Positions 1 to 64,000 of a stretch of DNA of 64,000 nucleotides are shown here, piece after piece. Every line of letters starts with the position of its first letter. Positions within the stretch are counted from its first letter, which is position 1. Source of the DNA: Candidatus Omnitrophota bacterium. Its GTDB lineage: Bacteria > Omnitrophota > Gorgyraeia > Gygaellales > Profunditerraquicolaceae. The notes under the pieces were generated by a model. The model made no database searches and was not told where the DNA came from. It saw only the letters and a list, made by a program, of their open reading frames with translations. The stretch lies in assembly GCA_025453395.1 (NCBI GenBank), contig JALOQK010000002.1, forward strand, positions 85,625 to 149,624, written 5' to 3'. Made by a program: the position numbers and the translations under genes.

Positions 1-731
1 GCGGGCCATTGGTAAATTTAAAGGGCGAAGTTGTGGGAATTAATGTGGCGATCTTTTCAACCAGTGGCGGCTATCAGGGCATAGGATTTGCTGTTGCTTC
101 TAACAAGGCGCAGAAAATACTTGCCCGGTTGATTGAGGGCAAGAAAATAGTTTACGGTTGGCTGGGGATAAGCGTGCAGGATTTAAAAGAGGATTTGGTG
201 ACGCATTTTGGTTTGCCTGACGCAAACGGCGCATTAGTCGCTAAGGTCATGGAAAACGCCCCAGCGGAAAAAGCCGGGCTTAAGGCAGGGGATGTGATTA
301 AGGCTGTAGCCGGCAAGCCGGTGAATAATGTGCGGGTCTTGCTTGATGTGGCCGGCGCGCTTGAGCCGGGCAAGACAGTAAAATTAGAGCTTATTCGCGA
401 CAAGAAACCGATGTCTCTTGATGTTGTGGTAGGCGAGCGCCCTATTTTGGATAAAGAAGAGCAAGCGCAAGAGGCAGTTCCCGCAGAAGAGGAAAAATGG
501 CGCGGGATTTCAGTCCAGCAGGATAAAGAAAAAAAGGATGTGGTTATCGTTAATATCCAGCCGGGCTCCCCGGCAGATCAGGCAGATCTTATCCCCGGGG
601 ATGTAATCTTGGAAATAAATAAACTGCCTATAAAAAATCTGGAAGATTACCATAAAGTGGTAAAAGATTTAAAGGGCGATTGTTTAGTGCGCACCAATAG
701 GGGATTCTTTGTCCTGAAAGAAAACAATTAG
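1..731 (+). CDS. DegP/HtrA-family periplasmic serine protease, C-terminal part with PDZ domains (5' partial; start upstream of window)
   Basis: ORF 9..731 is open to the window edge; the protease-domain tail and PDZ-like segments (GDVIKAVAGKPV, GDVILEINKLPI) are typical of HtrA. Confidence 0.7.
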   Translation, partial: GPLVNLKGEVVGINVAIFSTSGGYQGIGFAVASNKAQKILARLIEGKKIVYGWLGISVQDLKEDLVTHFGLPDANGALVAKVMENAPAEKAGLKAGDVIKAVAGKPVNNVRVLLDVAGALEPGKTVKLELIRDKKPMSLDVVVGERPILDKEEQAQEAVPAEEEKWRGISVQQDKEKKDVVIVNIQPGSPADQADLIPGDVILEINKLPIKNLEDYHKVVKDLKGDCLVRTNRGFFVLKENN

Positions 732-732
732 A

Positions 733-1194
733 GTGGCAGTGCATAAAGCGGATAAGTTAAATAAAAACGAAAAAGCAAAGAAGTACGCGCTTTTTCTGTT
801 GAAGTTTTCACCGCGCACCAGGCTTGAAATGGTCCGCCGCTTAGAGGCAAAAGGCTTTGCAGCAGATGAAATAAAAGAGGCGCTCAACTTCTTAGAGTCC
901 GGCCAGTATGTAGACGATGCAAAATTTATCCGCTTGTATCTGGGGCAAAAAATAGACAAGCCGGTGCCGTTTGAGAAGATAAGAGAAGCCATTCTTTTAA
1001 AAGGCGTAGAGGAATCTTTTCTTGAAGAAGAATTAAAGAGTAATCCTGTGCCTGCCGAAGAAGAAAGAATATTTAATCTGGCGCAATGGAAATTAGAGAA
1101 AACCCCGGCTTTACAAAAAGAAAGATTAAAAGATTATTTTTTAAGGCAGGGCTTTGATGAATTGGATGTTGACAGGGCAATGGAAAGATTATGA
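733..1194 (+). CDS. recX: RecX-like regulatory protein (GTG start)
   Basis: 153 aa helical-repeat protein; it overlaps the alaS start by 4 nt, and recX-alaS adjacency is a classical synteny. Confidence 0.5.
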   Translation: MAVHKADKLNKNEKAKKYALFLLKFSPRTRLEMVRRLEAKGFAADEIKEALNFLESGQYVDDAKFIRLYLGQKIDKPVPFEKIREAILLKGVEESFLEEELKSNPVPAEEERIFNLAQWKLEKTPALQKERLKDYFLRQGFDELDVDRAMERL

Positions 1195-3824
1195 AAGCGG
1201 ATATTTTAAGAGAAAAATATTTGGATTTTTTTAAATCCAAAAAGCATAAGGTTGTCTTAAGCGATTCTTTGATTCCTGTTGATGACCCTACGGTTTTATT
1301 TACTCCTGCCGGGATGAACCAATTTAAAAAACAATTTATGGGGTTTAACGCAGGTTTTACCCGCGCGGTAAGTTCTCAGCGTTGCCTGCGCACTGATGAC
1401 CTGGATAAAGTGGGGAAAACCGCCGTGCATCATACTTTCTTTGAGATGCTGGGTAATTTTTCTTTTGGCGATTATTTTAAAGATGAGGCGATACAGTGGG
1501 CGTGGGAATTCTTAATTGAAGAATTAAAGATCCCCCAAGAAAGGCTTTGGGTTTCAGTTTACCAAGAGGATAGCGAAGCATATTTAATTTGGAAGGATAA
1601 AGTCGGTATCCCTAAAGAGAGAATTGTGAAGTTAGGCGATCATGATAATTTCTGGCCGGCAGATGCCAAAGAAAAAGGCCCCAACGGCCCCTGCGGCCCC
1701 TGTTCAGAAATATTTTATGACTTTGGAGAAGATGTTGGCTGTGGTGAGAAAGTTTGTGATCCGTCTTGTTCCTGCGGCAGATTTGCCGAGATTTGGAATT
1801 TAGTTTTTACCCAGTATAACCGCAAAGACGGCGGTATCTTGGAACCGTTGCCAAAGAAAAATATTGATACCGGTATGGGCTTGGAGCGCTTGACTGCGGT
1901 AATGCAGGGCGTGAAAAATAATTTCCAGACTGAATTGTTTCAGCCGATTGTTAAAGAAATAGAGGACAGAGGACAGAGGACAGAGGACAGAGAAAAAGAG
2001 AACCTGCTTTACGCGGTAAGCGACCATATTCGTGCTGTAGTTTTCTCAATTTATGACGGGGTTATTCCTTCTAATGAGGCAAGAGGCTATGTAATAAGGA
2101 AAATTATCCGTAAGAGCCTGATGCATCTTAGGGCACTTGAAGTGAAGTTGCCGTTTTTATATAAATTAGTCCCGGTTGTATCGCAGGTAATGCTTAAGCC
2201 TTATCCAGAATTAAGAGAGCGTCAGGAAAATATCACCCAGATAATCTTAAGCGAGGAAAAGGCTTTCATTGCCACTCTTGAAACCAGCGATAAAATATTG
2301 TCCGATAAGTTCTCGGATAAGAAAAACTCCCAAGAAGATATATTAGGTGTTTTGGCCTTTGAGCTTTATGACACAAACGGAGTTCCTTTTGAAATTACTA
2401 AAGATTGGTTGTCTAAAAATAAATTTAGTTTCAAAGAAGAGAAGTTAGAAACTTGTTTTTCTTCCTGTATGGAAGAACAAAAGGCCCGCTCTAAACAAAA
2501 AAGCGCGATGAAGGGAGACGTCTTTGGTTTATCGCACGCGCATTTAGCAGTAAAGAAGACAAACTTTTTGGGGTATAAGAGTTTTTCAGGAACAGCCAAG
2601 TTGCTTAAGATTTTAACTGGCAAAAGCCAAGGAAAGAAAATAAAAGAGGGCGAAGAGGCGGTAGTAATTCTTGATAAGACTTGCTTTTATCCTGAATCTG
2701 GCGGCCAAGTCGGCGACACAGGGCTTATTATTAAGGGTAAGAATATTTTTGAAGTTTTAAGTACGCAAAAAGTGGACAAGGTAATTTTGCATCACGGTAG
2801 AGTTAAAAAGGGAAGTTTCAAGCTTCTTGATCAGGTAACCGCAGAGGTAGACCAGAAGAGGCGTATGGATATTGCCCGTAATCATACTACTACTCATCTT
2901 TTGCAAGCAGCATTAAGAAAAGTGCTGGGTGAGCATATTCGTCAGCAGGGATCTTTAGTTTCAGAAGAAAAATTGCGTTTTGACTTTAGCCACTTTAAAG
3001 CTATAACCGGTGAAGAACTTTCACGCATTGAAGAAGAAGTGAATAAAAATATTCTGGAGGCAGTTTCTTTAGAAGTTAAGGAAATGCCAATTGCTATGGC
3101 CAAGAAAAAAGGGGCATTGGCGTTTTTTGGCGAGAAATATGAGGATAAAGTGCGCATGGTTAGTGTCGCCGATGTGTCGCGCGAGCTTTGCGGCGGGACG
3201 CATCTAGACAATACTGCGCAAGCTGGAAGCTTTAAAATTATCCATGAAAGTTCTGTAGCAAGCGGGGTTAGAAGAATTGAGGCAGTGACTGGTTTAGCTT
3301 CCTATAAGGCTTTTAAGAAAGAGGAAGAGCTTCTTGGAGATCTGGCTCAAACTTTTAATGTGAATCAAGAAAGTTTAAAAATAGCCGCCCAGAAAAGTTT
3401 AGCCCGGGTCAAGGAACTGGAAAAAGAATTAAGCGCTAATAAAATGACTAATCTTAAATCCGGTATTGACCAGATTATAAATAGTGCATGCGAGATAAAT
3501 GGCGTAAAATTTATTGGCGCATCTTTAGATAATCTTGACATACAGCTATTGCGTAAGAATATGGATTTGGTTAAGGAGAAAACCAATAACGCGGTTGTGG
3601 CCTTGGCATCAGCAACAGCCGGTAAAGTATTTTTGGTTATTGGGGTGACCTCGGATATTGCTGGAACAAAATTTGACGCTAATATGATCATTAAACAGGT
3701 GGGGCAATTTATCGGTGGTTCAGGCGGGGGAAGAGCGGATTTTGCCCAAGCAGGCGGCACAAAGCCAGAGAATATAGATTTAGTCTTTGACCAGATTAAG
3801 AAAATAATGGGGAATTTACAATGA
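1191..3824 (+). CDS. alaS: alanine--tRNA ligase
   Basis: 877 aa with class II AlaRS motifs, the editing-domain HxxxH/CGGTH zinc motif and a C-terminal DHHA1 domain; contains an in-frame heptamer repeat insertion at 1963-1990. Confidence 0.95.
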   Translation: MKADILREKYLDFFKSKKHKVVLSDSLIPVDDPTVLFTPAGMNQFKKQFMGFNAGFTRAVSSQRCLRTDDLDKVGKTAVHHTFFEMLGNFSFGDYFKDEAIQWAWEFLIEELKIPQERLWVSVYQEDSEAYLIWKDKVGIPKERIVKLGDHDNFWPADAKEKGPNGPCGPCSEIFYDFGEDVGCGEKVCDPSCSCGRFAEIWNLVFTQYNRKDGGILEPLPKKNIDTGMGLERLTAVMQGVKNNFQTELFQPIVKEIEDRGQRTEDREKENLLYAVSDHIRAVVFSIYDGVIPSNEARGYVIRKIIRKSLMHLRALEVKLPFLYKLVPVVSQVMLKPYPELRERQENITQIILSEEKAFIATLETSDKILSDKFSDKKNSQEDILGVLAFELYDTNGVPFEITKDWLSKNKFSFKEEKLETCFSSCMEEQKARSKQKSAMKGDVFGLSHAHLAVKKTNFLGYKSFSGTAKLLKILTGKSQGKKIKEGEEAVVILDKTCFYPESGGQVGDTGLIIKGKNIFEVLSTQKVDKVILHHGRVKKGSFKLLDQVTAEVDQKRRMDIARNHTTTHLLQAALRKVLGEHIRQQGSLVSEEKLRFDFSHFKAITGEELSRIEEEVNKNILEAVSLEVKEMPIAMAKKKGALAFFGEKYEDKVRMVSVADVSRELCGGTHLDNTAQAGSFKIIHESSVASGVRRIEAVTGLASYKAFKKEEELLGDLAQTFNVNQESLKIAAQKSLARVKELEKELSANKMTNLKSGIDQIINSACEINGVKFIGASLDNLDIQLLRKNMDLVKEKTNNAVVALASATAGKVFLVIGVTSDIAGTKFDANMIIKQVGQFIGGSGGGRADFAQAGGTKPENIDLVFDQIKKIMGNLQ
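1963..1990 (+). repeat. heptanucleotide microsatellite (GAGGACA)x4, in-frame inside alaS (encodes EDRGQRTEDR)
   Basis: Four perfect tandem heptamers read directly from the sequence. Confidence 0.9.
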
Positions 3825-5050
3825 AGATCATCCGTCCTACAGGCAAGCAATTAGAGAAAATATGCCAGCGCGCCTCTTGGCGTTCCAAGCGCGTGGAAGA
3901 AAAGGTCAAGAAAATAATTGAGGATGTGCGCCTTTTTGGCGATGAGGCCGTGCTTAAATATACCCGTAAGTTTGACGGGGTGCGTATGCCAGCGCGGCAG
4001 CTGCGCGTTTCACAGATAGAAATTAGCGGCGCCTATCAGAACATCACCCCTAATTTTATTCCCACTTTGAAGATGGTCATGGAAAATGTGAATAGATTTT
4101 ATCGTAAGACCATCAAGAAATCATGGAGGATAAAAGACGCGGACGGGATATCTTTGGGCGAGAATTATACTGCCTTAGAAAGAGTGGGGATTTATATCCC
4201 TGCCGGGACCGCGCCGTTGGTTTCTACGGTTTACATGACAGTTTTGCCTGCCAGGATCGCCGGGGTGAAGAAAATTGTGTTGGCCAGCCCTCCGGACAAA
4301 AATGGTTTTATTAACCCGCATATTCTGGTTATGGCGGATTTATTAAAGGTAGATGAGATCTATCGCGTGGGCGGAGCGCAGGCCATTGCGGCTTTAGCTT
4401 ATGGTACAAAGACTATTGCCCGGGTTGATAAAATTGTCGGGCCGGGGAATGTGTACGTAAGCGAAGCCAAGCGGCAGGTTTTTGGCAAGGTGGATATTGA
4501 TATGATTGCCGGGCCAACGGAGTTGGTAGTTATTGCTAACCGTTTGACTGATCCGGACTTTATTGTTTCGGACCTTAAGGCGCAGGCCGAACATAGCGCG
4601 GGATTGGCGATTTTAATTACCAATTCTAAATCTTTGGCCAAAGAAATAAACAGCCGTTGTTCCGAAGACAACGGGTATATTATTTTGGTCAAGAATTTAG
4701 AGCAGGCAGTTGAGATTTCAAATCAGATTGCTCCGGAGCATCTGGAAATTCTGGTGAATAACCCGAACCGTTTGGTAAAATTAGTGAAAAATGCGGGAGC
4801 AGTTTTCTTAGGGCCTTATAGCCCGGCGGCAGTCGGAGATTATGTGGCCGGCCCCAGCCACGTTTTGCCCACATCCGGCACAGCCAGATTTTTCTCCGGG
4901 CTTTGCGCAACAGACTTTATCAAAAGTATCCATGTTATCGGTTATTCCAAAAAAGCCCTTGAGAAAGTAAAAGAGCCTTTAGAGAAAATAGCCGGTATTG
5001 AGGGTTTGTTGCGGCACGTGGATTCGGTAAAAGCAAGGTTTAATAAATAG
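3821..5050 (+). CDS. hisD: histidinol dehydrogenase
   Basis: 409 aa with conserved HisD motifs (GPGNVYV, AEHSAG); ATGA overlap with alaS. Confidence 0.93.
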   Translation: MKIIRPTGKQLEKICQRASWRSKRVEEKVKKIIEDVRLFGDEAVLKYTRKFDGVRMPARQLRVSQIEISGAYQNITPNFIPTLKMVMENVNRFYRKTIKKSWRIKDADGISLGENYTALERVGIYIPAGTAPLVSTVYMTVLPARIAGVKKIVLASPPDKNGFINPHILVMADLLKVDEIYRVGGAQAIAALAYGTKTIARVDKIVGPGNVYVSEAKRQVFGKVDIDMIAGPTELVVIANRLTDPDFIVSDLKAQAEHSAGLAILITNSKSLAKEINSRCSEDNGYIILVKNLEQAVEISNQIAPEHLEILVNNPNRLVKLVKNAGAVFLGPYSPAAVGDYVAGPSHVLPTSGTARFFSGLCATDFIKSIHVIGYSKKALEKVKEPLEKIAGIEGLLRHVDSVKARFNK

Positions 5051-5057
5051 CTGGAGA

Positions 5058-5675
5058 TTGAATATGAAAAAAAGAAATGCTAGTGTAAAAAGAAGTTCGC
5101 GGGAGACGCAGATAGATATTAAGTTGGTGCTTGATGGCGATGGAAATTCCAAGATTGACACCGGCATTGGCTTGTTGGATCACATGCTGGAGTTATTTGC
5201 TTTTCACGGTTTTTTTGATTTGACGATTAAAGCAAAGGGTGATCTTAAAGTGGACATCCATCACACCAACGAAGATATCGGCATTGTTTTGGGGGATGCT
5301 TTTAAAAAAGCCCTGGGCGATAAGAAGGCCTTGCGCAGGTTTGGATCGTCGTCTGTGCCGATGGAAGATGTAGTCTCGCAGGTGGTGGTAGATATAAGCG
5401 GCAGAGGATTCTTTAATGGTATAGAGGGTAAAATTACGCAGGACGCTAAATTAAAAAATACCCAAGGTTATTCCTTTGAGTATGCAAATCATTTTTTTGA
5501 AGCCTTTGCAAAAAGGTTGGGGGTAAATTTAAGTATTAAGCTTTCAAGCGATAATGTGGATTTACACACTAACTTAGAGCCTGTGTTTAAAGCATTCGGC
5601 ATTGCCCTTGACATGGCCACTCAAATTGAGCCGCGCAGAAAAGGCGTCCCTTCCACAAAAGGAATTATTGACTAA
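5058..5675 (+). CDS. hisB: imidazoleglycerol-phosphate dehydratase
   Basis: 205 aa; IDTGIGLLDHML and histidine-rich metal-binding motifs. Confidence 0.93.
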   Translation: MNMKKRNASVKRSSRETQIDIKLVLDGDGNSKIDTGIGLLDHMLELFAFHGFFDLTIKAKGDLKVDIHHTNEDIGIVLGDAFKKALGDKKALRRFGSSSVPMEDVVSQVVVDISGRGFFNGIEGKITQDAKLKNTQGYSFEYANHFFEAFAKRLGVNLSIKLSSDNVDLHTNLEPVFKAFGIALDMATQIEPRRKGVPSTKGIID

Positions 5676-6284
5676 ATGATCGGGATTATTGATTATAATA
5701 TGGGCAATATCCATAGCGTGAATAAAGCTATTCAGGCTATGGGCGAGGATACTTTTGTCGCCGTAACTGCTGAAGGGCTTGACAGGTGTTCTAAGATTAT
5801 TCTGCCTGGAGTGGGCGCTTTTGATGACGCCATGGAGGAATTAAATAAAAAAGGTTTCACTAATCCGATAAAAGATCTGATTGCCAAGGGAAAGATTTTC
5901 TTGGGGATTTGTTTAGGCATGCAGCTTTTATTGGAAAAAAGCCAAGAGGCAAAAAAGAACAAAGGAATTGGCGTTATCAAGGGAGAGGTGAAGAAATTTT
6001 CTCCCTCTTTAGGCTTAAAGGTCCCGCATATGGGGTGGAATAATCTTAAGCCATTACAAAACGTCTGCCCCCTGTTTAAAGGCTTAGACCATAAGGCCCA
6101 GGTCTATTTTTGCCATTCTTACTATGCCTGCCCTGATGATAAAAAAGTAGTTGCTTCTACTACTGATTATGGAGTGGATTTTGCCTCGGTTATCTGGAAG
6201 GATAATATTTTTGGCGTGCAGTTTCACCCGGAAAAAAGCCAGGAGGCAGGTTTAATCATCTTGAAGAACTTTATAAGTTTATAG
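5676..6284 (+). CDS. hisH: imidazole glycerol phosphate synthase, glutamine amidotransferase subunit
   Basis: 202 aa class-I glutamine amidotransferase with GICLGMQ catalytic Cys and C-terminal HPE. Confidence 0.93.
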   Translation: MIGIIDYNMGNIHSVNKAIQAMGEDTFVAVTAEGLDRCSKIILPGVGAFDDAMEELNKKGFTNPIKDLIAKGKIFLGICLGMQLLLEKSQEAKKNKGIGVIKGEVKKFSPSLGLKVPHMGWNNLKPLQNVCPLFKGLDHKAQVYFCHSYYACPDDKKVVASTTDYGVDFASVIWKDNIFGVQFHPEKSQEAGLIILKNFISL

Positions 6285-6488
6285 AAATAGTTTTAAGTAG
6301 TATAGTAATATATCATTTAGCTAAAAACCATAATTAAAAATTCAAAGTTTTAAATTTTACGCTGTGATTTTACGTTTTGCACTTTTAGCTTTACATTATA
6401 CAATGTATTTTTAATTTTACGCTATAGTTTTACGCTTTTCGCTTTACGCTTTTAGCTTATAACTTATAGCTTACAGCTTACAGCTAAT
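6285..6488. repeat. intergenic repeat element, copy A of the ~66 bp unit family (TTTTAATTTTACGCTATAGTTTTACGCTTTTCGCTTT..CAATGTATTTTTA), about two units plus an AGCTTACA octamer tail
   Basis: Near-identical units are also present at 8942-9136 and 10949-11070. Confidence 0.85.
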
Positions 6489-7211
6489 ATGCTAATTATC
6501 CCAGCAATAGACATTAAAGACGGCGCGGTAGTCAGGCTCTTGCAGGGCAAGTTTGACAAGAAGACTGTTTATTCTAAAGATCCGCTTAAAACCGCGAAGC
6601 ATTGGCAAAAACAGGGCGCCAGCGTCATTCATATTGTTGACCTTGACGGAGCAAACAGCGGGCAGTCTGTAAATTTGCCGATTGTCAAAGAGATTGTGAA
6701 AAATACAGAAGTAAAGATAGAGTTTGGCGGAGGTTTGCGCAGCCTAAGGGCGATAGAAGCAATTCTTGATGCTGGAATTTGGCGGGTGGTTTTGGGGACT
6801 CGCGCTGCCGAGGATAAAGAATTCCTTAAAGGCGCCTTTTCTAATTTTAAAGATAAGGTTATTGTCAGTGTTGATGCTAAAGACGGCGAAGTCTTAACCC
6901 GCGGCTGGGAAAAGCACAGCGGAATTACAGTCTTGGATTTTGTTGCCCAGTTAAAGGCAATAGGTTTTAAAAATTTAATCTTTACGGATACCTCTAAAGA
7001 CGGTATGCTAAAGGGGCCTAATCTTAAGGCGGTCAAAGAGCTTCTTAAAAAAAGCGGGCTAAAGATTGTGGCTTCCGGAGGCATAACCGCGCTTTCGGAT
7101 CTGGTGAAATTGCGCGCCCTAGAAAAAGACGGCGTGGAAGCTGTTATTATTGGCAAGGCCTTGTATGAGGGGAAGTTTACATTACAACAAGCGTTAAGAA
7201 GTCAAAAGTAA
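6489..7211 (+). CDS. hisA: 1-(5-phosphoribosyl)-5-[(5-phosphoribosylamino)methylideneamino]imidazole-4-carboxamide isomerase
   Basis: 240 aa (beta/alpha)8 HisA protein, N-terminus MLIIPAIDIKDG; its last codons lie in the AAGTCAAAAGTAAA repeat array. Confidence 0.92.
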   Translation: MLIIPAIDIKDGAVVRLLQGKFDKKTVYSKDPLKTAKHWQKQGASVIHIVDLDGANSGQSVNLPIVKEIVKNTEVKIEFGGGLRSLRAIEAILDAGIWRVVLGTRAAEDKEFLKGAFSNFKDKVIVSVDAKDGEVLTRGWEKHSGITVLDFVAQLKAIGFKNLIFTDTSKDGMLKGPNLKAVKELLKKSGLKIVASGGITALSDLVKLRALEKDGVEAVIIGKALYEGKFTLQQALRSQK

Positions 7212-7253
7212 AAAGTCAAAAGTAAAAAGGTAAAAGTAAAAAGTAAAAGACAA
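7197..7253 (+). repeat. tandem array of 14-mer (AAGTCAAAAGTAAA-like, 2x7) x4, overlapping the hisA stop codon
   Basis: Read directly from the sequence; the same AAGTCA-type heptamer recurs inside hisF. Confidence 0.85.
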
Positions 7254-7300
7254 AAAAAATAAATCGTGAAAATAAAACTCTACAAAAAGGAGAGGGGAAT

Positions 7301-7768
7301 ATGAGAAAAGTTTTAGGTTTGGGGTTAGCATTAGTGGGTGTTTTAGCTTTAAGCGGCTGTTCCACAGTCTGCAGAAAACAAGTTAATCAGATAAATGAGC
7401 TAAAAAGCCAGGTGTCTTCGCTAAAATCAGAAATACAGTATAAGGATGATCAGATAACCCAGCTGCGTTATTCTGTTAGTCAGGCGCCGAGTGAAAAGTT
7501 TGTTGCGTCGCAAGCCGCGGTTTCTATGGGGGCAGCTATTCCTGAAGTGAAATCCCGCCCTAAGGCAAAGCAGATACAGGCTGCCTTGAAGAATGCTGGC
7601 TATTATAACGGGCCCGTTGATGGGAAAATCGGCAAAAGGACAAGAAAAGCTATCCGCAACTTTCAGAAAGATAATGGCCTGCAGGTGGATGGCAAAGTCG
7701 GCAAGGATACTTGGGCAAAGCTAAAGAATGCTCCGGAAAAGAAAGTAAGCGAGCAGAAAGTAAAATAA
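7301..7768 (+). CDS. lipoprotein with C-terminal peptidoglycan-binding (PG_binding_1-like) domain
   Basis: Signal peptide plus lipobox LSGC, a coiled-coil middle, and a C-terminal segment (YNGPVDGKIGKRTRKAIRNFQKDNGLQVDGKVGKDT) typical of PG-binding domain 1. Confidence 0.7.
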   Translation: MRKVLGLGLALVGVLALSGCSTVCRKQVNQINELKSQVSSLKSEIQYKDDQITQLRYSVSQAPSEKFVASQAAVSMGAAIPEVKSRPKAKQIQAALKNAGYYNGPVDGKIGKRTRKAIRNFQKDNGLQVDGKVGKDTWAKLKNAPEKKVSEQKVK

Positions 7769-7795
7769 GAGTTCAGCTTTCAGTCGTCAGCCTTC

Positions 7796-7836
7796 AGCTG
7801 ATAGCTGATAGCTGATAGCTGATAGCTGATAGCTGA
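7796..7836 (+). repeat. heptanucleotide microsatellite (AGCTGAT)x5 plus a partial unit, intergenic
   Basis: Perfect tandem heptamers read directly from the sequence. Confidence 0.95.
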
Positions 7837-7841
7837 AAAAC

Positions 7842-8615
7842 ATGTTAACTAAACGTATTATTCCCTGTTTAGACATCAAAGACGGCAGGGTAGTCAAGGG
7901 CGTGCGTTTTTTGGGGCTTCGCGATGCCGGGGATCCTGTGGAAGTGGCCCAGGCCTACGATAAACAGGGCGCGGATGAATTAGTATTTCTGGATATTACC
8001 GCGAGTTTTGAGAATCGCAAGACGCTGGTTTCTCTGGTAGAGAAAATCGCGCAAAATATCTATATGCCTTTTACTGTTGGAGGCGGGATAAGAAGCATTG
8101 AGGATATACGCGATCTTTTAAATGCCGGCGCAGATAAGGTGTCCATAAATACTGCGGCAGTAAAATTTCCTGATCTAGTTAGCGATTCGGCCAGGCGTTT
8201 TGGCAGCCAGTGTATAGTAGTAGCGATAGACGCGAAGTCAGAAGTCAGAAGTCAGAAGTCAGAGGTTAGAAAGTGGGAAGTGTATATAAACGGGGGAAGA
8301 ACTCCCACCGGCATTGACGCGGTAGAATGGGCAAAAAAAGTAGAAGAAGCAGGCGCCGGAGAAATACTTCTAACCAGTATGGATTATGACGGCACAAAAG
8401 ACGGCTATGATCTAAAGCTGACAAAGGCGGTCACAGGCGCAGTTAATATTCCGCTAATTGCTTCAGGAGGCGCGGGTACTTGTGAGCATATAAGCGATGT
8501 TTTTTTAAAGGCTGGCGCGGATGCCGCTTTAGCAGCTTCTGTTTTTCATTATCAGGAATTAACCGTGAAACAAGTTAAGCAATATTTAAGAACGAAAGGC
8601 GTAGCAGTAAGATGA
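7842..8615 (+). CDS. hisF: imidazole glycerol phosphate synthase cyclase subunit
   Basis: 257 aa HisF; carries a repeat-encoded insertion [13 protein letters not shown] in the loop before WEVY. Confidence 0.93.
8235..8269 (+). repeat. heptanucleotide microsatellite (GAAGTCA)x4 plus a degenerate unit, in-frame inside hisF
   Basis: Read directly from the sequence. Confidence 0.9.
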
Positions 8616-8941
8616 ATAAAAAATTGTACTTGAAAGATCTGAAATTTGATGATAAGGGTTTGATTCCGGCGATTGTGCAGGATTATAAGACTAATGAAGT
8701 CTTGATGGTGGCTTATATGAATTTGGAGTCTGTAAAAAGAACACTAAAGTCCGGCAAGACTTGCTTCTGGTCGCGTTCGCGTAAAGAATACTGGGTCAAA
8801 GGCATGACTTCCGGGCATTTCCAATTTGTAAAATCCGTTTGGTATGATTGCGATATGGATGCGCTTTTGGTAAAGGTGCGCCAGGTGGGCGCTGCCTGCC
8901 ATACAGGGAACAGGTCGTGTTTTTATAGGAGAATCAAGTAA
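8612..8941 (+). CDS. hisI: phosphoribosyl-AMP cyclohydrolase
   Basis: 109 aa with the CHTGxxSCF zinc motif. Confidence 0.9.
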
Positions 8942-9136
8942 GCGAAAAGCGTAAAGCGAAAAACGCAAAACCATAATTTAAAATTCAAAATTTTTAATTT
9001 TACGCTATAGTTTTACACTTTTCGCTTTTAGCTTTACACTCTGCAATGTATTTTTAGTTTTTAATTTTGCACTGTAGTTTTACGTTTTTCGCCTTTAGCT
9101 TTACACTCTGCAATGTATTTTTAGTACTCTTAAGAT
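8942..9136. repeat. intergenic repeat element copy B: GCGAAAAGCG-rich arm, AAAATTCAAAATT motif, then two tandem ~66 bp units
   Basis: Units at about 8993-9058 and 9059-9124 are near-identical; the upstream arm is a reverse-complement match to the TTTTCGCTTTACGC cores. Confidence 0.85.
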
Positions 9137-10642
9137 ATGTATTCTCTCACATTCAAAGAATTCTTAAAGCTGTCGCGCCGGGGAAACGTTATTCCTATAT
9201 ATAAGGAAATAAACGCTGACCTTGATACGCCTGTTTCTGCCTATTTAAAGATTGCAAGCGGGGATTTTTCTTTTCTTCTTGAATCTGTAGAAGGCCAGGA
9301 GAAAATAGCGCGTTATTCTTTCTTGGGGGCCAACCCTGCGCTTGTCCTGCGGGCCTATGGCAAAAAGATCCAGATTATTGATAAGGGCAGGGCATCTTCT
9401 AAAAGATTTACCGCTTCTAAAGACCCCCTTGATGAAATACGCCAGATCATGCAAACTTTTAAGCCGGTGGCTATAAAAGAACTGCCGCGTTTTTCCGGGG
9501 GGATGGTCGGTTTCATGGGTTATGATATGGGCAGGTTCTTTGAGAATATACCGGATAAAAATCCTGATAAGTTAAATCTTCCCGACATGGTATTTATGCT
9601 TACCGATACCATTCTTATTTTTGACCACGTTCGGCATACGATTAAGATTGTGGCGAATGTGATTTTGCCGGACAAGAAAAATCCTAAAGCCAGGTTAACC
9701 AAGCTTTATAAGAATGCGCTTAATAACATTACGCAGATGCATAAGCGTTTGAATCAACCGCTTGCTGGCAAAGAAATGGAATTCTTGAATTGCGCAAAGA
9801 AAGTCAAAGTTTCTTCTAATTATAAAAAGAGCGAATTCCAGGATATGGTTAGAAAAGCCAAAAAATATATTCGCGCCGGAGATATTATTCAGGTGGCTTT
9901 ATCTCAAAGGTTCAGCCTTGCCTTGTCCGGGCAGGCATTTGATGTCTACCGCAGGCTGCGCGGGATCAATCCTTCGCCGTATATGTTTTTTTTGAAATTA
10001 GATGATATTTCTTTGGTGGGCGCTTCTCCGGAACTTTTAGTGCGTTGCGAAGACGCAATTATACAGACCCGCCCCATTGCCGGGACAAGGCCAAGAGGCA
10101 AGAACGAAGAAGAAGACAAAAAGCTGGAAGAAGAATTGCTTAATGACGCCAAGGAAAAAGCCGAACATATTATGCTGGTAGATTTAGGAAGAAACGATCT
10201 GGGCCGTGTGGCAAAATCCGGCAAAGTCCAGGTCAGTCAGCTTATGAAGGTGGAGCGTTATTCGCATGTGATGCATATTGTTTCTGAAGTAAAGGCCTTG
10301 TTGGATGAGAAATTTGACGCCTATAGCGCCCTGCGGGCCTGTTTCCCCGCCGGGACAGTTTCCGGCAGCCCCAAGGTAAGAGCCATGGAAATTATTGATG
10401 AACTTGAAAACACCCGCCGCGGGCCCTATGCAGGCTGCGTGGGGTATTTTGGGTTTTCCCAGAATATGGATACCTGCATCACTATACGCACTATTGTAAT
10501 TAAGCAAAGAACATGCTATATTCAGGCAGGCGCCGGGATCGTAGCGGATTCCCGGCCTGAAAAAGAGTATTATGAAACTGTAAATAAGGCTAAAGCTTTG
10601 ATTGAAGCAATTAGTGTAGTCACTTGCCAGAGGCAAGTGTGA
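9137..10642 (+). CDS. anthranilate synthase component I family enzyme (TrpE/PabB-type chorismate-utilising)
   Basis: 501 aa with the conserved C-terminal chorismate-binding domain (GAGIVADS, PYAGCVGYF). Confidence 0.85.
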   Translation: MYSLTFKEFLKLSRRGNVIPIYKEINADLDTPVSAYLKIASGDFSFLLESVEGQEKIARYSFLGANPALVLRAYGKKIQIIDKGRASSKRFTASKDPLDEIRQIMQTFKPVAIKELPRFSGGMVGFMGYDMGRFFENIPDKNPDKLNLPDMVFMLTDTILIFDHVRHTIKIVANVILPDKKNPKARLTKLYKNALNNITQMHKRLNQPLAGKEMEFLNCAKKVKVSSNYKKSEFQDMVRKAKKYIRAGDIIQVALSQRFSLALSGQAFDVYRRLRGINPSPYMFFLKLDDISLVGASPELLVRCEDAIIQTRPIAGTRPRGKNEEEDKKLEEELLNDAKEKAEHIMLVDLGRNDLGRVAKSGKVQVSQLMKVERYSHVMHIVSEVKALLDEKFDAYSALRACFPAGTVSGSPKVRAMEIIDELENTRRGPYAGCVGYFGFSQNMDTCITIRTIVIKQRTCYIQAGAGIVADSRPEKEYYETVNKAKALIEAISVVTCQRQV

Positions 10643-10683
10643 ATCAGGCATAAACGCCAGAGGCCTGCCTGATTCAAAAAAAG
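10641..10683 (+). other. 10 bp perfect stem-loop (GAATCAGGCA..TGCCTGATTC) followed by an A7 tract immediately 3' of trpE-family gene
   Basis: Seen in sequence; it has no U-tract on the + strand, so it is not a canonical + strand terminator. Confidence 0.4.
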
Positions 10684-10696
10684 GAGGAAAAAAGAA

Positions 10697-10948
10697 ATGG
10701 CAGTTAATGTAAGGTTAAGAAGAATAGGAAAAAGGCCCAAGAACCGGGCGCATTTTAGAATTGGCGTTTATGACCAGAGAAGAGGCAGAGATGACCGGCC
10801 TATCGAAGAAATAGGTTTTTATAATCCCGGATCCGGGCAGATCAAGATTGATCTTGAGCGTTTAGGGTATTGGGTGAAAAACGGCGCTCAGCTTTCTAAT
10901 ACGGTCGCCAGCATTTTTAAAAAACAATCAAAAGCAGTTAAAGCATAG
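10697..10948 (+). CDS. rpsP: 30S ribosomal protein S16
   Basis: 83 aa with a typical S16 N-terminus (MAVNVRLRRIGKR). Confidence 0.93.
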   Translation: MAVNVRLRRIGKRPKNRAHFRIGVYDQRRGRDDRPIEEIGFYNPGSGQIKIDLERLGYWVKNGAQLSNTVASIFKKQSKAVKA

Positions 10949-11070
10949 AAGCGCAAAACGCAAAGCGAAAAATTTAAAACTATAATTCAAAATTAAAAAG
11001 TTTTTAATTTTACGCTATAGTTTTACGCTTTTCGCTTTTAGTTTTACGCTAACGTTAAGGAGGATGTTAA
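10949..11070. repeat. intergenic repeat element copy C (GCAAAACGCAAAGCGAAAA arm, AAAATTCAAAATT motif, one truncated ~66 bp unit)
   Basis: Shares a unit of 50 bp or more with copies A and B. Confidence 0.85.
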
Positions 11071-11071
11071 T

Positions 11072-11368
11072 ATGCCTACAGGCGCCCAAGCAAGCCCATT
11101 GATGCAATTTATTCCGCTGGCTATGATTTTTGTTATTTTCTATTTTCTGATCATCAGGCCTCAGAAAAAAAGCCAGCAGGAACACAAGGCGATGATAGAA
11201 AACCTTTCCAGGAATGATGATGTGGTTACTTCTTCAGGCATCCATGGAACGATTGTAAACATCAAAGATAAGACAGTTATCTTAAGGATAGATGACAATA
11301 CCAAGATTGAAATAGAGAAAAGCTGTATTGCTTCCTTAAAGAAACAGCCTGCTGCTGCGGCCAAATAA
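11072..11368 (+). CDS. yajC: preprotein translocase subunit YajC
   Basis: 98 aa with a single transmembrane segment and the YajC core; precedes secDF. Confidence 0.85.
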   Translation: MPTGAQASPLMQFIPLAMIFVIFYFLIIRPQKKSQQEHKAMIENLSRNDDVVTSSGIHGTIVNIKDKTVILRIDDNTKIEIEKSCIASLKKQPAAAAK

Positions 11369-11392
11369 AATAAGAAAGGTAGAGAAAAGGTT

Positions 11393-13594
11393 ATGGAAAG
11401 AAAGCTTCTTTTTAAGGCGTTTTTTGTGCTTTTGGTTATGGGATTATTCGCGTATTTTGCTTTTCCTTTGGATAAACGCATTAATTTAGGCCTTGACCTA
11501 AAAGGCGGGATGCATTTATTGTTAAAGGTGGACACTCAAAATCTTCCTGAAAAAGAAAAGCAGGATGCCTGTGACCGCGCCTTGGAAGTTATCCGTAACC
11601 GTATTGATGCTTTTGGCGTGCGCGAGCCGTCTATTCAGAAACAGGGATTAGATGAAATTGTGGTTCAGCTTCCCGGAGTTACCGATCGTGACCGTGCCTT
11701 GGAATTGCTTGGTAAGACCGCTTTATTGGAATTTAAAATCGTGGAAAATGACCCGGTAAAAGTAAAAGACGCTATTTCCGGCACTCCGGCCGCAGATGTT
11801 GAGGTAAAAACCCTGGAAGAGAGCAAGGAGCAGATTGTCCTTAAAAAAGATTCGGTTTTAACCGGAGGCGCTCTTACTAACGCCAGCGTTAGATTTGACC
11901 AGAGTTCTTTTAATGAGCCGTTGGTCGCCATAGAGTTTAATGCCGAGGGAGCAAAGAAATTCGCTGATATTACCAGTCAAAATATAGGAAAACGGCTGGC
12001 TATTGTTTTGGATGGCAAGGTGCAGTCGGCTCCTATGATCAAAGAGGCTATCCCTTCCGGACAAGCGGTAATTACCGGAAGATTTACCCCTGAAGAAGCC
12101 CAGGACCTGGCGATTATCTTAAGGGTCGGCGCCTTGCCGGCTCCGATGTATGTGGAAGAAGAAAGGACTATCGGCCCGTTATTAGGGCAGGATTCTATTA
12201 ATGCCGGCATCAAGGCCAGTTTAATCGGCGGCGCGTGCATTTTACTTTTTATGCTTATCTATTATTTAATCGCTGGCGTAGTTGCTAATATCGCGCTTGC
12301 TTTGAATATGCTTATTATCTTAGGCGGCTTGGGGATGTTGCCAGTTTTATTCCCGGGGATCTCCGCGACTTTAACTTTGCCGGGTATTGCTGGTATTGCT
12401 TTATCTTTAGGCATGGCAGTTGACGCCAATGTTTTAATTAACGAGAGGATCCGCGAGGAACTCGCCGCAGGCAAGACCTTGCGCAATGCTATTTCTAATG
12501 GTTATTCGCGCGCCTTTAGCGCCATATTTGATTCTAACCTTACTACCCTTGTGGCGGCATTTTTGCTTTTTCAGTTTGGCACCGGGCCCATCAGAGGTTT
12601 TGCGGTAACCTTGACCATAGGTTTGATCGCCAGCATGTTTACCGCGATTTTTGTCAGCCGGGTTATTTTTGAAGTTTTGGTATCGTTAAAGATCATTAAG
12701 TCTCTTCCTATGCTGCAGTTTATCAAGGAAACCAAAATTGATTTTATCAGTAAAAGATTTATCTGTTATACCTTGTCAGCTCTTGTAATAGGGGCGGGGC
12801 TTTTCTATTTCTTTAAGAACGGCAAGGCAAGTTACGGCATAGATTTCTCCGGAGGCCAGGTACAGGAGTATAGTTTTAAGAATCATGTTCCGGTAGATAA
12901 AATAAGGGTTCTTTTAAAAGAATCCGGTTATCAGGATGTTTCTATTCAGCAATTTAAGGATAATCCCAGAGTAGTTTTAATTAAAACTACTTCTGAAAAA
13001 AGCGATATTATCGCTAATAAGCTTAAAGAACAATTTCCTCAAGAAGATGTGCAGATTATGCGCATAGAAAAAGTTGGCCCCATAGCCGGAAAGCATCTGC
13101 AAACTAAGGCCATACAGGCGGTCCTCTGGTCGTTTGTCGGGATCTTGGTCTATGTGGGATTAAGGTTTAGGCATTTTGATTTTGCTATTGCCGGAGTTTT
13201 AGCTTTGGTGCATGACGTATTGGTGGCTTTAGGTCTTATGGCTATGACTGGCAGGCAAATTGATCTGTTAAGCGTAACTGCCTTTTTAACTATCGCTGGT
13301 TATTCTATTAATGACACAATTGTTATTTACGACCGGGTGCGCGAGAATATGCGCTTGGGTAAACGTATGAGTTTATATGAAGTGATAAACTTAAGCGTTA
13401 ACCAGACCTTGGCCAGGACTATCCTTACTTCAGGGGTTACCTTGTTTGTGGTCGCGGCTATTCTTTTCTACGGAGGAGAGGTTTTAAGTAATTTTGCTTT
13501 CGCGCTTTTTGTCGGGTTTATTAGCGGAGTCTATTCTACGGTTTATATAGCTTCGCCGTTGGTTTTATTCTTTAGCGGCAAAAAAGCCAAGTAA
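11393..13594 (+). CDS. secDF: fused protein-export membrane protein SecDF
   Basis: 733 aa; the SecD N-terminal region and periplasmic domain are followed by a SecF-type second half (IDFSGGQVQEY..). Confidence 0.9.
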   Translation: MERKLLFKAFFVLLVMGLFAYFAFPLDKRINLGLDLKGGMHLLLKVDTQNLPEKEKQDACDRALEVIRNRIDAFGVREPSIQKQGLDEIVVQLPGVTDRDRALELLGKTALLEFKIVENDPVKVKDAISGTPAADVEVKTLEESKEQIVLKKDSVLTGGALTNASVRFDQSSFNEPLVAIEFNAEGAKKFADITSQNIGKRLAIVLDGKVQSAPMIKEAIPSGQAVITGRFTPEEAQDLAIILRVGALPAPMYVEEERTIGPLLGQDSINAGIKASLIGGACILLFMLIYYLIAGVVANIALALNMLIILGGLGMLPVLFPGISATLTLPGIAGIALSLGMAVDANVLINERIREELAAGKTLRNAISNGYSRAFSAIFDSNLTTLVAAFLLFQFGTGPIRGFAVTLTIGLIASMFTAIFVSRVIFEVLVSLKIIKSLPMLQFIKETKIDFISKRFICYTLSALVIGAGLFYFFKNGKASYGIDFSGGQVQEYSFKNHVPVDKIRVLLKESGYQDVSIQQFKDNPRVVLIKTTSEKSDIIANKLKEQFPQEDVQIMRIEKVGPIAGKHLQTKAIQAVLWSFVGILVYVGLRFRHFDFAIAGVLALVHDVLVALGLMAMTGRQIDLLSVTAFLTIAGYSINDTIVIYDRVRENMRLGKRMSLYEVINLSVNQTLARTILTSGVTLFVVAAILFYGGEVLSNFAFALFVGFISGVYSTVYIASPLVLFFSGKKAK

Positions 13595-13600
13595 GTTTTA

Positions 13601-13939
13601 ATGAAAATAATAACAGAAACATTATCTTTGGGGCAACTCAAGCAAATAGCCGAAGCTGGTTTTGGCAATTTGGTAAAGGCCGTCGTGGACATCCAGAGAG
13701 AATTGGTTGCGCTTGATGCTGAGCTGCATTCAGATTTAGAGGCGCTGCTTTTAGAAGACGGCTCAAAACAAAAGGACCTCTGGGGCATCAATCTATACCC
13801 TGAAATGCGGGGCGATGATTTTATTGAATTTGATTCAATGATCAACATGCGCCCTTCGCAGGGCAATAGAAGCCGCACTGTAGACGATAAGGCAATCCGC
13901 GAGAAGATCAGGGAAATAGTTTTAAGAAGGGTTAACTGA
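13601..13939 (+). CDS. small conserved hypothetical protein (112 aa)
   Basis: ORF with good coding periodicity, tightly packed after secDF; no family assignment possible from sequence alone. Confidence 0.5.
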   Translation: MKIITETLSLGQLKQIAEAGFGNLVKAVVDIQRELVALDAELHSDLEALLLEDGSKQKDLWGINLYPEMRGDDFIEFDSMINMRPSQGNRSRTVDDKAIREKIREIVLRRVN

Positions 13940-14271
13940 TGCATTATCAGCATAAAAATCTTGCCGCCGGGAATTGGAGTAAACTATCATTTTTAGAGCA
14001 GATGGCCAATATTGGCAGCGAAGTAGAGCGCGCGCTTAATTGGCGGATAAAGAGAAATGCCGATTACTCCAAGAAAGCTTCTGAACGAGCCTTAGAATTA
14101 ATAGATTTGACCTTAGATACTGATAAGAATTATGCTCACTTGAAAGAACTTGCCCGCACCAGAGAAGCGATTGTTGATTATTTCTTTGGGGCAAACGAGT
14201 TTTTATCGTCTGAAAGCTCTTGGCGCAATTACTTCCTGCCTTTTTTGTATGCATCGGGCAGAAATCACTAA
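13939..14271 (+). CDS. small hypothetical protein (110 aa), translationally coupled (TGATG overlap) to the preceding ORF
   Basis: ORF plus 1 nt overlap coupling. Confidence 0.45.
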   Translation: MHYQHKNLAAGNWSKLSFLEQMANIGSEVERALNWRIKRNADYSKKASERALELIDLTLDTDKNYAHLKELARTREAIVDYFFGANEFLSSESSWRNYFLPFLYASGRNH

Positions 14272-14312
14272 CCGCGCGTTATCTTTAAGTCTTAGGGAAG
14301 ATATATTAGCTT

Positions 14313-16229
14313 GTGTTTAAATCTTTAAAACTTTACAAAGAAGCAGGAATTTCTCTTGACCAGGCTTGCCAGAAATTGGTTGAACTTGGTTATGCCCGTC
14401 AGGAAAGAGTATCCGAAGAAGGCGATTTTTCCCGCCGCGGCGGGATCCTGGATATCTTTGCTTTTTCTTTTGAGCTTCCTATCCGCATTGAATTCCAAGA
14501 CGAGAAGATCCTTTTTATCCGCACCTTTAATCCTGTTTCCGGGGATTATTTGTGGGAACATACCATGGTTATTGTTCTTGCCTTTAGCCGCGCGCAAACC
14601 TTTAAGTCGCTTCCTTTGTACGAAGAATTTCCTCTTGATAATTTTGTAGATTTAAAGATCGGCGATTATGTAGTGCACAACAAGCAGGGGGTGGGCAGAT
14701 TTTTAGGGATCCAGAAAATAAAAGTTAAAGACAAAACAAGCGACCATCTGGTTGTTGAATACGACCGGCAGGAAAAATTATTAGTTCCTGTGGCCGAAAT
14801 GAACCTGGTGCATAAATACCTGGCCTTTGAAGCTAAAAGGCCTAAGCTGTGCCGTTTAGGCTCTAAAAACTGGCTGGCGACTAAACAAAGGGTGCAAAAG
14901 GGGGTGCAGAAGTTAGCCTGGGAGCTTATTTCTCTTCAGGCAATGCGGCTTTCTTTGGCAGGATTTTCCTTCGCTGTTGATGATGATTGGCAGAAGAAAT
15001 TTGATGATGGCTTTATTTATGAAGAAACTGCTGATCAGATAAAGGCGGTAGAGGAAGTCAAGCGCGATATGCAGAAAGCTCTGCCCATGGACAGGCTTTT
15101 GTGCGGAGATGTGGGATATGGAAAGACTGAAGTTGCTATGCGCGCCAGCTTCACGGCGGTAACGAACAGCAAGCAGGTTGCTATTTTAGCCCCTACGACA
15201 ATCTTAGCGCAGCAGCATTATCAGAATTTTCTTTTTCGCTTTCAGGGTTTTCCGGTTGTTATCGCCTGCCTGTCTCGTTTTTCTTCAGCATCCCAGCAGA
15301 AGAAAATAGTCCAAAGAATAGCCTCTGGGCAGGTGGATATAGTTATCGGCACGCACCGGCTTTTATCAAAGGATGTTTGTTTTAAGGATTTAGGATTAGT
15401 GATCATCGATGAAGAACAGCGTTTTGGAGTGCGCGCCAAAGAAAAGATGAAATCATTCCGGCTTATCGCGGATGTCTTGACCTTAACCGCTACTCCTATC
15501 CCGCGCACCCTTTATATGGGCTTAATGGGGGCAAGGGATCTTTCTGTGATTAATACCCCGCCTGAAAATCGTTTACCTATCCGAAGCGTTGTGGTAGAAT
15601 ATGACGAAGACCTGATCCGTCAGGCGGTTGTAAAAGAGGCGGCCCGCAGAGGACAGGTGTTTTTCTTGCATAACCGGGTTGAGGATATAGAAAAGGTTAA
15701 AGAAAAACTTGCGCGTATTTTGCCGGATAATATCAGAATTGCCACGGGGCACGGACAAATGCCGGCTCTGTTTCTAGAAAAGGTGATGTCTGATTTCTTA
15801 AGGGGCAAGATTGATGTTTTAGTCTGTACGATGATCATTCAATCCGGCATCGATATCCCGAATGCCAATACCCTTATTGTGAATAACGCGCATAGGTTTG
15901 GCTTGGCAGATTTACATCAGCTGCGCGGGCGGGTAGGCAGGCTTGACAGGCCCGCCTTTGCCTATTTTTTTATTCCTAAGAATGCGGCTATGGATTCACA
16001 GGCCCAAAGAAGGCTTGCGGCCATTCAGGATTATTCTGGCTTGGGCTCGGGTTTTAAGATCGCCATGGAGGATTTGCAATTAAGAGGAGCGGGCAATATA
16101 TTAGGAGACAGGCAGCATGGGTTTATATCGGCAGTGGGTTTTGATTTATACTGCCGGCTTTTAAGAGAGACAATCGGGAATCTAAAAAAGACAGGGTTAT
16201 ATAAGGATGAATATGAGAAACTTAATTAA
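14313..16229 (+). CDS. mfd: transcription-repair coupling factor (Mfd) short form: D3-like, CarD_TRCF (RNAP-interacting) and SF2 translocase domains, lacking the N-terminal UvrB-homology module and the C-terminal D7
   Basis: GTG start. GDYVVHNKQGVGRFLGI..LVVEYDRQEKLLVPV matches the CarD/TRCF domain. Helicase motifs GYGKTEVAMRA, DEEQRFGV and RGRVGR are present. The protein ends about 30 aa after FDLYCRLL. Confidence 0.8.
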   Translation: MFKSLKLYKEAGISLDQACQKLVELGYARQERVSEEGDFSRRGGILDIFAFSFELPIRIEFQDEKILFIRTFNPVSGDYLWEHTMVIVLAFSRAQTFKSLPLYEEFPLDNFVDLKIGDYVVHNKQGVGRFLGIQKIKVKDKTSDHLVVEYDRQEKLLVPVAEMNLVHKYLAFEAKRPKLCRLGSKNWLATKQRVQKGVQKLAWELISLQAMRLSLAGFSFAVDDDWQKKFDDGFIYEETADQIKAVEEVKRDMQKALPMDRLLCGDVGYGKTEVAMRASFTAVTNSKQVAILAPTTILAQQHYQNFLFRFQGFPVVIACLSRFSSASQQKKIVQRIASGQVDIVIGTHRLLSKDVCFKDLGLVIIDEEQRFGVRAKEKMKSFRLIADVLTLTATPIPRTLYMGLMGARDLSVINTPPENRLPIRSVVVEYDEDLIRQAVVKEAARRGQVFFLHNRVEDIEKVKEKLARILPDNIRIATGHGQMPALFLEKVMSDFLRGKIDVLVCTMIIQSGIDIPNANTLIVNNAHRFGLADLHQLRGRVGRLDRPAFAYFFIPKNAAMDSQAQRRLAAIQDYSGLGSGFKIAMEDLQLRGAGNILGDRQHGFISAVGFDLYCRLLRETIGNLKKTGLYKDEYEKLN

Positions 16230-17136
16230 ATTCTGTATAGGGGTGTTTTTATTTTTGCTGTCAGCATTTTATCCCTGCTTTTTATGCGCCCAGCAGTATA
16301 AGATCGTGGCGGTAGTCAACCACGATGCTATCACTCAAAAAGACTTGAATGATTTTGTTAATTTCCTGCGCCTGCAATTATCCGAACAATTAAGCGGCAG
16401 ACAGCTTGAGGAAAAAATCCAGGAAATGAAAAAAGATCTATTGGACAGGCTCATTGAAGATAAGCTTATCTTGCAGGAAGCCAAGCATATGGGGATTAAG
16501 CCCGATGAATCCAGGGTTAAGGATAAGATAGCGCAGATCAAGAAAAAGTATCCTTCGGATAAAGACTTTCAGGAGGCCCTGATCAAACAGGGGCTTGCGC
16601 AGGAGGACTTAGAGAATAAGATCCGTGATCAGTATTTAAGTTATATGGCGGTTGAGACAAATATTAAGAATAAAATCCGCATTAACCCGGCGGATGTAAC
16701 TGATTTCTATCAAAAGAATAAGGATCAATTTATTATCCCTGAAACAAGGCAGATTCAGTCTTTGGCTGTTTCTGATTCAGGCAAGGTTCAGGAAATCTTG
16801 TCTCAGGCGAAAGAGGGGGCGTCTTTTAAAGACCTGTCATCCAAGTATGCTATTACTGCCGACAGGATGTCTGTTGGCGGTAAAGGAAAATTATCCGAAG
16901 AAATAGAAAAGGTGATATTTGATTTAAAAGAAAATGAAATCTCCAAGCCGGTCTGGCTTGCCGGGACTTATTATATTTTCAAGCTTGACAAAATAATCCC
17001 TTCCCAGAAAGAGGATTTTGAAGCCGTAAAAGGCGCCATCTACGATTATCTTTTTAACCTGAAGATGGAAGAGGGCATGTCTTCATGGCTTGCCGATATG
17101 AAAAAAAATTCCTATATCAGTATTGTCAATGATTAA
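16207..17136 (+). CDS. SurA/PrsA-like periplasmic chaperone with PpiC-type PPIase domain
   Basis: Signal peptide, SurA N-terminal-like domain and a parvulin-like segment; surA-pdxA-rsmA synteny as in E. coli. Confidence 0.6.
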   Translation: MNMRNLIKFCIGVFLFLLSAFYPCFLCAQQYKIVAVVNHDAITQKDLNDFVNFLRLQLSEQLSGRQLEEKIQEMKKDLLDRLIEDKLILQEAKHMGIKPDESRVKDKIAQIKKKYPSDKDFQEALIKQGLAQEDLENKIRDQYLSYMAVETNIKNKIRINPADVTDFYQKNKDQFIIPETRQIQSLAVSDSGKVQEILSQAKEGASFKDLSSKYAITADRMSVGGKGKLSEEIEKVIFDLKENEISKPVWLAGTYYIFKLDKIIPSQKEDFEAVKGAIYDYLFNLKMEEGMSSWLADMKKNSYISIVND

Positions 17137-18088
17137 AAAACCAAGAATTGCTATTACTATGGGGGATCCTTCCGGGATCGGCCCTGAAATTATTGCCAAA
17201 TCTTTGAATAAAATTAAAGGCTTGGCAGATTTTACAATTATTGGCGATGCCTTTGTTTTAGAAAAGTCCGGGTGCGACTTTAGAAAGAACAAAGTAAGGC
17301 TTGTGGATTTGAATAATGTTTCGCCCGGGGATTTTTGTTTTGGAAAGACCAGGGCTTCTTATGGCAGGGCCTGTGTTGATTATCTTGATGTTTGCGTGAG
17401 AATGGCAGCAAACAACCAAGTTGACTGCATAGTTACTTCTCCTGTATCCAAAGAGGCGCTAAGCATGGCAGGATTTAATATTGTCGGGCATAGTGAATAT
17501 TTCAAGAAGGCTTTTGGCGTTAAGAACATCGTAATGATGCTTCTAAACAAAAGTTTACGTTTCGCGCTTTTGACCAGGCATATACCCTTAAAAGATGTTT
17601 CCGGCAGTATTAATGCCAGCGGCCTAAAGCAGACATTTTGCCTTACCGTGGAATCGCTTAACAAGATGTTTTCCATTAAAACTCCGCGGCTTGTTATCTG
17701 CGCGCTTAATCCGCATGCTTCAGATAATGGCACGATAGGGGATGAAGAAAATAAAATCATTAAGCCGTTTTTGGCCGCAATAGGCAAAAATAAAGGTTAT
17801 TCGGTAAAACTTCTTCCGGCAGATGTGGCAATAAAAAAGATGGACCAGAAATTATTTGATTGCGCGCTTGCCTTGTATCATGATCAGGCGCTTATCCCCT
17901 TGAAATTGTCCGGGGATGATACAGGGGTAAATATCACCCTGGGGCTGCCATTGGTACGCACGTCGGCTTTACACGGGGTCGGTTTTGATATAGCCGGCAA
18001 GAATCTGGCGCGCCCCGATTCATTCATTACCGCAGTAAAACAAGCGGTATCTTGTTTCAAAAACAGCAAATATGCGCGTAATCGCTAA
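17123..18088 (+). CDS. pdxA: 4-hydroxythreonine-4-phosphate dehydrogenase
   Basis: 321 aa with N-terminal IAITMGDPSGIGPEI and the conserved metal-binding histidines. Confidence 0.9.
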   Translation: MSMIKKPRIAITMGDPSGIGPEIIAKSLNKIKGLADFTIIGDAFVLEKSGCDFRKNKVRLVDLNNVSPGDFCFGKTRASYGRACVDYLDVCVRMAANNQVDCIVTSPVSKEALSMAGFNIVGHSEYFKKAFGVKNIVMMLLNKSLRFALLTRHIPLKDVSGSINASGLKQTFCLTVESLNKMFSIKTPRLVICALNPHASDNGTIGDEENKIIKPFLAAIGKNKGYSVKLLPADVAIKKMDQKLFDCALALYHDQALIPLKLSGDDTGVNITLGLPLVRTSALHGVGFDIAGKNLARPDSFITAVKQAVSCFKNSKYARNR

Positions 18089-18872
18089 GAAAAGATTGGG
18101 CCAGAATTTCCTTGCCGATAAAAACATGCAGGGAAAGATCATTGCTTCTTTTGGGGCAAAAGAAAAAGACCGCGTGCTTGAGATTGGCCCCGGGGAAGGG
18201 GCTTTGACTGGCGGGCTTCTTGAAAAGCGGTTGAATGTCACTGCCATAGAGTTAGATAACAGGCTTTTTAAGCTTTTAGCAGATAAATTTTCAGGATATC
18301 CTAATTTAACCCTGCTTAATCAGGATATTCTGAAAACCGATATCAGGCCTTTAGCGGCAGGGCAGAAGATAAAAGTAATCGGCAACATTCCTTACTATAT
18401 AACTACCCCGATCATCGAACATCTGTTTAATTCCAGGGAAGTTATTTCCGATGTATATCTTACGGTGCAGAAAGAATTCGCGCAAAGGGTAACTGCTTCA
18501 AGCGGCACAAAAAAGTTTGGAGCATTGAGTTGCTTTGTGCAGTATTATTCCGAACCTAAAATCTTATTTTTTATTAAAAAAGATTGTTTCTGCCCAATCC
18601 CAAAAGTGGATTCGGCATTTTTGCATTTAAAGATACTGGATAAGCCCAAGGTAGAAGTTGCCGATGAAGCATTATTTTTTAAGCTGGTGCGCACCTGTTT
18701 TCAGCAGCGTAGGAAGGTTTTATCCAATACCCTAAAAAGCCTTATCCCCAAAGAGGATATTTCTTATTTCTGCCGAGAAAACGCCTTAAAGCCAAACGTG
18801 CGAGCGGAGGAACTTTCCCTGGATATTTTCGCCAAACTTGCCAATCATAAATTTTTTCAAAAAAAAGGTTGA
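18072..18872 (+). CDS. rsmA: 16S rRNA (adenine1518/1519-N6)-dimethyltransferase
   Basis: 266 aa; LGQNFL motif, SAM-binding LEIGPGxGALT and NIPYYITTPI. Confidence 0.92.
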   Translation: MRVIAKKRLGQNFLADKNMQGKIIASFGAKEKDRVLEIGPGEGALTGGLLEKRLNVTAIELDNRLFKLLADKFSGYPNLTLLNQDILKTDIRPLAAGQKIKVIGNIPYYITTPIIEHLFNSREVISDVYLTVQKEFAQRVTASSGTKKFGALSCFVQYYSEPKILFFIKKDCFCPIPKVDSAFLHLKILDKPKVEVADEALFFKLVRTCFQQRRKVLSNTLKSLIPKEDISYFCRENALKPNVRAEELSLDIFAKLANHKFFQKKG

Positions 18873-18896
18873 CAATCAACTTTTTTAATATATACT
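18869..18896 (+). promoter_or_regulatory. sigma70-like promoter TTGACA-16-TATACT upstream of the tRNA-Thr/rpmG/secE/nusG cluster
   Basis: Perfect -35 and 5/6 -10 with 16 nt spacing, read from the sequence. Confidence 0.55.
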
Positions 18897-19015
18897 CTAT
18901 GGTCTAAATCAATCCCCCAAATTTTTCGCAAGATTTATAGAAAAATAAAGAATTTTTATAAATTCTTTCATTGGGTGGGTTTTTATGTGTTCAAAACCCC
19001 GTGGTTTACGTTTTT

Positions 19016-19088
19016 GCTGGAGTAGCTCAGTTGGTAGAGCACGTCCTTGGTAAGGACGGGGTCACGGGTTCAATTCCCGTCTCCAGCT
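19016..19088 (+). tRNA. tRNA-Thr (anticodon GGT)
   Basis: Cloverleaf drawn by hand: acceptor GCTGGAG/CTCCAGC, anticodon loop TTGGTAA, T-loop GGTTCAATTCC; CCA not encoded. Confidence 0.85.
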
Positions 19089-19142
19089 TATGATAAGCTG
19101 TAAACTGCGGGAATAGGCTTAAAAATAAGGGCTAAGAAAAAC

Positions 19143-19292
19143 ATGAGAGAAATAATCACCCTGGAATGCACAGTTTGTAAAAACAGAAATTATACTGACA
19201 CCAAGAACAAGAAACAGCATCAGGATAAATTAGAAACCTCTAAGTATTGTAAATTTTGTCATAAGCATACGTCGCATAAAGAAATCAAGTAG
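19143..19292 (+). CDS. rpmG: 50S ribosomal protein L33
   Basis: 49 aa [38 protein letters not shown] with four zinc-ribbon cysteines; too short for the ORF track. Confidence 0.85.
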
Positions 19293-19306
19293 GGTTGTGG
19301 CTTTAT

Positions 19307-19377
19307 AGGAGCGTCGGTTAATGGTAAACCAACGGTCTCCAAAACCGTGACTGTAGGTTCAAGTCCTGCCGCTCCTG
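19307..19377 (+). tRNA. tRNA-Trp (anticodon CCA)
   Basis: Acceptor AGGAGCG/CGCTCCT, anticodon loop CTCCAAA, T-loop TTCAAGT; the classical tRNA-Trp-secE-nusG arrangement. Confidence 0.8.
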
Positions 19378-19396
19378 CTTTAAAAAAGAGAAGAAA

Positions 19397-19588
19397 ATGA
19401 ATATTATCGCAAAGCCGGTTCAATTTGTTCAAGAAGTAAGACAGGAATTAACTAAGGTCTCGTGGTCAACCCGCCAGGAATTAATCGGTTCTACCATCGC
19501 GGTTATCGTGGTGACGCTGATTATGGCATTTTATATTTTTGTCATTGATAGCGGCCTGTCTAAAATATTAAGCGTGGTGTTCAAGTAA
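19397..19588 (+). CDS. secE: preprotein translocase subunit SecE
   Basis: 63 aa single-TM SecE core immediately upstream of nusG. Confidence 0.88.
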   Translation: MNIIAKPVQFVQEVRQELTKVSWSTRQELIGSTIAVIVVTLIMAFYIFVIDSGLSKILSVVFK

Positions 19589-20115
19589 TGAAAAACTGGT
19601 ATATTGTCCATACCCAAACAGGCCTAGAGGAAAAAGCCAAGAAGCTTCTTGAGAAAAGAATTTCGGCCTCAAGCGTTTCAGAATCTTTTTCGCAAGTGGT
19701 CATTCCCACCGAGCAGGTCTCTGAAATCCGTTCTGGCAAGAAAAGGATTTCCCAGCGTAAATTCTTTCCCGGTTACATTCTTATTGAGATGGAGTTAAAT
19801 GACGAAACTTATATGTTGGTTAAAACTACCGCGGGGGTTACCGGTTTTATCGGCCTTGGCAGAAAACCGATGCCGCTTCCGGCTGCTGAAGTGGATACGA
19901 TACTCAAGAAAACTCAAGAAACCCAAGCCAAGCCCAGCCCTAAAACCATCTTTGAAAAGGGCGAGCAGGTCAGGGTTACTGAAGGCCCCTTTGTTAATTT
20001 TAACGGGACCATAGATGAGATACATCCGGAAAAAGGAAAATTAAAAGCAAGTGTCTCCATATTCGGCAGGGCCACTCCGGTAGAATTAGAATATTGGCAG
20101 GTAGAGAAAATTTAA
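19588..20115 (+). CDS. nusG: transcription termination/antitermination factor NusG
   Basis: 175 aa with an NGN domain (WYIVHTQTG) and a KOW domain. Confidence 0.93.
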   Translation: MKNWYIVHTQTGLEEKAKKLLEKRISASSVSESFSQVVIPTEQVSEIRSGKKRISQRKFFPGYILIEMELNDETYMLVKTTAGVTGFIGLGRKPMPLPAAEVDTILKKTQETQAKPSPKTIFEKGEQVRVTEGPFVNFNGTIDEIHPEKGKLKASVSIFGRATPVELEYWQVEKI

Positions 20116-20132
20116 GAAAAGGTTGGTAAAAA

Positions 20133-20561
20133 ATGGCTAAGAAAATAACCGCTCAAATTAAACTGCATGTTCCCGCAGGCCAGGCAAATCCGGCGCCGCC
20201 AGTAGGGCCGGCATTGGGCCAGCACGGGGTTAACATCATGCAATTCTGTAAGCAATTTAATGATCAGACTAAAGGAAAAGGCGATGGCTTGATCTTTCCG
20301 GTTGTCATAAGTGTTTACGAAGACCGTTCCTTTACCTTTATTATTAAAAGCCCGCCGTCATCGGTGCTTTTAAAAAGGTCGGCTAATCTGGCAAAGGCTT
20401 CCGGTACCGCCGGGAAGGAAATAATCGGCAAGGTTACCAGAAAACAGGCGGAAGAGATCGCCAAGCAGAAGATGAAAGATATCAATACCTCCGATATGGA
20501 CGCGGCGGTAAAAATCATTCAAGGCACAGCCCGCAGTATGGGTATTGTGATAGAGGGATAG
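20133..20561 (+). CDS. rplK: 50S ribosomal protein L11
   Basis: 142 aa with the conserved [16 protein letters not shown]. Confidence 0.95.
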
Positions 20562-20566
20562 ATAAA

Positions 20567-21247
20567 ATGAAAAAACGCAGCAAAAGATACCAACAGGTAG
20601 AAAAGTCAGTTGATAGCGAAAAAGAGGTTTCTCTTAAAGAAGCGGTAGCCGCTTTAAAGAAATTACCTCAGCCGAAGTTTGACGCTTCTGTTGACCTGCA
20701 TTTTAGCCTTAACGTGGATTCCAAAAAGTCCGACCAGATGGTCCGCGGCACGGTAATCCTGCCGCATGGAACAGGCAAAAAAGTGCGCGTGGCTGTCTTT
20801 TGCAAGGGCGAACATGACCGTCAGGCGCGTGATTGCGGGGCCGATTTTGTGGGGTCAAACGAGCTTATTGATAAAGTTTCCGGTGGATTCCTGGATTTTG
20901 ATGTTGCCATCGCTACTCCTGAAATGATGAAAGATTTAAGCAAATTAGGCAAGGTTTTAGGCCCCAGGGGATTGATGCCCAGCCCCAAGACCGGCACTGT
21001 CACTAATGATATTACCAAGGCCATTGAAGACGTAAAGCGCGGCAAGGTGGAATATCGCGTGGATAAACAGGGCGGCATTCATTTATCCGTGGGGAAGTTT
21101 TCTTTTAGTGAAGATAAAATATATGAGAACGCCTTAAAGGTGGTCGATGCTATTAATGAAGCCAAGCCTTCAAGCGTTAAAGGAAAGTTTGTTAAGACGG
21201 CAGCTATTTCTACTACCATGAATCCAGCCGTAAGGATAAGCGTATGA
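20567..21247 (+). CDS. rplA: 50S ribosomal protein L1
   Basis: 226 aa L1. Confidence 0.93.
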   Translation: MKKRSKRYQQVEKSVDSEKEVSLKEAVAALKKLPQPKFDASVDLHFSLNVDSKKSDQMVRGTVILPHGTGKKVRVAVFCKGEHDRQARDCGADFVGSNELIDKVSGGFLDFDVAIATPEMMKDLSKLGKVLGPRGLMPSPKTGTVTNDITKAIEDVKRGKVEYRVDKQGGIHLSVGKFSFSEDKIYENALKVVDAINEAKPSSVKGKFVKTAAISTTMNPAVRISV

Positions 21248-21771
21248 AAAAAATCGGATTAGAAGTCAAGGAAATCTCCGGCACTAGGATTAAGAAATAC
21301 ATCAAGGAGTCGGAAAGTGTTTTTGTGGTTAAGTATTCCGGTTTGTCAAGCCCGGATATCTGCTCTCTAAGGCAGGCCCTAAGAGATGTGAAGGTGGGGA
21401 TGTTTGTGGTAAAAAATACCGTTGCCCGCCGCGCGCTCAAAGACGCAGGATTTGAAGAAACCTCCAAGAAAATAGAGGGCCCATGCGGGCTTGTTTTTAT
21501 AAAAGAAGAATCCGCTGCTGCCTCTAAGGTGATCTGCAATTTTGCCAAAGATCATGAGAAGCTTCAGGTGCAAGGCGGATTTCTCAATGAGAAGCTTTTA
21601 GAAAGAAAAGACATTGAGGCGTTAGCAAAGCTTCCTTCAAAAGATGTATTAAGGGCGCAGGTCGTATGCACCTTAAAGTCGCCTATAAATAATTTGGTTT
21701 TTGTTCTAAACGGGACACTAAAGAAATTTGCGGTTTGTCTTGAGCAGATTAAACAAAAAAAGGCATCATAA
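21244..21771 (+). CDS. rplJ: 50S ribosomal protein L10
   Basis: 175 aa L10; position between rplA and rplL. Confidence 0.9.
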   Translation: MKKIGLEVKEISGTRIKKYIKESESVFVVKYSGLSSPDICSLRQALRDVKVGMFVVKNTVARRALKDAGFEETSKKIEGPCGLVFIKEESAAASKVICNFAKDHEKLQVQGGFLNEKLLERKDIEALAKLPSKDVLRAQVVCTLKSPINNLVFVLNGTLKKFAVCLEQIKQKKAS

Positions 21772-21790
21772 ACAATAATAAGGAGGAAAC

Positions 21791-22180
21791 ATGTCGAACG
21801 TGAAAATGGATGAAATGATCAAATCGATTGAAGAGATGACAGTGCTAGAGCTGTCGGATCTGGTCAAGGCGCTTGAAGATAAATTCGGAGTCCAGGCAAA
21901 TATGCCGATGATGGCTATGCCCGCAGCGGCAGCTGGAGCAGCTGGCGCAGCGCCTGCCGCCGAAGAAAAGAGCGCCTTTACGGTAGTTTTAGCCAGTGCC
22001 GGGGCCAACAAGATCGCTGTTATCAAGGAAGTCCGCACAATCACAAACTTAGGCCTTAAAGAAGCAAAGGATTTAGTCGACGCAGCTCCCAAGCCCGTCA
22101 AAGAAGGCGCCAATAAAGAAGAAGCTGAAGAAATGAAGAAAAAGCTTGAGGCGGCTGGCGCTACCGTTGAATTAAAATAA
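21791..22180 (+). CDS. rplL: 50S ribosomal protein L7/L12
   Basis: 129 aa with an Ala/Pro-rich hinge and the conserved C-terminal domain ([10 protein letters not shown]). Confidence 0.95.
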
Positions 22181-22229
22181 TCCTATTCTTTCATAGTTTT
22201 TCATTACAGGTTTCGCGGAGAAAATCAAA

Positions 22230-25200
22230 ATGGTAAAACGTAAGAGCTTTGCAAGGCTTAAGCAAGTCCATGAACTGCCGCATCTTTTGGATATACAGAC
22301 CGAGTCTTATCATGATTTCCTTCAGACGGATTTGCCTGTTGCCCAGAGGCAGCGTGTGGGGCTGCAGGAGGTATTTGAAGAGATTTTCCCTATTGAGAAT
22401 AACGACCGTTCGGTAAAGATAGAATTCTTGAGTTATTCTTTGGGTAAACCTAAATATACGATTTCCGAATCCAAGAAGCGCTCTATTTCTTACGCCGCCG
22501 CTTTAAAAGTCAAGTTCAGGATCACCACCCCTATCGAAACTAAAGAGCAAGATGCCTATTTCGGGGAAATCCCCTTGATGACTGACACCGGCACCTTTAT
22601 TATAAACGGCGACGAGCGCGTGGTAGTAAGCCAATTGCAGCGTTCTCCGGGAGTTTCTTTTGAGGAAGAGGACCACCCCACAGGCAAGAAAATATTTTAC
22701 GGCAGGATCATCCCTTACCGCGGGGCATGGCTTGAGTTTAAATACGACCTTTCGGAAAACATCCTGGCTTACGTTGACAGGCGCAGGAACTTCCCCGCAA
22801 CTCAAATATTAAGGATCTTAGGCTTCTCTACCGATCAGGACATCCAGAGGGTTTTTAGCAAAGACTACCCGGAAATCTCCAACACCTTAAAAAAAGACAC
22901 CACTAAAAATAAAGAAGAAGCGTACTTAGATTTTTACCGCAAGATGCGCCCGACTGAACCGGTGACCAAAGAGGCGGCAGAGAATTTATTTTACAGGCTG
23001 TTTTTTGATCCGGCAAGATATGATTTAGAGAGAGTCGGAAGATTTATCTTAAACAGAAAACTTGATTTAAATGTATCGCTTGAAAAAAGAATCCTTGATT
23101 CAGAGACCGTGATAAGAGTTATTGAGTATCTTATCCGCCTGAAAGACGGGACAGGCAAGATCGACGATATTGACCATTTAGGCAACCGCCGTATCAAAAG
23201 CGTTGGAGAACTTGTCCAGAATCAAATGCGTATTGGTTTGGCCAGAGTTGAGCGTTCTATCCGCGAGAGGTTAAGCCTGGTCAGTGATTTTACTAATTTA
23301 AGCGTGCATTATCTTATCAATTCAAAACTTCTCTCCAATTCTATCCGCGATTTCTTTGCCAGAAGCCAACTTTCGCAATTTATGGACCAAGTTAATCCTT
23401 TGGCCGAGATGACCCACAAGCGGCGTTTAAGCGCGTTAGGCCCTGGAGGGCTTTCTCGCGAAAGAGCGGGTTTTGAAGTAAGGGATATCCACCCCTCGCA
23501 TTATGGAAGGATTTGCCCTATTGAAACCCCGGAAGGCCCGAATATCGGCTTGATCGCCTCTTTAAGCACCTTCGCGCGCGTAAATAAACTGGGGCTGATT
23601 GAAACTCCTTATCGCAAGGTTGAAGACGGAAGAGTTACTAAAAAGATTGAGTATTTAACCGCTGACGTTGAAGAAGGAAAGATCGTGGCCCAGGCGAATA
23701 TGCCTTTGAATGATGACGGGACTTTTGCCGAAAAAGAAGTATCCTGCCGCTTTAAAGGTGATTTTCCCAAGGTCGCTCCCAAGCAGGTAGAGTATATGGA
23801 TGTGTCTCCTAAGCAGCTTGTCTCAGTAGCCGCGTCTTTGATTCCTTTCTTGGAGCATGATGACGCTAACCGCGCATTGATGGGCTCAAACATGCAGCGC
23901 CAGGCAGTGCCTTTGATGATCCCGGAAGCCCCGGTTGTGGGTACCGGCATGGAAGCAAAAGTTGCCAAAGACACAGGGGTAGTTGTAGTCGCTGAAGATT
24001 CCGGAAAAGTTACTGCGGTTGATGTTGCCTCTATTACCGTGGGTAAGAAAACATACCATATGAAGAAGTTCCAGCGCACCAACGCTGATACTTGTTTGAA
24101 TCAGCGTCCGATAGTTAAGCTGGGCGAATATGTAGAAAAGGGGCAGGTCATCGCCGACGGCTCAAGCACTAAAAATGGAGAATTGGCCTTAGGAAGAAAT
24201 GTCTTATGCGCTTTTATGCCCTGGCGCGGGTATAATTTTGAAGACGCCATTCTTTTAAGCGATAAATTAGTCAGGGAAGATGTTTTTACTTCCATTCATA
24301 TTGAAGAGTTTGAGATTGAGGCTACGGAAACGCGTTTAGGCAATGAAGAAATCACCCGCGATATTCCCAATGTCAGCGAAGACTCTTTAAAGAATCTTGA
24401 CGAAACCGGGATCATCCGCATTGGAGCGGAAGTCACCCCAGGGGATATCCTGGTAGGCAAAGTCACTCCCAAAACTGAATCTGAGCTTTCTCCTGAAGAG
24501 CGCCTGTTAAGGGCTATTTTCGGGGAAAAAGCCGGGGATGTGCGCGATACATCTTTGACTGTGCCTCCGGGAGTTGAAGGCGTAGTTGTGGATGTGCATG
24601 TTTTTCAGCGTAAAGACCGCGGCCGGAAATCCAAAGAAGAAAAATCCAAAGAGCTTGTCAAGATCCGCGAACTAAAAGTTTACTATAAACAGGAAATAGA
24701 GTTTATGGAGACGGAAAAGATCGCCCGCTTAGCGCAGGTTTTAGGGGTAGATAAGAAAAAAGTTGAGAAGCTGGATATAAGTGATAATGAAGAGGCGCGC
24801 ATTGTGGCGGCTTCTTTTGATGAGCAGATCCAGGAATTAATATTAGAGCAGCAGCAGGAAATTGAAAAAGTCCGTCGCGGCGATGAGCTGCCTCCGGGAG
24901 TTTTAAAAAGGGTGGTAGTTTATATCGCTACCAAGCGCAAGGTTTCCGAAGGCGATAAGCTTGCCGGACGCCACGGAAATAAAGGTGTCGTGGCAAGGAT
25001 ACTGCCTGAAGAGGATATGCCTTTTATGCCGGATGGCACCCCTGTGGAAGTAGTGCTTAATCCACTGGGCGTTCCTTCGCGTATGAACGTGGGGCAGATA
25101 TTAGAAACACATTTAGGCTGGGCCGCTAAGATGTTAGGCCTTAATATTGAAAGCCACGTTTTTGATGGGGCAAGCGAGGAAGAAATAAAAGAGATGCTCA

Positions 25201-25634
25201 AAAAAGCCAATCTTCCCGAAGACGGAAAAATTACTCTTACCGATGGTTTTACCGGGAACAAATTTGACCAGAAAGTTACCGTCGGCTACATCTATATAAT
25301 GAAACTTATCCACCTAGTTGACGAGAAGATACACGCCCGTTCCATCGGGCCGTATTCATTGGTCACTCAGCAGCCGCTTGGCGGCAAGGCGCAATTCGGC
25401 GGACAGCGCTTAGGGGAAATGGAAGTTTGGGCATTAGAAGCCTACGGAGCGGCTTTCACCCTGCAGGAGATGTTGACTGTAAAAAGCGATGATGTTGCCG
25501 GGCGTACGCGTATTTATGAAGCCATAGTAAAAGGCGAACAGCGCTTAACCCACGGCACTCCGGAATCTTTCAATGTTTTGATAAAAGAATTGCAAGGCTT
25601 GTGTCTTGATATCAAGACAGAAAAGGGCAAATAA
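22230..25634 (+). CDS. rpoB: DNA-directed RNA polymerase subunit beta
   Basis: 1134 aa with all conserved beta-subunit blocks. Confidence 0.97.
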
Positions 25635-29684
<4,050 letters not shown>

Positions 29685-29688
29685 TGGC

Positions 29689-30087
29689 ATGCCCACAATC
29701 TCGCAATTAATCAGGACTGGAAGGATTTCCAAGCGCAAGAAAACTAAATCACCGGCATTAAAGGCCTGTCCGCAGAGGCGGGGGGTTTGTCTTCAGGTGC
29801 GCACCATGACACCCAAGAAGCCTAACTCCGCGCTGCGTAAGATCGCCAGGGTGCGGCTTACTACCGGCATTGAAGTGACTTCTTATATTCCCGGTGAAGG
29901 GCACAATCTTCAGGAGCATTCTATCGTGCTTGTAAGAGGCGGCAGGGTAAAAGATCTGCCTGGGGTAAGGTATCATATTGTCCGCGGGACATTGGATTCA
30001 GTTGGTGTCAACCAAAGAAGGCAGTCGCGTTCAAAGTACGGTGCTAAAAGGCCTAAAGAAGCTGCTGCGCCACAAGCGAAAAAATAA
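29689..30087 (+). CDS. rpsL: 30S ribosomal protein S12
   Basis: True start is [12 protein letters not shown] at 29689; the ORF track's longer 29626 start is a lysine-rich read-through from the rpoC 3' end. Confidence 0.93.
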
Positions 30088-30106
30088 TAAGGAGTAATAA
30101 AAAGAC

Positions 30107-30577
30107 ATGAGAAGAAGAAAGGCACAAGAAAAACAGATCCTGGCGGACCCCAAATACAACAGCAAGATCATAGGTAAATTCATTAACATGATGATGCTCG
30201 ACGGTAAGAAATCAACTGCTGAAAATATCATCTATGAGGCCTTTGAGATTGTGCAAAAACAGCTTAATGATACCGACGCGGTAAAGATTTTTTACAAGGC
30301 TATAGAGAATGCACGTCCCCGCCTTGAAGTTAAGCCCCGCCGAGTAGGGGGGGCTACTTATCAGGTGCCTATTGAAGTTAAGCAGGAAAGGGGCACTTCC
30401 ATCGCCCTTCGTTGGATCAGGGATTTTGCCCGCAATAAAAAAGGCAAACCCATGCAGGAAAAATTAGCCGAAGAGATCATCGCTGCTTACAAGAACGAAG
30501 GCTCCTCAATCAAGAAGCGCGACGATACTCATAAAATGGCTGAATCCAACAAGGCCTTCGCGCATTTTAGATGGTAA
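30107..30577 (+). CDS. rpsG: 30S ribosomal protein S7
   Basis: 156 aa S7. Confidence 0.95.
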   Translation: MRRRKAQEKQILADPKYNSKIIGKFINMMMLDGKKSTAENIIYEAFEIVQKQLNDTDAVKIFYKAIENARPRLEVKPRRVGGATYQVPIEVKQERGTSIALRWIRDFARNKKGKPMQEKLAEEIIAAYKNEGSSIKKRDDTHKMAESNKAFAHFRW

Positions 30578-30605
30578 TTAATTTCTAATTAATATACGAT
30601 TTTAC

Positions 30606-30633
30606 TGGACAAATCGATATTTTTGTGTATAAT
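30606..30633 (+). promoter_or_regulatory. candidate internal promoter TGGACA-16-TATAAT in the rpsG-fusA spacer
   Basis: Perfect -10 (with TG dinucleotide immediately upstream) and 5/6 -35 read from the sequence. Confidence 0.5.
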
Positions 30634-30634
30634 A

Positions 30635-30664
30635 TTTGTCTCTGCCATATAGGGCAGAGACACG
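30635..30664 (+). other. 5'UTR stem-loop (stem of 9 or more bp: GTCTCTGCC / GGCAGAGAC, loop ATATAG) immediately upstream of the fusA RBS
   Basis: Perfect inverted repeat seen in sequence. Confidence 0.6.
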
Positions 30665-30672
30665 GAGAAAAA

Positions 30673-32766
30673 ATGGCACGCAAGGTCGCATTAGAAAAAA
30701 TAAGGAACATCGGCATCATCGCCCATATTGACGCTGGTAAGACCACGACTACCGAGCGCATCCTTTTTTACACAGGGAAAAATTATAAGTTAGGCGAGGT
30801 TCACGACGGCACTGCTACTATGGACTGGATGGTTCAGGAGCAGGAGCGCGGTATTACTATTACCGCGGCGGCTACTACCTGCCAATGGAAAGATTGTTCT
30901 ATTAATATTATAGATACTCCCGGCCACGTTGATTTTACGGTTGAGGTTGAGCGCTCTTTAAAGGTCTTAGACGGGGCGGTAGTTGTTTTCTGCGGCGTCG
31001 GCGGAGTTGAGCCGCAGTCCGAAACTGTTTGGAGACAAGCGGACCGTTATGGCGTTCCCAGGATTGCCTATGTAAATAAAATGGACAGGACCGGAAGCAA
31101 TTTTTTTGAGGTTATTGATCAGATGCATAAGCGTTTAGGCGCTAACGCTGCGGCCATTCAGGTCCCGTATGGCGACCAGGAAAATTTTAAAGGCATTATT
31201 GATATTGTGGATGATAAATTGCATTTTTATAAAGATGATCTAGGCAAAGAGGTAGAAACCAAGCAGATCCCCGAAGAATTTAAAGCCGAAGTAGCAAAAT
31301 ACCGCGCGATTTTAATCGAGCGGCTTGCTGAAGCGGATGATGAGATACTTGATAAATTTCTGCACAATAAAGAAGTAACCAGAGAGGACCTGCATAAAAA
31401 AATCCGTGAAACCGTTGTTGCCAATAAATTTGTCCCGGTTCTATGCGGCTCATCTTTTAAGAATAAAGGCATTCAGTTTGTATTGGATGCGGTTTGCGAT
31501 TATTTACCTTCCCCCAGCGATGTCCCCTCAATAAAAGGCACTAATCCCGAAACAGGCGAATTTGAAGAAATAGATACTTCTGACAAGGCTCCGTTTTGCG
31601 CGCTTTGTTTTAAGGTTGCTACCGACCCGTATGTGGGAAGGCTTAATTATGTCAGAGTTTATTCCGGGACCTTGAATCAGGGAATTTATATCCATAACGC
31701 CACTAAGCATGTGCGCGAAAGAGTGACTAAGCTGGTGCGGATGCACGCTAATCGCCAGGAAATCGTGGAGAGTATCTCTACCGGAGATATCGCTGCGGTA
31801 GTAGGTTTAAAAGAAACCAAAACCGGGGATACCATCTGCTCTGAAAATACCCATATCGTAATTGAAGCCATGCGTTTTCCGGAACCAGTTATCCAGCAGG
31901 CCATTGAAACCGCGAATAAAGATGACCAGGAAAAACTGGGGTTAGCGCTTCATAAGTTAGGCGATGAAGATCCATCCTTTAAGATCCATTACAATCATGA
32001 AACAGGCCAAACTATTATTTCCGGCATGGGCCAGCTTCATCTTGAAATTATTGTCGATAGGCTTTTAAGAGAATTTAATGTTCCGGTGCAGGTTGGTTTT
32101 CCTCAGGTTGCTTATCGGGAGACGATCACTAAGGCGGTTAACGCCACCGGCAAATTTATCCAGCAGTCCGGCGGCCGCGGCCAATACGGCCATGTAGTTA
32201 TTGAGCTTGGCCCCCAAGAAACTCCCGGCACAGGGATTACTTTTGAAAATAAGATTAAGGGAGGGGCAATACCTCAAGAATTTATCCCCGCAGTTAAACA
32301 AGGCATTATGGAAACTTCTAAGAGCGGTGTTTTAGCAGGGTATCCGGTTACAGATATAAAAGTAGTTTTGGTGGACGGGTCATTCCACGATGTAGATTCT
32401 TCAGAAATGGCCTTTAAAATGGCCGCAGGGATAGCTCTTACTGACGGCATGCGAAAAGCTGGCGCGGTCCTGATGGAGCCGATCATGGATATGGAAGTTG
32501 TTACTCCAGAAGAATTCATGGGAGCGGTTATCGGAGACTTAAGCTCGCGCAGGGCGAAAATAAACGCGATCAATTCCCGCGCTAATGTGCGCGCGATAAG
32601 GGCGTTTATTCCGTTGGCGGAAATCTTTAATTACGCCACGGTTGTCCGTTCTATTACTCAAGGCAGAGCTTCCTATACAATGGAGCCCTCATATTATACC
32701 GAGGTGCCTTCACATATAGCGGAAAAGATTATCGCTGGGTTTGCTTCAGCAGGGACAAGAAAATAA
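30673..32766 (+). CDS. fusA: elongation factor G
   Basis: Start is [25 protein letters not shown] at 30673; the ORF track's 30625 start is an upstream in-frame ATG. Confidence 0.96.
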
Positions 32767-32811
32767 AGGTTTTTAAAACAGGAATAATAAATTAAATAGG
32801 GAGGTGTACTA

Positions 32812-34014
32812 ATGGCTAAGGAAAAATTTGTAAGGTCAAAGCCACACGTTAACATCGGCACCATCGGGCACATCGATCATGGTAAGACCACTTTGACGGC
32901 AGCGATCACGCACGTTTTAGCAAAGATGGGAAAAGCCCAGGAACGCCAGTATGCCGATATTGCCAAGGGCGGCACCGTAAGAGATGAAACAAAGGTTGTT
33001 ACTATCTCTGTTGCCCACGTTGAATATGAAACTGACAACCGTCATTACGCGCATATTGACTGCCCCGGCCACGCTGATTACATCAAGAACATGATTACCG
33101 GCGCAGCCCAAATGGATGGCGCAATCTTAGTAGTTTCTGCTTCTGACGGCCCCATGCCTCAGACAAGAGAGCATATTCTTTTAGCGCGCCAGGTTAACGT
33201 TCCCAATATCGTAGTATTTTTAAATAAGGTTGACACGGTTTCCGATAAAGAATTAATTGATTTGGTTGAAATGGAAGTAAGAGACCTTTTGACCAAATAT
33301 GGTTTCCCCGGGGATAAAACTCCCATCATCAAGGGAAGCGCCCTTAAGGCATTACAGGTAGCTGATGCCAACGCTCCGGAAGCTTCCTGTATCCATGAGC
33401 TGATGAAGGCATGCGATGAGTTTATTACGCTGCCTCCGCGCGAACTTGACAAGCCATTATTGATGGCGGTTGAGGACGTTTTCACTATTGAAGGCCGCGG
33501 GACAGTGGGAACTGGGAGGATTGAAAGAGGAAAAGTAAAAGTCAACGAGGAAGTTGAAATAGTGGGCTTGCGCCCGGAAGTAAAAAAGACAGTTGTTACC
33601 GGTATTGAAATGTTCCGCAAGCTTTTGGATGAGGGGCAAGCTGGAGACAACGTCGGGCTTTTATTAAGAGGCGTGGATAAAAATGATATTGAGCGCGGTA
33701 TGGTCATCGCCGCTCCAAAATCAATTACTCCGCACACAAAGTTTAAAGCGCAGATATATATCTTAAGCAAAGAAGAGGGCGGAAGGCATACCCCATTCTT
33801 CGCGGGTTATCGTCCGCAGTTCTATTTCAGGACTACCGACGTTACCGGTTCAGTAAAATTACCTACGGGCACAGAAATGGTTATGCCCGGAGATAACGCG
33901 AATTTAGAAGTTGAATTAATCACGCCCATCGCCATGGAAAAAGAATCGCGTTTCGCTATCCGCGAAGGCGGCCATACAGTAGGCGCAGGGGTAGTCACCG
34001 AGATAATTGCATAA
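32812..34014 (+). CDS. tuf: elongation factor Tu
   Basis: 400 aa with GHVDHGKTTL and DCPGHADY. Confidence 0.97.
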
Positions 34015-34018
34015 AAAT

Positions 34019-34321
34019 ATGTCACAGAAAATAAGAATCAAATTAAAAGCTTATGACCACCGCCTGTTAGACCAGGCAGTAACAGAGATTGTGGAAACCG
34101 TGAAAAGGAACGGGGCTATAATTTCCGGCCCCGTGCCTCTTCCCACAAAAAAGGAGATCTATACGGTATTACGCTCTCCGGTGATTGATAAGAAATCCCG
34201 GGAGCAGTTTGATTTGTCCGTGCACAAAAGGCTGATAGATATTTTTGAGCCTACCTCAAAAACTATCGATTCCTTGAGGAAACTGAATCTGCCTGCCGGA
34301 GTGGATGTAGAAATAAAATAA
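34019..34321 (+). CDS. rpsJ: 30S ribosomal protein S10
   Basis: [18 protein letters not shown]; start chosen downstream of the tuf stop (34014), and the ORF track's 34007 start overlaps tuf. Confidence 0.93.
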
Positions 34322-34333
34322 CCCAAAACGATA

Positions 34334-34957
34334 ATGAAAGCCTTGATAGGAAAGAAAATAGGGATGACGCATGTTTTTGACGCTAAAGGAGCGTTTGCCG
34401 CAGTTACCGCTTTAGAGGTGGGGCCGTGCTTTGTTTTAGCAGTCGGCGATAAAAATGTCCAGCTGGGTTTTGGGCAGGTTAAACAGAAGCACTTAAAGAA
34501 GCCGCAAGCAGGGATGTTCAAGAAGATAAATGTCAGCCCTTGTAAATTTATCCGCGAAGTGGAAAAAGAAGCGGGGCAGGAATATAAAATCGGCGATCAG
34601 GCTAAGGTGGATCTTTTTAAGGAAGGCGACTTTGTGGATGTGGCAGGGATTTCACTGGGCAAAGGTTTTCAGGGCGGCATGAAAAGATGGCATTGGCAAG
34701 GCGGCCCTAAGACGCACGGTTCAACATCGCATCGGCGTATCGGTTCAATTGGTTCAAGCACTACTCCCGGCAGAGTCTGGAAAGGGCATCATTTGCCCGG
34801 CCACATGGGAGCGGTCAGGGTTACTTCTGAGAATTTGAAGATTATCAAGGTGGACGCGGAAAAAAATATTATGCTGGTTAATGGTTCTGTGCCCGGCCAC
34901 AAAGACAGCCTTATTGTGATAAGAAAAGCGAAAAAGAAAGTTCAAAAGGTTAAATAA
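34334..34957 (+). CDS. rplC: 50S ribosomal protein L3
   Basis: 207 aa L3. Confidence 0.95.
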   Translation: MKALIGKKIGMTHVFDAKGAFAAVTALEVGPCFVLAVGDKNVQLGFGQVKQKHLKKPQAGMFKKINVSPCKFIREVEKEAGQEYKIGDQAKVDLFKEGDFVDVAGISLGKGFQGGMKRWHWQGGPKTHGSTSHRRIGSIGSSTTPGRVWKGHHLPGHMGAVRVTSENLKIIKVDAEKNIMLVNGSVPGHKDSLIVIRKAKKKVQKVK

Positions 34958-35595
34958 TGGAAGCTTTAAGTTTGCTTAATATTGAAGGAAAAGAAATAGA
35001 TTCCATCAAGCTTGATAAAAGTGTCTTTGATGGCGTGGTTAATAAGGATGTCATTTATCAGGCAATGGTTGCCTATAGGGCTAATCAAAGAACAGGATTA
35101 GCCGCTACTAAAACCCGCGGTGAAGTTTCCGGAGGCGGTAAAAAGCCCTGGAAACAAAAGGGCACCGGGCGCGCCCGTCACGGTTCTACTCGTTCTCCGA
35201 TATGGAGGCACGGCGGAGTTACTTTTGGGCCGCATCCGCGCGATTACAGCTATGTCTTGCCGCAGAAAATAAAAACCGCGGCTCTTAAATCCGCGCTTAA
35301 TCTTAAGGTTCAGGAAAATAGCATTATTCTGTTAGACCAGGCCAAGCTGGCTAATCCTAAGACAAAACAGCTTTGCGGGATATTTGATAAACTAAAATTT
35401 GTGGATAAGAAAAATAAGAACCGTTTGTTTTTGATTGAGAAGATGGATAAAGATATTAAAGTTGCTTCCCGTAATATTCAGGGCCTGAACTTGTCTTTAT
35501 CTTCAGATACGAATGCGTATGAAGTTTTAACTGCCCGTAAAATATTAATTACTAAGGCCGCGCTTGACGCGTTAGTGAAAAGATTGAAAAAATGA
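34957..35595 (+). CDS. rplD: 50S ribosomal protein L4
   Basis: 212 aa L4. Confidence 0.93.
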   Translation: MEALSLLNIEGKEIDSIKLDKSVFDGVVNKDVIYQAMVAYRANQRTGLAATKTRGEVSGGGKKPWKQKGTGRARHGSTRSPIWRHGGVTFGPHPRDYSYVLPQKIKTAALKSALNLKVQENSIILLDQAKLANPKTKQLCGIFDKLKFVDKKNKNRLFLIEKMDKDIKVASRNIQGLNLSLSSDTNAYEVLTARKILITKAALDALVKRLKK

Positions 35596-35873
35596 ACTCA
35601 TTTACCGTCATAAAAAGCTTAATCAGGACCGAGAAATCAACTTATCTTAACGAACCCCAAGGCAAGTACTTGTTTTTGGTGGATAAAACCGCCAACAAGA
35701 TTCAGGTGAAACGCGCCGTGGAAGAGATTTATAAGGTAAAAGTAGTTTCGGTTAATACATCTATTGTTCCCGGCAAACAGAAACGCGTAAGATCTCAAAT
35801 CGGCAAAACCCCGGATACGAAAAAGGCGATAGTCAGCCTTAAAGAGGGGCAAAAAATAGAAGAGAAGGCATAA
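35592..35873 (+). CDS. rplW: 50S ribosomal protein L23
   Basis: 93 aa L23. Confidence 0.92.
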
Positions 35874-35874
35874 A

Positions 35875-36708
35875 ATGGGTATAAAAAAATTCAGGCCCAC
35901 AAGTCCGTCACGGCGCTGGATCACTGGTCCGGATTTTACTGAGATTACTAAGGATTATCCCGAGAAGTCGCTTGTAACTGTTTTAAAGAGGACAGGCGGC
36001 AGAAATTCAAGCGGCCGTTTGACTGTCAGGCACCAGGGTGGCGGGCACAAACGTAAATTGCGCTTGATTGATTTTAAGCGCGATCTTTTGGATAAGCCGG
36101 CAAAAGTCCTTGCTATTGAGTACGATCCGAATCGTTCGGCAAGGCTGGCTTTAGTTGAATACCAGCCAAACCAGAAAAGATATATCATCGCTCCTCTAGG
36201 ATTAAATGTGGGAGATCAGATTGTTTCTTCAAATGACAAAGAAACAGAAATCAAGGTTGGCAATTGTTTGGTTTTGCGTTATATCCCTTCAGGCACGCTC
36301 ATTCATAATATTGAAATCCGCCCGGGCAAAGGCGCGCAGATTGTAAGAAGCGCTGGTTCAAGCGCGCAGATTATGGCCAAAGAAGGCGATTACGCGCATG
36401 TGCGTTTGCCTTCAGGCGAAGTGCGCTTAATAAGTTTAGACTGCCATGCGGTTATTGGGCAGGTGGGCAATGTTGAGCATGAAGCCATTTCTGTTGGCAA
36501 GGCCGGCCGTTCCCGTTGGATGGGTATTCGCCCGACAGTAAGAGGATTAGCCATGAATCCGGTTGACCATCCGCATGGCGGAGGCGAAGGAAAATCAGGG
36601 CAGGGTAATCCTCATCCAGTGTCCCCATGGGGCCAGCCGACTAAGGGTTACAAAACCAGGAAACCAAAGCGATATTCTAATAAATTTATAGTTAAAAGAA
36701 GAAAGTAA
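35875..36708 (+). CDS. rplB: 50S ribosomal protein L2
   Basis: 277 aa L2 with the conserved C-terminal block ([14 protein letters not shown]). Confidence 0.96.
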
Positions 36709-36711
36709 TTT

Positions 36712-36800
36712 AAAATTAAAAATGAAAAATCTAAAATTAAAATCTTTAGGAAATGGTTTTAAGGTAAATTTTGAATTTTTACTTTTTAATTTTGAATTTC
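36712..36800. mobile_element. ~89 bp AT-rich miniature inverted-repeat element (MITE-like): left arm AAAATTAAAAATGAAAAATCTAAAATTAAAAT, right arm reverse complement GAAATTCAAAATTAAAAAGTAAAAATTCAAAATTTAC, no cargo
   Basis: Imperfect ~30 bp terminal inverted repeats read from the sequence; sits in a 135 bp rplB-rpsS spacer of the S10 operon. Confidence 0.45.
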
Positions 36801-36843
36801 AACGAGCGTCTTTTAGTTTAATAAGTGTAAAAGCGAGGAAGAC

Positions 36844-37131
36844 ATGCCGCGTTCATTAAAGAAGGGCCCGTATATTGACGAGAAATTATTAAAGAAAGTT
36901 GACCGCGCGCGCCGCTCGGGGCAGCGCACCGCGATAAAGACCTGGGCAAGGCGTTGCACGATCACCCCGGATTTTGTGGGCCTGACTTTTGCTGTGCATG
37001 ACGGCCACAGGCATTTACCGGTTTTTGTCACCGAGAATATGGTAGGGCATAAATTAGGGGAATTCGCTCCCACCCGCGTATTTCGTAAGCATGGCGGGGT
37101 TAAAGCCAAAAAAGCAGCGGAAAAGACTTAA
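36844..37131 (+). CDS. rpsS: 30S ribosomal protein S19
   Basis: 95 aa S19. Confidence 0.95.
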
Positions 37132-37154
37132 AAATAATATAAAAGGATAAAAAC

Positions 37155-37493
37155 GTGTTAGCTAAAGCAGAATTAAAATTCATCAGGATGTCGCCGCGCA
37201 AAATCCGGCAGGTGATTGACTTGATCCGCCGTAAGGATGTCCTTGAGGCCCAGGCGATACTTGTCAATATTGATAAGCGCTCAAAGGAATTTTTAAGCAA
37301 GCTTTTAAAATCCGCTATTGCCAATGCCAAGGTCAAAGGTTTTAGCGCTAATCAACTTTACGTATCGCGTATTACCTGTAACGCGGGGCCGATGTGGAAG
37401 AGATTTAAGGCGGCAGCGTTTGGCAGGGCGGCACCGATTGTCAGAAGAACCTCGCATATTAGAATAGAATTAGATTTAAAATCAGGAGTGTAG
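37155..37493 (+). CDS. rplV: 50S ribosomal protein L22
   Basis: 112 aa L22. Confidence 0.92.
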   Translation: MLAKAELKFIRMSPRKIRQVIDLIRRKDVLEAQAILVNIDKRSKEFLSKLLKSAIANAKVKGFSANQLYVSRITCNAGPMWKRFKAAAFGRAAPIVRRTSHIRIELDLKSGV

Positions 37494-37497
37494 ATTA

Positions 37498-38226
37498 ATG
37501 GGACAAAAGGTAAATCCGTTTGTAATGAGAATTGGGATTTCGCGCACTTGGCATTCCCGTTGGTTTGCCAAGAATAAGGATTACAAAGTCCTCATCGCGC
37601 AGGATTACAAGATCCGCAAACACATAGCTAGTAAATTTAAGCACGCGGCAATCGCGGATGTGATCATTGAGAGGCTGACCCAGTCGGTAAGAATAAAGAT
37701 CCTGACCGCCAAGCCGGGTATCATTATCGGCCGCCACGGAGCGGATATTGAAAAACTGCGTGAAGATTTAAACGCGATCATCAAGCAGGAAGTTTCCATA
37801 GATATCGTTGAGGTAAAGAATCCAAGCACAAACGCCAATCTTTTAGCCCAGAATGTCGCCGGACAAATCGAAAAACGCGTTGCCTTCAGAAGAGCGGTAA
37901 AGCGTTCCATGGAGCAGGCGTTTAATGCTGGAGCCAAGGGGGTTAAGATTATCTGTTCGGGCCGTTTAAACGGAGCGGAAATCGCGCGTACCGAAAGTTA
38001 CCGCCAGGGCAAAATTCCGCTTCATACTTTAAGAGCGGACATCGATTACGGTTTCGCGGAAAGTTTTACTACCTACGGCTTGATTGGAATAAAAGTTTGG
38101 ATCTATAAAGGCGACATCCTTGATAAGATGTTTGCCTATAATACGCATGAAACTGAAGTTGAATCTAAGCAGCAAAAGGAAAACCGGAGTTTTAAGCCGC
38201 ATAAGGCGCCGGTTCCAGCAGAATAA
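37498..38226 (+). CDS. rpsC: 30S ribosomal protein S3
   Basis: 242 aa with KH and S3 C-terminal domains. Confidence 0.95.
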   Translation: MGQKVNPFVMRIGISRTWHSRWFAKNKDYKVLIAQDYKIRKHIASKFKHAAIADVIIERLTQSVRIKILTAKPGIIIGRHGADIEKLREDLNAIIKQEVSIDIVEVKNPSTNANLLAQNVAGQIEKRVAFRRAVKRSMEQAFNAGAKGVKIICSGRLNGAEIARTESYRQGKIPLHTLRADIDYGFAESFTTYGLIGIKVWIYKGDILDKMFAYNTHETEVESKQQKENRSFKPHKAPVPAE

Positions 38227-38252
38227 AGAAGAAAGCTTGAGGATTTAAAGTT

Positions 38253-38669
38253 ATGCCATTGATGCCTAAAAGAGTAAAATACCGCAACCTTCAAAAAGGG
38301 CAAAGAAGGGGCGTTGCTACTACCGGAGCAGAACTTGCTTTTGGGGAATTCGGGTTAAAAGTCTTGGATAACGGCTGGATTAAGAATTCCCAGATTGAGG
38401 CGGTGCGCGTTATTTTGGCGCGCCAGTTGAATAAGGGCGGCAAGATGTGGATACGCATGTTTCCGGATAAATCTATTACCAAAAAACCCGCGGAAGTGCG
38501 TATGGGTAAAGGAAAGGGCGATTTGGACCATTGGGTAGCAGTAGTTAAAAGGGGAAAGGTTTTATTTGAATTGGGAGGCATCCCCGAAGAGTATGCCCGG
38601 CATTGTTTCCGTATGGTAGCCTATAAGCTGCCTTTAAGAGTAAAATTCGTAACCCGCATACATAAATAG
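38253..38669 (+). CDS. rplP: 50S ribosomal protein L16
   Basis: 138 aa L16. Confidence 0.95.
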   Translation: MPLMPKRVKYRNLQKGQRRGVATTGAELAFGEFGLKVLDNGWIKNSQIEAVRVILARQLNKGGKMWIRMFPDKSITKKPAEVRMGKGKGDLDHWVAVVKRGKVLFELGGIPEEYARHCFRMVAYKLPLRVKFVTRIHK

Positions 38670-38685
38670 AAACGGCAGAGATAAG

Positions 38686-38889
38686 ATGAAAATCAAAGAA
38701 TTGCGCGCTTTATCAAATGAAGAATTGAAGCAAAAGGCGAGAGAGATTTCCCAGCAGCTTTTTAAAGCTAACCAGGGCCGTTATACTTCAAGGGTGGACA
38801 AGCCGCACGTATTCTCTATGTATAAAAAAGATATCGCCCGGATCAATACTTTGCTAAATGAAAAGAAAGAGAAGAAAAATGGGAAGTAA
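38686..38889 (+). CDS. rpmC: 50S ribosomal protein L29
   Basis: 67 aa L29. Confidence 0.9.
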   Translation: MKIKELRALSNEELKQKAREISQQLFKANQGRYTSRVDKPHVFSMYKKDIARINTLLNEKKEKKNGK

Positions 38890-39184
38890 GAGAAGGTTTC
38901 AAGGGACAGTTGTAAGCGATAAGATGACCAAGACCCGCGTAGTTAAGGTCTTGCAGTCTTTTAAGCATCCCAAATACGGCAAGATCGTGAAGACTTACAC
39001 TAAATTCAAGGCGCATGATGAAAAGCCAATATCGCATACCGGGGATTTGGTAATAATTGAAGAGACCCGTCCTCTTTCCAAGGATAAACGTTTCCGCGTT
39101 GTTTCCGTGGTCAAGAAATCGGCATCGCTTATTCAAATAAAAGATGAAACAGTTGAAATAAAGGTAAAGGATCAGCTAAAATGA
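38879..39184 (+). CDS. rpsQ: 30S ribosomal protein S17
   Basis: Start chosen at [16 protein letters not shown] (38879); the ORF track's 38858 start is an upstream in-frame ATG inside rpmC. Confidence 0.9.
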
Positions 39185-39549
39185 TACAGATCCGCTCAAT
39201 TCTAGACGTAGCAGATAATACCGGAGCAAAAAGAGTATCTTTTATCGGTGTTTTAGGCAAGAAAAACTGCTCTTTTGCGGTTATTGGGGATATCATCAAT
39301 GTTAATGTCAAAGAATCTTCCCCCGATGCAACAGTAAAAAAGGGCGAAGTGGGCAAAGCAGTAGTTGTGCGCACCAGGCATCCGATCAGAAGGGCGGATG
39401 GATCCATCCTTCGCTTTGACAAAAACGCGGTGGTTTTTGTTGACGCCCAGCTTAACCCCAAAGGCACGCGCGTGTTCGGGCCGGTAGCCAGAGAATTAAG
39501 GGACAGGAATTTCTCAAAAATAATTTCTTTAGCCCCAGAGGTAATATAA
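39181..39549 (+). CDS. rplN: 50S ribosomal protein L14
   Basis: 122 aa L14 ([17 protein letters not shown]). Confidence 0.96.
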
Positions 39550-39861
39550 ATGTTTAAAATAAAAAAAGGCGATATCATTCAGGTTACCAAAGGCAAAGAC
39601 AAAGGCAAAAAAGGCAAAGTCTTAGAGGTCTTAGCGCAAAACAAGCGCGCCATCGTAGAGGGTATTAATCAGGTTAAGAAGCACAAGCGTAAGACCAAGC
39701 AGGAACAGCAGGCCGGCATAGTAAGCGTAGAAGTGCCTATCAGCACAAGCAATATCATGTTAGTTTGCAAGCAATGCGGCAAGGCTTCGCGCGTAGGATT
39801 TAAGGCCGCCGAAGGAAAAGAAAAAACGCGTTTTTGTAAATCTTGCAAGGAAACATTCTAA
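39550..39861 (+). CDS. rplX: 50S ribosomal protein L24
   Basis: 103 aa with a KOW motif. Confidence 0.92.
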   Translation: MFKIKKGDIIQVTKGKDKGKKGKVLEVLAQNKRAIVEGINQVKKHKRKTKQEQQAGIVSVEVPISTSNIMLVCKQCGKASRVGFKAAEGKEKTRFCKSCKETF

Positions 39862-39875
39862 AAAGGTAAAATATA

Positions 39876-40439
39876 ATGGCTAAACCAGCTCCCAGATTAT
39901 TAGAAAGATACAGAAAAGAAATCATCCCGAAAATGATGGAGAAATTCTCGCTTGATAATTCCATGAGCGTGCCGCGCGTAGAGAAGGTTGTGGTAAATAT
40001 GGGCGTGGGTGAAGCATTGCAGGATGTCAAGGCCTTAGATAAGGCGATGGAAGAATTAGCTACCATCACCGGGCAGAAGCCTTTAATGAGAAGGGCCAAG
40101 AAAGCCATTTCTAATTTCAAGGTAAAAGAAAATGCTCCCGTGGGTTGCAAGGTTACCCTTCGCAGAAGGCATATGTATGAATTTATGGACCGGCTTATTA
40201 ATGTGGCGATGCCGCGTATCCGCGACTTCAGAGGCGTCAAGATGGACGCTTTTGACCGGGCGGGTAATTATACCCTCGGCTTAAACGAACAACATATATT
40301 TCCGGAGCTTGACGTGGACAGGATCACCCGAGCTCAAGGCATGGACATAACATTTGTAATTAAGAACTCCAAGAGCAAAGAGCAATCCAGGGAATTACTG
40401 AAACTTTTTGGTATTCCTTTTAAAGAGGCAAAAGACTAA
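39876..40439 (+). CDS. rplE: 50S ribosomal protein L5
   Basis: 187 aa L5. Confidence 0.95.
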   Translation: MAKPAPRLLERYRKEIIPKMMEKFSLDNSMSVPRVEKVVVNMGVGEALQDVKALDKAMEELATITGQKPLMRRAKKAISNFKVKENAPVGCKVTLRRRHMYEFMDRLINVAMPRIRDFRGVKMDAFDRAGNYTLGLNEQHIFPELDVDRITRAQGMDITFVIKNSKSKEQSRELLKLFGIPFKEAKD

Positions 40440-40460
40440 TAAACAGGAGTAATAAGGCTT

Positions 40461-40646
40461 ATGGCCAAGAAATCGCAAATCAACAGATGGAAAAAACTGC
40501 CGAAATTCTCTACGCGTAAATATAACCGTTGTTCTATCTGCGGGCGTTCTGGCGGATATTTGAGAAGGTTCGGTTTATGCAGGATTTGTTTCCGGGAATT
40601 GGCCTGGAAGGGCATGATCCCAGGAATAAGAAAAGCAAGCTGGTAA
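40461..40646 (+). CDS. rpsZ: 30S ribosomal protein S14, type Z (zinc-binding)
   Basis: 61 aa with a CxxC..CxxC zinc ribbon ([16 protein letters not shown]). Confidence 0.92.
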
Positions 40647-40660
40647 GGAGATAGATAAAT

Positions 40661-41056
40661 ATGTCAAGGACGGATTTAATTTCTGACGCGCTTACGATCA
40701 TAAGAAATGCCACTATGGCGCATAAAGAAAATGTGGATGTGCCTGCTTCAAATATCCTTAAAAAGATGTTTGATATCATGGTAGCAAATAAATATCTTGA
40801 TGCCGTAAAGCCCATTGAAGACAAGAAGCAGGGCATTTTACGTGTTTATATTAGATACACCGGCGGCAAGTGCGCTATCCGCAAGATCCGCCGCATTTCA
40901 CGTCCAGGCATGAGGATTTATGTGGACAAAACCAAGATTCCGCTAGTTTTAAGAGGAAAAGGTATGGCCATTCTTTCAACCCCCAAAGGAATTTTAACTG
41001 ACAGCCAGGCCCGCAAAGAAGCAGTTGGCGGGGAAGTTTTGGCTTACGTCTGGTAA
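40661..41056 (+). CDS. rpsH: 30S ribosomal protein S8
   Basis: 131 aa S8. Confidence 0.95.
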   Translation: MSRTDLISDALTIIRNATMAHKENVDVPASNILKKMFDIMVANKYLDAVKPIEDKKQGILRVYIRYTGGKCAIRKIRRISRPGMRIYVDKTKIPLVLRGKGMAILSTPKGILTDSQARKEAVGGEVLAYVW

Positions 41057-41066
41057 GAGGAAAAAT

Positions 41067-41612
41067 ATGTCAAGGATAGGCAAGAAACCCATAAGCATCC
41101 CTAATCAAGTAAAAGTAGAAGTTAAAGACAGCTGTGTTTTTGTGGAAGGGCCTAAGGGGAAATTAAACCGCAAGATCTCTGACCGCATCAAAGCGGATTT
41201 AAAAGATAATACCCTGATTTTAACGCGCGCCACCGACAGCAAGATTGATAAATCGCTGCACGGGCTTTACCGCGCGCTTATCTTAGGCATGATCAAAGGC
41301 GTTACTGAGGGTTATAAGAAAGAAATGGAGATTATCGGAGTTGGTTTCAAGGCCCAGGTACAGGGAAAAGTTCTAAATATGAGTCTGGGTTTTTCCCATC
41401 CGGTTAATATCGCTATTCCCGAGGGCATAAAAATAGAGGCTCCCAAGCCGACTAATTTAGTGGTAACCGGGATTGACAAGGAATTAGTGGGGAGGATCTC
41501 AACTGAAATAAGAAAGGTCTATCCTCCGGAACCCTATAAAGGCAAAGGTATCCGTTTCGTCGGGCAATACGTGAAAAAGAAGGTTGGCAAAGCGCAAGCA
41601 ACGGGTAAATAA
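41067..41612 (+). CDS. rplF: 50S ribosomal protein L6
   Basis: Start at MSRIGKKPISIP (41067); the ORF track's 41025 start is an upstream in-frame ATG inside rpsH. Confidence 0.93.
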   Translation: MSRIGKKPISIPNQVKVEVKDSCVFVEGPKGKLNRKISDRIKADLKDNTLILTRATDSKIDKSLHGLYRALILGMIKGVTEGYKKEMEIIGVGFKAQVQGKVLNMSLGFSHPVNIAIPEGIKIEAPKPTNLVVTGIDKELVGRISTEIRKVYPPEPYKGKGIRFVGQYVKKKVGKAQATGK

Positions 41613-41629
41613 TCCATAAAGGTAAACAT

Positions 41630-41989
41630 ATGAATAAAAAAGAAGTCTTAAGGTTAAAAAGGCACAAACGCATCCGTCAGAGAGTTTCCGGCACCAAAGA
41701 AATGCCAAGGCTGGTGGTGCGCCGCAGTTTAAATAATTTATCGGCGCAGGCCATCGACGACGTGAATAACCGGGTGTTGGCGGCATGTTCCACTTCAGAT
41801 AAAGATTTGAAAGCCAAGATCCCTTCCGGGGGCAATATTAAAGCTTCCAATGTATTGGGCGAAACCTTATCGGCTGAATTAAAAAGCAAAGGCATTGAGA
41901 GAATAGTTTTTGACCGCGCCGGTTATTTGTATCACGGCAGGATCAAGGCGTTCGCCGATAGTTTAAGAAAAGGGGGAATAAAGTTCTAA
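41630..41989 (+). CDS. rplR: 50S ribosomal protein L18
   Basis: 119 aa L18. Confidence 0.93.
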
Positions 41990-42468
41990 TGCGCCAGATA
42001 AATATTGAACAGCAGTCAGAATTCATAGAAAAAGTCATTGCCATAAACCGCGTCACTAAGGTTACCAAAGGCGGCAAGAAAATGCATTTTAGCGCCCTTG
42101 TGGTTGTCGGCGATACAAAAGGAAGAGTAGGGTTTGCCCTGGAAAAAGCCAATGAAGTAGCCGATGCCATAAGAAAGAGCCTGTCCAAGGCCAAGAAAAG
42201 CTTGATTAGAATCCCCATGGAAGGCACAAGTATTCCCCATGAGATTATCGGAGAATTCGGCGCGGCAAAAGTTTTATTGATGCCTGCTTCTGAAGGAACC
42301 GGCGTTATCGCGTCGGGCGCGGTGCGCGCGGTCTGTGAATCAGCCGGCATAAAAGATATCCTGACTAAATCATTAAGATCAAACAATCCTATTAACGTTA
42401 TTAAAGCCACTGTAAAAGGCTTAACTCAATTAAAGGCAGAAAGTAATGGACAAGAAAACACCGATTAA
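41989..42468 (+). CDS. rpsE: 30S ribosomal protein S5
   Basis: 159 aa S5. Confidence 0.95.
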
Positions 42469-43024
42469 GAAAAAACAAATGATTCCTGCGCAGGAGAAAA
42501 AAGCGGCTAAGCAAGTCAAAAAGCCTGCAGTGAGAAAGCCAAAGGCCAAAGCCAAAGCTGCTGCGGCAGTTTTAACTTTTGGTTTGCATAATCTAAAAGC
42601 CCCCTTTGGGTCTAATCACAGAAAAAAAATCTTAGGGCGCGGCCCCAGTTCCGGCCATGGTAAGACTTCTACCCGCGGCAGCAAAGGGCAGACTTCCAGG
42701 ACAGGCCGTGATTTTTATTTGGGGTTTGAAGGCGGGCAGACGCCTTTGATCCGCAGGTTCCCTAAACGCGGATTTACCAATATTTTCAAAAAAGAATTCC
42801 AGATCGTGAATCTGGAATCTTTAGCCAAGATTAATCAGGATATTATCACCCCTGAACTCTTAGAAGAAAAGGGTTTGATCAAGAATAAAGAAAAATTAGT
42901 TAAGATACTAGGCTTAGGAGAGCTGAAAAAAGCCATGACCGTCAAGGCCAGCGCTTTTTCCAAGCAGGCAGCAGACAAGATTATAGCCGCAGGCGGCAAA
43001 GCGCAAGTTATCCCGGTTCCTTAA
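42446..43024 (+). CDS. rplO: 50S ribosomal protein L15 with ~45 aa Lys/Ala-rich N-terminal extension (start uncertain; alternative ATG at 42479); no L30 gene between rpsE and rplO
   Basis: Core [41 protein letters not shown] is canonical L15. Confidence 0.88.
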
Positions 43025-43050
43025 TAGATTAATAAACGCTACATTAAATA

Positions 43051-44421
43051 ATGATAGCTAATACCTTTAACTTCAGCCCATTAATCAACAGCTTTCGCAT
43101 TCCGGATCTAAAAAAGCGCCTTTGGGTTACTCTGGGCCTTTTGGCTGTTTATCGCATGGGTTGTTATTTGCCTATTCCCGGGATTGACGGGATAGCGTTA
43201 GCGGAATTTATCAGTCAAATCTCCAAGTCTTCTGGTGGAGCGCTCTTTGGCATTATTAATATGTTTTCCGGCGGCGCCATGGAGAGGCTGACCATTTTTG
43301 CTTTGGGGATCATGCCGTATATCTCCAGCTCCATTATTTTGCAGCTTTTGACTGCGGTTATCCCGGCATTAGAAAAGCTGGCCAAAGAAGGAAAAGCCGG
43401 TTATCAAAAAATAAATCAGTTTACCCGTTATGGAACGGTAGTCTTGGCAGTTATACAATCATTTTTTATCGCCAAGTGGCTTGAGGGTTTGGGCAGGACC
43501 ATGCAGGATATGCCCAAGATTGTTTTAGCTCCGGGCTTGGGTTTTGAACTTTTAACAGTTTTAACTCTTACTACCGGAACGATTTTCTTGATGTGGCTGG
43601 GCGAGCAGATACAGGAGCGCGGCATCGGTAACGGCATATCGCTTGTTATTACAGCCGGTATTGTCTCGCGTATCCCGGCTGCCTTTCATCAGCTTTTTGT
43701 TTTATTGTCGCCCTTTAATCCCACTCGGCGGCAGCTGCAGCCGGCGGTATTACTGCTGATGGTTTTTCTTTTAGCGGCGGTAGTTTTCGCGGTTATACTT
43801 GTTACCCAGGGGCAGAGAAGGATCCCTGTGCAGTATGCCCGAAGAGTAGTAGGGCGAAAGGTTTTCGGAGGGCAGAGCACCTATATCCCCCTTAAGGTAG
43901 ACACATCAGGGGTTATCGCGATCATTTTTGCGCAGTCCATAATACTTTTTCCGGCGACTCTGGCATCATTCATACCGAATCCTGCGTTTCAGGGTTTTGC
44001 GCATGCTTTAACCCGCGGCAATGTCGGGTATTCTATAGTTTACGCTCTTTTAATTATATTCTTCTGCTATTTTTACACCGCGGTTGTTTTTAATCCGGTG
44101 GACTTAGCCGATAACATGAAAAAATACGGCGGGTTTATTCCGGGTATCCGCCCGGGAGTTTCAACCGCGGAATTCTTAGATTACACCATGACCCGTATTA
44201 CTTTGGCAGGCGCGCTATTTATCGCCTTTGTGGCGATATTCCCTGACGCGTTAATGGCATGGCTAAAGGTGCCGTATCTTGTCGCGTCATTTTTCGGCGG
44301 CACAGGCGTTCTTATTATCGTGGGGGTTATGCTGGATACGATCAAACAGCTTGAATCGCATTTGATGATGCATCACTACGAGGGTTTTATCAAAGGCGCA
44401 AGGATTAAGGGAAGAAGATAA
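43051..44421 (+). CDS. secY: preprotein translocase subunit SecY
   Basis: 456 aa with 10 TM segments and conserved SecY blocks. Confidence 0.96.
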   Translation: MIANTFNFSPLINSFRIPDLKKRLWVTLGLLAVYRMGCYLPIPGIDGIALAEFISQISKSSGGALFGIINMFSGGAMERLTIFALGIMPYISSSIILQLLTAVIPALEKLAKEGKAGYQKINQFTRYGTVVLAVIQSFFIAKWLEGLGRTMQDMPKIVLAPGLGFELLTVLTLTTGTIFLMWLGEQIQERGIGNGISLVITAGIVSRIPAAFHQLFVLLSPFNPTRRQLQPAVLLLMVFLLAAVVFAVILVTQGQRRIPVQYARRVVGRKVFGGQSTYIPLKVDTSGVIAIIFAQSIILFPATLASFIPNPAFQGFAHALTRGNVGYSIVYALLIIFFCYFYTAVVFNPVDLADNMKKYGGFIPGIRPGVSTAEFLDYTMTRITLAGALFIAFVAIFPDALMAWLKVPYLVASFFGGTGVLIIVGVMLDTIKQLESHLMMHHYEGFIKGARIKGRR

Positions 44422-44741
44422 AAATTAAAAATTCAAAATTAAAAATTAAGAAATAAAAGCAAAAAGATAAAAGCAAAAAGATAAAAGCAAAAAATATAGT
44501 AGTAAAAAAATTTAGTTATTTGCTCATTGGTAAATCAAATTTTCTTTTAAAGCTCAATAATTATTTATTTTTTATATTCTTAGGTTTTTAAATTTGAGAT
44601 TTTAGGTTTTTGTTTTAATTTTTTATTTTAAATTTTAAATTAACAACAGTGTTTTTTTTGATTTTAATGTTTTCTAATTTTGTTTTTATGTTTTTAATTT
44701 TGCATTTTTCATTTTAAACTTTAAATTAAAGAGGGTTTCTT
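44422..44741. repeat. 320 bp AT-rich noncoding element: left end AAAATTAAAAATTCAAAATTAAAAATT, a 14-mer tandem (ATAAAAGCAAAAAG)x3, right end reverse complement AATTTAAAGTTTAAAATGAAAAATGCAAAATTAAAA
   Basis: Seen in sequence; the ends resemble the terminal inverted repeats of the 36712-36800 element. Confidence 0.45.
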
Positions 44742-45407
44742 GTGAGAATGATATTGATGGGGCCCCCCGGAGCCGGCAAAGGCACTCAAGCTAAAGTCTT
44801 AGCTAAGCAGTTATCTTTGGCGCATATTTCAACAGGGGATCTTTTACGCCAGAATGTCGCCGATGGCAGCGAATTAGGCAAGAAGGCCAAGGAATATATG
44901 GATGCCGGAGCCCTTGTTCCGGATGAGCTTGTAACCGAAATGCTTATTTCGCGTTTTTCAAGATCTGATATAGCAAAAGGTTTTATTTTAGACGGTTATC
45001 CGCGCACCATTAATCAGGCGCAAAGCTTGGATGAAGTTTTGAAATCCAAGAATATGCCGATAGATTTAGTTGTGGATTTAAATACCAGCGAAAGAATGAT
45101 CGTGCAGAGGCTTTCCGGCAGGCTTGTATGCAGGAAATGCGCAGCTAATTTTCACAAGACGAATATGCCTCCAAAGAAACCGATGATCTGTGACAATTGC
45201 AATGGAGAACTTTATCAGCGCCCGGATGATAACGAGGCAACCATTATGAACCGCTTGGCGGTATACCGCAAAGATAGCGCGCCTCTTATAAAATATTACG
45301 CCGATAAAGGCAAGCTGCAGAGCGTCCCCGCTGACGGAGCGGCAAATGATGTTTTAAACATTGTGGTTGGAGTAGTCAAGAAATACAATGATTCCCATAA
45401 AGTCTGA
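44742..45407 (+). CDS. adk: adenylate kinase (zinc-lid type)
   Basis: 221 aa with a GPPGAGKGTQ P-loop and a CRKC..CDNC lid. Confidence 0.95.
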   Translation: MRMILMGPPGAGKGTQAKVLAKQLSLAHISTGDLLRQNVADGSELGKKAKEYMDAGALVPDELVTEMLISRFSRSDIAKGFILDGYPRTINQAQSLDEVLKSKNMPIDLVVDLNTSERMIVQRLSGRLVCRKCAANFHKTNMPPKKPMICDNCNGELYQRPDDNEATIMNRLAVYRKDSAPLIKYYADKGKLQSVPADGAANDVLNIVVGVVKKYNDSHKV

Positions 45408-46131
45408 AGCCCAGTTAGAGGCCTTAAGGCAGGCGGGAAAGATTTTAGCGCAGATCATAGAAGTTTTACGGCACGAAACACGCGTCGGGGTCACAACCGC
45501 GCAACTTGATAGATTAGCAGAAGACTTGGTCCTTGAAAAAAAAGCGCTTCCGGCATTTAAGGGGTATAAAGGTTTCCCCTGTGTTATCTGCGCTTCGGTA
45601 AACGAAGAAATAGTGCATGGCATTCCTTCAGAGCGGGTACTTCAGGAAGGCGATATCTTAAGCCTTGATATAGGGCTTCAATACCGCGGGTATTTTTCTG
45701 ATTCGGCAATTACCATCGGCATTGGTAAAATCTCCGCCAGCAGGAAAAAGCTTATTCAGATAACCCGCAATGCCTTGTCTGAAGGGATAAAAAAGGCTAA
45801 AGTCGGAGCGTATTTATTTGATATTTCTTATGCCATTCAGAATTACGTAGAGCGTAATGGATTTTCCGTGGTCAGGCAATTTGTGGGTCACGGGATCGGC
45901 AAGGATTTACACGAAGACCCGGAGGTGCCGAATTTCGGGCTGCCAAAAAGAGGGCCGGTTTTGAAAAACGGAATGGTCTTGGCGATTGAGCCGATGGTAA
46001 ACGCAGGAACTTGGGAATGCCGGATATTGGATAACGGATGGACGGCGGTGACCAAAGACGGAAAAGATTCAGCGCATTTTGAGCACACCGTGGCGATTAC
46101 CGAAAACGGACCGCAGATTCTAACAATATAA
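45388..46131 (+). CDS. map: type I methionine aminopeptidase
   Basis: 247 aa with a pita-bread fold and conserved metal ligands. Confidence 0.93.
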
Positions 46132-46135
46132 AAAT

Positions 46136-46354
46136 ATGGCCAAAGAAGAACTTATTGAGACAGAAGGCACCGTAGTTGAGACGCTTCCCAACGCGATGTT
46201 CAGAGTCAAGCTTGAGAACGGCCACATAGTTTTGGCGCATGTGTCCGGAAAAATGAGGATGCATTTTATCAGGATACTGCCCGGAGATAAAGTAAAGCTT
46301 GAGCTTACTCCCTATGATTTATCCAGGGGAAGAATCACTTTTAGGTCAAAATAA
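46136..46354 (+). CDS. infA: translation initiation factor IF-1
   Basis: 72 aa S1-like OB fold ([23 protein letters not shown]). Confidence 0.95.
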
Positions 46355-46379
46355 CCTTTTAGAACGAAAGAAGAATAAA

Positions 46380-46493
46380 ATGAAAGTCAAAGCTTCAGTA
46401 AAAAAGATTTGCGATAAATGTAAAATTATTAAACGAAGAGGCGTGGTCAGGGTCATCTGTTTTAATACCAAGCACAAGCAAAGACAGGGATAA
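46380..46493 (+). CDS. rpmJ: 50S ribosomal protein L36
   Basis: [37 protein letters not shown]; the ORF track's longer 46299 start overlaps infA. Confidence 0.9.
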
Positions 46494-46523
46494 GCCTGTA
46501 ATATCAAGAGGAGTAAAAATAAA

Positions 46524-46922
46524 ATGCCGAGAATTTTAGGTGTAGACCTTCCAAAAGAAAAAAGGATTGATGTGTCGCTGACTTATTTATACGGCGTGGG
46601 CAAATATGTGGCAGGTCTTTTGCTGAAAGATGCCAATATCCCCCCTGAGAAAAGGGCCAAAGATTTGACTGAAGAAGAGGTTGGCCGTTTATTAAACGCC
46701 ATTCAGAAAAGTAAATACAAGGTGGAAGGTGATTTACGCCGGGATATTTCACAGGACATCAAACGCTTAATGGATATCGGTTCGTGGAGAGGTTTAAGGC
46801 ACAAAAGAGGGCTTCCGGTGCGCGGGCAAAGAACCCGCACTAATGCCCGCACAAGAAAAGGCCCGCGCAAAGGCGGATTGGCAGTAATCAAGAAGCCAGA
46901 CGCGGCGCCAGCTAAGAAATAA
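46524..46922 (+). CDS. rpsM: 30S ribosomal protein S13
   Basis: 132 aa S13. Confidence 0.95.
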
Positions 46923-46943
46923 TTTTAGAGGAGGATAGTTTTA

Positions 46944-47333
46944 ATGGCCAATAAAGAAAAGGTCAAGAAGAAGAAACTTGCCAAAGGCATCACAACCGGT
47001 ACCGCGCACATTCAGGCAAGTTTTAACAATACCATAATTTCCATTACCGATAAACAGGGTAATGTTTTGGTTTGGTCAACCCCCGGCATCGTCGGTTACG
47101 GCGGGTCAAAAAAGGCTACTCCTTTTGCCGCTCAAGTTGCCGCCGCTGACGCGGCCAAAAAGGCCAAAGAAATCGGCCTTAAGGAAGTTGACGTTTGCGT
47201 CAAGGGTCCGGGATTCGGAAGGGAATCAGCCATCCGCGCTATTCAGGCTTCGGGATTGGTTGTTACTTGTATTAAGGATACAACTCCTATTCCGCACAAC
47301 GGATGCCGTCCGAAAAAGAAAAGGAGAATATAA
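46944..47333 (+). CDS. rpsK: 30S ribosomal protein S11
   Basis: 129 aa S11. Confidence 0.95.
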
Positions 47334-47336
47334 ACA

Positions 47337-47963
47337 ATGGCTCGTTATACAGAGGCAGTCTGCCGTTTATGCCGTAGAAGTTCCGAGAAGCTTTTCTTAA
47401 AAGGCAATAAGTGTTTTTCAGAAAAATGCACGCTTACTAAAAGGGCTTTTCCCCCGGGAGACCACGGGCAGAATAGGCTGAAGCTTTCCAATTACGGCAC
47501 ACAGATGAAGGAAAAGCAAAAAGTCAAATGGATGTATGGGATGATGGAAGGGCAGTTCCGCCGTTATTTCCAGATTGCCTCGCATACTAAAGGCGTTACC
47601 GGCCGCGTTCTTTTGCAATTGCTGGAGAGAAGGCTGGATAATGTTATTTTTCGTTTAGGCCTTGCTTCATCAAGGCCCCAGGCCCGTCAGGTCGTGCGTC
47701 ATAACGCGGTATATGTGAATTCCAAAAGAGTGAATATTCCGTCTTATCTGGTGGAACAGGATGATGTGATTGAAATTAAGGTTAAGGAAGGTTTCCAGAA
47801 AGGCATCAAAGATACCCTTGAGCTTAATAAAAACAGAAGCGTCCCCACATGGCTTGATTTTGATGCCAGCAGTCTTAAGGCAAAAGTTAACCGGCTTCCG
47901 GAGAAAAACGATATTCCAGCAACAATACAGGAACAGTTGATCGTAGAATTATATTCCAAATAA
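47337..47963 (+). CDS. rpsD: 30S ribosomal protein S4
   Basis: 208 aa with a zinc-finger-like N-terminus (CRLCRR..C..C) and an S4 domain. Confidence 0.95.
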   Translation: MARYTEAVCRLCRRSSEKLFLKGNKCFSEKCTLTKRAFPPGDHGQNRLKLSNYGTQMKEKQKVKWMYGMMEGQFRRYFQIASHTKGVTGRVLLQLLERRLDNVIFRLGLASSRPQARQVVRHNAVYVNSKRVNIPSYLVEQDDVIEIKVKEGFQKGIKDTLELNKNRSVPTWLDFDASSLKAKVNRLPEKNDIPATIQEQLIVELYSK

Positions 47964-47978
47964 GAAGGAGTCAAATAC

Positions 47979-48971
47979 ATGGGAATTAAATGGAGAGATT
48001 TTCAACTACCAAACCGTTTAGAGTGTGATGAAGCCACTTACACAAATACCTACGGAAAGTTTTCTGCCGCTCCTTTTGAAAGAGGATACGGAGTAACTCT
48101 TGGTAATTCTTTAAGAAGGGTGCTTTTGTCTTCCATAGAAGGAAGCGCGGTTACTTCTATAAGGATCAATGGGGTACAGCATGAATTTTCAACTATCCCG
48201 TCAGTAATGGAGGATACTACTGAAATAGTGCTGAACCTGAAGAACCTGATCATTAATTCTCATTCCAAGATACCGAAAACCATCTATATCCGCAAAGATT
48301 CCAAGGGCGTGATCAAGGCAAGGGATATTGAGTCGGATGAAACCGTGGAGATCATCAATCCGGAATTGCATATCGCCACCCTTACTAAAGACGCGAAATT
48401 CCAGATGGAGATGGAAGTTGCCCGCGGCAGGGGTTATATGCCGGCAGAGATGAACAAAAAGGAAGATCATCCCGTAGGGACAATCGCGATTGATTCTATT
48501 TTCAGCCCGGTCAGGAAAGTAAACTATTCCATTGAGAATACCCGCGTGGGGCAGAGGACGGATTACGATAAACTGATCATCGAGATTTTTACCAACGGAT
48601 CAATTACTCCAAAAGATGCGCTTCTCTACGCCTCTAATATTTTACAGCGGCACATGGACATCTTTGTTAATTTCGGCCAGCTTCCCGAAGAGGATGATGA
48701 GCCAGAGGTAGAGATGAGCAAAGAGGAAACCGCCATTTATGAGAAACTGCGCCTTCCCATATCCGAGCTTGAATTGTCAGTAAGAAGCTCAAACTGCCTG
48801 CGTGAGGCCAATATCAAGATTATCGCGGACTTGGTCAAGCGCGGCGAAGATGAGATGTTAGGTTTTAAGAACTTCGGTAAAAAATCATTAACCGAGATCA
48901 AGGAACTTCTTGCAGGGATGGGCTTGAGTTTAGGTATGCAGATTGATTCCAAAAAATTAAAGAAGGCGTAA
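47979..48971 (+). CDS. rpoA: DNA-directed RNA polymerase subunit alpha
   Basis: 330 aa with alpha N-terminal domain and C-terminal domain. Confidence 0.95.
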   Translation: MGIKWRDFQLPNRLECDEATYTNTYGKFSAAPFERGYGVTLGNSLRRVLLSSIEGSAVTSIRINGVQHEFSTIPSVMEDTTEIVLNLKNLIINSHSKIPKTIYIRKDSKGVIKARDIESDETVEIINPELHIATLTKDAKFQMEMEVARGRGYMPAEMNKKEDHPVGTIAIDSIFSPVRKVNYSIENTRVGQRTDYDKLIIEIFTNGSITPKDALLYASNILQRHMDIFVNFGQLPEEDDEPEVEMSKEETAIYEKLRLPISELELSVRSSNCLREANIKIIADLVKRGEDEMLGFKNFGKKSLTEIKELLAGMGLSLGMQIDSKKLKKA

Positions 48972-48977
48972 ACACAC

Positions 48978-49547
48978 ATGAGACATAAGAAAGCAAAAAA
49001 TAGGTTGAACCGTTTTACCAGCTGGAGAAAAGCCACTTTAAAAAGCATGGCGCGTAACCTTTTTATCTATCAGACCATGACTACAACTTTAGCCAAGGCA
49101 AAGGCAGCCCGGCCGGTCGTGGAAAAGCTGATCACGCTTGCTAAAGAAGATACTCTATCCGCAAGAAGAAAAGCTTACGCGGTACTTTGTGATCACGCGT
49201 TAGTGAAAGTGCTTTTTGATGATATCGGCAAGCGTTTTGCCGATAGGACCGGAGGATACATCCGTATTCTGCACCTTGGCAAGCGCCGCGGGGATAATGC
49301 CCAGATGGCCATCTTTGAGCTTACCGAAATCAAGAAGAAAGAAGTAAAAAAAGTCAAGAAAGAGAAAGAGCAAAAAGCTGTTGAAGCCGATAAGAAGCAT
49401 GAACAAGGCCAGGTAATTGATACTGTTGCTGTTCAGCCACCCGTTAAGCCCAAACATGAGGAAAAGCCGGTATTGGAAAAGAAACCTCAAAAGAAATTCC
49501 TGGGCGGGATAAAGAATATATTTAAAAAAGAGCGCGATTCGCTATAA
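48978..49547 (+). CDS. rplQ: 50S ribosomal protein L17 with ~65 aa Lys/Glu-rich C-terminal extension
   Basis: N-terminal 120 aa is canonical L17; the tail is low-complexity and rich in K, E and P. Confidence 0.9.
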   Translation: MRHKKAKNRLNRFTSWRKATLKSMARNLFIYQTMTTTLAKAKAARPVVEKLITLAKEDTLSARRKAYAVLCDHALVKVLFDDIGKRFADRTGGYIRILHLGKRRGDNAQMAIFELTEIKKKEVKKVKKEKEQKAVEADKKHEQGQVIDTVAVQPPVKPKHEEKPVLEKKPQKKFLGGIKNIFKKERDSL

Positions 49548-49557
49548 ATTATATAGT

Positions 49558-50733
49558 ATGCGCATAGACACAAGATTAGCCGCTCGCATGGAGAAGATTA
49601 ATCCTTCTTCAACCTTGGCGATCACTTCGGCTGCTAAGAAACTTAAAAGCCAGGGGGCTGATGTTGTGACATTGGCCGCTGGAGAACCGGATTTTGACAC
49701 GCCGGATTTTATCAAGCAGGAGGCAATCCGCGCGATAGAATCCGGCTTTACCAAATATACTCCCACCACAGGCATCCCGGAATTAAAGTCCGCCATCTGC
49801 GATAAATTCAAAAAAGACAATAATCTAGAATATGCCCCTGAGCAAATAGTTGTTTCCTGCGGGGCAAAGCACAGTATCTTTAACGCTATTTTTGTTTTAG
49901 CCGAAGAAAAAGATGAAGTTCTAATACCTGTTCCTTATTGGGTCAGCTACCCGGAAATGGCCAGATTAGCTGGCGGCTCTGTGCGGTTTATTCCATCCTT
50001 ACCGGAGAATGATTTTAAACTTAAGCCCAAGGAAATAGAAAAATATATTACTTCTAAGGCCAAGGTTTTGATTTTAAACAGCCCCTCTAATCCTTCGGGC
50101 TGCGTCTATACCAAAGAAGAGTTAAAAGATATCGCCCGCGTTTGCGTGGAGAATAAAATATTTGTTATCTCTGATGAAATATATGAAAAGATAATTTTTG
50201 ACGGGGCCAGCCACTCTTCTATTGGTTCTTTTGGAGCTGATATATATAATCTTACCATCACCGTGAATGGATTTTCCAAAAGCCATTCCATGACCGGATG
50301 GCGCGTAGGGTATTTAGGAGCGCCCCTTGATGTGGCAAATGCCATTTCCAAACTGCAGGATCACACCACCTCCAATGTAAGTTCCATAAGCCAAAAAGCC
50401 GCCCTTGCCGCGGTTAAGGCCGACGATAAATTCTCAAAAGAAATGTGCGCTCAATATCAACAGCGCAGGGATTATTGTATGTCGCGTTTATCCGGCATGA
50501 AAAAAATAAGTTTTGTTAAGCCCCAGGGCGCCTTTTACATTTTCTGCAATATCTCTAAAAGCAAAATGGATTCTGTAACTTTTGCCCAGAAGATCCTTAA
50601 CGAAGAAAAAGTAGCTTTGATCCCCGGAGACGGTTTTGGCAAAGACGACTGCATCCGCATTAGTTTTGCCACAAGTATTGAACAACTAACCAAAGGGCTT
50701 AACCGGCTTGAGGCTTTCTTAAACCGAATATAA
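49558..50733 (+). CDS. class I pyridoxal-phosphate-dependent aminotransferase (aspartate/aromatic/alpha-aminoadipate type)
   Basis: 391 aa with a PLP-lysine region (GFSKSHSMTGWRVGY). Confidence 0.85.
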   Translation: MRIDTRLAARMEKINPSSTLAITSAAKKLKSQGADVVTLAAGEPDFDTPDFIKQEAIRAIESGFTKYTPTTGIPELKSAICDKFKKDNNLEYAPEQIVVSCGAKHSIFNAIFVLAEEKDEVLIPVPYWVSYPEMARLAGGSVRFIPSLPENDFKLKPKEIEKYITSKAKVLILNSPSNPSGCVYTKEELKDIARVCVENKIFVISDEIYEKIIFDGASHSSIGSFGADIYNLTITVNGFSKSHSMTGWRVGYLGAPLDVANAISKLQDHTTSNVSSISQKAALAAVKADDKFSKEMCAQYQQRRDYCMSRLSGMKKISFVKPQGAFYIFCNISKSKMDSVTFAQKILNEEKVALIPGDGFGKDDCIRISFATSIEQLTKGLNRLEAFLNRI

Positions 50734-50736
50734 AAT

Positions 50737-51990
50737 ATGCCGAAGACTGTCGCCGAGAAAATATTATCCAGCCATTGCGGTAAAGACGTTAAGGCGGGTG
50801 ATTTCGCGCTTTGCAATATTGATTTTACCTTTGGGCAGGATGGCACCTCTTCTATTATTATTGACCGGGTCAGGCAGATGGGTTTGTCTGAGTTAAAAAC
50901 AAAGTTTTGCATGGTCATTGATCATAGCGCGCCATCTCCCAGCGAAGGGGTATCGCGCGTGCATAAAAAGATGCGCGAATTTTCCTCAGAATTTAAGGCC
51001 TTTCTTTATGATATAGGATGCGGTGTCTGCCATCAGGTGATTCCCGAATCAGGCGAAATTCTCCCCGGAGACCTGGTTTTCGGAGCGGATTCGCATACCT
51101 GCACCTATGGCGCTCTGGGGGCCTTTGCTACGGGTGTCGGTTCCACAGATTTGGCCATTGCCTTAGCTACGGGGAAAAACTGGCTTAAGGTTCCCCAAAC
51201 CATAAAAATATCCGTAAAAGGGAAATTTCCAAAAGGCGTATTTGCAAAAGACCTGATTTTGCGTATAATAACAGATATAGGAGCTGACGGGGCTACTTAT
51301 CGCGCGGTTGAATTCTGCGGCAGCGCCATTGACAGCTTAAGCATGGACGCCAGGTTTACCATTTGCAATATGGCAGTAGAGATGGGGGCTAAAGCAGGCT
51401 TTATGCCTGTGGATGAGAAAACTGTTTCCTGGCTTAAGGCAAGATTAAAAGGCAAAAGAAAAATCCAGAAGATTGCCGCCGACCCAGGGGCAATCTACGA
51501 AAAAGTTTTGGAATATGATGTTTCAAGATTGAAACCCCAAGTATCGCGTCCGCACACCGTGGACACGGCTTTAGATATCACTAAATTCAAGAACGTTAAA
51601 ATTAACCAGGCATTTTTAGGCACATGCACAAACGGAAGATTAGAAGATTTAACAGTTGCCGCTAAGATTTTAAAAGGAAGAAAAGTTTCCAGCGGCGTGC
51701 GTTTGATAATCGCGCCAAGCTCAAGAGATGTTTTAGAAAAAGCTTTAAAAGAAAAAGTAGTGGATGTTTTTGTTAAATCAGGCGCGATCATCGTGGCGCC
51801 CGGTTGCGGGCCTTGCGTGGGTACTCACAATGGCGTGCCCGCAGACGGGGAAGTAGTCATCTCAACGGCAAACAGGAATTTTAAAGGGCGCATGGGAAAT
51901 CCAGCTGCCTTTATTTATCTGGGGTCAGCGGCAACGGTAGCAGCTTCGGCGGTTGAAGGCAAGATCGCTGATTGCCGAAAATATTTATAG
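50737..51990 (+). CDS. aconitase-superfamily dehydratase large subunit, LeuC/HacA (3-isopropylmalate dehydratase / homoaconitase) type
   Basis: 417 aa type-2 LeuC-like protein with cluster-ligand cysteines. Confidence 0.85.
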   Translation: MPKTVAEKILSSHCGKDVKAGDFALCNIDFTFGQDGTSSIIIDRVRQMGLSELKTKFCMVIDHSAPSPSEGVSRVHKKMREFSSEFKAFLYDIGCGVCHQVIPESGEILPGDLVFGADSHTCTYGALGAFATGVGSTDLAIALATGKNWLKVPQTIKISVKGKFPKGVFAKDLILRIITDIGADGATYRAVEFCGSAIDSLSMDARFTICNMAVEMGAKAGFMPVDEKTVSWLKARLKGKRKIQKIAADPGAIYEKVLEYDVSRLKPQVSRPHTVDTALDITKFKNVKINQAFLGTCTNGRLEDLTVAAKILKGRKVSSGVRLIIAPSSRDVLEKALKEKVVDVFVKSGAIIVAPGCGPCVGTHNGVPADGEVVISTANRNFKGRMGNPAAFIYLGSAATVAASAVEGKIADCRKYL

Positions 51991-51991
51991 A

Positions 51992-52062
51992 CACCCGGCG
52001 CAATTTGATGCGCCGGTGCGCAATTATCAGGCAACACCCGGCGCAATTTGATGCGCCGGTGT
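51992..52062 (+). other. two tandem copies (43 bp period) of a GC-rich hairpin CACCCGGCGCA-ATTTGA-TGCGCCGGTG between the dehydratase large-subunit gene and pilT
   Basis: 8 bp perfect stems with 6 nt loops read from the sequence; the second is followed by a pyrimidine-rich stretch. Confidence 0.55.
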
Positions 52063-52086
52063 GCCCTTTCTGGGCAAGGAGGACTA

Positions 52087-53133
52087 ATGGAAATTAGGGA
52101 TCTTTTATTGCAGTGTATTGAAACCAAATCATCAGATCTGCACTTGACTGAAAATGAGCCTCCGCTTTTACGTATTGACGGACGCATCAATCGCACCAAA
52201 AGTAGTATTCTGGGCAGAGACGATCTTAAGAAAATGATCTATAGTATTTTGACCAGCGCCCAGAAAGAAGTGTTTGAGCGCGACCTGGAGCTGGATTTAT
52301 CATTGGCGCTTCCCGGATTAGACAGGTTCCGGGTGAATGTGCATTTGCAGAAGGGTTCTGTGGAAGCAGCCTTTCGCCGTGTGCCTCTGGATATCCCCAG
52401 TATTCAGGATTTGGGCCTGCCGCCAATAGTTTTTGATCTGGCGCGCAAACCCAACGGTTTATTTTTAGTTACCGGGCCAACCGGAGTAGGTAAGACCACA
52501 ACTTTAGCCGCGATAATTGATTTGATCAATTCCGAGCGCGAATGTTTGATGATGACCATAGAAGACCCGATAGAATTTATCCACGCGAATAAGAAAAGCG
52601 TGATCAAGCAGAGGGAAGTTTACGCGGATACGCGTTCTTTTGCCGAAGCGCTTAAGCATACATTGCGCCAGGACCCTAATGTTATTGTGGTTGGCGAAAT
52701 GCGCGATCTGGAAACTATCTCTACAACTTTGACTGCCGCGGAAACAGGGCACTTGGTATTGGCAACTTTACATACCCCTGATGCTCCGCAGACCATTCAA
52801 AGAATTATAGACGTATTCCCTCCGCATCAACAGCAACAGGTTAAATTACAGCTTGCCGACTGTTTGCAAGGAGTTGTCTCGCAGTTATTGCTGCCCAAAG
52901 CTGACGGGCACGGAAGAGTGCTTGCCACAGAGATAATGGTTGCCACCGCTGGTATCCGTAATCTTATCCGCGAGCAGGAAGTTGAGCAGGTCCCGACACT
53001 TATTCAGACCGGGAGCCAATTCGGGATGAAGACCATGGATAAATGTCTGAAAGAATTATTCCAGCAGGGGCTTATTTCTTTGGACACTGCCATGTCTAAA
53101 GTCAAGAACGTGGAAGAATTCAAGCATCTTTAA
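52087..53133 (+). CDS. pilT: type IV pilus retraction (twitching motility) ATPase PilT
   Basis: 348 aa; start MEIRDLL is preceded by an AAGGAGG RBS. Walker A GPTGVGKTTT, Asp box VGEMRD and His box ATLHT are present. The ORF track's 52048 start is upstream and in-frame. Confidence 0.88.
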   Translation: MEIRDLLLQCIETKSSDLHLTENEPPLLRIDGRINRTKSSILGRDDLKKMIYSILTSAQKEVFERDLELDLSLALPGLDRFRVNVHLQKGSVEAAFRRVPLDIPSIQDLGLPPIVFDLARKPNGLFLVTGPTGVGKTTTLAAIIDLINSERECLMMTIEDPIEFIHANKKSVIKQREVYADTRSFAEALKHTLRQDPNVIVVGEMRDLETISTTLTAAETGHLVLATLHTPDAPQTIQRIIDVFPPHQQQQVKLQLADCLQGVVSQLLLPKADGHGRVLATEIMVATAGIRNLIREQEVEQVPTLIQTGSQFGMKTMDKCLKELFQQGLISLDTAMSKVKNVEEFKHL

Positions 53134-53147
53134 AAAGGAGAGTTTCT

Positions 53148-53648
53148 TTGCGTTTAGAAGGAAAGGCCATAAAGTTAGGCGATGATATCAACACGGATTT
53201 TATTATTTCCGGCCGCTACAAATTCGCCATTACCGATATGAAAGAATTGGCCAAGCATATTATGGAAGATATCGACCCAGCATTCCCATCCAAGATTACG
53301 CCCGGTCAATCTATCCTGGTTGCTGGAAGAAATTTCGGCATGGGCTCATCGCGCGAGCAGGCGCCATTGGTAATAAAAGAATCCGGAATAATTGCTGTGG
53401 TTGCTAAATCTTTTGCCAGGATATTTTATCGTAACGCTTTTAATATAGGATTAGCCCTGGTGGAATTGGATACTGATAAAATAAAAGAAGGCGACGCCTT
53501 AGATATTGATTTAGATAAAGGCGCTGCCAGGAATGTTTCATCCGGCGTTGATTTTAAAATCTCCCCCTTGCCGGAATTCATGCAAGCTCTTTTACGCGAA
53601 GGCGGAGTGGTAAATTACGTTAAAAAGTATGGCGAGTTAGAAATTTAG
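53148..53648 (+). CDS. aconitase-superfamily dehydratase small subunit, LeuD/HacB type
   Basis: 166 aa type-2 LeuD-like protein (swivel domain). Confidence 0.85.
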   Translation: MRLEGKAIKLGDDINTDFIISGRYKFAITDMKELAKHIMEDIDPAFPSKITPGQSILVAGRNFGMGSSREQAPLVIKESGIIAVVAKSFARIFYRNAFNIGLALVELDTDKIKEGDALDIDLDKGAARNVSSGVDFKISPLPEFMQALLREGGVVNYVKKYGELEI

Positions 53649-53695
53649 AATTAAAAAATAAAAATTCAAAATTAAAATACAAAATGCTGGTATAA

Positions 53696-54076
53696 TTGCT
53701 AATGGAAAATAAAGGGGCAAGTTTTCAGAGTAATTATGATATAAAAAACAGGACCTACGCTTTCTCGGTTAGTATTGTTAATTTTGTTTCTGATTTACCA
53801 AAAGATAACGCAACTCACATTATTTCTAATCAATTGTTGGCTAGTGCTACAAGTGTAGGTGCTAATGTTATTGAAGCGCAAGCATCAAGTTCACGCAAAG
53901 ATTTTACAAATTTCTTGAATCATTCTTTGAAATCAGGAAATGAGACAAAATATTGGCTATGTTTGTTACGGGATACTGGCAGAGCCGAATATCCTAAAGT
54001 CAGCAAGCTTATTAATGAAGTAACTGAAATTAATAATATACTTGGAAAAAGCATTATTACTTTACGTAATAAGTAG
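53696..54076 (+). CDS. four-helix-bundle protein (TIGR02436-like; '23S rRNA intervening-sequence protein' family)
   Basis: 126 aa; the segment SNQLLASATSVGANVIEAQASSSRKDFTNFLNHSLKSGNETKYWLCLLRD matches the family's hallmark. Confidence 0.75.
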   Translation: MLMENKGASFQSNYDIKNRTYAFSVSIVNFVSDLPKDNATHIISNQLLASATSVGANVIEAQASSSRKDFTNFLNHSLKSGNETKYWLCLLRDTGRAEYPKVSKLINEVTEINNILGKSIITLRNK

Positions 54077-54124
54077 CATTTATGTTTTTAATTTCTAATT
54101 TTTAATTTTTCATTTTTAATTCCT

Positions 54125-55216
54125 ATGCCCTACACCATTACTCTTATCCCAGGCGACGGAATTGGCCCGGAAGTAGCCAGGGCCGCGCAAGCTTGTATTG
54201 ACGCAACCGGTGTTAAGATAAGCTGGGATCAGGCGCAAGCCGGCCAAGACGCCTTAGAGCAATGCGGGGAACTTCTTCCTGAAGCCACCCTTTCATCTAT
54301 CAAAAAAAATAAAATTGCATTAAAAGGTCCGATCACCACTCCTATTGGAAAAGGTTTCCGCTCGGTGAATGTGGCTATTCGTCAGGCTTTGGATCTTTAC
54401 GCCTGCGTGCGTCCGGCAAAATCGTATCCGGGGGTAAAAAGCCTGTATAAAGATATCAATCTGGTGATTGTGCGCGAGAACAGCGAAGACCTTTACGCCG
54501 GTATTGAATTTGAGCAGGGCAAGCCCGAGACCGAAGAGCTTATCAAAAAAATAGATTCCTATAGTGTTAAGAAAATCCGCCCTGATTCAGGCATTTCCAT
54601 TAAACCCATTTCGCTTTATGCCGCCGAAAGGATCGTAAAGTTTGCTTTTGAATACGCCTTGGCAAATAACCGCAAGAAAGTCACCTGTGTGACTAAAGCC
54701 AATATCATGAAATATACCGACGGGCTTTTTCTGGCGGCGGCAAAGGGGGTTGCTCAAAGCTATGAAGGCAGGGTATTATTTGAAGAGGCCCTGGTGGATA
54801 ATATGGCAATGCAGCTTGTGCAAAGGCCGCACTATTATGATGTGCTGGTGCTTCCTAATCTTTATGGGGATATTCTTTCGGATCTTTGCGCTGGATTAAT
54901 CGGAGGTTTAGGAATTGCTCCGGGAGCCAATATCGGAGAAAAGATAGCGGTATTTGAGGCAGTGCACGGCTCTGCTCCTAAATACGCTGGTTTGAATAAA
55001 GTCAACCCTAGCGCGATGATCTTGTCCGGGGTTTTGATGTTGCGCCATCTTGGAGAAAATGAAGCTGCCAACCGCTTGGAACACGCCTTAAGCGCAGTAC
55101 TTAAAGAAGGCAGATTTGTTACCTATGATTTAAAACCGCATCGCGATGACCCTTCGGCAGTGGGCACAAAACAAATGGCAGAAGCGGTAATAAGAAAGTT
55201 ACATGAGGTTACGTGA
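54125..55216 (+). CDS. beta-decarboxylating dehydrogenase of the isocitrate/homoisocitrate/isopropylmalate family; substrate-site motif [18 protein letters not shown] resembles the isocitrate/homoisocitrate type more than LeuB
   Basis: 363 aa with [10 protein letters not shown] and a Ser-containing substrate loop. Confidence 0.8.
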
Positions 55217-55222
55217 GGTTAA

Positions 55223-55660
55223 GTGATGTTACATCAGGTTGCTAAAAGCACAGTATCAAAAACAGCGCCTTATGAAAAACTCAAGTTTTATCAGGATATT
55301 TGCCAGATTCGCAAGTTAACCTATCAAATAACAGAGAATATTGTTCGTTCACATATGCGTTTAGCTTCTCAGATGAGAGATGCCGCGCGTTCTGCTAAGC
55401 AAAATCTAAGAGAAGGATATCGCAAAGGCACATTAGGAGAATTTATACATAGCATAAAGATAAGTCAGGGGTCTTTAGCAGAGTTAAGTGGCGACATGGA
55501 AGATTGCTTGGAAGACGGTATTATTCAGAAAACTGATTTTGATATTTTTATGAAGCTTTATCGTAGTGCAGACTATATGTCAAATAGGTATTTAATTTCG
55601 TTATATAAGATAGAAAAAGAAGGCACATGGCGCACTTTCGCTAAGCGTAGTGCTAAATAG
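55223..55660 (+). CDS. four-helix-bundle protein (TIGR02436-like), second paralog
   Basis: 145 aa (YEKLKFYQ.., GSLAEL..) of the same family as 53696-54076. Confidence 0.7.
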   Translation: MMLHQVAKSTVSKTAPYEKLKFYQDICQIRKLTYQITENIVRSHMRLASQMRDAARSAKQNLREGYRKGTLGEFIHSIKISQGSLAELSGDMEDCLEDGIIQKTDFDIFMKLYRSADYMSNRYLISLYKIEKEGTWRTFAKRSAK

Positions 55661-55664
55661 TCTT

Positions 55665-55828
55665 CCTGATTGTTGAATATTGTTTTTGCTCTTTGTTTCT
55701 AAGCAACCTCATTTAACATTATGTAACTTTATGCAACCTCATTTAACCTGATTGTTGAATATTGTTTTTGCTCTTTGTTTCTAAGCAACCTCATTTAACA
55801 TCATGTAACTTTATGCAACCTCATTTAA
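55665..55828 (+). repeat. 82 bp direct tandem duplication (2 copies, 1 mismatch) plus a partial third start; each unit contains two GCAACCTCATTTAAC sub-repeats
   Basis: Read directly from the sequence. Confidence 0.95.
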
Positions 55829-55839
55829 CCTGATTTTCT

Positions 55840-56757
55840 ATGAAGATCTCTATTATCGGCGCTGGTAACGTTGGCGGCACCGCAGCTCTTCGCTTAGCGC
55901 AAGAAAATATCGGCGATATTTTCTTGTTTGATATCGCCGAGAACTTAGCCCGCGCCAAGGCCTATGATTTAGCTGACGCGCGGCAGGCCTTGGGCATGGA
56001 TTATCATGTTACCGGCACATCTGATTTTGAACAGCTTAAGAATTCTGATATCGTGGTTATTACTGCAGGCCTTGCGCGCAAACCCGGGATGACCCGTGAG
56101 GACCTAGCCAGTAAAAACGCTTCTATTTTAAAACAAGTTTGCCATAATATCCGTCAGTATTGCCAGCGCGCGGTTGTTGTAGTGGTGACTAATCCATTGG
56201 ATTTAATGACCCGTGTTTGCATAAATTCGCTTAATTTTAAAAAAACAAGTGTGTTAGGCATGGGGTTAACTTTGGATGCTTCGCGTTTTGCAAATCTAAT
56301 CGCCGAGCAATTTAATGTCCCGGTGTCCAAGGTTGTGCCTTGTGTTATCGGAAGCCACGGTGAGGGCATGATGCCGTTAGCAAGATTTACTTTTGTTAAC
56401 GGCACCTGCCTGAAGCAACTGCTTCCTGAAGAGGAAGTAAACCAGCTTATCAGCCGTACCATTGGCCGCGGGGCAGAGATTGTTTCTTTGTATGGTACGG
56501 GAAGCGCTTATTACGCTCCCTCGGCGGCGATAGCAGAGTTGGTCAAGGCTATAGCGCAGGATAAAAGATGCGTTTTGGGAGTATCTTGTTATCTTAACGG
56601 GCAGTATGGGGTAAAGGATGTTTGCGCAGGGCTGCCTTGTGTTATCGGCAAGAATGGCATTGAAGAGATTGTTCAGCTTGATCTTGATCAGAATGAAAAA
56701 GAATCTTTCCTTAAGGCTTGTCAGGGCATAAAAGAGCAGTTTTCTAGAATTCAATAA
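55840..56757 (+). CDS. mdh: malate dehydrogenase (LDH-like MDH family)
   Basis: 305 aa with a GAGNVGG Rossmann motif; Arg in the GLARKPGMTR substrate loop indicates MDH rather than LDH. Confidence 0.82.
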   Translation: MKISIIGAGNVGGTAALRLAQENIGDIFLFDIAENLARAKAYDLADARQALGMDYHVTGTSDFEQLKNSDIVVITAGLARKPGMTREDLASKNASILKQVCHNIRQYCQRAVVVVVTNPLDLMTRVCINSLNFKKTSVLGMGLTLDASRFANLIAEQFNVPVSKVVPCVIGSHGEGMMPLARFTFVNGTCLKQLLPEEEVNQLISRTIGRGAEIVSLYGTGSAYYAPSAAIAELVKAIAQDKRCVLGVSCYLNGQYGVKDVCAGLPCVIGKNGIEEIVQLDLDQNEKESFLKACQGIKEQFSRIQ

Positions 56758-56763
56758 TTCTCT

Positions 56764-58017
56764 ATGGACTATGATTTAATTATTATCGGCGCCGGTTGGG
56801 CGGGATTGACCGCTGCTAAAAAGGCTGTCAAGTCCGGGATGAAAGTCTGCCTGATTGAGAAGGATAAAACAGGCGGTGTCTGCCTTAACCGCGGGTGTAT
56901 TCCTACCAAGGCTTTAATACATTGGGCTAAAATAAATTCTCTTAATTCTAAACCCGTAGATTTTTCCCTTGCCCAGGCGAAAAAGAATAAAATTGTTTCT
57001 CAGCTTGCCGCGGGAGTGCAATTTTCTTTAAAAGGCGTAGACGTTTTAGCTGCTACGGCAAAATTAACCGGCCCCAATAAAGTCCTAGCCGGCGATAAAG
57101 AAATTAGCGCTAAATTCATTCTTGTTTCAACCGGTTCGCTGCCTTTTGAATTGCCGGATTTAAAATTTGCTGCGCCTAAGATTATTTCCAGTGATCAACT
57201 ATTGCAATTGGAGAAGCTGCCCCCGGAAATACTAATTGTGGGAGCCGGGGTGATCGGATGCGAGTTTGCTTCGTTATTCAATCAATTAGGGGTAAAAGTC
57301 ACCCTCGCGGAGAAAATGCCGTTTATCTTGCCTGGGCAGGACGCGCAGATCCAGAAGAAAATAGAAACAACTTTTAAGAAAAAAGGGATCAATGTTTTGA
57401 TTGATGCTGATGTAAAAAGTATGAATTTGGACGGCTATTCTTTGATAGCTGTCTGCGTGGGTAGAGTTGCTAATGTTTCCCTCCAGGGCGCTCAAGAGGT
57501 CGGATTAAAGATCCAGAAGCAGGGATTCGCAGTGGATGAATATTTACGCACGACTGTGCCCAATATTTTTGCCGCTGGAGACTGCACCGGAAAGATTATG
57601 CTTGCGCATTATGCTTCTTATCAGGCAGAAGTGGCAGTGGATAATATGCTGGGGGCTAATAGAAAAGCCGATAATCCTTATGTGCCCAATTGCATTTTTA
57701 CCGATCCTTTGATTGCGAGCGTTGGCTTAACTGAAGAAGAGGCGATGAAGCGGGCAGTGGATACGGTTATGCACAAGTTTGATTTTATGGCTTCGGGCAT
57801 GGCCAGAGTGATGGATGCCGCCGAAGGTTTTATAAAGATTATTTCTGATAAAGCAAGTGGCAAGATCTTAGGCGCCAGCATGATCGGGCCGGAAGTTACC
57901 GAGCTTATATCTGTTATTACTGTGGCAGCTTCCAACGGTTTGACCGTAAAACAGCTTAAGGAAACTATTTTTGCTCATCCGACTTTGAGTGAATCTATCC
58001 GCGAGGCGTTAGAATAA
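56764..58017 (+). CDS. lpdA: dihydrolipoyl dehydrogenase (E3) / pyridine nucleotide-disulfide oxidoreductase
   Basis: 417 aa with the redox-active CLNRGC site and a C-terminal HPTLSE dimerisation motif. Confidence 0.8.
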   Translation: MDYDLIIIGAGWAGLTAAKKAVKSGMKVCLIEKDKTGGVCLNRGCIPTKALIHWAKINSLNSKPVDFSLAQAKKNKIVSQLAAGVQFSLKGVDVLAATAKLTGPNKVLAGDKEISAKFILVSTGSLPFELPDLKFAAPKIISSDQLLQLEKLPPEILIVGAGVIGCEFASLFNQLGVKVTLAEKMPFILPGQDAQIQKKIETTFKKKGINVLIDADVKSMNLDGYSLIAVCVGRVANVSLQGAQEVGLKIQKQGFAVDEYLRTTVPNIFAAGDCTGKIMLAHYASYQAEVAVDNMLGANRKADNPYVPNCIFTDPLIASVGLTEEEAMKRAVDTVMHKFDFMASGMARVMDAAEGFIKIISDKASGKILGASMIGPEVTELISVITVAASNGLTVKQLKETIFAHPTLSESIREALE

Positions 58018-58034
58018 GAGAGAGAGGACTTGTT

Positions 58035-58265
58035 ATGATTGAAGTTAAACTTCCAGAGTTGGGCGAGGGGATCAAGCAGGCTACAGTTTCTTACTGGTTT
58101 TTTCAGGAAGGGCAAGCTGTAAAAGAAAAAGAAGAATTAGTTGAACTTACTACCGACAAAGCCACTTTTAATCTTCCCAGTCCGGCAAGCGGAGTATTAA
58201 AACAGGTGCTTATTAAGGAAGGCGAAACCATCGCCATCGGCACCGTCTTGGCAATAATATCGTAG
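58035..58265 (+). CDS. free-standing lipoyl/biotinyl attachment domain protein (resembles an E2 N-terminal lipoyl domain; possibly a truncated E2)
   Basis: 76 aa with the lipoyl-lysine motif TDKAT; the stop codon lies inside the left terminal inverted repeat of the downstream element. Confidence 0.7.
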   Translation: MIEVKLPELGEGIKQATVSYWFFQEGQAVKEKEELVELTTDKATFNLPSPASGVLKQVLIKEGETIAIGTVLAIIS

Positions 58266-58506
58266 ACGCTTTAGCTAACCCCATGTAGCACAATAACTTA
58301 TGAAACAAATACGCCATAGAAAAGGGGCACTTTGCCTTTCTGCCCCGAAAGGGCGCACTTGGCATTCATTTTTGCCAAGGTGCAATAGGCAAAGGTGCGT
58401 CCCAGTAATTAGCGTACTTTGCCTTCCTGTGATTTTAGTTTTTTAAACCCTACCCATATTTGTTTTGTAATCTTTTGTGTGGCATAGTATTAGCTAAAGC
58501 GTCTAC
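58263..58506. mobile_element. 244 bp element bounded by perfect 17 bp inverted repeats (GTAGACGCTTTAGCTAA / TTAGCTAAAGCGTCTAC) with an internal ~80 nt GC-rich extended hairpin (58324-58403); MITE or structured ncRNA
   Basis: Inverted repeats and nested complementary blocks (GGGGCACTTTGCC..GGCAAAGGTGCGTCCC; GCGCACTTGGCA..TGCCAAGGTGCA) read from the sequence. Confidence 0.55.
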
Positions 58507-58521
58507 AATGAATTATTTTAC

Positions 58522-58550
58522 TTGACAAGGGATTATTTGTTTGGTATATG
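58522..58550 (+). promoter_or_regulatory. sigma70-like promoter TTGACA-17-(TGg)TATATG upstream of the HTH/ACP/reductase genes
   Basis: Perfect -35 and an extended -10 read from the sequence. Confidence 0.5.
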
Positions 58551-58580
58551 TAGGATTAGTTAAGATATGTTAAAAGAGGT

Positions 58581-58817
58581 GTGGATATGAAAGAGAAGAA
58601 AAGCAAAGAAATTATGACCGCAAAAGATGTGGCAGATTATCTGGGATTGCATCCTTTGACTGTGCACCGTTACGCCCGCCAGGGTAAAATTCCCGCGTTT
58701 AAGATCGGCACTGATTGGAGATTTCACCGTAAGTATATTGAGCGCTGGATCAAGGAAAAGTTGACTTGTCAGGCTAGGGCCCAAGTTGTACTCAACACAG
58801 AAAAACCGCAATCATAA
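58581..58817 (+). CDS. excisionase-family helix-turn-helix DNA-binding protein (likely ATG start at 58587)
   Basis: TAKDVADYLGLHPLTVHRYARQGKIPAFKIGTDWRF matches the Xis/MerR-like HTH_17 pattern. Confidence 0.7.
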   Translation: MDMKEKKSKEIMTAKDVADYLGLHPLTVHRYARQGKIPAFKIGTDWRFHRKYIERWIKEKLTCQARAQVVLNTEKPQS

Positions 58818-58842
58818 TTATATTTTTTAAGGAGGCTTATGC

Positions 58843-59094
58843 ATGGCAAAAAACATTGAAGAAATAAAGAAGGAAACGAGGAAGCTGGTAGCTGAAATAA
58901 CCGAGCGGCCGGAGGATGAGCTTAAAGACGAAAGCCGCTTTGTGGAAGATTTAGGCATAGACAGTATGATGGCCCTTGAGATTGTGGCAAGCCTTGAGAA
59001 AAAATATAAAATCGTTATCCCCGAAGAAGAAATCCCAAACGTGCGTTCCCTTGTCAACGTCTTTGCCATGCTGGAGAAGTTAATCAAAGCGTGA
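58843..59094 (+). CDS. acyl carrier protein
   Basis: 83 aa with the phosphopantetheine attachment motif LGIDSMMALEI. Confidence 0.85.
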   Translation: MAKNIEEIKKETRKLVAEITERPEDELKDESRFVEDLGIDSMMALEIVASLEKKYKIVIPEEEIPNVRSLVNVFAMLEKLIKA

Positions 59095-60134
59095 TGAAGA
59101 AAAAAGTTTTCCTTACCGGCGCAACCGGGCTTGTCGGCTCATACCTTGCCAAAATTCTTCTTTCCGAAGGCCATAAAATCATCGCTTTGGCCCGCTTCGC
59201 TTCAAATAAAAATCCCCCACAGAGAGTAAAAGAAGCTTTAAATTTATGGGGACAAATTGCCCTTGATAATCTTGAAGTTTTAGAAGGGGATATCTGCCTT
59301 GCGGATTTAGGATTAGACAAAAAATCCCGCGCGCGTTTAGATAAAATTCAGGAAATCTTCCACTGTGCGGCAATTACCGATTTAAATCTTCCCATAGAGA
59401 AACTGCGTCAAACCAATGTCACCGGCACAAAAAACATTCTGGAGTTGTCTTTATCGCTTAAGAAAAAATCCAAGCTTGAAAGAACCAGCCACATAAGTAC
59501 CGCCTATGTCTATGGAAATTATGCTGGCACCTTTACCGAGAAAGATTTAGATAAAGGCCAAAGTTTTCCCACCAATTACGAAAAATCCAAATTTGAAGCT
59601 GAGATTTTAGCCTATGATTACCGCAGGCAGGGCCTTTGGGTTGATATTTACCGGCCATCCATGGTTATCGGAGATTCCACAACCGGCCGCATTTTTGAAT
59701 CCAAACATATGTATCAGCTCTTGAAACTTTGTTCGCTTGAGATTTTTCCAGAGTTTCCCCTGAAAAATTCCTGGGCAAGCCTTGTCCCGGTAGATCTAAC
59801 CTGTCAGGCGATTTATATTTTATGGTCGCGCCACCAAAAACCAAATTGCACATTTCACCCGTTTCCGGCGCGCTTGGTGTCAATAGAGCAGATGCTTGAT
59901 ATCGCGGGAGAGATCATGGGTTTTAAGCCTCCTAAAGTTGTAAGTTTAGAGCAATTTAAGCCGGTTAATCTTACTCCGGCACAGCGCAAAATATTGCAGG
60001 AAACCATCTTTAACATAAATTTCCACACCGGCCTGGATTCAACTTACACCAATAATCTTCTTCAAGGTTACGGTTTTACCATGCCGGAAGTGGATGAAAA
60101 GATGCTTCGCGTGATCTTAGCGAAGAGCGCTTGA
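59091..60134 (+). CDS. NAD(P)-dependent epimerase/dehydratase-family (extended SDR; thioester-reductase-like) protein, ATGA-coupled to the ACP gene
   Basis: 347 aa with TGATGLVGSYL Rossmann and YxxxK catalytic motifs. Confidence 0.75.
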   Translation: MMKKKVFLTGATGLVGSYLAKILLSEGHKIIALARFASNKNPPQRVKEALNLWGQIALDNLEVLEGDICLADLGLDKKSRARLDKIQEIFHCAAITDLNLPIEKLRQTNVTGTKNILELSLSLKKKSKLERTSHISTAYVYGNYAGTFTEKDLDKGQSFPTNYEKSKFEAEILAYDYRRQGLWVDIYRPSMVIGDSTTGRIFESKHMYQLLKLCSLEIFPEFPLKNSWASLVPVDLTCQAIYILWSRHQKPNCTFHPFPARLVSIEQMLDIAGEIMGFKPPKVVSLEQFKPVNLTPAQRKILQETIFNINFHTGLDSTYTNNLLQGYGFTMPEVDEKMLRVILAKSA

Positions 60135-60195
60135 CAAAATAACAGCAGGAATATATAATTAACATTAATGTTAACAATGTATCCCCAGCTATATT

Positions 60196-60783
60196 ATGCA
60201 TTATTTACAGCTTAGCAAGTTAAATAAGAAGCCTTATTTTGATATAGGCCAAATAGCCGATACCTTAGGGATTACGAAGCCTTCGGCGCGGGTTATTGCC
60301 AGCCGTTATGTAAAACAAGGGATACTAATTAGGCTCAAAAACAATTGTTATGTTACTTCCGAGCGCTGGCAGGCGCTTGATTCAATGGCTTTGTTTTCTC
60401 TTGCCAATATCCTGCAGGTGCCTTCGTATATATCATTTCTTTCTGCTTTAGGCTTTCATGAAATATCTACCCAGGTTGCGCGTGGCGTTATTGAAAGTGT
60501 TTCTCTTAAGCGTTCCCGTTCTATCCGTGTAAAAGAGCAAGAATTTGTTTATTATAAACTTAGGAAAAAACATTATTTCGGTTTTCATAAGAAAGATGGT
60601 ATTTTTATGGCAACTGCCGAAAAGGCGCTTGCCGACGCTTGTTATCTTTATTCATTAAACCGTTATGCGCTTGATTTTTCCGCGCTTAACCTTTCCCGTT
60701 TAAATAAGCGCGAATTATCAGGTGTCATCAGGCATTACCCAAAACGTACGCAGCAGATAGTGAAAAAAATATGCAAGATTTAA
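60196..60783 (+). CDS. AbiEi-like antitoxin/transcriptional regulator (type IV TA / abortive infection)
   Basis: 195 aa with an N-terminal wHTH-like region; overlaps the downstream AbiEii-family gene by 13 nt. Confidence 0.5.
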   Translation: MHYLQLSKLNKKPYFDIGQIADTLGITKPSARVIASRYVKQGILIRLKNNCYVTSERWQALDSMALFSLANILQVPSYISFLSALGFHEISTQVARGVIESVSLKRSRSIRVKEQEFVYYKLRKKHYFGFHKKDGIFMATAEKALADACYLYSLNRYALDFSALNLSRLNKRELSGVIRHYPKRTQQIVKKICKI

Positions 60784-61439
60784 TTAAGCAGGAACAATTT
60801 GAGTTAGAGGTATTGGATAAGTTAAATACCGCGCGCCTGTTGAATAAACTTATTTTCTGCGGCGGCACGATGCTTAGGCTTTGTTATGGGCTCCAGAGAT
60901 TTTCTGTAGATCTTGATTTTTGGCTGGCGCGCAAGGTCTCCCACGCGAAACTTTTTAAAGAATTAAAAGATATTCTATCCGCTTCCTATACAATAAGAGA
61001 TAGTGCTAATAAATTTCACACTATTCTTTTTGAAATTAAATCAAGCCGTTATCCGCGCGCGCTAAAGATCGAAGTGCGAAAACAGGCAAGAAAGGTAAAA
61101 GCCGATACTGCCATTGCCTATAGCCAATATTCTAATACTCAAGTATTTCTTAAAGTTCTGTCTTTGCAAGATATGATGCGCAATAAGGCAGAAGCTTTCC
61201 TAAGCCGTAAAGAAGCCCGGGATATCTTTGATATGGAGTTTTTGTTTAAGAAGGGGATTTTGTTGGGGATCCCTAAGAAGGATATCGGCAAGATACTTTC
61301 TACCCTTGATGCGTTGACAAAGAAAGATTATCAGGTAAAATTAGGTGCGCTACTTTTGCCCGAACAGCGCGCCTATTACACAAAAGAAAATTTTAAGATT
61401 TTAAGAATGGCGTTAGAGGAGCGTATTTCTTCCATATAA
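60771..61439 (+). CDS. nucleotidyltransferase AbiEii/AbiGii toxin family protein
   Basis: 222 aa; CGGTMLRLCYGLQRFSVDLDFW matches the family's GG..DxD nucleotidyltransferase signature. Confidence 0.72.
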   Translation: MQDLIKQEQFELEVLDKLNTARLLNKLIFCGGTMLRLCYGLQRFSVDLDFWLARKVSHAKLFKELKDILSASYTIRDSANKFHTILFEIKSSRYPRALKIEVRKQARKVKADTAIAYSQYSNTQVFLKVLSLQDMMRNKAEAFLSRKEARDIFDMEFLFKKGILLGIPKKDIGKILSTLDALTKKDYQVKLGALLLPEQRAYYTKENFKILRMALEERISSI

Positions 61440-61440
61440 T

Positions 61441-62043
61441 ATGCAAAATACATTTTCCGAACAGCTTCTAGATTTGATTAAACAGCGCGCCAGTATCCGC
61501 CGCTACCAAGATAAGCCTGTGCCTAAGGAGATTTTGGATAAAATTATTGAGGCAGGCATTTGGGGGCCGTCTTTGATGGCTCCGGGATTTCAGCCGTGGA
61601 AATTTGTAGTTATACAGGATGCCGGCAAGATCAAGAAATTATCCGAGATTATGTTTGTCAAATCCAAACAATTAGGCGCTGGAGCAAATGTTATTACACG
61701 AATAAGCGCAGAAACAATTGCAAGTGCTAAAGTATTGGTGGTAATTTATAATTGTTCTGCAGTTGTTTCTTTTGTTAAAAGAATTAACGAGGATTATATG
61801 AAAATGGCTAGACAAGCTGAAATTGCAGCTATTTCAGCAGTTATACAAAATATGATTCTAGTCGCAGAAGGATTTGGCTTGGGTTCTTGTTGGCTTGATA
61901 CGCCTTTATTTTGTAAAGATGGAATAAATGAATTTGTTAAGCCTGAGGGTGAACTTGTGGCAATGCTTACTTTGGGTTATCCGGCAGAAAAAGGTAAAAG
62001 ATGCAAAAGAAAGCCGCTAAGTGAGTCAGTCATCTATGAGTAA
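61441..62043 (+). CDS. nitroreductase family protein
   Basis: 200 aa with a nitroreductase fold (RRYQDKPVPKEIL.., GLGSCW); base composition shifts within the gene at ~61680. Confidence 0.8.
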   Translation: MQNTFSEQLLDLIKQRASIRRYQDKPVPKEILDKIIEAGIWGPSLMAPGFQPWKFVVIQDAGKIKKLSEIMFVKSKQLGAGANVITRISAETIASAKVLVVIYNCSAVVSFVKRINEDYMKMARQAEIAAISAVIQNMILVAEGFGLGSCWLDTPLFCKDGINEFVKPEGELVAMLTLGYPAEKGKRCKRKPLSESVIYE

Positions 62044-62061
62044 GAAAGAGAGTCTTTTGAA

Positions 62062-63516
62062 ATGAACGAAAAATATGATGTAGTGATTATTGGGGCTGGG
62101 ATTGGGGGGCTTGTCTGCGGATGCTATCTGGCTAAAGCAGGGTTAAAGGTTATGATTGTAGAGCAGCATGATAAGCCGGGGGGCTATTGTACTTCTTTCC
62201 AGAGAAAAGGCTACACTTTTGATGCTGGAGGACATTATTTGGGTGGCATTAGAAATGGCATGCTTGGGAAAGTATTAACTGAAATAGGTGTTATGGACGT
62301 TATGAAGTTTAATCAGTTTAATCCGGTTGACACAATTATTTTTCCCGATTCCTCTGTTCATATTTATGCTGATATTGAAGATACAATAATGGATATGCAA
62401 AAAGTTTTTCCAAAAGAAAAGAATAATATTACTAATTTTTTTAAGTTTATACTCGACAAAGATTTTCTTTCGATTTACAAAAAGATTAAGAGGTTAAGTT
62501 TTCAATTAGTTTTAGATGAATACTTTGAAGATAATAGATTAAAAGCTAAGTTTGAAGTTTTGCTAGGGGGGCTAGGCTTACCTTCTGATAAAGTGTCTGC
62601 TGTTAGTGCGACACTTCTTTTCAGGGAAACAGTATGTGATCCAGGTTGGTATCCTAAGAAAGGATTGCAATCATTTCCTGATTTGCTATCCGATATCATA
62701 AGAAGCAATGGTGGTAAGATTATTTTCGGTAAGAAAGTTGCTAAAATATTATGTGAGAACAATGAGGCAAAAGGAGTTGTCTTAAATGATGGCGTTAAAT
62801 TCTTATCCAATGCTGTTATTTCAAACGCTGATGCGATACAAACTTTTACTAAGCTTATTGATTTGGAGAGTAAAGAAAAACAACTAGGAATAGATTACAT
62901 TATTTCTCCTTCTGCTTTTTTTGTTTATCTGGGCTTAAAAGATGGGGTTGAGAAAATAATAAAATCTCCTTCTAATATGCTGATTTTCTCGGATTATGAC
63001 TTAAAGAAGTATTACTGTAATTTTGATCATTTTGCAATAGATAATGAATTAATAAAATATGTTGTTTGTATTTTCTCATCTTTGCATTCGGGAGATAATA
63101 AAATAAAACGTGCTATGGAATTGTTCACAATAGTTCCGTTTAAGAGTGATGATTTCTGGAAAAGACACAGAGTATCTTTTATGGATGGCATGCTTGATTT
63201 TACTATTCGCAACATAGCTGGTTTAAGAGATTATATAGATATTAAGTTTAATGCCACACCAAGCACTTTTCATAAATATACTTTAAATAGTGATGGAGCT
63301 GCTTATGGTTGGGCTTCTACTCCTAATTTGATTACAAAGCCAATTTTTATGAGTCGTAGTTCTATAAGGAAACTATATTTAGCTGGACATTGGTGTAATG
63401 GTGGCTTGTGTCAAGGTGGAGTTCCGCAAGTAGCTGTTATGGGAAGGACAACAGCGCGCTCTGTAATTGAGGATGCTGGATTAAAATGGCAGTATAAATA
63501 TAATTTACTAATCTAA
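62062..63516 (+). CDS. FAD-dependent oxidoreductase of the phytoene desaturase (CrtI)/amine-oxidase family
   Basis: 484 aa with an N-terminal VVIIGAGIGGL..E..GG dinucleotide-binding motif; AT-rich. Confidence 0.75.
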   Translation: MNEKYDVVIIGAGIGGLVCGCYLAKAGLKVMIVEQHDKPGGYCTSFQRKGYTFDAGGHYLGGIRNGMLGKVLTEIGVMDVMKFNQFNPVDTIIFPDSSVHIYADIEDTIMDMQKVFPKEKNNITNFFKFILDKDFLSIYKKIKRLSFQLVLDEYFEDNRLKAKFEVLLGGLGLPSDKVSAVSATLLFRETVCDPGWYPKKGLQSFPDLLSDIIRSNGGKIIFGKKVAKILCENNEAKGVVLNDGVKFLSNAVISNADAIQTFTKLIDLESKEKQLGIDYIISPSAFFVYLGLKDGVEKIIKSPSNMLIFSDYDLKKYYCNFDHFAIDNELIKYVVCIFSSLHSGDNKIKRAMELFTIVPFKSDDFWKRHRVSFMDGMLDFTIRNIAGLRDYIDIKFNATPSTFHKYTLNSDGAAYGWASTPNLITKPIFMSRSSIRKLYLAGHWCNGGLCQGGVPQVAVMGRTTARSVIEDAGLKWQYKYNLLI

Positions 63517-63517
63517 T

Positions 63518-64000
63518 ATGAATATTTTCGGTATATCCGGTTTATTAGTCTTTATATCCGCCTTTTTAATAGGAGTTATCGCTTTTTCTAAAAGCAAGAG
63601 AACTAATGTCATTCTTGTTTTCAGTTCTTATGCTTTTTCTGTAGCTATTTGGGGGTTAGGTGCATATAAAATATCTACAATTAAGAATCCCGAAGATGCT
63701 TTTTGGTGGTGGAGATTAGTTTATATCATTGTCATCCTTATCCCCGTAGTGCATTATCATTTTATTTATGCTTTTTTAAAACTTCAAAATAAGGTCCACA
63801 AATATTTGTTACGTTTGTCATATATAACAGGCATTATTTTTATTGCTATAAACTTATGTTCTAGACCTCTATTTTTAGGTGGGGTGCGGTATGTTTTTAA
63901 TTCGTTCTATTACGTTGACTGGTTTATTTCTAAAAGTTGGATTTATTTAGCCTTTTATATTGGGTTTTATTGGATTCTTTTGGGGTATGTTTTTTGGCTT
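63518..64000 (+). CDS. polytopic integral membrane protein (3' partial; runs off window)
   Basis: ATG one nt after the preceding stop; the frame stays open to the window end and is dominated by hydrophobic/aromatic TM-like segments. Confidence 0.55.
   Translation, partial: MNIFGISGLLVFISAFLIGVIAFSKSKRTNVILVFSSYAFSVAIWGLGAYKISTIKNPEDAFWWWRLVYIIVILIPVVHYHFIYAFLKLQNKVHKYLLRLSYITGIIFIAINLCSRPLFLGGVRYVFNSFYYVDWFISKSWIYLAFYIGFYWILLGYVFWL

Follow-up and report, generated by a model that had tools for sequence, protein, structure and literature searches.

In the 64-kb window of Candidatus Omnitrophota DNA analyzed here, a gene for a 76-amino-acid lipoyl-domain protein ends inside one arm of a perfect 17-bp inverted repeat. 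This raises the question of whether an insertion has truncated a dihydrolipoamide acyltransferase (E2) gene and left only its lipoyl domain, as proposed in the initial annotation, or whether the gene is complete and shares its last bases with a mobile element. The answer is very probably the latter, namely an intact stand-alone lipoyl gene, its 3′ end abutted by a transposase-less element that supplies the stop codon and derives from a TIRtron. TIRtrons, as described by Di Nocera et al. (2013; PMC3733652), are formed by tyrosine transposases associated with terminal inverted repeats (TIRs), the TIRYTs.

A complete lipoyl gene in a conserved neighborhood

The lipoyl gene (positions 58035–58265, + strand) encodes a protein that the Pfam domain Biotin_lipoyl (PF00364) covers from residue 3 to residue 75 of 76 (E = 4e-20), and its best NCBIfam matches are SucB-type E2 models, over their first 76 positions. 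It begins 17 nt past the end of a gene (56764–58017, + strand) for a 417-aa E3-like dihydrolipoyl dehydrogenase with the Pfam domains Pyr_redox_2 and Pyr_redox_dim, which scores 403 bits against TIGR01350 lipoamide_DH (cutoff 409) and aligns along its entire length with the E3 proteins of the relatives at loci L003 and L008 at 46–51% identity. With Biotin_lipoyl matching end to end and the SucB match confined to the N-terminus, the description of the product as an E2-type lipoyl domain placed after E3 was correct. An identical protein is recorded under locus tag MUF05_01925 in a Candidatus Omnitrophica MAG, on a contig of 542,597 bp; aside from this entry, the nearest homologue is only 72–75% identical, too distant to offer an empty site for comparison.

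A total of 1474 homologues were retrieved among 5.8 billion proteins. The best 120 of these 1474 were all 76–86 aa long, and their named sources were Candidatus Omnitrophica/Omnitrophota, in which they are annotated as “lipoyl domain-containing” proteins. Across 28 aligned homologues, the lipoyl-lysine motif T40-D41-K42-A43 (TDKA) was invariant, and the C-terminus of the window protein fell in the same alignment column as that of many natural 76-aa homologues. The closest tail, that of P0099, reads LAIISEA versus LAIIS in the window protein, a difference of two residues, and the element costs the lipoyl protein at most about two non-conserved C-terminal residues.

One gene string is kept in three independent relatives, whose lipoyl proteins (78 aa) are 67–72% identical to that of the window: PilT, LeuD, Iso_dh, MDH, E3 (429–436 aa), LplA-B_cat, lipoyl, and, after 133–231 nt, HTH_17. 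A lipoate-protein ligase gene (LplA-B_cat) therefore sits between the E3 and lipoyl genes in these relatives. The window carries the corresponding HTH_17 gene for an excisionase-type DNA-binding protein at 58587–58817 (+ strand; Pfam HTH_17, E = 2e-16), the product of which is 75% identical to its L003 orthologue. A putative promoter for this gene, composed of TTGACA, 17 nt, and TATATG (58522–58550, + strand), was read from the sequence just to the right of the element; a consensus scan missed it, its −10 hexamer ending in G. The same layout, TTGACA...TATAT(G/A), precedes HTH_17 in L003, L006, and L008.

At these three loci, an ordinary intrinsic terminator, made up of a hairpin and a T-run, comes after the lipoyl stop codon and before the HTH_17 promoter. 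The intergenic DNA between the lipoyl and HTH_17 genes has no inverted-repeat element, and the G[TC]AGACGCTTT core occurs at none of the three loci. In the window, the intrinsic terminator of the relatives is missing and a 245-bp segment lies in the same place. Given that this segment is absent from L003, L006, and L008 and takes the place of the terminator, it is lineage-specific. Stand-alone lipoyl proteins of 76–86 aa follow E3 in relatives free of the element, which contradicts the truncation of an E2 gene; where that proposal would have an intact E2 gene in relatives, the locus holds a stand-alone lipoyl gene, with the order up to HTH_17 kept.

The E2 linker and catalytic domain that a truncation would have displaced left no remnant in the window or in the 4 kb past it. 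Using E. coli SucA, SucB, AceE, and AceF as tblastn queries, we detected no E2 catalytic domain and no E1 in the window or in L001, a 20-kb locus that reaches 4 kb past the window; the E2 queries matched only the lipoyl domain, and Lpd matched only E3. Pfam reported no E2 subunit-binding or catalytic (2-oxoacid_dh) domains in the ORFs between 58581 and 63516. The 76-aa ORF is best read as an intact gene for a lipoyl carrier that is conserved in stand-alone form in Candidatus Omnitrophota. A false pseudogene call is thereby removed, and the product should be annotated as a complete conserved lipoyl carrier, not as a disrupted E2.

This carrier resembles the lipoyl domains of 2-oxoacid dehydrogenase E2 subunits in its fold family (PF00364), its DKA lipoyl-lysine motif, and its genetic link to E3, but it differs from them as a separate 76-aa protein that is conserved across the phylum, with no E1/E2 core nearby. 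Some E3 proteins carry an N-terminal lipoyl domain of their own, as in Neisseria P64k. The conserved module of E3, ligase, and 76-aa lipoyl protein, near which there is no E1 or E2, could constitute an E2-independent lipoyl redox relay. A literature search on stand-alone lipoyl proteins in Omnitrophica returned nothing relevant.

Anatomy of the 245-bp element

The left terminal inverted repeat, GTAGACGCTTTAGCTAA, occupies positions 58262–58278 (+ strand) and holds the TAG stop codon of the lipoyl gene (58263–58265), while the right repeat (58490–58506, − strand) is its perfect reverse complement. Two details of the initial annotation need correction here. The stop codon does lie inside the perfect 17-bp repeat, but as bases 2–4 of the 17-mer instead of its first three, the first G of the repeat being the end of the last Ser codon. 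The perfect reverse complement downstream is likewise real, but the arms are 228 bp apart from start to start, with 211 bp in between, and not 227 bp. Allowing ≤3 mismatches, GTAGACGCTTTAGCTAA has three matches in the window, whereas 100 dinucleotide-shuffled versions gave a mean of 0.16 and a maximum of 1. Besides the two arms, the window matches include one at 57037 (3 mismatches), which falls within the E3 gene and is probably due to chance.

The two repeats bound a 245-bp, MITE-like segment (58262–58506), which we interpret as descended from a TIR-flanked Y1-transposase element but itself non-autonomous. Its arms extend imperfectly over 53 nt (58259–58311 on the + strand and 58457–58509 on the − strand), are 77% complementary over this length, and include on the left a subterminal block, (A)CAAAACAAATA, that is common to full copies. 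Between them lies a hairpin-rich core (58312–58456) with the motifs GCAC(T)TTGCC and GGCAAAGGTGC. When folded as RNA and as single-stranded DNA and compared with shuffles, a 261-nt stretch adopted a single long stem with a branched, hairpin-rich core. The predicted energies were −96 kcal/mol for the RNA (z = −8.4), −97.8 kcal/mol for RNA of the opposite strand (z = −8.1), and −48.5 kcal/mol for single-stranded DNA (z = −6.2). An Rfam scan of 57000–59500 (E ≤ 5) returned chance-level matches only and no known RNA family. Beyond the end of the lipoyl gene, ORFs in the element reach ≤50 aa, too short for a transposase of 228–236 aa.

Two further assemblies, L001 (JGI) and L002 (Logan), contain this DNA as well, so the repeat segment is not an assembly artefact. 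No target-site duplication was recognized at the flanks in the window (...AATATC / element / AATGAA...) or at those of the full-length elements of L001 and L032 described below, and a comparison of junctions revealed no common flanking target sequence. From what is known of IS200/IS605, target-site duplications are not expected for Y1 transposases.

Full-length elements with the same termini

On the same contig as the lipoyl gene, the 17-mer recurs as an identical inverted pair (L001 17680–17696 and 18585–18601) that bounds a 922-bp full element. This element corresponds to about window positions 65714–66635, just outside the window and 7.2 kb downstream of the 245-bp segment, and contains an ORF for a 236-aa Y1 (HUH) tyrosine transposase (L001 17810–18520). 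A second identical inverted pair, in the Omnitrophota MAG DeMMO4_15 (L032 3681–3697 and 4511–4527), bounds an 847-bp element with a 228-aa transposase ORF (L032 3805–4491). The claim that a mobile-type element was inserted where the lipoyl gene ends is supported by these two loci, where the same termini flank transposase genes.

The L001 and L032 transposases score 43.8 and 53.1 bits, respectively, against Pfam Y1_Tnp (cutoff 23), and the best NCBIfam match of both is the REP-associated tyrosine transposase model NF047646, at 64.4 and 64.9 bits, below its cutoff of 80. They are 55% identical to each other, and the motifs NHYH, WQ, and YIERNP of the L001 protein are all kept in the L032 protein. 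Both have a C-terminal extension of ~100 aa, and Y1_Tnp was the only domain reported by Pfam at E ≤ 0.01; a phmmer search against PDB sequences yielded nothing at E ≤ 0.01. At E ≤ 1e-10, we found 2593 transposase homologues, mostly of 228 aa, and those with a named source came from Omnitrophota or unclassified bacteria. Many were located on ~900-bp contigs, as expected because repeated elements break assemblies.

Further members of the group vary at their ends. The L110 element has 18-nt TIRs with 89% complementarity (GTAGACGCTTTACCTAA and TTAATTAAAGCGTCTAC), L103 has a 62-nt repeat with 74% complementarity, and L106 has a perfect 17-bp repeat of altered sequence, GCAGACGCTTTCCCCAA. Given that the L106 repeat is perfect though altered, its two ends changed together. 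The TIRs begin G[T/C]AGACGCTTT, and the AGACGCTTT core is invariant while the transposases diverge to 55% identity. That the 17-mer is identical between L001 and L032, although their transposases are only 55% identical, indicates that the ends are under strong constraint, and the sequence comparison is consistent with constrained ends that would serve as transposase recognition sites. Single 60-nt ends (n = 6), folded as single-stranded DNA, gave −0.1 to −2.6 kcal/mol, with z from 0 to +1.9. This lack of folding in isolated ends marks the arms as true TIRs and not as REP palindromes or subterminal hairpins of the IS200 type. We recognize a family of elements of ~830–920 bp with one Y1 (HUH) transposase gene and TIRs beginning GTAGACGCTTT.

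For Omnitrophota, these results document a large family of TIR-flanked Y1 elements with the conserved terminus GTAGACGCTTT, together with a miniature derivative. The GTAGACGCTTT termini offer a concrete DNA substrate for studying how HUH enzymes of the TIRYT type recognize element ends.

Kinship and copy number of the miniature element

The 17-bp TIRs of the window element match, base for base, those on either side of the full copies in L001 and L032. Including the right TIR, window positions 58447–58506 align with the left end of the 922-bp full copy at 83% identity (60 nt), and the left 50 nt of the miniature element are 78% identical to an end of the full copy. The similarity found by blastn is confined to the ends, and the 145-nt core is unrelated to the transposase gene. 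Judged by this sequence kinship, the window element is best described as a non-autonomous derivative of a full TIR/Y1-transposase element.

A search for a second miniature copy, by blastn of the element against the window and by the 17-mer, found none in the 64-kb window or L001, and the miniature element could be a one-off internal-deletion derivative. Copy number is to be read as that of the window plus L001, as the scans of larger collections did not return the source genome's own paired copy. In GTDB representative genomes (596 Gb, two strands), the 17-mer was found at 36 loci versus roughly 70 expected by chance, and the only meaningful ones were L032, with its inverted pair, and perhaps L028, where an Omnitrophota MAG carries a solo end. 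Several of the single matches inspected sit in what looks like groEL coding sequence. In JGI metagenome contigs, the scan gave 54 single, chance-like matches.

Position at gene ends and proposed origin

At all six loci examined, the stop codon of the upstream gene was in or near the left repeat arm, and at four of the six (window, L032, L103, and L106) it overlapped the arm or lay inside it. In addition to the window, where the stop is formed within the 17-mer, the stop of dnaE in L032 has its last base in common with the repeat, the L103 stop (ending at 2844) lies inside the extended arm that starts at 2840, and the upstream ORF of L106 runs across the repeat to a stop codon 13 nt within the element. 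The stop precedes the repeat by 6 nt in L001 and by 38 nt in L110. Past the right arm, a convergent gene ends 0 nt from the right repeat in L106 and 4 nt from the right 17-mer in L103, and there is no convergent gene in the window, L001, L032, or L110.

This placement at gene 3′ ends suggests that terminators may be targeted. It resembles the preference of REPs, which, according to Di Nocera et al. (PMC3733652), favor sites just downstream of coding regions. The consistency of the position also suggests that the elements interact with terminators and can rewrite last codons. A tentative and rather doubtful extension of this reasoning is that Omnitrophota TIRYT elements home onto or just past stop codons and replace intrinsic terminators, the GTAG end being able to provide an in-frame TAG. 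Were this so, Omnitrophota, a phylum without cultured genetics, would possess a family of Y1 elements that target terminators and have a defined recognition sequence.

For the lipoyl locus, we propose that a miniature element of the TIRtron family landed at the last codons of the gene, where relatives have their intrinsic terminator. Its first bases would complete the last Ser codon and then provide the TAG stop. Mobilization would have occurred in trans, through the enzyme that the full copy encodes. Single-stranded DNA is the substrate of HUH/Y1 enzymes, among them IS608 TnpA and E. coli TnpA-REP. In single-stranded form, the two ends of the miniature element would pair into a stem of 17–53 bp that presents GTAG/CTAC “feet.” The long stem is probably the 3′ end structure of the lipoyl mRNA, acting as terminator or stabilizer, and, with the stop codon buried inside it, may interfere with the termination of translation.

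When exactly 58262–58506 is excised in silico, the frame reads ...IISMNYFT followed by a stop codon and runs into the −35 box, with no 3′ end like that of the relatives and no terminator. Given that exact removal does not restore the gene end, we consider it probable that the insertion, or a later event, deleted ~60–100 bp of flanking DNA with the last two codons, the stop, and the terminator. The other possibility is that the true, functional limits of the element do not coincide with the repeat.

Alternative explanations

Three other readings of the locus were weighed. One holds that the ORF is the N-terminal remnant of an E2 gene from which the element, or the whole downstream island, cut off the linker and catalytic domain. 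The E2-type domain with SucB N-termini as best NCBIfam matches, the position after E3, and the stop codon inside a mobile-type repeat all fit this reading. The uniform length of 76–86 aa among the best 120 of 1474 homologues, the element-free, stand-alone gene that relatives have at this position, the absence of similarity to E1 or to an E2 catalytic domain in the window and the next 4 kb, the synteny of the downstream HTH_17 gene and promoter, and the natural position of the C-terminus leave it next to no probability. It is also very improbable, if less extremely so, that the 245-bp segment is a native structured RNA, such as a long lipoyl-operon terminator or an HTH_17 leader, and not mobile DNA. 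This reading accounts for a very stable fold on both strands (z about −8) and for a segment located exactly at the terminator site of the relatives. It does not account for the absence of an Rfam match, the lack of the segment between the orthologous genes of L003, L006, and L008, or the same termini and subterminal sequences flanking transposase genes in this and other genomes. A secondary role of the segment as a terminator is compatible with an element inserted behind an intact lipoyl gene.

The third reading is a strict REPIN or REP doublet mobilized by a RAYT, in which each arm would be a GTAG-tagged palindrome. Single 60-nt ends that do not fold alone (−0.1 to −2.6 kcal/mol), NCBIfam scores of 64 bits against a cutoff of 80, and the lack of a second miniature copy in the window make this unlikely, even though the transposases have the REP-associated tyrosine transposase as their best NCBIfam match and the repeat starts with GTAG while the element ends with CTAC, the “double foot” described by Quentin et al. 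(PMC6006769). Also rejected were a retron msr/msd, an integron attC site, a 6S RNA, and an IS110 bridge RNA: no reverse transcriptase or recombinase gene is adjacent, Rfam gave no match, and the termini match those of a Y1-transposase element.

Relation to known elements

Among described systems, the TIR-flanked elements of Omnitrophota can be compared most directly with TIRtrons and their TIRYTs, which Quentin et al. (2018; PMC6006769) equate with TnpA-Y1 class 2, subclass 2.1 (~238 aa). Likenesses include a single Y1/HUH gene whose product of ~230–240 aa bears the motifs NH[YF]H, W[EQ], and Y---NP, long TIRs instead of REP hairpins on either side of the transposase gene, and the possible presence of short TIR-only repeats in the same genome. 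They differ at their ends: GGGG[AT][CG]A[CG], which PMC6006769 presents as a feature of most TIRYT flanks and not as a strict criterion, contrasts with Omnitrophota TIRs that start GTAGACGCTTT and carry a GTAG tag of the REP type. TIRYTs also have an HTH-like C-terminal extension (Bac_DnaA_C / HTH_23 / HTH_28 similarity); the Omnitrophota transposases have an extension of ~100 aa, in which Pfam reported no HTH-like domain at E ≤ 0.01. In the available text of both TIRYT studies (PMC3733652, PMC6006769), Omnitrophota are not among the phyla sampled.

The window element shares with the REPIN/RAYT system (Nunvar et al., 2010, PMC2817692; Bertels and Rainey, 2011, PMC3116915) an inverted doublet, non-autonomous and able to fold into a long hairpin, presumed mobilization in trans by a Y1 transposase, and a site just 3′ of a coding region. 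The terminal GT[AG]G of that system has its counterpart in the GTAG at the outer end of both window arms, with GCAG in L106. REPIN units are 20–40-nt palindromes with a hairpin of their own, while the window arms are not self-palindromic, and the window element is longer, at 245 bp with a 145-bp structured core. Like the MITEs of classical DDE insertion sequences, it is small, has no transposase gene, and has TIRs identical to those of its autonomous partner, but that partner encodes an HUH/Y1 enzyme and no target-site duplication was seen. IS200/IS605 elements, with a TnpA of ~150 aa, a Y---Q motif, and subterminal hairpins but no TIRs, differ from the Omnitrophota elements, which have proteins of 228–236 aa, a Y---NP motif, and TIRs without end hairpins.

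The downstream variable block

Beyond HTH_17, a variable low-GC block (58843–63516, + strand) contains genes for an ACP, a thioester reductase, AbiEi-like and AbiEii proteins, a nitroreductase, and an amine oxidase. This region had been suspected of having entered the lipoyl gene as a whole island, a suspicion that does not hold: the HTH_17 gene and its promoter are syntenic, HTH_17 being 75% identical to that of a relative, and the block therefore begins only past HTH_17 and is unconnected with the lipoyl gene. A composite transposon was rejected as well, as the 7.2-kb segment between the miniature and full elements includes conserved backbone genes. The block separates HTH_17 from a 7TM-GAF histidine kinase gene, which is adjacent to HTH_17 in L008, and the GC content drops from ~0.44 to 0.31–0.39 between 60000 and 63800.

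Element copies and the downstream block

A full-length Y1-transposase element of 922 bp, flanked by the terminal inverted repeat, lies outside the window at positions 17680–18601 of L001, the same-genome locus from another assembly (approximately window 65714–66635), where it begins 6 nt past the stop codon of a 7TM-GAF histidine kinase gene. This full element and the miniature copy bracket a 7.2-kb segment. The 17-bp termini of a diverged family member (L106 2876–2892 and 3705–3721; GCAGACGCTTTCCCCAA) differ from those in the window at four positions and yet are still perfectly complementary to each other, and therefore both ends changed together. The exact 17-mer was also detected as a single copy in the Omnitrophota MAG JPNA_metabat.7 (L028 1368–1384). 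Neither a partner, within the 290 nt that remain of this locus, nor a transposase gene accompanies it, and this copy may represent a solo end or a piece of another non-autonomous copy.

Between the HTH_17 and histidine kinase genes lies a low-GC variable block (window 58843–63516) encoding ACP, a thioester reductase, an AbiEi-like and AbiEii toxin-antitoxin pair, a nitroreductase and an amine oxidase. These two flanking genes adjoin each other in L008, the locus of an Omnitrophota relative, without the block between them. The HTH_17 protein (window 58587–58817) had as its best NCBIfam match the MADS defence-system HTH protein MAD1, at 58.7 bits, which is below the cutoff of 80. At L001 19574–20231, 9 kb downstream, a second HTH_17 gene was observed immediately 5′ of the gene for a 1088-aa SMC_N/AAA protein, and this is possibly a defence locus.

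Gene order upstream of the element

In the relatives carrying a stand-alone lipoyl gene (L003, L006 and L008), this gene is separated from the E3 gene by an LplA-B_cat lipoate-protein ligase gene of 215–238 aa (L003 5292–6008; L006 4385–5032; L008 4338–4988), compared with a gap of only 17 nt in this genome (window 58018–58034). No LplA-B homologue was found by tblastn in the window and the next 4 kb, and the ligase of this genome may be located elsewhere or may have been lost. Two genes for four-helix-bundle '23S rRNA intervening-sequence proteins' (PF05635) lie between LeuD and Iso_dh (window 53696–54076) and between Iso_dh and MDH (55223–55660). None of these three relatives had a gene at either position; like the miniature element, the two genes are small insertions specific to this lineage, and they lie in the same operon. 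A PilT/T2SSE ATPase gene (window 52048–53133) splits the large (Aconitase) from the small (Aconitase_C) subunit gene of the LeuCD-type dehydratase, an odd order that is kept in all Omnitrophota relatives examined.

Follow-up and report, generated by a model that had tools for sequence, protein, structure and literature searches.

A probable miniature element with the termini of a RAYT-like Y1 transposon downstream of a lipoyl-carrier gene of Candidatus Omnitrophota

Introduction

Between a lipoyl-carrier gene and a helix-turn-helix gene of a Candidatus Omnitrophota bacterium lies a short unit whose two ends are inverted copies of each other and whose sequence is predicted to fold strongly. Is such a unit a structured RNA, or is it mobile DNA? 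The first-pass annotation of the same 64,000-nucleotide stretch, which is the whole stretch of DNA analysed here and is called the window below, left the two readings side by side as a MITE or a structured non-coding RNA (ncRNA).

Several described systems bear on the question. TIRtrons, which encode TIRYTs, are RAYT-like genes with long terminal inverted repeats (TIRs), and the TIRs are also dispersed as singles and dimers (Di Nocera 2013, PMC3733652); the same TIR-flanked RAYT-like class is subclass 2.1 of Quentin 2018 (PMC6006769). The motif GGGGWSAS is given for the TIRs of most described TIR-associated tyrosine transposases in parts of PMC3733652 and PMC6006769. TIRtrons have been described alongside the classical REPIN-RAYT systems (PMC3116915, PMC5581495), and both the IS200/IS605 TnpA and the E. 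coli TnpA_REP act on single-stranded DNA (PMC3479197, PMC6006769).

Here we determined the boundaries of the unit, identified transposase genes bounded by the same termini, and compared its insertion site with the orthologous sites of relatives.

Results

A 245-bp inverted-repeat unit without a gene

The left terminal inverted repeat, GTAGACGCTTTAGCTAA, was located at positions 58262-58278 on the forward strand, and its perfect reverse complement formed the right one at 58490-58506 on the reverse strand. The perfect 17-bp terminal inverted repeats of the first-pass annotation were thus borne out. The annotated interval of 244 bp (58263-58506) was correct at its right boundary, and the left boundary was moved one base further left, giving a whole unit of 245 bp. 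For a perfect pair with non-overlapping arms within 400 nt, the chance expectation was about 0.0015 in 64 kb (64,000 x 400 / 4^17). With up to three mismatches allowed, the 17-mer was found three times in the window, against 0.16 expected. Beyond the perfect 17-nt repeats the complementarity was imperfect, and it extended over arms of 53 nt at 58259-58311 (+) and 58457-58509 (-), which were 77% complementary to each other. Both termini began with GTAG, the hallmark of classical REPs. Inspection of the repeat unit of 17-24 nt found only the 8-nt TTAGCTAA to be self-complementary, which was too short for a hairpin.

The unit had no coding capacity, as its longest internal ORFs were of 48-50 aa, and a protein search found no relatives of the 48-aa ORF. 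It was present as one copy only in the 64-kb window, and tblastn with the Y1 transposase described below detected no Y1 gene in the same stretch. No target-site duplication was present, as the flanks ...AATATC and AATGAA... contained no direct repeat; such a duplication is not expected from Y1/HUH transposition.

Y1 transposase genes bounded by the same termini

The exact 17-mer was searched in 185,579 genomes, one per GTDB species (596 Gb), among which the source genome was not included. It was found at 36 loci. Thirty-five of them had a single match, which is close to the count expected by chance (roughly 70), and only one of these single-match loci (L103) belonged to Omnitrophota. The remaining locus (L107), in the Candidatus Omnitrophota MAG DeMMO4_15, carried two copies of the 17-mer as an inverted pair, one at 3681-3697 (+) and the other at 4511-4527 (-), 830 nt apart.

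This pair bounded an 847-bp unit with a single ORF of 228 aa. The protein matched the Y1_Tnp family PF01797 with 53 bits (cutoff 23), and its best NCBIfam model was REP_Tyr_transpos with 64.9 bits, which is below the 80-bit cutoff of that model; no match to the IS200 model NF033573 was obtained. The ORF contained the motifs HYH and YIERNP, both invariant across its relatives. When a profile of nine family members was compared with the PDB, the best match was E. coli TnpA_REP (4ER8, E = 3e-6), while the IS200/IS605 transposases in the PDB gave E values of at least 0.06. The ORF is accordingly assigned, by its sequence, as a putative Y1 (HUH) transposase closer to the REP-associated tyrosine transposases than to those of IS200/IS605. 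In the C-terminal extension of approximately 100 aa, no helix-turn-helix (HTH) domain of Pfam was matched even at E <= 5.

A protein search collected 3,944 members of this Y1 family at E < 1e-10, and the organisms, where named, were Omnitrophota or an unclassified 'bacterium'. Homologues with 71-75% identity occurred in three independent contexts (L121, L122/123 and L124/125). More distant Y1 genes of Omnitrophota (L027 and L124b; 36% identity) had different repeats, GGGGTCAGA(A/G)T(T/A)ATTTTT, which fit the published GGGGWSAS motif. The arrangement GTTAGATTT...ACGTCTATTAATAG...AGAAAGGGG upstream of the Y1 genes was considered as a subterminal recognition hairpin and was rejected in favor of a promoter (-35/-10) followed by a ribosome-binding site (RBS), because it is common to lineages with unrelated TIRs and lies directly before the start codon.

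Conserved ends, inner blocks and left flank

The left terminal 17-mer of the window was identical to the left end of the L107 unit, and its right terminus was identical to the right ends in L107 and L124/L125. The left ends of the homologues in L121, L122/123 and L124/125 read GTAGACGC(T/G)TTAGC(T/C)AAC and their right ends read ...(A)AGCGTCTAC, with the L124 homologue starting with CTAG instead of GTAG. In every full-length element a further block, TTACAAAAC at the left end and TTACGTAAC at the right end, was located exactly 37 nt from the terminus. An alignment of seven left ends together with the right ends placed the same inner block at offset 37 in both window arms, as TTATGAAAC at 58298-58306 (+) in the left arm and as TTACAAAAC at 58462-58470 (-) in the right arm. 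The homology of the window arms to the transposon ends extended over approximately 50 nt.

A scan of a metagenome collection, which did not contain the source sample, detected 54 single matches to the 17-mer. Only the match on a 1-kb contig (L033) extended further, to 24 nt identical to the left end of the window element. About 120 nt inward on this contig, a gene start of the typical form (MPR...) was found behind the promoter/RBS block shared with the other Y1 genes; the match marks the left border of a further Y1 unit.

The left flank was ATC in three of the seven independent left ends (the window, L033 and L124) and ATCC in a fourth. By our own calculation, three exact ATC in seven would occur by chance with a probability of about 1e-4. 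The flank likely represents a short target preference as in Y1 transposases, and together with the lack of a target-site duplication it fits a Y1-type mechanism.

Copies of the ends were few. Two Omnitrophota genomes in GTDB contained the exact 17-mer, with two copies and one copy, respectively, as counted in MAGs, which under-represent repeats. Solo or degenerate ends, apart from or beside Y1 genes, were seen in related genomes at L103, at 3066-3103 of L148 (a solo, shortened right end) and around 6608 of L147 (a degenerate left end). These copies speak for dispersal of the ends; a large repeat population was not in evidence. The element had no blastn match among 72,556 plasmids and 50,697 phages. 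Scans of viral contigs with the 17-mer and with a degenerate 18-mer gave single matches only, none of them near a Y1 gene, and these were read as chance. When viral contigs were scanned for the core hairpin, GCACTTGGCA-N-TGCCAAGGTGC, four matches were obtained, all within one conserved phage coding sequence and for that reason regarded as coincidence.

The insertion site and its neighbors

The element directly followed a 76-aa Biotin_lipoyl-domain gene, encoding the lipoyl carrier, at 58035-58265 (+), of which the last codons and the stop overlapped the left terminus. The stop codon TAG (58263-58265) corresponded to bases 2-4 of the terminus. The encoded protein ended in ...AIIS*, as compared with ...GIIE* in a relative from another Omnitrophota genome (L023). 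Because the TAG lies within the terminus and the two proteins end differently, the insertion probably took the place of one or two codons at the end of the lipoyl gene and supplied its stop. The terminus contained stop codons in two of three frames, and in L107, L033 and L122 the upstream ORF likewise ended within the terminus or abutting it.

The gene order in L023 was Ldh, lipoamide dehydrogenase, LplA, lipoyl protein, HTH_17, ACP, reductase/epimerase and nitroreductase. The gap between the lipoyl and HTH_17 genes was 148 nt in L023 and 136 nt in a second syntenic relative (L029), and in both it held a terminator hairpin together with the promoter that is also present in the window (CTTGACAAT...TAGTATATATAGGATTAG). 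Element-like sequence was found in neither of these two orthologous gaps. The element is therefore lineage-specific in a presence/absence comparison that consisted of L023 and L029, which are not very close strains. This absence from the orthologous gap, together with the Y1 genes bounded by the same termini and the homology of the arms over about 50 nt, favored the MITE reading of the first-pass annotation.

On the downstream side, a promoter-like sequence, TTGACA-17-TATATG, was located at 58522-58550 (+), outside the element, and was followed by an HTH_17 (PF12728) gene of 76 aa at 58587-58817 (+). This gene is a neighbor of the element and not a part of it; it is the first gene of a lipid-type operon (ACP/reductase/KAS), which it also heads in relatives without the element. 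The strong promoter and excisionase-like HTH gene placed here earlier could thus be specified: the promoter-like site was conserved in the orthologous loci lacking the element but was not flagged by a consensus scan, and the gene belonged to HTH_17. The proposed junction between core genes and an accessory island was not upheld, as the gene order was conserved on both sides in L023. The HTH_17 protein was also considered as a binder of the element and was rejected because relatives that lack the element still have the HTH_17 gene and its promoter.

The element occupied the slot that the terminator hairpins hold in L023 and L029. The hairpin of L023 was an inverted dimer of the motif GGGACGGTTCTRTTTT, two further copies of which lay immediately before the Y1 gene in L033. 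Because of this shared motif, two different Y1-associated repeat families appear to have colonized the same intergenic slot in two lineages. Both the position of the element and the dimer structure of the L023 hairpin agree with an explanation in which the element is a transposon-derived hairpin exapted as the terminator, or as an mRNA-stabilizing structure, of the lipoyl-carrier operon. According to PMC3733652, REP elements are mostly found downstream of coding regions. Against this, the consensus scan detected no intrinsic-terminator-like site at the element, and the 3' tail, AATGAATTATTTT, was a poor U-tract. We consider exaptation of this kind unlikely as the explanation of the element; it is compatible with a mobile element as a secondary function, and the element could plausibly serve the upstream mRNA as a 3' hairpin.

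Predicted folding and the central core

The folding checks proposed with the first-pass annotation gave a strong signal on either strand. A 261-nt stretch with the whole unit was predicted to fold as RNA with -96 kcal/mol on the + strand (z = -8.4 versus shuffles) and with -97.8 kcal/mol on the - strand (z = -8.1); the element folded as single-stranded DNA gave z = -6.2. The nested stem-loop of about 80 nt described earlier did pair when 58318-58408 was folded alone (-39.2 kcal/mol), but the minimum of the whole element as RNA contained three side-by-side hairpins in its place.

In the central core of 145 nt (58312-58456) a 10-11-nt motif, GCAC(C)TTKGCM, recurred five times, three times on the + strand (58327, 58355 and 58414) and twice on the - strand (58373 and 58388). 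In the modeled structures these copies can give either the nested hairpin or the three-hairpin fold. The core by itself was moderately structured, with z = -2.9 on the + strand and -1.65 on the - strand. The GC-rich core and AT-rich surroundings of the earlier description were confirmed in direction, with 53% GC at 58320-58405 versus 32-36% in the arms and 43% across the window, but the contrast was modest. The full-length elements had no counterpart of the 145-nt core. In the fetched loci nothing resembled it, and the core motif did not occur there beyond chance. The core could represent a third repeat family arranged as a nested dimer, or simply filler.

These results bear on the possibility that the unit is a dedicated structured ncRNA, either a trans-acting sRNA or a cis-acting leader or 3' UTR, with the inverted termini as its closing helix. 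The very strong folding, the better folding of the core on the + strand, the alternative core pairings from five motif copies and the position in the 3' region of a transcribed gene are what such an RNA could show. However, both strands of the whole unit folded equally well, as inverted repeats at the DNA level should, and the folding signal came mostly from the terminal repeats. The supposed closing helix was homologous to transposon ends, including the inner block at its fixed offset. The Rfam scan, also proposed earlier, matched only two tRNAs in the whole window at gathering thresholds and none at the element; at E <= 10 within 58000-58800, the best match had 18 bits with E of about 1, and no family was recognized. 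There was also no conservation at the orthologous site, since the relatives lack the element. The unit is not the leader of the HTH operon, because the conserved promoter of that operon lies downstream of it. The ncRNA reading of the first-pass annotation, in view of these observations, is very unlikely.

An attachment-site remnant of an integrative element had been named earlier as a possible refutation. An attachment or recombination site left by an element that uses the neighboring 'excisionase' would agree with the frequent annotation of HTH_17 proteins as excisionases and with the resemblance of the 10-11-nt core motifs in both orientations to arm-type binding sites. This reading is extremely improbable, given that relatives lacking the element still have the HTH_17 gene with its promoter and operon, no integrase was found in the neighborhood, synteny continues across the site as in L023, and the termini are those of a Y1 transposon.

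Discussion

The 245-bp unit is most probably a non-autonomous miniature element, in which two inverted termini of a Y1 element, each of about 50 nt, enclose 145 nt of hairpin-forming filler and no transposase gene. With both transposon ends and no gene, it is built as such an element would be. Its predicted full-length partner is a unit of approximately 850 bp with GTAG-headed 17-bp repeats, whose 228-aa product is RAYT-like and of the TIRYT/TIRtron type. Judged by the shared termini, the window element is best described as a TIR dimer (MITE or REPIN-like) of this TIR-flanked RAYT-like family.

The Omnitrophota elements share several features with TIRtrons/TIRYTs. Their Y1 protein resembles TnpA_REP more than IS200, TIRs of 17-55 bp flank its gene in place of REP hairpins, the window element is a gene-less inverted TIR dimer, and the GGGGWSAS motif occurs in the TIRs of the sister lineages L027 and L124b of the same phylum. 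On the other hand, the TIR of the window lineage, GTAGACGCTTTAGCTAA, is GTAG-headed and does not contain GGGGWSAS, the C-terminal HTH of that class (Bac_DnaA_C, HTH_23 or HTH_28) was not detected by Pfam here, and the spacer of the window dimer is long (145 nt) and structured. The surveys of this class did not cover Omnitrophota. The lineage is thus a hybrid in appearance, combining TIRtron-like long TIRs with a REP-like GTAG start.

With REPIN-RAYT systems (Bertels & Rainey 2011, PMC3116915; Messing 2012, PMC3479197), the window element shares the formation of one long hairpin from inverted copies of a RAYT flank, the GTAG at the outer end, the extragenic position just 3' of a gene and the presumed mobilization in trans by a single-strand HUH mechanism. 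It differs in that the repeat unit is not a palindrome of 20-40 nt, and in that tens to hundreds of copies were not seen (one in the window; two and one in the GTDB genomes). At 245 bp it is also longer than the REP doublets of REPINs, which are short. In addition, the L107 protein scored below the NCBIfam cutoff for RAYTs (64.9 versus 80 bits).

The element resembles classical bacterial MITEs (reviewed in Delihas 2011, PMC3184786) in being short, non-coding and TIR-bounded, in sharing its termini with a transposase-bearing element and in varying in presence or absence between related genomes. In contrast to those MITEs, its partner encodes a Y1 HUH enzyme and not a DDE transposase, and no target-site duplication is present. 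Those MITEs are internally deleted IS derivatives, whereas the interior of the window element is unrelated to that of its partner.

The partner also shares the Y1 HUH transposase fold with the IS200/IS605 family. The ATC left flank is reminiscent of the short targets of IS608 and ISDra2, which are tetra- or pentanucleotides. The ends of IS200/IS605 elements are asymmetric subterminal hairpins without TIRs, and their miniature derivatives are PATE-type elements. The Omnitrophota elements, in contrast, have TIRs, and neither a tnpB gene nor an omega RNA is present.

By analogy with these systems, a Y1 transposase acting in trans would move the element as single-stranded DNA, cutting and rejoining its termini on one strand; once excised, this strand could form a hairpin through pairing of the long arms. 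The element would have inserted into the end of the lipoyl-carrier coding sequence and supplied the TAG stop. As a by-product, and in the manner of REPs, it probably gives the upstream transcript a hairpin at its 3' end.

A bolder proposal would take the 228-aa Y1 family as an active, uncatalogued type of transposon defined by GTAG recognition, TIRs of 17-55 bp and an ATC target, whose miniatures carry the GC-rich core as functional cargo. We regard this proposal as unlikely. A protein-binding array or a small RNA spreading by hitch-hiking would be examples of such cargo.

A literature and database search found no catalogued insertion sequences of Omnitrophota, and we know of no cultured genetics for this phylum. 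The element is ordinary, previously uncatalogued mobile DNA of an already described class and not a new regulatory RNA. Explaining its striking structure as mobile DNA avoids a false ncRNA call, and the termini, the inner conserved block and the likely ATC target are now documented for a large lineage of Y1 transposases in Omnitrophota. One intergenic slot holding two Y1-associated repeat families illustrates how repeats take over terminator positions. The value of the finding is practical and not conceptual, and lies in the annotation and the repeat libraries of MAGs from candidate phyla.

Repeats and upstream sequences associated with Y1 transposase genes

The hairpin described as a terminator in the gap between the lipoyl-carrier and HTH_17 genes of L023 (2376-2414), a syntenic Omnitrophota locus lacking the window element, was a dimer made up of two inverted copies of GGGACGGTTCTRTTTT. 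This motif was also detected in L033 (921-962), a 1-kb metagenome contig carrying the left end of a Y1 unit, where two tandem copies were located immediately upstream of the Y1 gene promoter. GGGACGGTTCTRTTTT is a second repeat family with Y1 gene association. Two Y1_Tnp genes lying 1 kb apart in L147 (5003-7473, corresponding to L124/L125) had different repeat types, one being GTAG-type and the other GGGGTCAG-type, and the region between them contained three small ORFs along with a degenerate GTAG-type left end.

A block of approximately 50 nt, GTTAGATTT..ACGTCTATTAATAG..AGAAAGGGG, was present upstream of the Y1 start codons in L107 (3749-3804), L121, L122, L033 and the more distant L027, and was kept among Y1 genes whose terminal repeats are unrelated. 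We read this block as a -35/-10 promoter followed by a ribosome-binding site. The block also contained ACGTCTA, which is similar to the terminus.

L122 (about 2725-2750) and L123 (about 1406-1415), representing one locus in two samples, differed by a duplication of approximately 17 nt, GTCTACAAGGGGGG(G)TT, abutting the Y1 unit just after its right terminus. A comparable short duplication, TCCGTAGA, was seen at the left terminus of L121. These duplications may be footprints of end processing.

Other repeats and a possible gene insertion in the window

The sequence GTAGACGTTTTAGCTGC within the lipoamide dehydrogenase gene (57037-57053) shared its initial 14 nt with the left-end variant of L122, and this terminus-like occurrence is probably due to chance. 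A/T-rich periodic repeat families, such as TTTTTAATTTTACGCTATAGTTTTACGCTTTTCGC... and TAAAAATTAAAAATTCAAAATTAAAA, recurred across many intergenic gaps (6324-6471, 8967-9128, 10977-11071, 36703-36798 and 44415-44727), and a 43-nt hairpin-forming unit, ACACCCGGCGCAATTTGATGCGCCGGTGCGC..., occurred as a tandem pair at 51991-52076 with 84% identity between the copies (repeat family D5). Repeats also bracketed each of the two 23S_rRNA_IVP (four-helix-bundle) genes (53638-54121 and 55195-55828). The first gene (53696-54076) had A/T-rich heptamer-periodic repeats on either side, and around the second (55223-55660) were a 26-nt inverted repeat (55195-55220/55787-55812) and an 82-bp tandem duplication (55665-55828) with 99% identical copies.

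An AbiEi-like gene (195 aa, without a Pfam match) and an AbiEii gene (PF08843) were located at 60196-61439, flanked by a reductase/epimerase gene and a nitroreductase gene. The two flanking genes are direct neighbours in L023, where an additional 339-aa gene separates HTH_17 from ACP. The AbiEi-like/AbiEii pair looks like a small toxin-antitoxin insertion.

Follow-up and report, generated by a model that had tools for sequence, protein, structure and literature searches.

The closest described counterparts of the gene set analysed here are the 'ladderane-like' FASII clusters and the type II PKS of the aryl-polyene type. Unusual, 'ladderane-like' FASII clusters belong to anammox bacteria and some Deltaproteobacteria (Rattray et al. 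2009, PMC2649909), and for Omnitrophota MAGs 'ladderane' calls by antiSMASH are on record (PMC9902471). Aryl-polyene and highly reducing type II PKS consist of a KS/CLF heterodimer, KR, DH and ACP (e.g. ApeO/ApeC; PMC8358021). A third relevant system is ElbD of myxobacterial ether-lipid synthesis, which combines domains for a reductase, an acyl-CoA synthetase, an ACP and an acyltransferase; a fatty acyl is activated, carried by the ACP and then reduced by a reductase of the NAD_binding_4 type (PMC9131029).

These systems were compared with a set of genes at the 3' end of a 64-kb stretch of DNA of uncultured Omnitrophota origin (the window, 64,000 nucleotides) and with a related set of 39 loci from Omnitrophota and from MAGs labelled Planctomycetia and Nitrospirota (the relatives). 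The relatives resemble ladderane-like clusters in their divergent FabF paralogues, dedicated ACP, FabZ, FabG and phytoene-dehydrogenase-like flavoenzymes, and further in their B12 radical-SAM enzymes, AMP-ligase and glycosyltransferases, whereas genes for a ketosynthase, a KR, a DH and a radical-SAM enzyme are all missing from the window. The relatives' B12 radical-SAM enzyme falls short of the ladderane-type model TIGR04072 (56.5 versus 360). In a term search of PMC2649909, 'thioester' occurred once, in general FASII background, and on that basis neither a stand-alone thioester reductase nor a coupled 7TM sensor kinase belongs to the description. The relatives are also like type II PKS in having a predicted active KS with a Cys-less CLF-like partner, a KR, an ApeI/ApeP-like DH and a small dedicated ACP, with no enoyl reductase encoded in the cluster; the window differs in lacking KS/CLF, KR and DH and in its additional CrtI-like, nitroreductase and sensor kinase genes. 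Aryl-polyene clusters release their chains by a thioesterase or acyltransferase route, whereas chain release here would be reductive, via the reductase. The ElbD domain set recurs as discrete proteins in a FadL/AMP-ligase/ACP/reductase variant among the relatives, but the acyltransferase domain and the AGPS homologue are absent here, the window has no AMP-ligase, and ElbB is HAD-like and not CrtI-like.

The set in the window is real and conserved, and is a streamlined copy of a putative lipid or polyketide cluster that is widespread across the Omnitrophota and in MAGs labelled Planctomycetia and Nitrospirota. The original prediction, made from the letters and ORFs of the window, had listed an HTH protein, an ACP, an SDR, a nitroreductase, a CrtI-like enzyme and a membrane ORF, and all were found where it had placed them, on the + strand and with Pfam matches (Table 1). 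What it missed was that the set is a trimmed form of a larger KS/CLF-KR-DH-ACP cluster.

Table 1. Features of the cluster and its surroundings, in window coordinates.
Feature	Position	Strand	Evidence or remark
REPIN/MITE-like structured element	58259..58509	.	between lipoyl-protein stop codon and cluster promoter
Promoter-like site before HTH_17 gene	58522..58550	+	TTGACA-17-TATATG, TGn ahead of -10 hexamer; read from sequence
HTH_17 (MerR/excisionase-type) DNA-binding protein	58587..58817 (alternative GTG start 58581)	+	PF12728, E 2.4e-16
ACP, 83 aa	58843..59094	+	PF00550, 50.7 bits, E 2.1e-13
Thioester-reductase-type extended SDR, stand-alone, 346 aa	59091..60134 (or from 59094)	+	PF07993 NAD_binding_4, 173 bits
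Sigma-70 consensus promoter	60131..60159	+	TTGACA-17-TATAAT, 12/12 matches
AbiEi antitoxin	60196-60783	+	PADLOC AbiEi, 96.6 bits
AbiEii nucleotidyltransferase toxin	60771-61439	+	PF08843, 68.4 bits; PADLOC AbiEii, 299.7 bits
Nitroreductase-fold FMN enzyme	61441..62043	+	PF00881, 95.8 bits, E 4e-27
CrtI/CrtD-fold FAD oxidoreductase	62062..63516	+	PF01593, 78.4 bits
HisKA_7TM-GAF-HATPase histidine kinase, N-terminal 7TM sensor domain	63518..64000	+	full gene on source contig

The ACP kept the DSM phosphopantetheine-attachment serine motif, missed the cut-offs of all AcpP equivalog models and matched the ACPs of the fuller clusters with E values of 1e-25 to 4e-33; it is the dedicated carrier protein of the cluster. 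For the SDR the best PDB sequence matches were the MxaA R, a PKS TR and CAR R domains. Its AlphaFold model (pLDDT 94) shares its fold with R domains such as those of MxaA (4u7w), CAR (5msu) and AusA (4f6c), which made up all of the top 16 Foldseek matches (TM 0.72-0.82, against 0.67-0.69 for epimerases), and the motifs TGxTGxxG, S136, Y163 and K167 are invariant. By sequence and fold the SDR is predicted to be a terminal thioester reductase, which bears out the idea of a carrier-protein-dependent set with a thioester-reductase-like SDR. A sugar epimerase was rejected on the R-domain PDB matches and the higher TM to R domains. The R domains of PKS/NRPS and CAR have the same Rossmann and Ser-Tyr-Lys motifs and an adjacent carrier protein; unlike those of megasynthases, the SDR and its ACP are free-standing, and the score against the curated model TIGR01746 was 148.9, below the cut-off of 213.35. 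The two genes had been described as ATGA-coupled, and the translational coupling is there, but the junction reads GTGATG (ACP stop TGA at 59092-59094, SDR start at GTG 59091 or ATG 59094). ACP and SDR genes that overlap, as those of the window do, were also found in L023, L025, L028, L033 and L037 (gap -4) and L038 (gap -1).

The frequencies of neighbouring genes were compared between loci of the close SDR subfamily and those of distant SDR homologues, with denominators that vary by gene. A kinase of the same family lies downstream of the SDR in 31/33 close loci versus 1/35 distant ones, and an upstream ACP was present in 22/32 versus 0/38, a KS in 21/32 versus 11/38, a CrtI-like gene in 14/33 versus 0/35, a nitroreductase in 5/33 versus 0/35 and an upstream HTH_17 gene at the cluster head in 11/28 versus 0/35. 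These counts show that the grouping exceeds chance and the adjacency is not random; the set recurs in many genomes, and a second locus, L008, has the minimal order ACP-SDR-CrtI-CrtI-kinase. The original prediction had named two outcomes that would count against it, a sugar-epimerase identity for the SDR and a random adjacency of the genes. Neither is the case: the SDR is predicted to be a thioester reductase and the genes are co-conserved.

In syntenic relatives the full order is KS/CLF-like pair, FabG, ACP, FabZ, TR, GMC oxidase, nitroreductase, CrtI and kinase. L163, L003 and L017 (41-50% SDR identity) carry this full architecture at the chromosomal position of the window's set, where the Iso_dh-Ldh-lipoamide DH-lipoyl genes form a flank common to these loci and the window, and in L003 the downstream genes are shared as well. 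The first KS lacks the Cys and both His in 28/28 sequences and the second has Cys-His-His in 37/37, which points to an active ketosynthase with a catalytically dead CLF-like partner. The DH of the relatives gave ApeI/ApeP-like Pfam matches. Five or six genes of L163 and L003 are absent from the window, and neither in its 64 kb nor in the next 10 kb were homologues of KS, FabG, FabZ or AMP-ligase, other genes for building the acyl chain or loading the ACP, or a phosphopantetheinyl transferase seen. Given the fuller cluster at the same site in syntenic relatives, the chain-building genes (KS/CLF, KR, DH) and the GMC oxidase have been lost from the window lineage.

The region had been described as interrupted by an Abi module, and this was confirmed: AbiEi and AbiEii are an overlapping pair inserted into the cluster with its own promoter, the sole perfect TTGACA-17-TATAAT site, which overlaps the last four bases of the SDR and lies 37 bp upstream of AbiEi. 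The same slot holds the GMC oxidoreductase gene in the closest syntenic relatives, L163 and L003, and L003 adds a different AbiEii pair. A strong promoter had been placed ahead of the HTH gene. A site with an extended -10 element is present there, but the last base of its -10 hexamer fails the rule of the promoter tool, which did not list it, and the perfect consensus stands before AbiEi instead.

On balance we consider it probable that the window encodes a streamlined cluster in which flavoenzymes tailor an acyl chain bound to the ACP and the reductase releases it, with a dedicated sensor kinase coupled to the process. The full cluster has an HTH_17 regulator at its head and combines a type II FAS/PKS-like chain-building set (ketosynthase, CLF-like partner, FabG-type ketoreductase, FabZ/ApeI-like dehydratase and dedicated ACP) with a stand-alone thioester reductase, a sensor histidine kinase of the 7TM-GAF type and a variable redox tailoring part (CrtI-like flavoenzyme, nitroreductase-fold enzyme, GMC oxidoreductase or B12 radical-SAM enzyme). 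Besides its losses the window lineage has gained the AbiE toxin-antitoxin pair, leaving the HTH_17 protein, ACP, reductase, nitroreductase, CrtI-like enzyme and kinase. Domain identities, reductase fold, co-conservation, synteny and gene loss are results of the analysis; for substrate, step order, product and kinase stimulus we infer the following. Enzymes from other parts of the genome would load an acyl chain onto the dedicated ACP. The CrtI-like FAD enzyme would then desaturate, isomerise or saturate the chain, a step in which the nitroreductase-fold FMN enzyme may take part, and the reductase with NAD(P)H would free it as an aldehyde or alcohol of the fatty or polyenyl kind. The co-conserved kinase may sense the lipid or couple its production to the membrane state, a role suggested by gene order.

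The inserted AbiE pair and the transposase-related repeats that lie to either side of the cluster fit ongoing erosion as well as they fit streamlining. The element upstream of the cluster has perfect 17-nt terminal inverted repeats, GTAGACGCTTTAGCTAA, and arms of 53 nt that are 77% complementary (RNA fold -96 kcal/mol, z = -8.4), and its ends also flank a Y1_Tnp gene (L001 13653-14574). This Y1 (REP-associated) transposase element lies just past the kinase gene, outside the window. With five or six genes gone, the set could be a decaying relic that makes nothing after the loss of KS/CLF, KR and DH and is being eroded by mobile elements. We consider this unlikely, given that none of the six cluster ORFs is truncated and each aligns with its homologues over the whole length (97-100% coverage), that all invariant alignment positions are retained (29/29 in the SDR, 33/33 in the CrtI-like protein) along with the ACP serine motif, that two deletions left the ACP-SDR coupling exact, and that L008 independently has the same minimal order.

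The kinase, missed in the original prediction, is the reductase's tightest partner. Sequence obtained past the 3' edge completed the last ORF, showing that the 161 residues read as a 'polytopic membrane protein' are the N-terminal part of a sensor histidine kinase (7TM-GAF type, 729 aa), whose gene extends 1,707 bp beyond the window edge (source contig, L001 11457-13646); the membrane domain is real, but it belongs to a HisKA_7TM sensor kinase and is neither an enzyme nor a site of the pathway. In seven loci (L012, L013, L019, L024, L036, L040 and L041) the stop codon of the SDR gene overlaps the start codon of the kinase gene. Such co-translation with its most constant neighbour would also suit a signal module, in which a diffusible or membrane signal derived from fatty acids (aldehyde or alcohol) is made by the ACP, reductase and flavoenzymes and sensed by the kinase, with c-di-GMP turnover as output, resembling in logic DSF (RpfF/RpfB/RpfC/RpfG) or CAI-1 (CqsA/CqsS). 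Genes for a receiver-only response regulator and a GAF-HD-GYP protein come after the kinase in many relatives, PilZ and GAF-GGDEF genes occur further downstream on the contig of the window, and a second architecture of FadL, AMP-ligase, ACP, reductase, radical-SAM enzyme and kinase exists. This reading, which draws on gene order, is nevertheless doubtful: a synthase homologous to RpfF or CqsA is absent, no response regulator or HD-GYP gene was found next to the window kinase, and several relatives have glycolipid genes after the kinase (MGDG synthase-like, LpxL-like acyltransferase, GT2), which point to envelope lipids instead.

The original prediction had read the set as a small carrier-protein-dependent tailoring pathway on a horizontally acquired island headed by an excisionase-family regulator. 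The ACP, thioester reductase and co-conservation uphold a carrier-protein-dependent set; the island and the Xis-like reading, like the membrane enzyme, are not supported. The AT shift is real, with GC falling from 0.42 to 0.32 across 58-64 kb (lower in 60-64 kb) against ~0.43 for the whole window, the HTH_17 gene at the head is of the excisionase domain family (TIGR01764 domain, 43.6 bits), and Abi genes and bracketing inverted-repeat elements, one with a Y1 transposase, are present. An island is still highly improbable, since site and core flanks are common to L003, L017 and L163, the CrtI and nitroreductase orthologues are AT-shifted likewise in every genome examined, the Pfam gene lists show no integrase in the 10 kb to the left or right, and HTH_17 genes recur at the head of related clusters.

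The nitroreductase-fold enzyme reached no NCBIfam equivalog at cut-off and has homologues in the same cluster in L003, L004, L010, L018, L039, L084, L085, L121 and L163; it is an optional tailoring member. The CrtI-family flavoenzyme appears, from its model scores, to be distinct from the curated carotenoid enzymes. A precedent for such a gene acting on lipids is UfaD, a phytoene dehydrogenase-related FAD enzyme that forms a double bond in a fatty acyl chain during furan fatty acid synthesis (PMC7380195); UfaD differs in using O2 and phospholipid-bound chains and in its neighbours, UfaM and UfaO, with no ACP or reductase (PMC7380195). That the enzyme is a true phytoene or carotenoid desaturase, with the other genes unrelated, is already disfavoured and can scarcely be right: the best fold match of its model (pLDDT 90) is the gamma-carotenoid desaturase 4rep (TM 0.82) and its top NCBIfam matches are carotenoid enzymes, but it falls far under the cut-offs of the curated models (117 versus 238 for TIGR02734, 123 versus 640 for another), phytoene/squalene synthase is absent from the Pfam-annotated neighbourhoods, and its homologues are tied to KS/ACP genes. 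In a reciprocal scan anchored on CrtI, homologues of at least ~30% identity were almost always adjoined by KS/CLF-ACP-FabZ-FabG genes, and beside these closer homologues the kinase was often found too.

The same-strand gene set described in the original prediction was present in the window, and ORF listing and profile searches confirmed it with corrections. Its interpretation stood in part: the carrier-protein set and the co-conservation of its genes were supported, but the framing as an island with an Xis-like regulator and a membrane protein was not. The window comes from a Candidatus Omnitrophota MAG. The stop codon of the ACP gene and the start codon of the SDR gene share bases at GTGATG. 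The last gene, described as a membrane protein, is not transporter-like but extends on the source contig into a sensor histidine kinase. Beyond the 3' edge, the completed kinase gene is followed on the source contig by genes for a Y1 transposase, a small protein without assignment, PilZ, a second HTH_17 protein and an SMC-like ATPase, with no biosynthetic genes among those 3' of the kinase (to 10 kb).

Features of the window, of its source contig (L001) and of two related loci (L003, L004); window numbering is used unless a locus is named
Feature	Position	Strand	Basis
Two tRNA genes	19016-19088; 19307-19377		Rfam
Two PF05635 genes	53696-54076; 55223-55660		
Hairpin-forming element, 250 nt	58259-58509		
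HTH_17 protein	58581/58587-58817	+	ORF listing and profile search
Acyl carrier protein (ACP), 83 aa, DSM serine motif	58843-59094	+	ORF listing and profile search
Extended SDR, NAD_binding_4 (thioester reductase) type, 346/347 aa	59091/59094-60134	+	ORF listing and profile search
Sigma-70 consensus promoter	60131-60159		
AbiEi/AbiEii overlapping pair	60196-61439	+	ORF listing and profile search
Nitroreductase-fold protein	61441-62043	+	ORF listing and profile search
CrtI-family flavoprotein	62062-63516	+	ORF listing and profile search
HisKA_7TM-GAF-HATPase sensor histidine kinase, 729 aa	from 63518, past the window edge	+	source contig
Y1 transposase gene, REP-associated type	L001 13653-14574 (~65714-66635 in window numbering, outside the window)		
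PilZ and GAF-GGDEF genes	L001 15100-15462; 19069-20235		
Second HTH_17 gene and SMC-like ATPase gene (1,088 aa)	L001 15547-19072		
HTH_17 and SMC-like ATPase pair	L003 18931-21020		
AbiEii-type pairs	L003 12406-13563; L004 7862-9278		
Receiver and GAF-HD-GYP proteins	L004 15390-16956		

An SDR-alignment scan of one genome per species gave 80 loci, the flanks of which were searched with the window proteins and with representatives of recurrent neighbours. The close SDR subfamily, with 39 loci in Omnitrophota and in MAGs that carry the label Planctomycetia or Nitrospirota, was compared with the distant SDR homologues. The same 7TM kinase family was found downstream of the SDR on the same strand in 31/33 close and 1/35 distant loci, and the most faithful neighbour of the reductase is this sensor kinase. 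Upstream of the SDR an ACP was found in 22 of 32 close loci (distant, 0/38) and ketosynthases (KS) in 21 of 32 (distant, 11/38). A CrtI-like gene (14/33) or a nitroreductase (5/33) beside the SDR and an HTH_17 gene upstream of it (11/28) were likewise seen in the close subfamily, each with 0/35 in the distant set. In seven loci (L012, L013, L019, L024, L036, L040 and L041) the SDR stop overlaps the start of the 7TM-GAF kinase, with gaps between -7 and -1 nt. Such translational coupling between a biosynthetic enzyme and a sensor kinase is unusual.

In the reciprocal scan, in which the CrtI-like protein served as anchor on metagenome contigs, homologues down to ~30% identity almost always adjoin genes for KS, ACP, FabZ and FabG; the kinase is often there too, and the SDR was found in a subset of these loci. 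This two-way neighbourhood analysis ruled out random adjacency of the cluster genes, and co-occurrence of the ACP, SDR, nitroreductase and CrtI-like genes, which the original prediction suggested checking, was borne out. The number of homologues exceeded 1,600 for the SDR (E <= 1e-10) and 1,300 for the CrtI-like protein (E <= 1e-20). Judged from genome sequences, the cluster family is widespread in Omnitrophota; the cluster is real and conserved and points to an uncharacterised, widespread pathway in which enzyme and kinase are coupled in an unusual way.

The SDR is a predicted thioester-reductase-type enzyme of a distinct stand-alone subfamily. Residues 8-241 matched PF07993 (NAD_binding_4) in the profile search with 173.1 bits (gathering score 20.1), and the name is limited to thioester-reductase-type, in a subfamily of its own, because the score for the curated TIGR01746 was below its cut-off (148.9 vs 213.35 bits). 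Residues T9, G10, T12, G13, G16, S136, Y163 and K167, which make up the TGxTGxxG motif and the Ser/Thr-Tyr-Lys residues, were invariant in a 34-sequence alignment. The best sequence matches among PDB structures were the myxalamid terminal reductase MxaA (E 1.4e-22) and a PKS thioreductase, followed by thioester reductase (R) domains of carboxylic acid reductases, AusA and an M. tuberculosis NRPS; sugar dehydratases and epimerases matched far more weakly. An AlphaFold model built on 34 homologues (pLDDT 94) was compared with the PDB using Foldseek, and ranks 1-16 were all R domains (E 1e-23 to 1e-17, TM 0.72-0.82), with epimerases and dehydratases from rank 17 on (TM 0.67-0.69). The structure prediction proposed for deciding between a thioester reductase and a sugar epimerase thus placed the enzyme nearer to the R-domain fold, and the epimerase alternative was ruled out by the sequence matches together with the fold comparison. 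For the putative action on a carrier-protein thioester the support is genomic, namely the overlap of the ACP gene with the SDR start, seen in the window and in L023, L025, L028, L033, L037 and L038.

The CrtI-like protein has a carotenoid-desaturase (CrtI/CrtD) fold in its predicted structure (4rep, TM 0.82, E 2e-34) and an N-terminal FAD-binding motif with invariant G11, G13 and G16. Its scores were below all the curated cut-offs, namely TIGR02734 (117 vs 238.1), CrtID (123 vs 640), carotenoid isomerase (122 vs 587) and CrtD (104 vs 550). No phytoene/squalene synthase or other carotenoid genes were found in the Pfam-annotated neighbourhoods; the neighbours of its homologues are KS, ACP, FabZ and FabG genes. 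A published case of an enzyme of this type desaturating fatty acyl chains is UfaD (PMC7380195).

The fullest relatives of the cluster (L163, L003, L017 and L004) have the order HTH_17, a 340-aa protein of no assigned family, KS, FabG, ACP, FabZ-like dehydratase, KS, SDR, GMC oxidoreductase, nitroreductase, CrtI-like enzyme and kinase. The first KS of the relatives has neither the catalytic Cys nor the two His in 28/28 sequences and the second retains all three residues in 37/37, and the two form a pair of KS/CLF type (CLF, catalytically dead KS partner). The dehydratase has ApeI/ApeP-like Pfam matches. No homologues of KS, FabG, FabZ or AMP-ligase were found at E <= 1e-3 in the 64-kb window, and none in the next 10 kb. 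Upstream of the cluster, the window, L163, L003 and L017 share genes for an isocitrate/isopropylmalate dehydrogenase family member, a malate/lactate dehydrogenase, a lipoamide dehydrogenase and a lipoyl protein, and the genes downstream of the window cluster are also common to L003. Given that these flanking genes are shared, the cluster occupies an inherited chromosomal position. Comparison of the gene orders indicates that the chain-building genes and the GMC oxidase have disappeared from the window lineage, and that the supposed island is a trimmed pathway inherited vertically. At a second locus, L008, the minimal order is the same (ACP, SDR, CrtI, CrtI, kinase), and in a third architecture FadL, an AMP-ligase and a B12 radical-SAM enzyme stand in place of the KS set, again with the kinase last.

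The original prediction had pointed to an AT-shifted, horizontally acquired region, and the GC content does drop across the cluster, but the conserved synteny and the likewise shifted orthologues speak against recent arrival. The CrtI-like and nitroreductase genes are 5-12 GC points under their neighbours in L001, L003, L004, L010 and L017, i.e. in every genome examined, and the shift therefore belongs to the genes themselves. The L017 genes for the SDR and the kinase are likewise lower in GC than their neighbours. The low GC suggests a distinct history or composition of the cluster tail.

The HTH_17 protein does carry an excisionase-type HTH (TIGR01764 domain, 43.6 vs 28.8 bits), but a role as excisionase of a mobile element was not supported, since no integrase gene was found within 10 kb on either side and the gene also stands first in the cluster at the corresponding site of L003, L017 and L163. 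The 315-bp gap 5' of this gene holds a 250-nt hairpin-forming element with a very stable fold (z = -8.4) and perfect 17-nt terminal inverted repeats (GTAGACGCTTTAGCTAA). The same ends flank the Y1 transposase gene just 3' of the kinase, and ~60 nt of end sequence are common to the two elements; the cluster is therefore bracketed by related repeat elements, in what looks like a pair of RAYT gene and REPIN. The bracketing is read as local repeat activity that may have helped the deletions; it is not proof that the whole segment was mobile, against which the conserved synteny counts. A composite transposon, suggested by the matching repeats on the two sides, was not adopted because of this synteny and because the transposase belongs to the REP-associated Y1 type. 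In the related locus L009, too, a homologous Y1 transposase lies 3' of the kinase. Across the window, Rfam matches at gathering score were confined to the two tRNA genes, with none in the cluster or in the structured intergenic element.

The Abi module said to interrupt the cluster is a genuine insert with its own promoter. The two genes, for the antitoxin (AbiEi) and the nucleotidyltransferase (AbiEii) of an AbiE type IV toxin-antitoxin system, overlap by 13 nt, and the pair scored 68.4 vs 22.5 bits for PF08843 and 96.6 (AbiEi) and 299.7 bits (AbiEii) in PADLOC. A perfect sigma-70 consensus (TTGACA-17-TATAAT, 12/12) overlaps the last four SDR bases and lies 37 bp 5' of AbiEi. The nitroreductase, CrtI-like and kinase genes further downstream may by now be driven by the insert as well. 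AbiEii-type pairs also lie inside the cluster in two relatives, L003 and L004, and the three pairs differ in position and antitoxin type; the flanks of the 80 loci anchored on the SDR gave no other AbiEii matches. Shared ancestry, a hot spot for insertion or a stabilising effect on the cluster could each explain the recurrence.

The cluster is of a carrier-protein-dependent type II lipid/polyketide type, outside any named family; none was assigned because the reductase-kinase coupling was not found in the published descriptions consulted and the window copy has no KS/CLF. The closest published description is that of the 'unusual FASII' or 'ladderane-like' clusters of anammox bacteria and some Deltaproteobacteria, which comprise divergent FabF genes, phytoene-dehydrogenase-like enzymes, B12 radical-SAM enzymes and an AMP-ligase (PMC2649909). 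The window has neither a radical-SAM gene nor a divergent FabF, and the B12 radical-SAM enzyme of the relatives scored 56.5 vs 360 for the lipid-biosynthesis model TIGR04072. The logic of aryl-polyene and highly reducing type II PKS clusters (PMC8358021) is matched by the core of the relatives (KS/CLF, ketoreductase, dehydratase and ACP), but KS/CLF, ketoreductase and dehydratase are absent from the window and the next 10 kb. The window copy thus does not have the KS/CLF feature that defines both kinds of cluster, and coupling of a free-standing thioester reductase with a 7TM kinase appears in neither description, as far as the available parts of PMC2649909 and PMC8358021 extend. The Elb ether-lipid cluster is not a match, with ElbB being HAD-like and the ligase-ACP-reductase logic alone in common (PMC9131029). 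'Ladderane' calls by antiSMASH with no assigned function have been reported in Omnitrophota (PMC9902471). Automated pipelines would probably label the present cluster 'ladderane' or 'aryl polyene'.

Omnitrophota have not been cultured, are often ultra-small and may depend on a host, and we know of no work on their lipids or signalling; literature searches on Omnitrophota with thioester reductase and on the function of HisKA_7TM gave nothing specific. The observed parts of the cluster are a dedicated carrier protein, a coupled chain-releasing-type reductase, two flavoenzymes of the same conserved cluster and a sensor kinase. An ACP-bound acyl chain would be modified by the CrtI-like enzyme, and perhaps also by the nitroreductase-fold enzyme, and reductive release would then yield an aldehyde or alcohol. 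Enzymes with genes elsewhere in the window genome would have to make or load the chain. The window copy is a reduced form of the cluster, and its chemistry lies beyond computation.

The product may be an envelope lipid or a signal. Glycolipid-type genes lie 3' of the kinase in several relatives. In many relatives (e.g. L004) a receiver protein and a GAF-HD-GYP protein are encoded 3' of the kinase, and PilZ and GAF-GGDEF genes lie near it on the window's contig; c-di-GMP components thus recur beside the kinase. By analogy, the core of ACP, thioester reductase and coupled 7TM-GAF kinase might, in Omnitrophota and neighbouring phyla, be a synthase-plus-receptor cassette not described before, with a lipid aldehyde or alcohol as its signal; we consider this rather unlikely. 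If it were true, differences in the signal from lineage to lineage would come from the CrtI-like, nitroreductase, GMC and radical-SAM genes. The logic would resemble that of DSF/CAI-1 quorum sensing, the parts of which are unrelated: compared with the DSF/Rpf cassette the kinase is present, the crotonase is absent from the cluster and the receiver and GAF-HD-GYP genes occur in relatives only, and the likeness is in logic, not homology. Sensing of the cluster product by the neighbouring kinase is a testable idea. Carrier protein, reductase and sensor kinase form the invariant core, and chain-building genes can be lost; as three small soluble or membrane proteins the core members offer a concrete, cheap experimental entry.

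Two genes for four-helix-bundle '23S rRNA intervening sequence proteins' (PF05635) stand in the window among the central-metabolism genes (Iso_dh, Ldh) and are absent at the same positions in L003. Past the window edge, the second HTH_17 gene (PADLOC mad1-like) is followed by the SMC-like ATPase gene (PADLOC mad3, 232 bits), possibly a partial MADS-like defence pair, and the same pair lies downstream of the cluster in L003.
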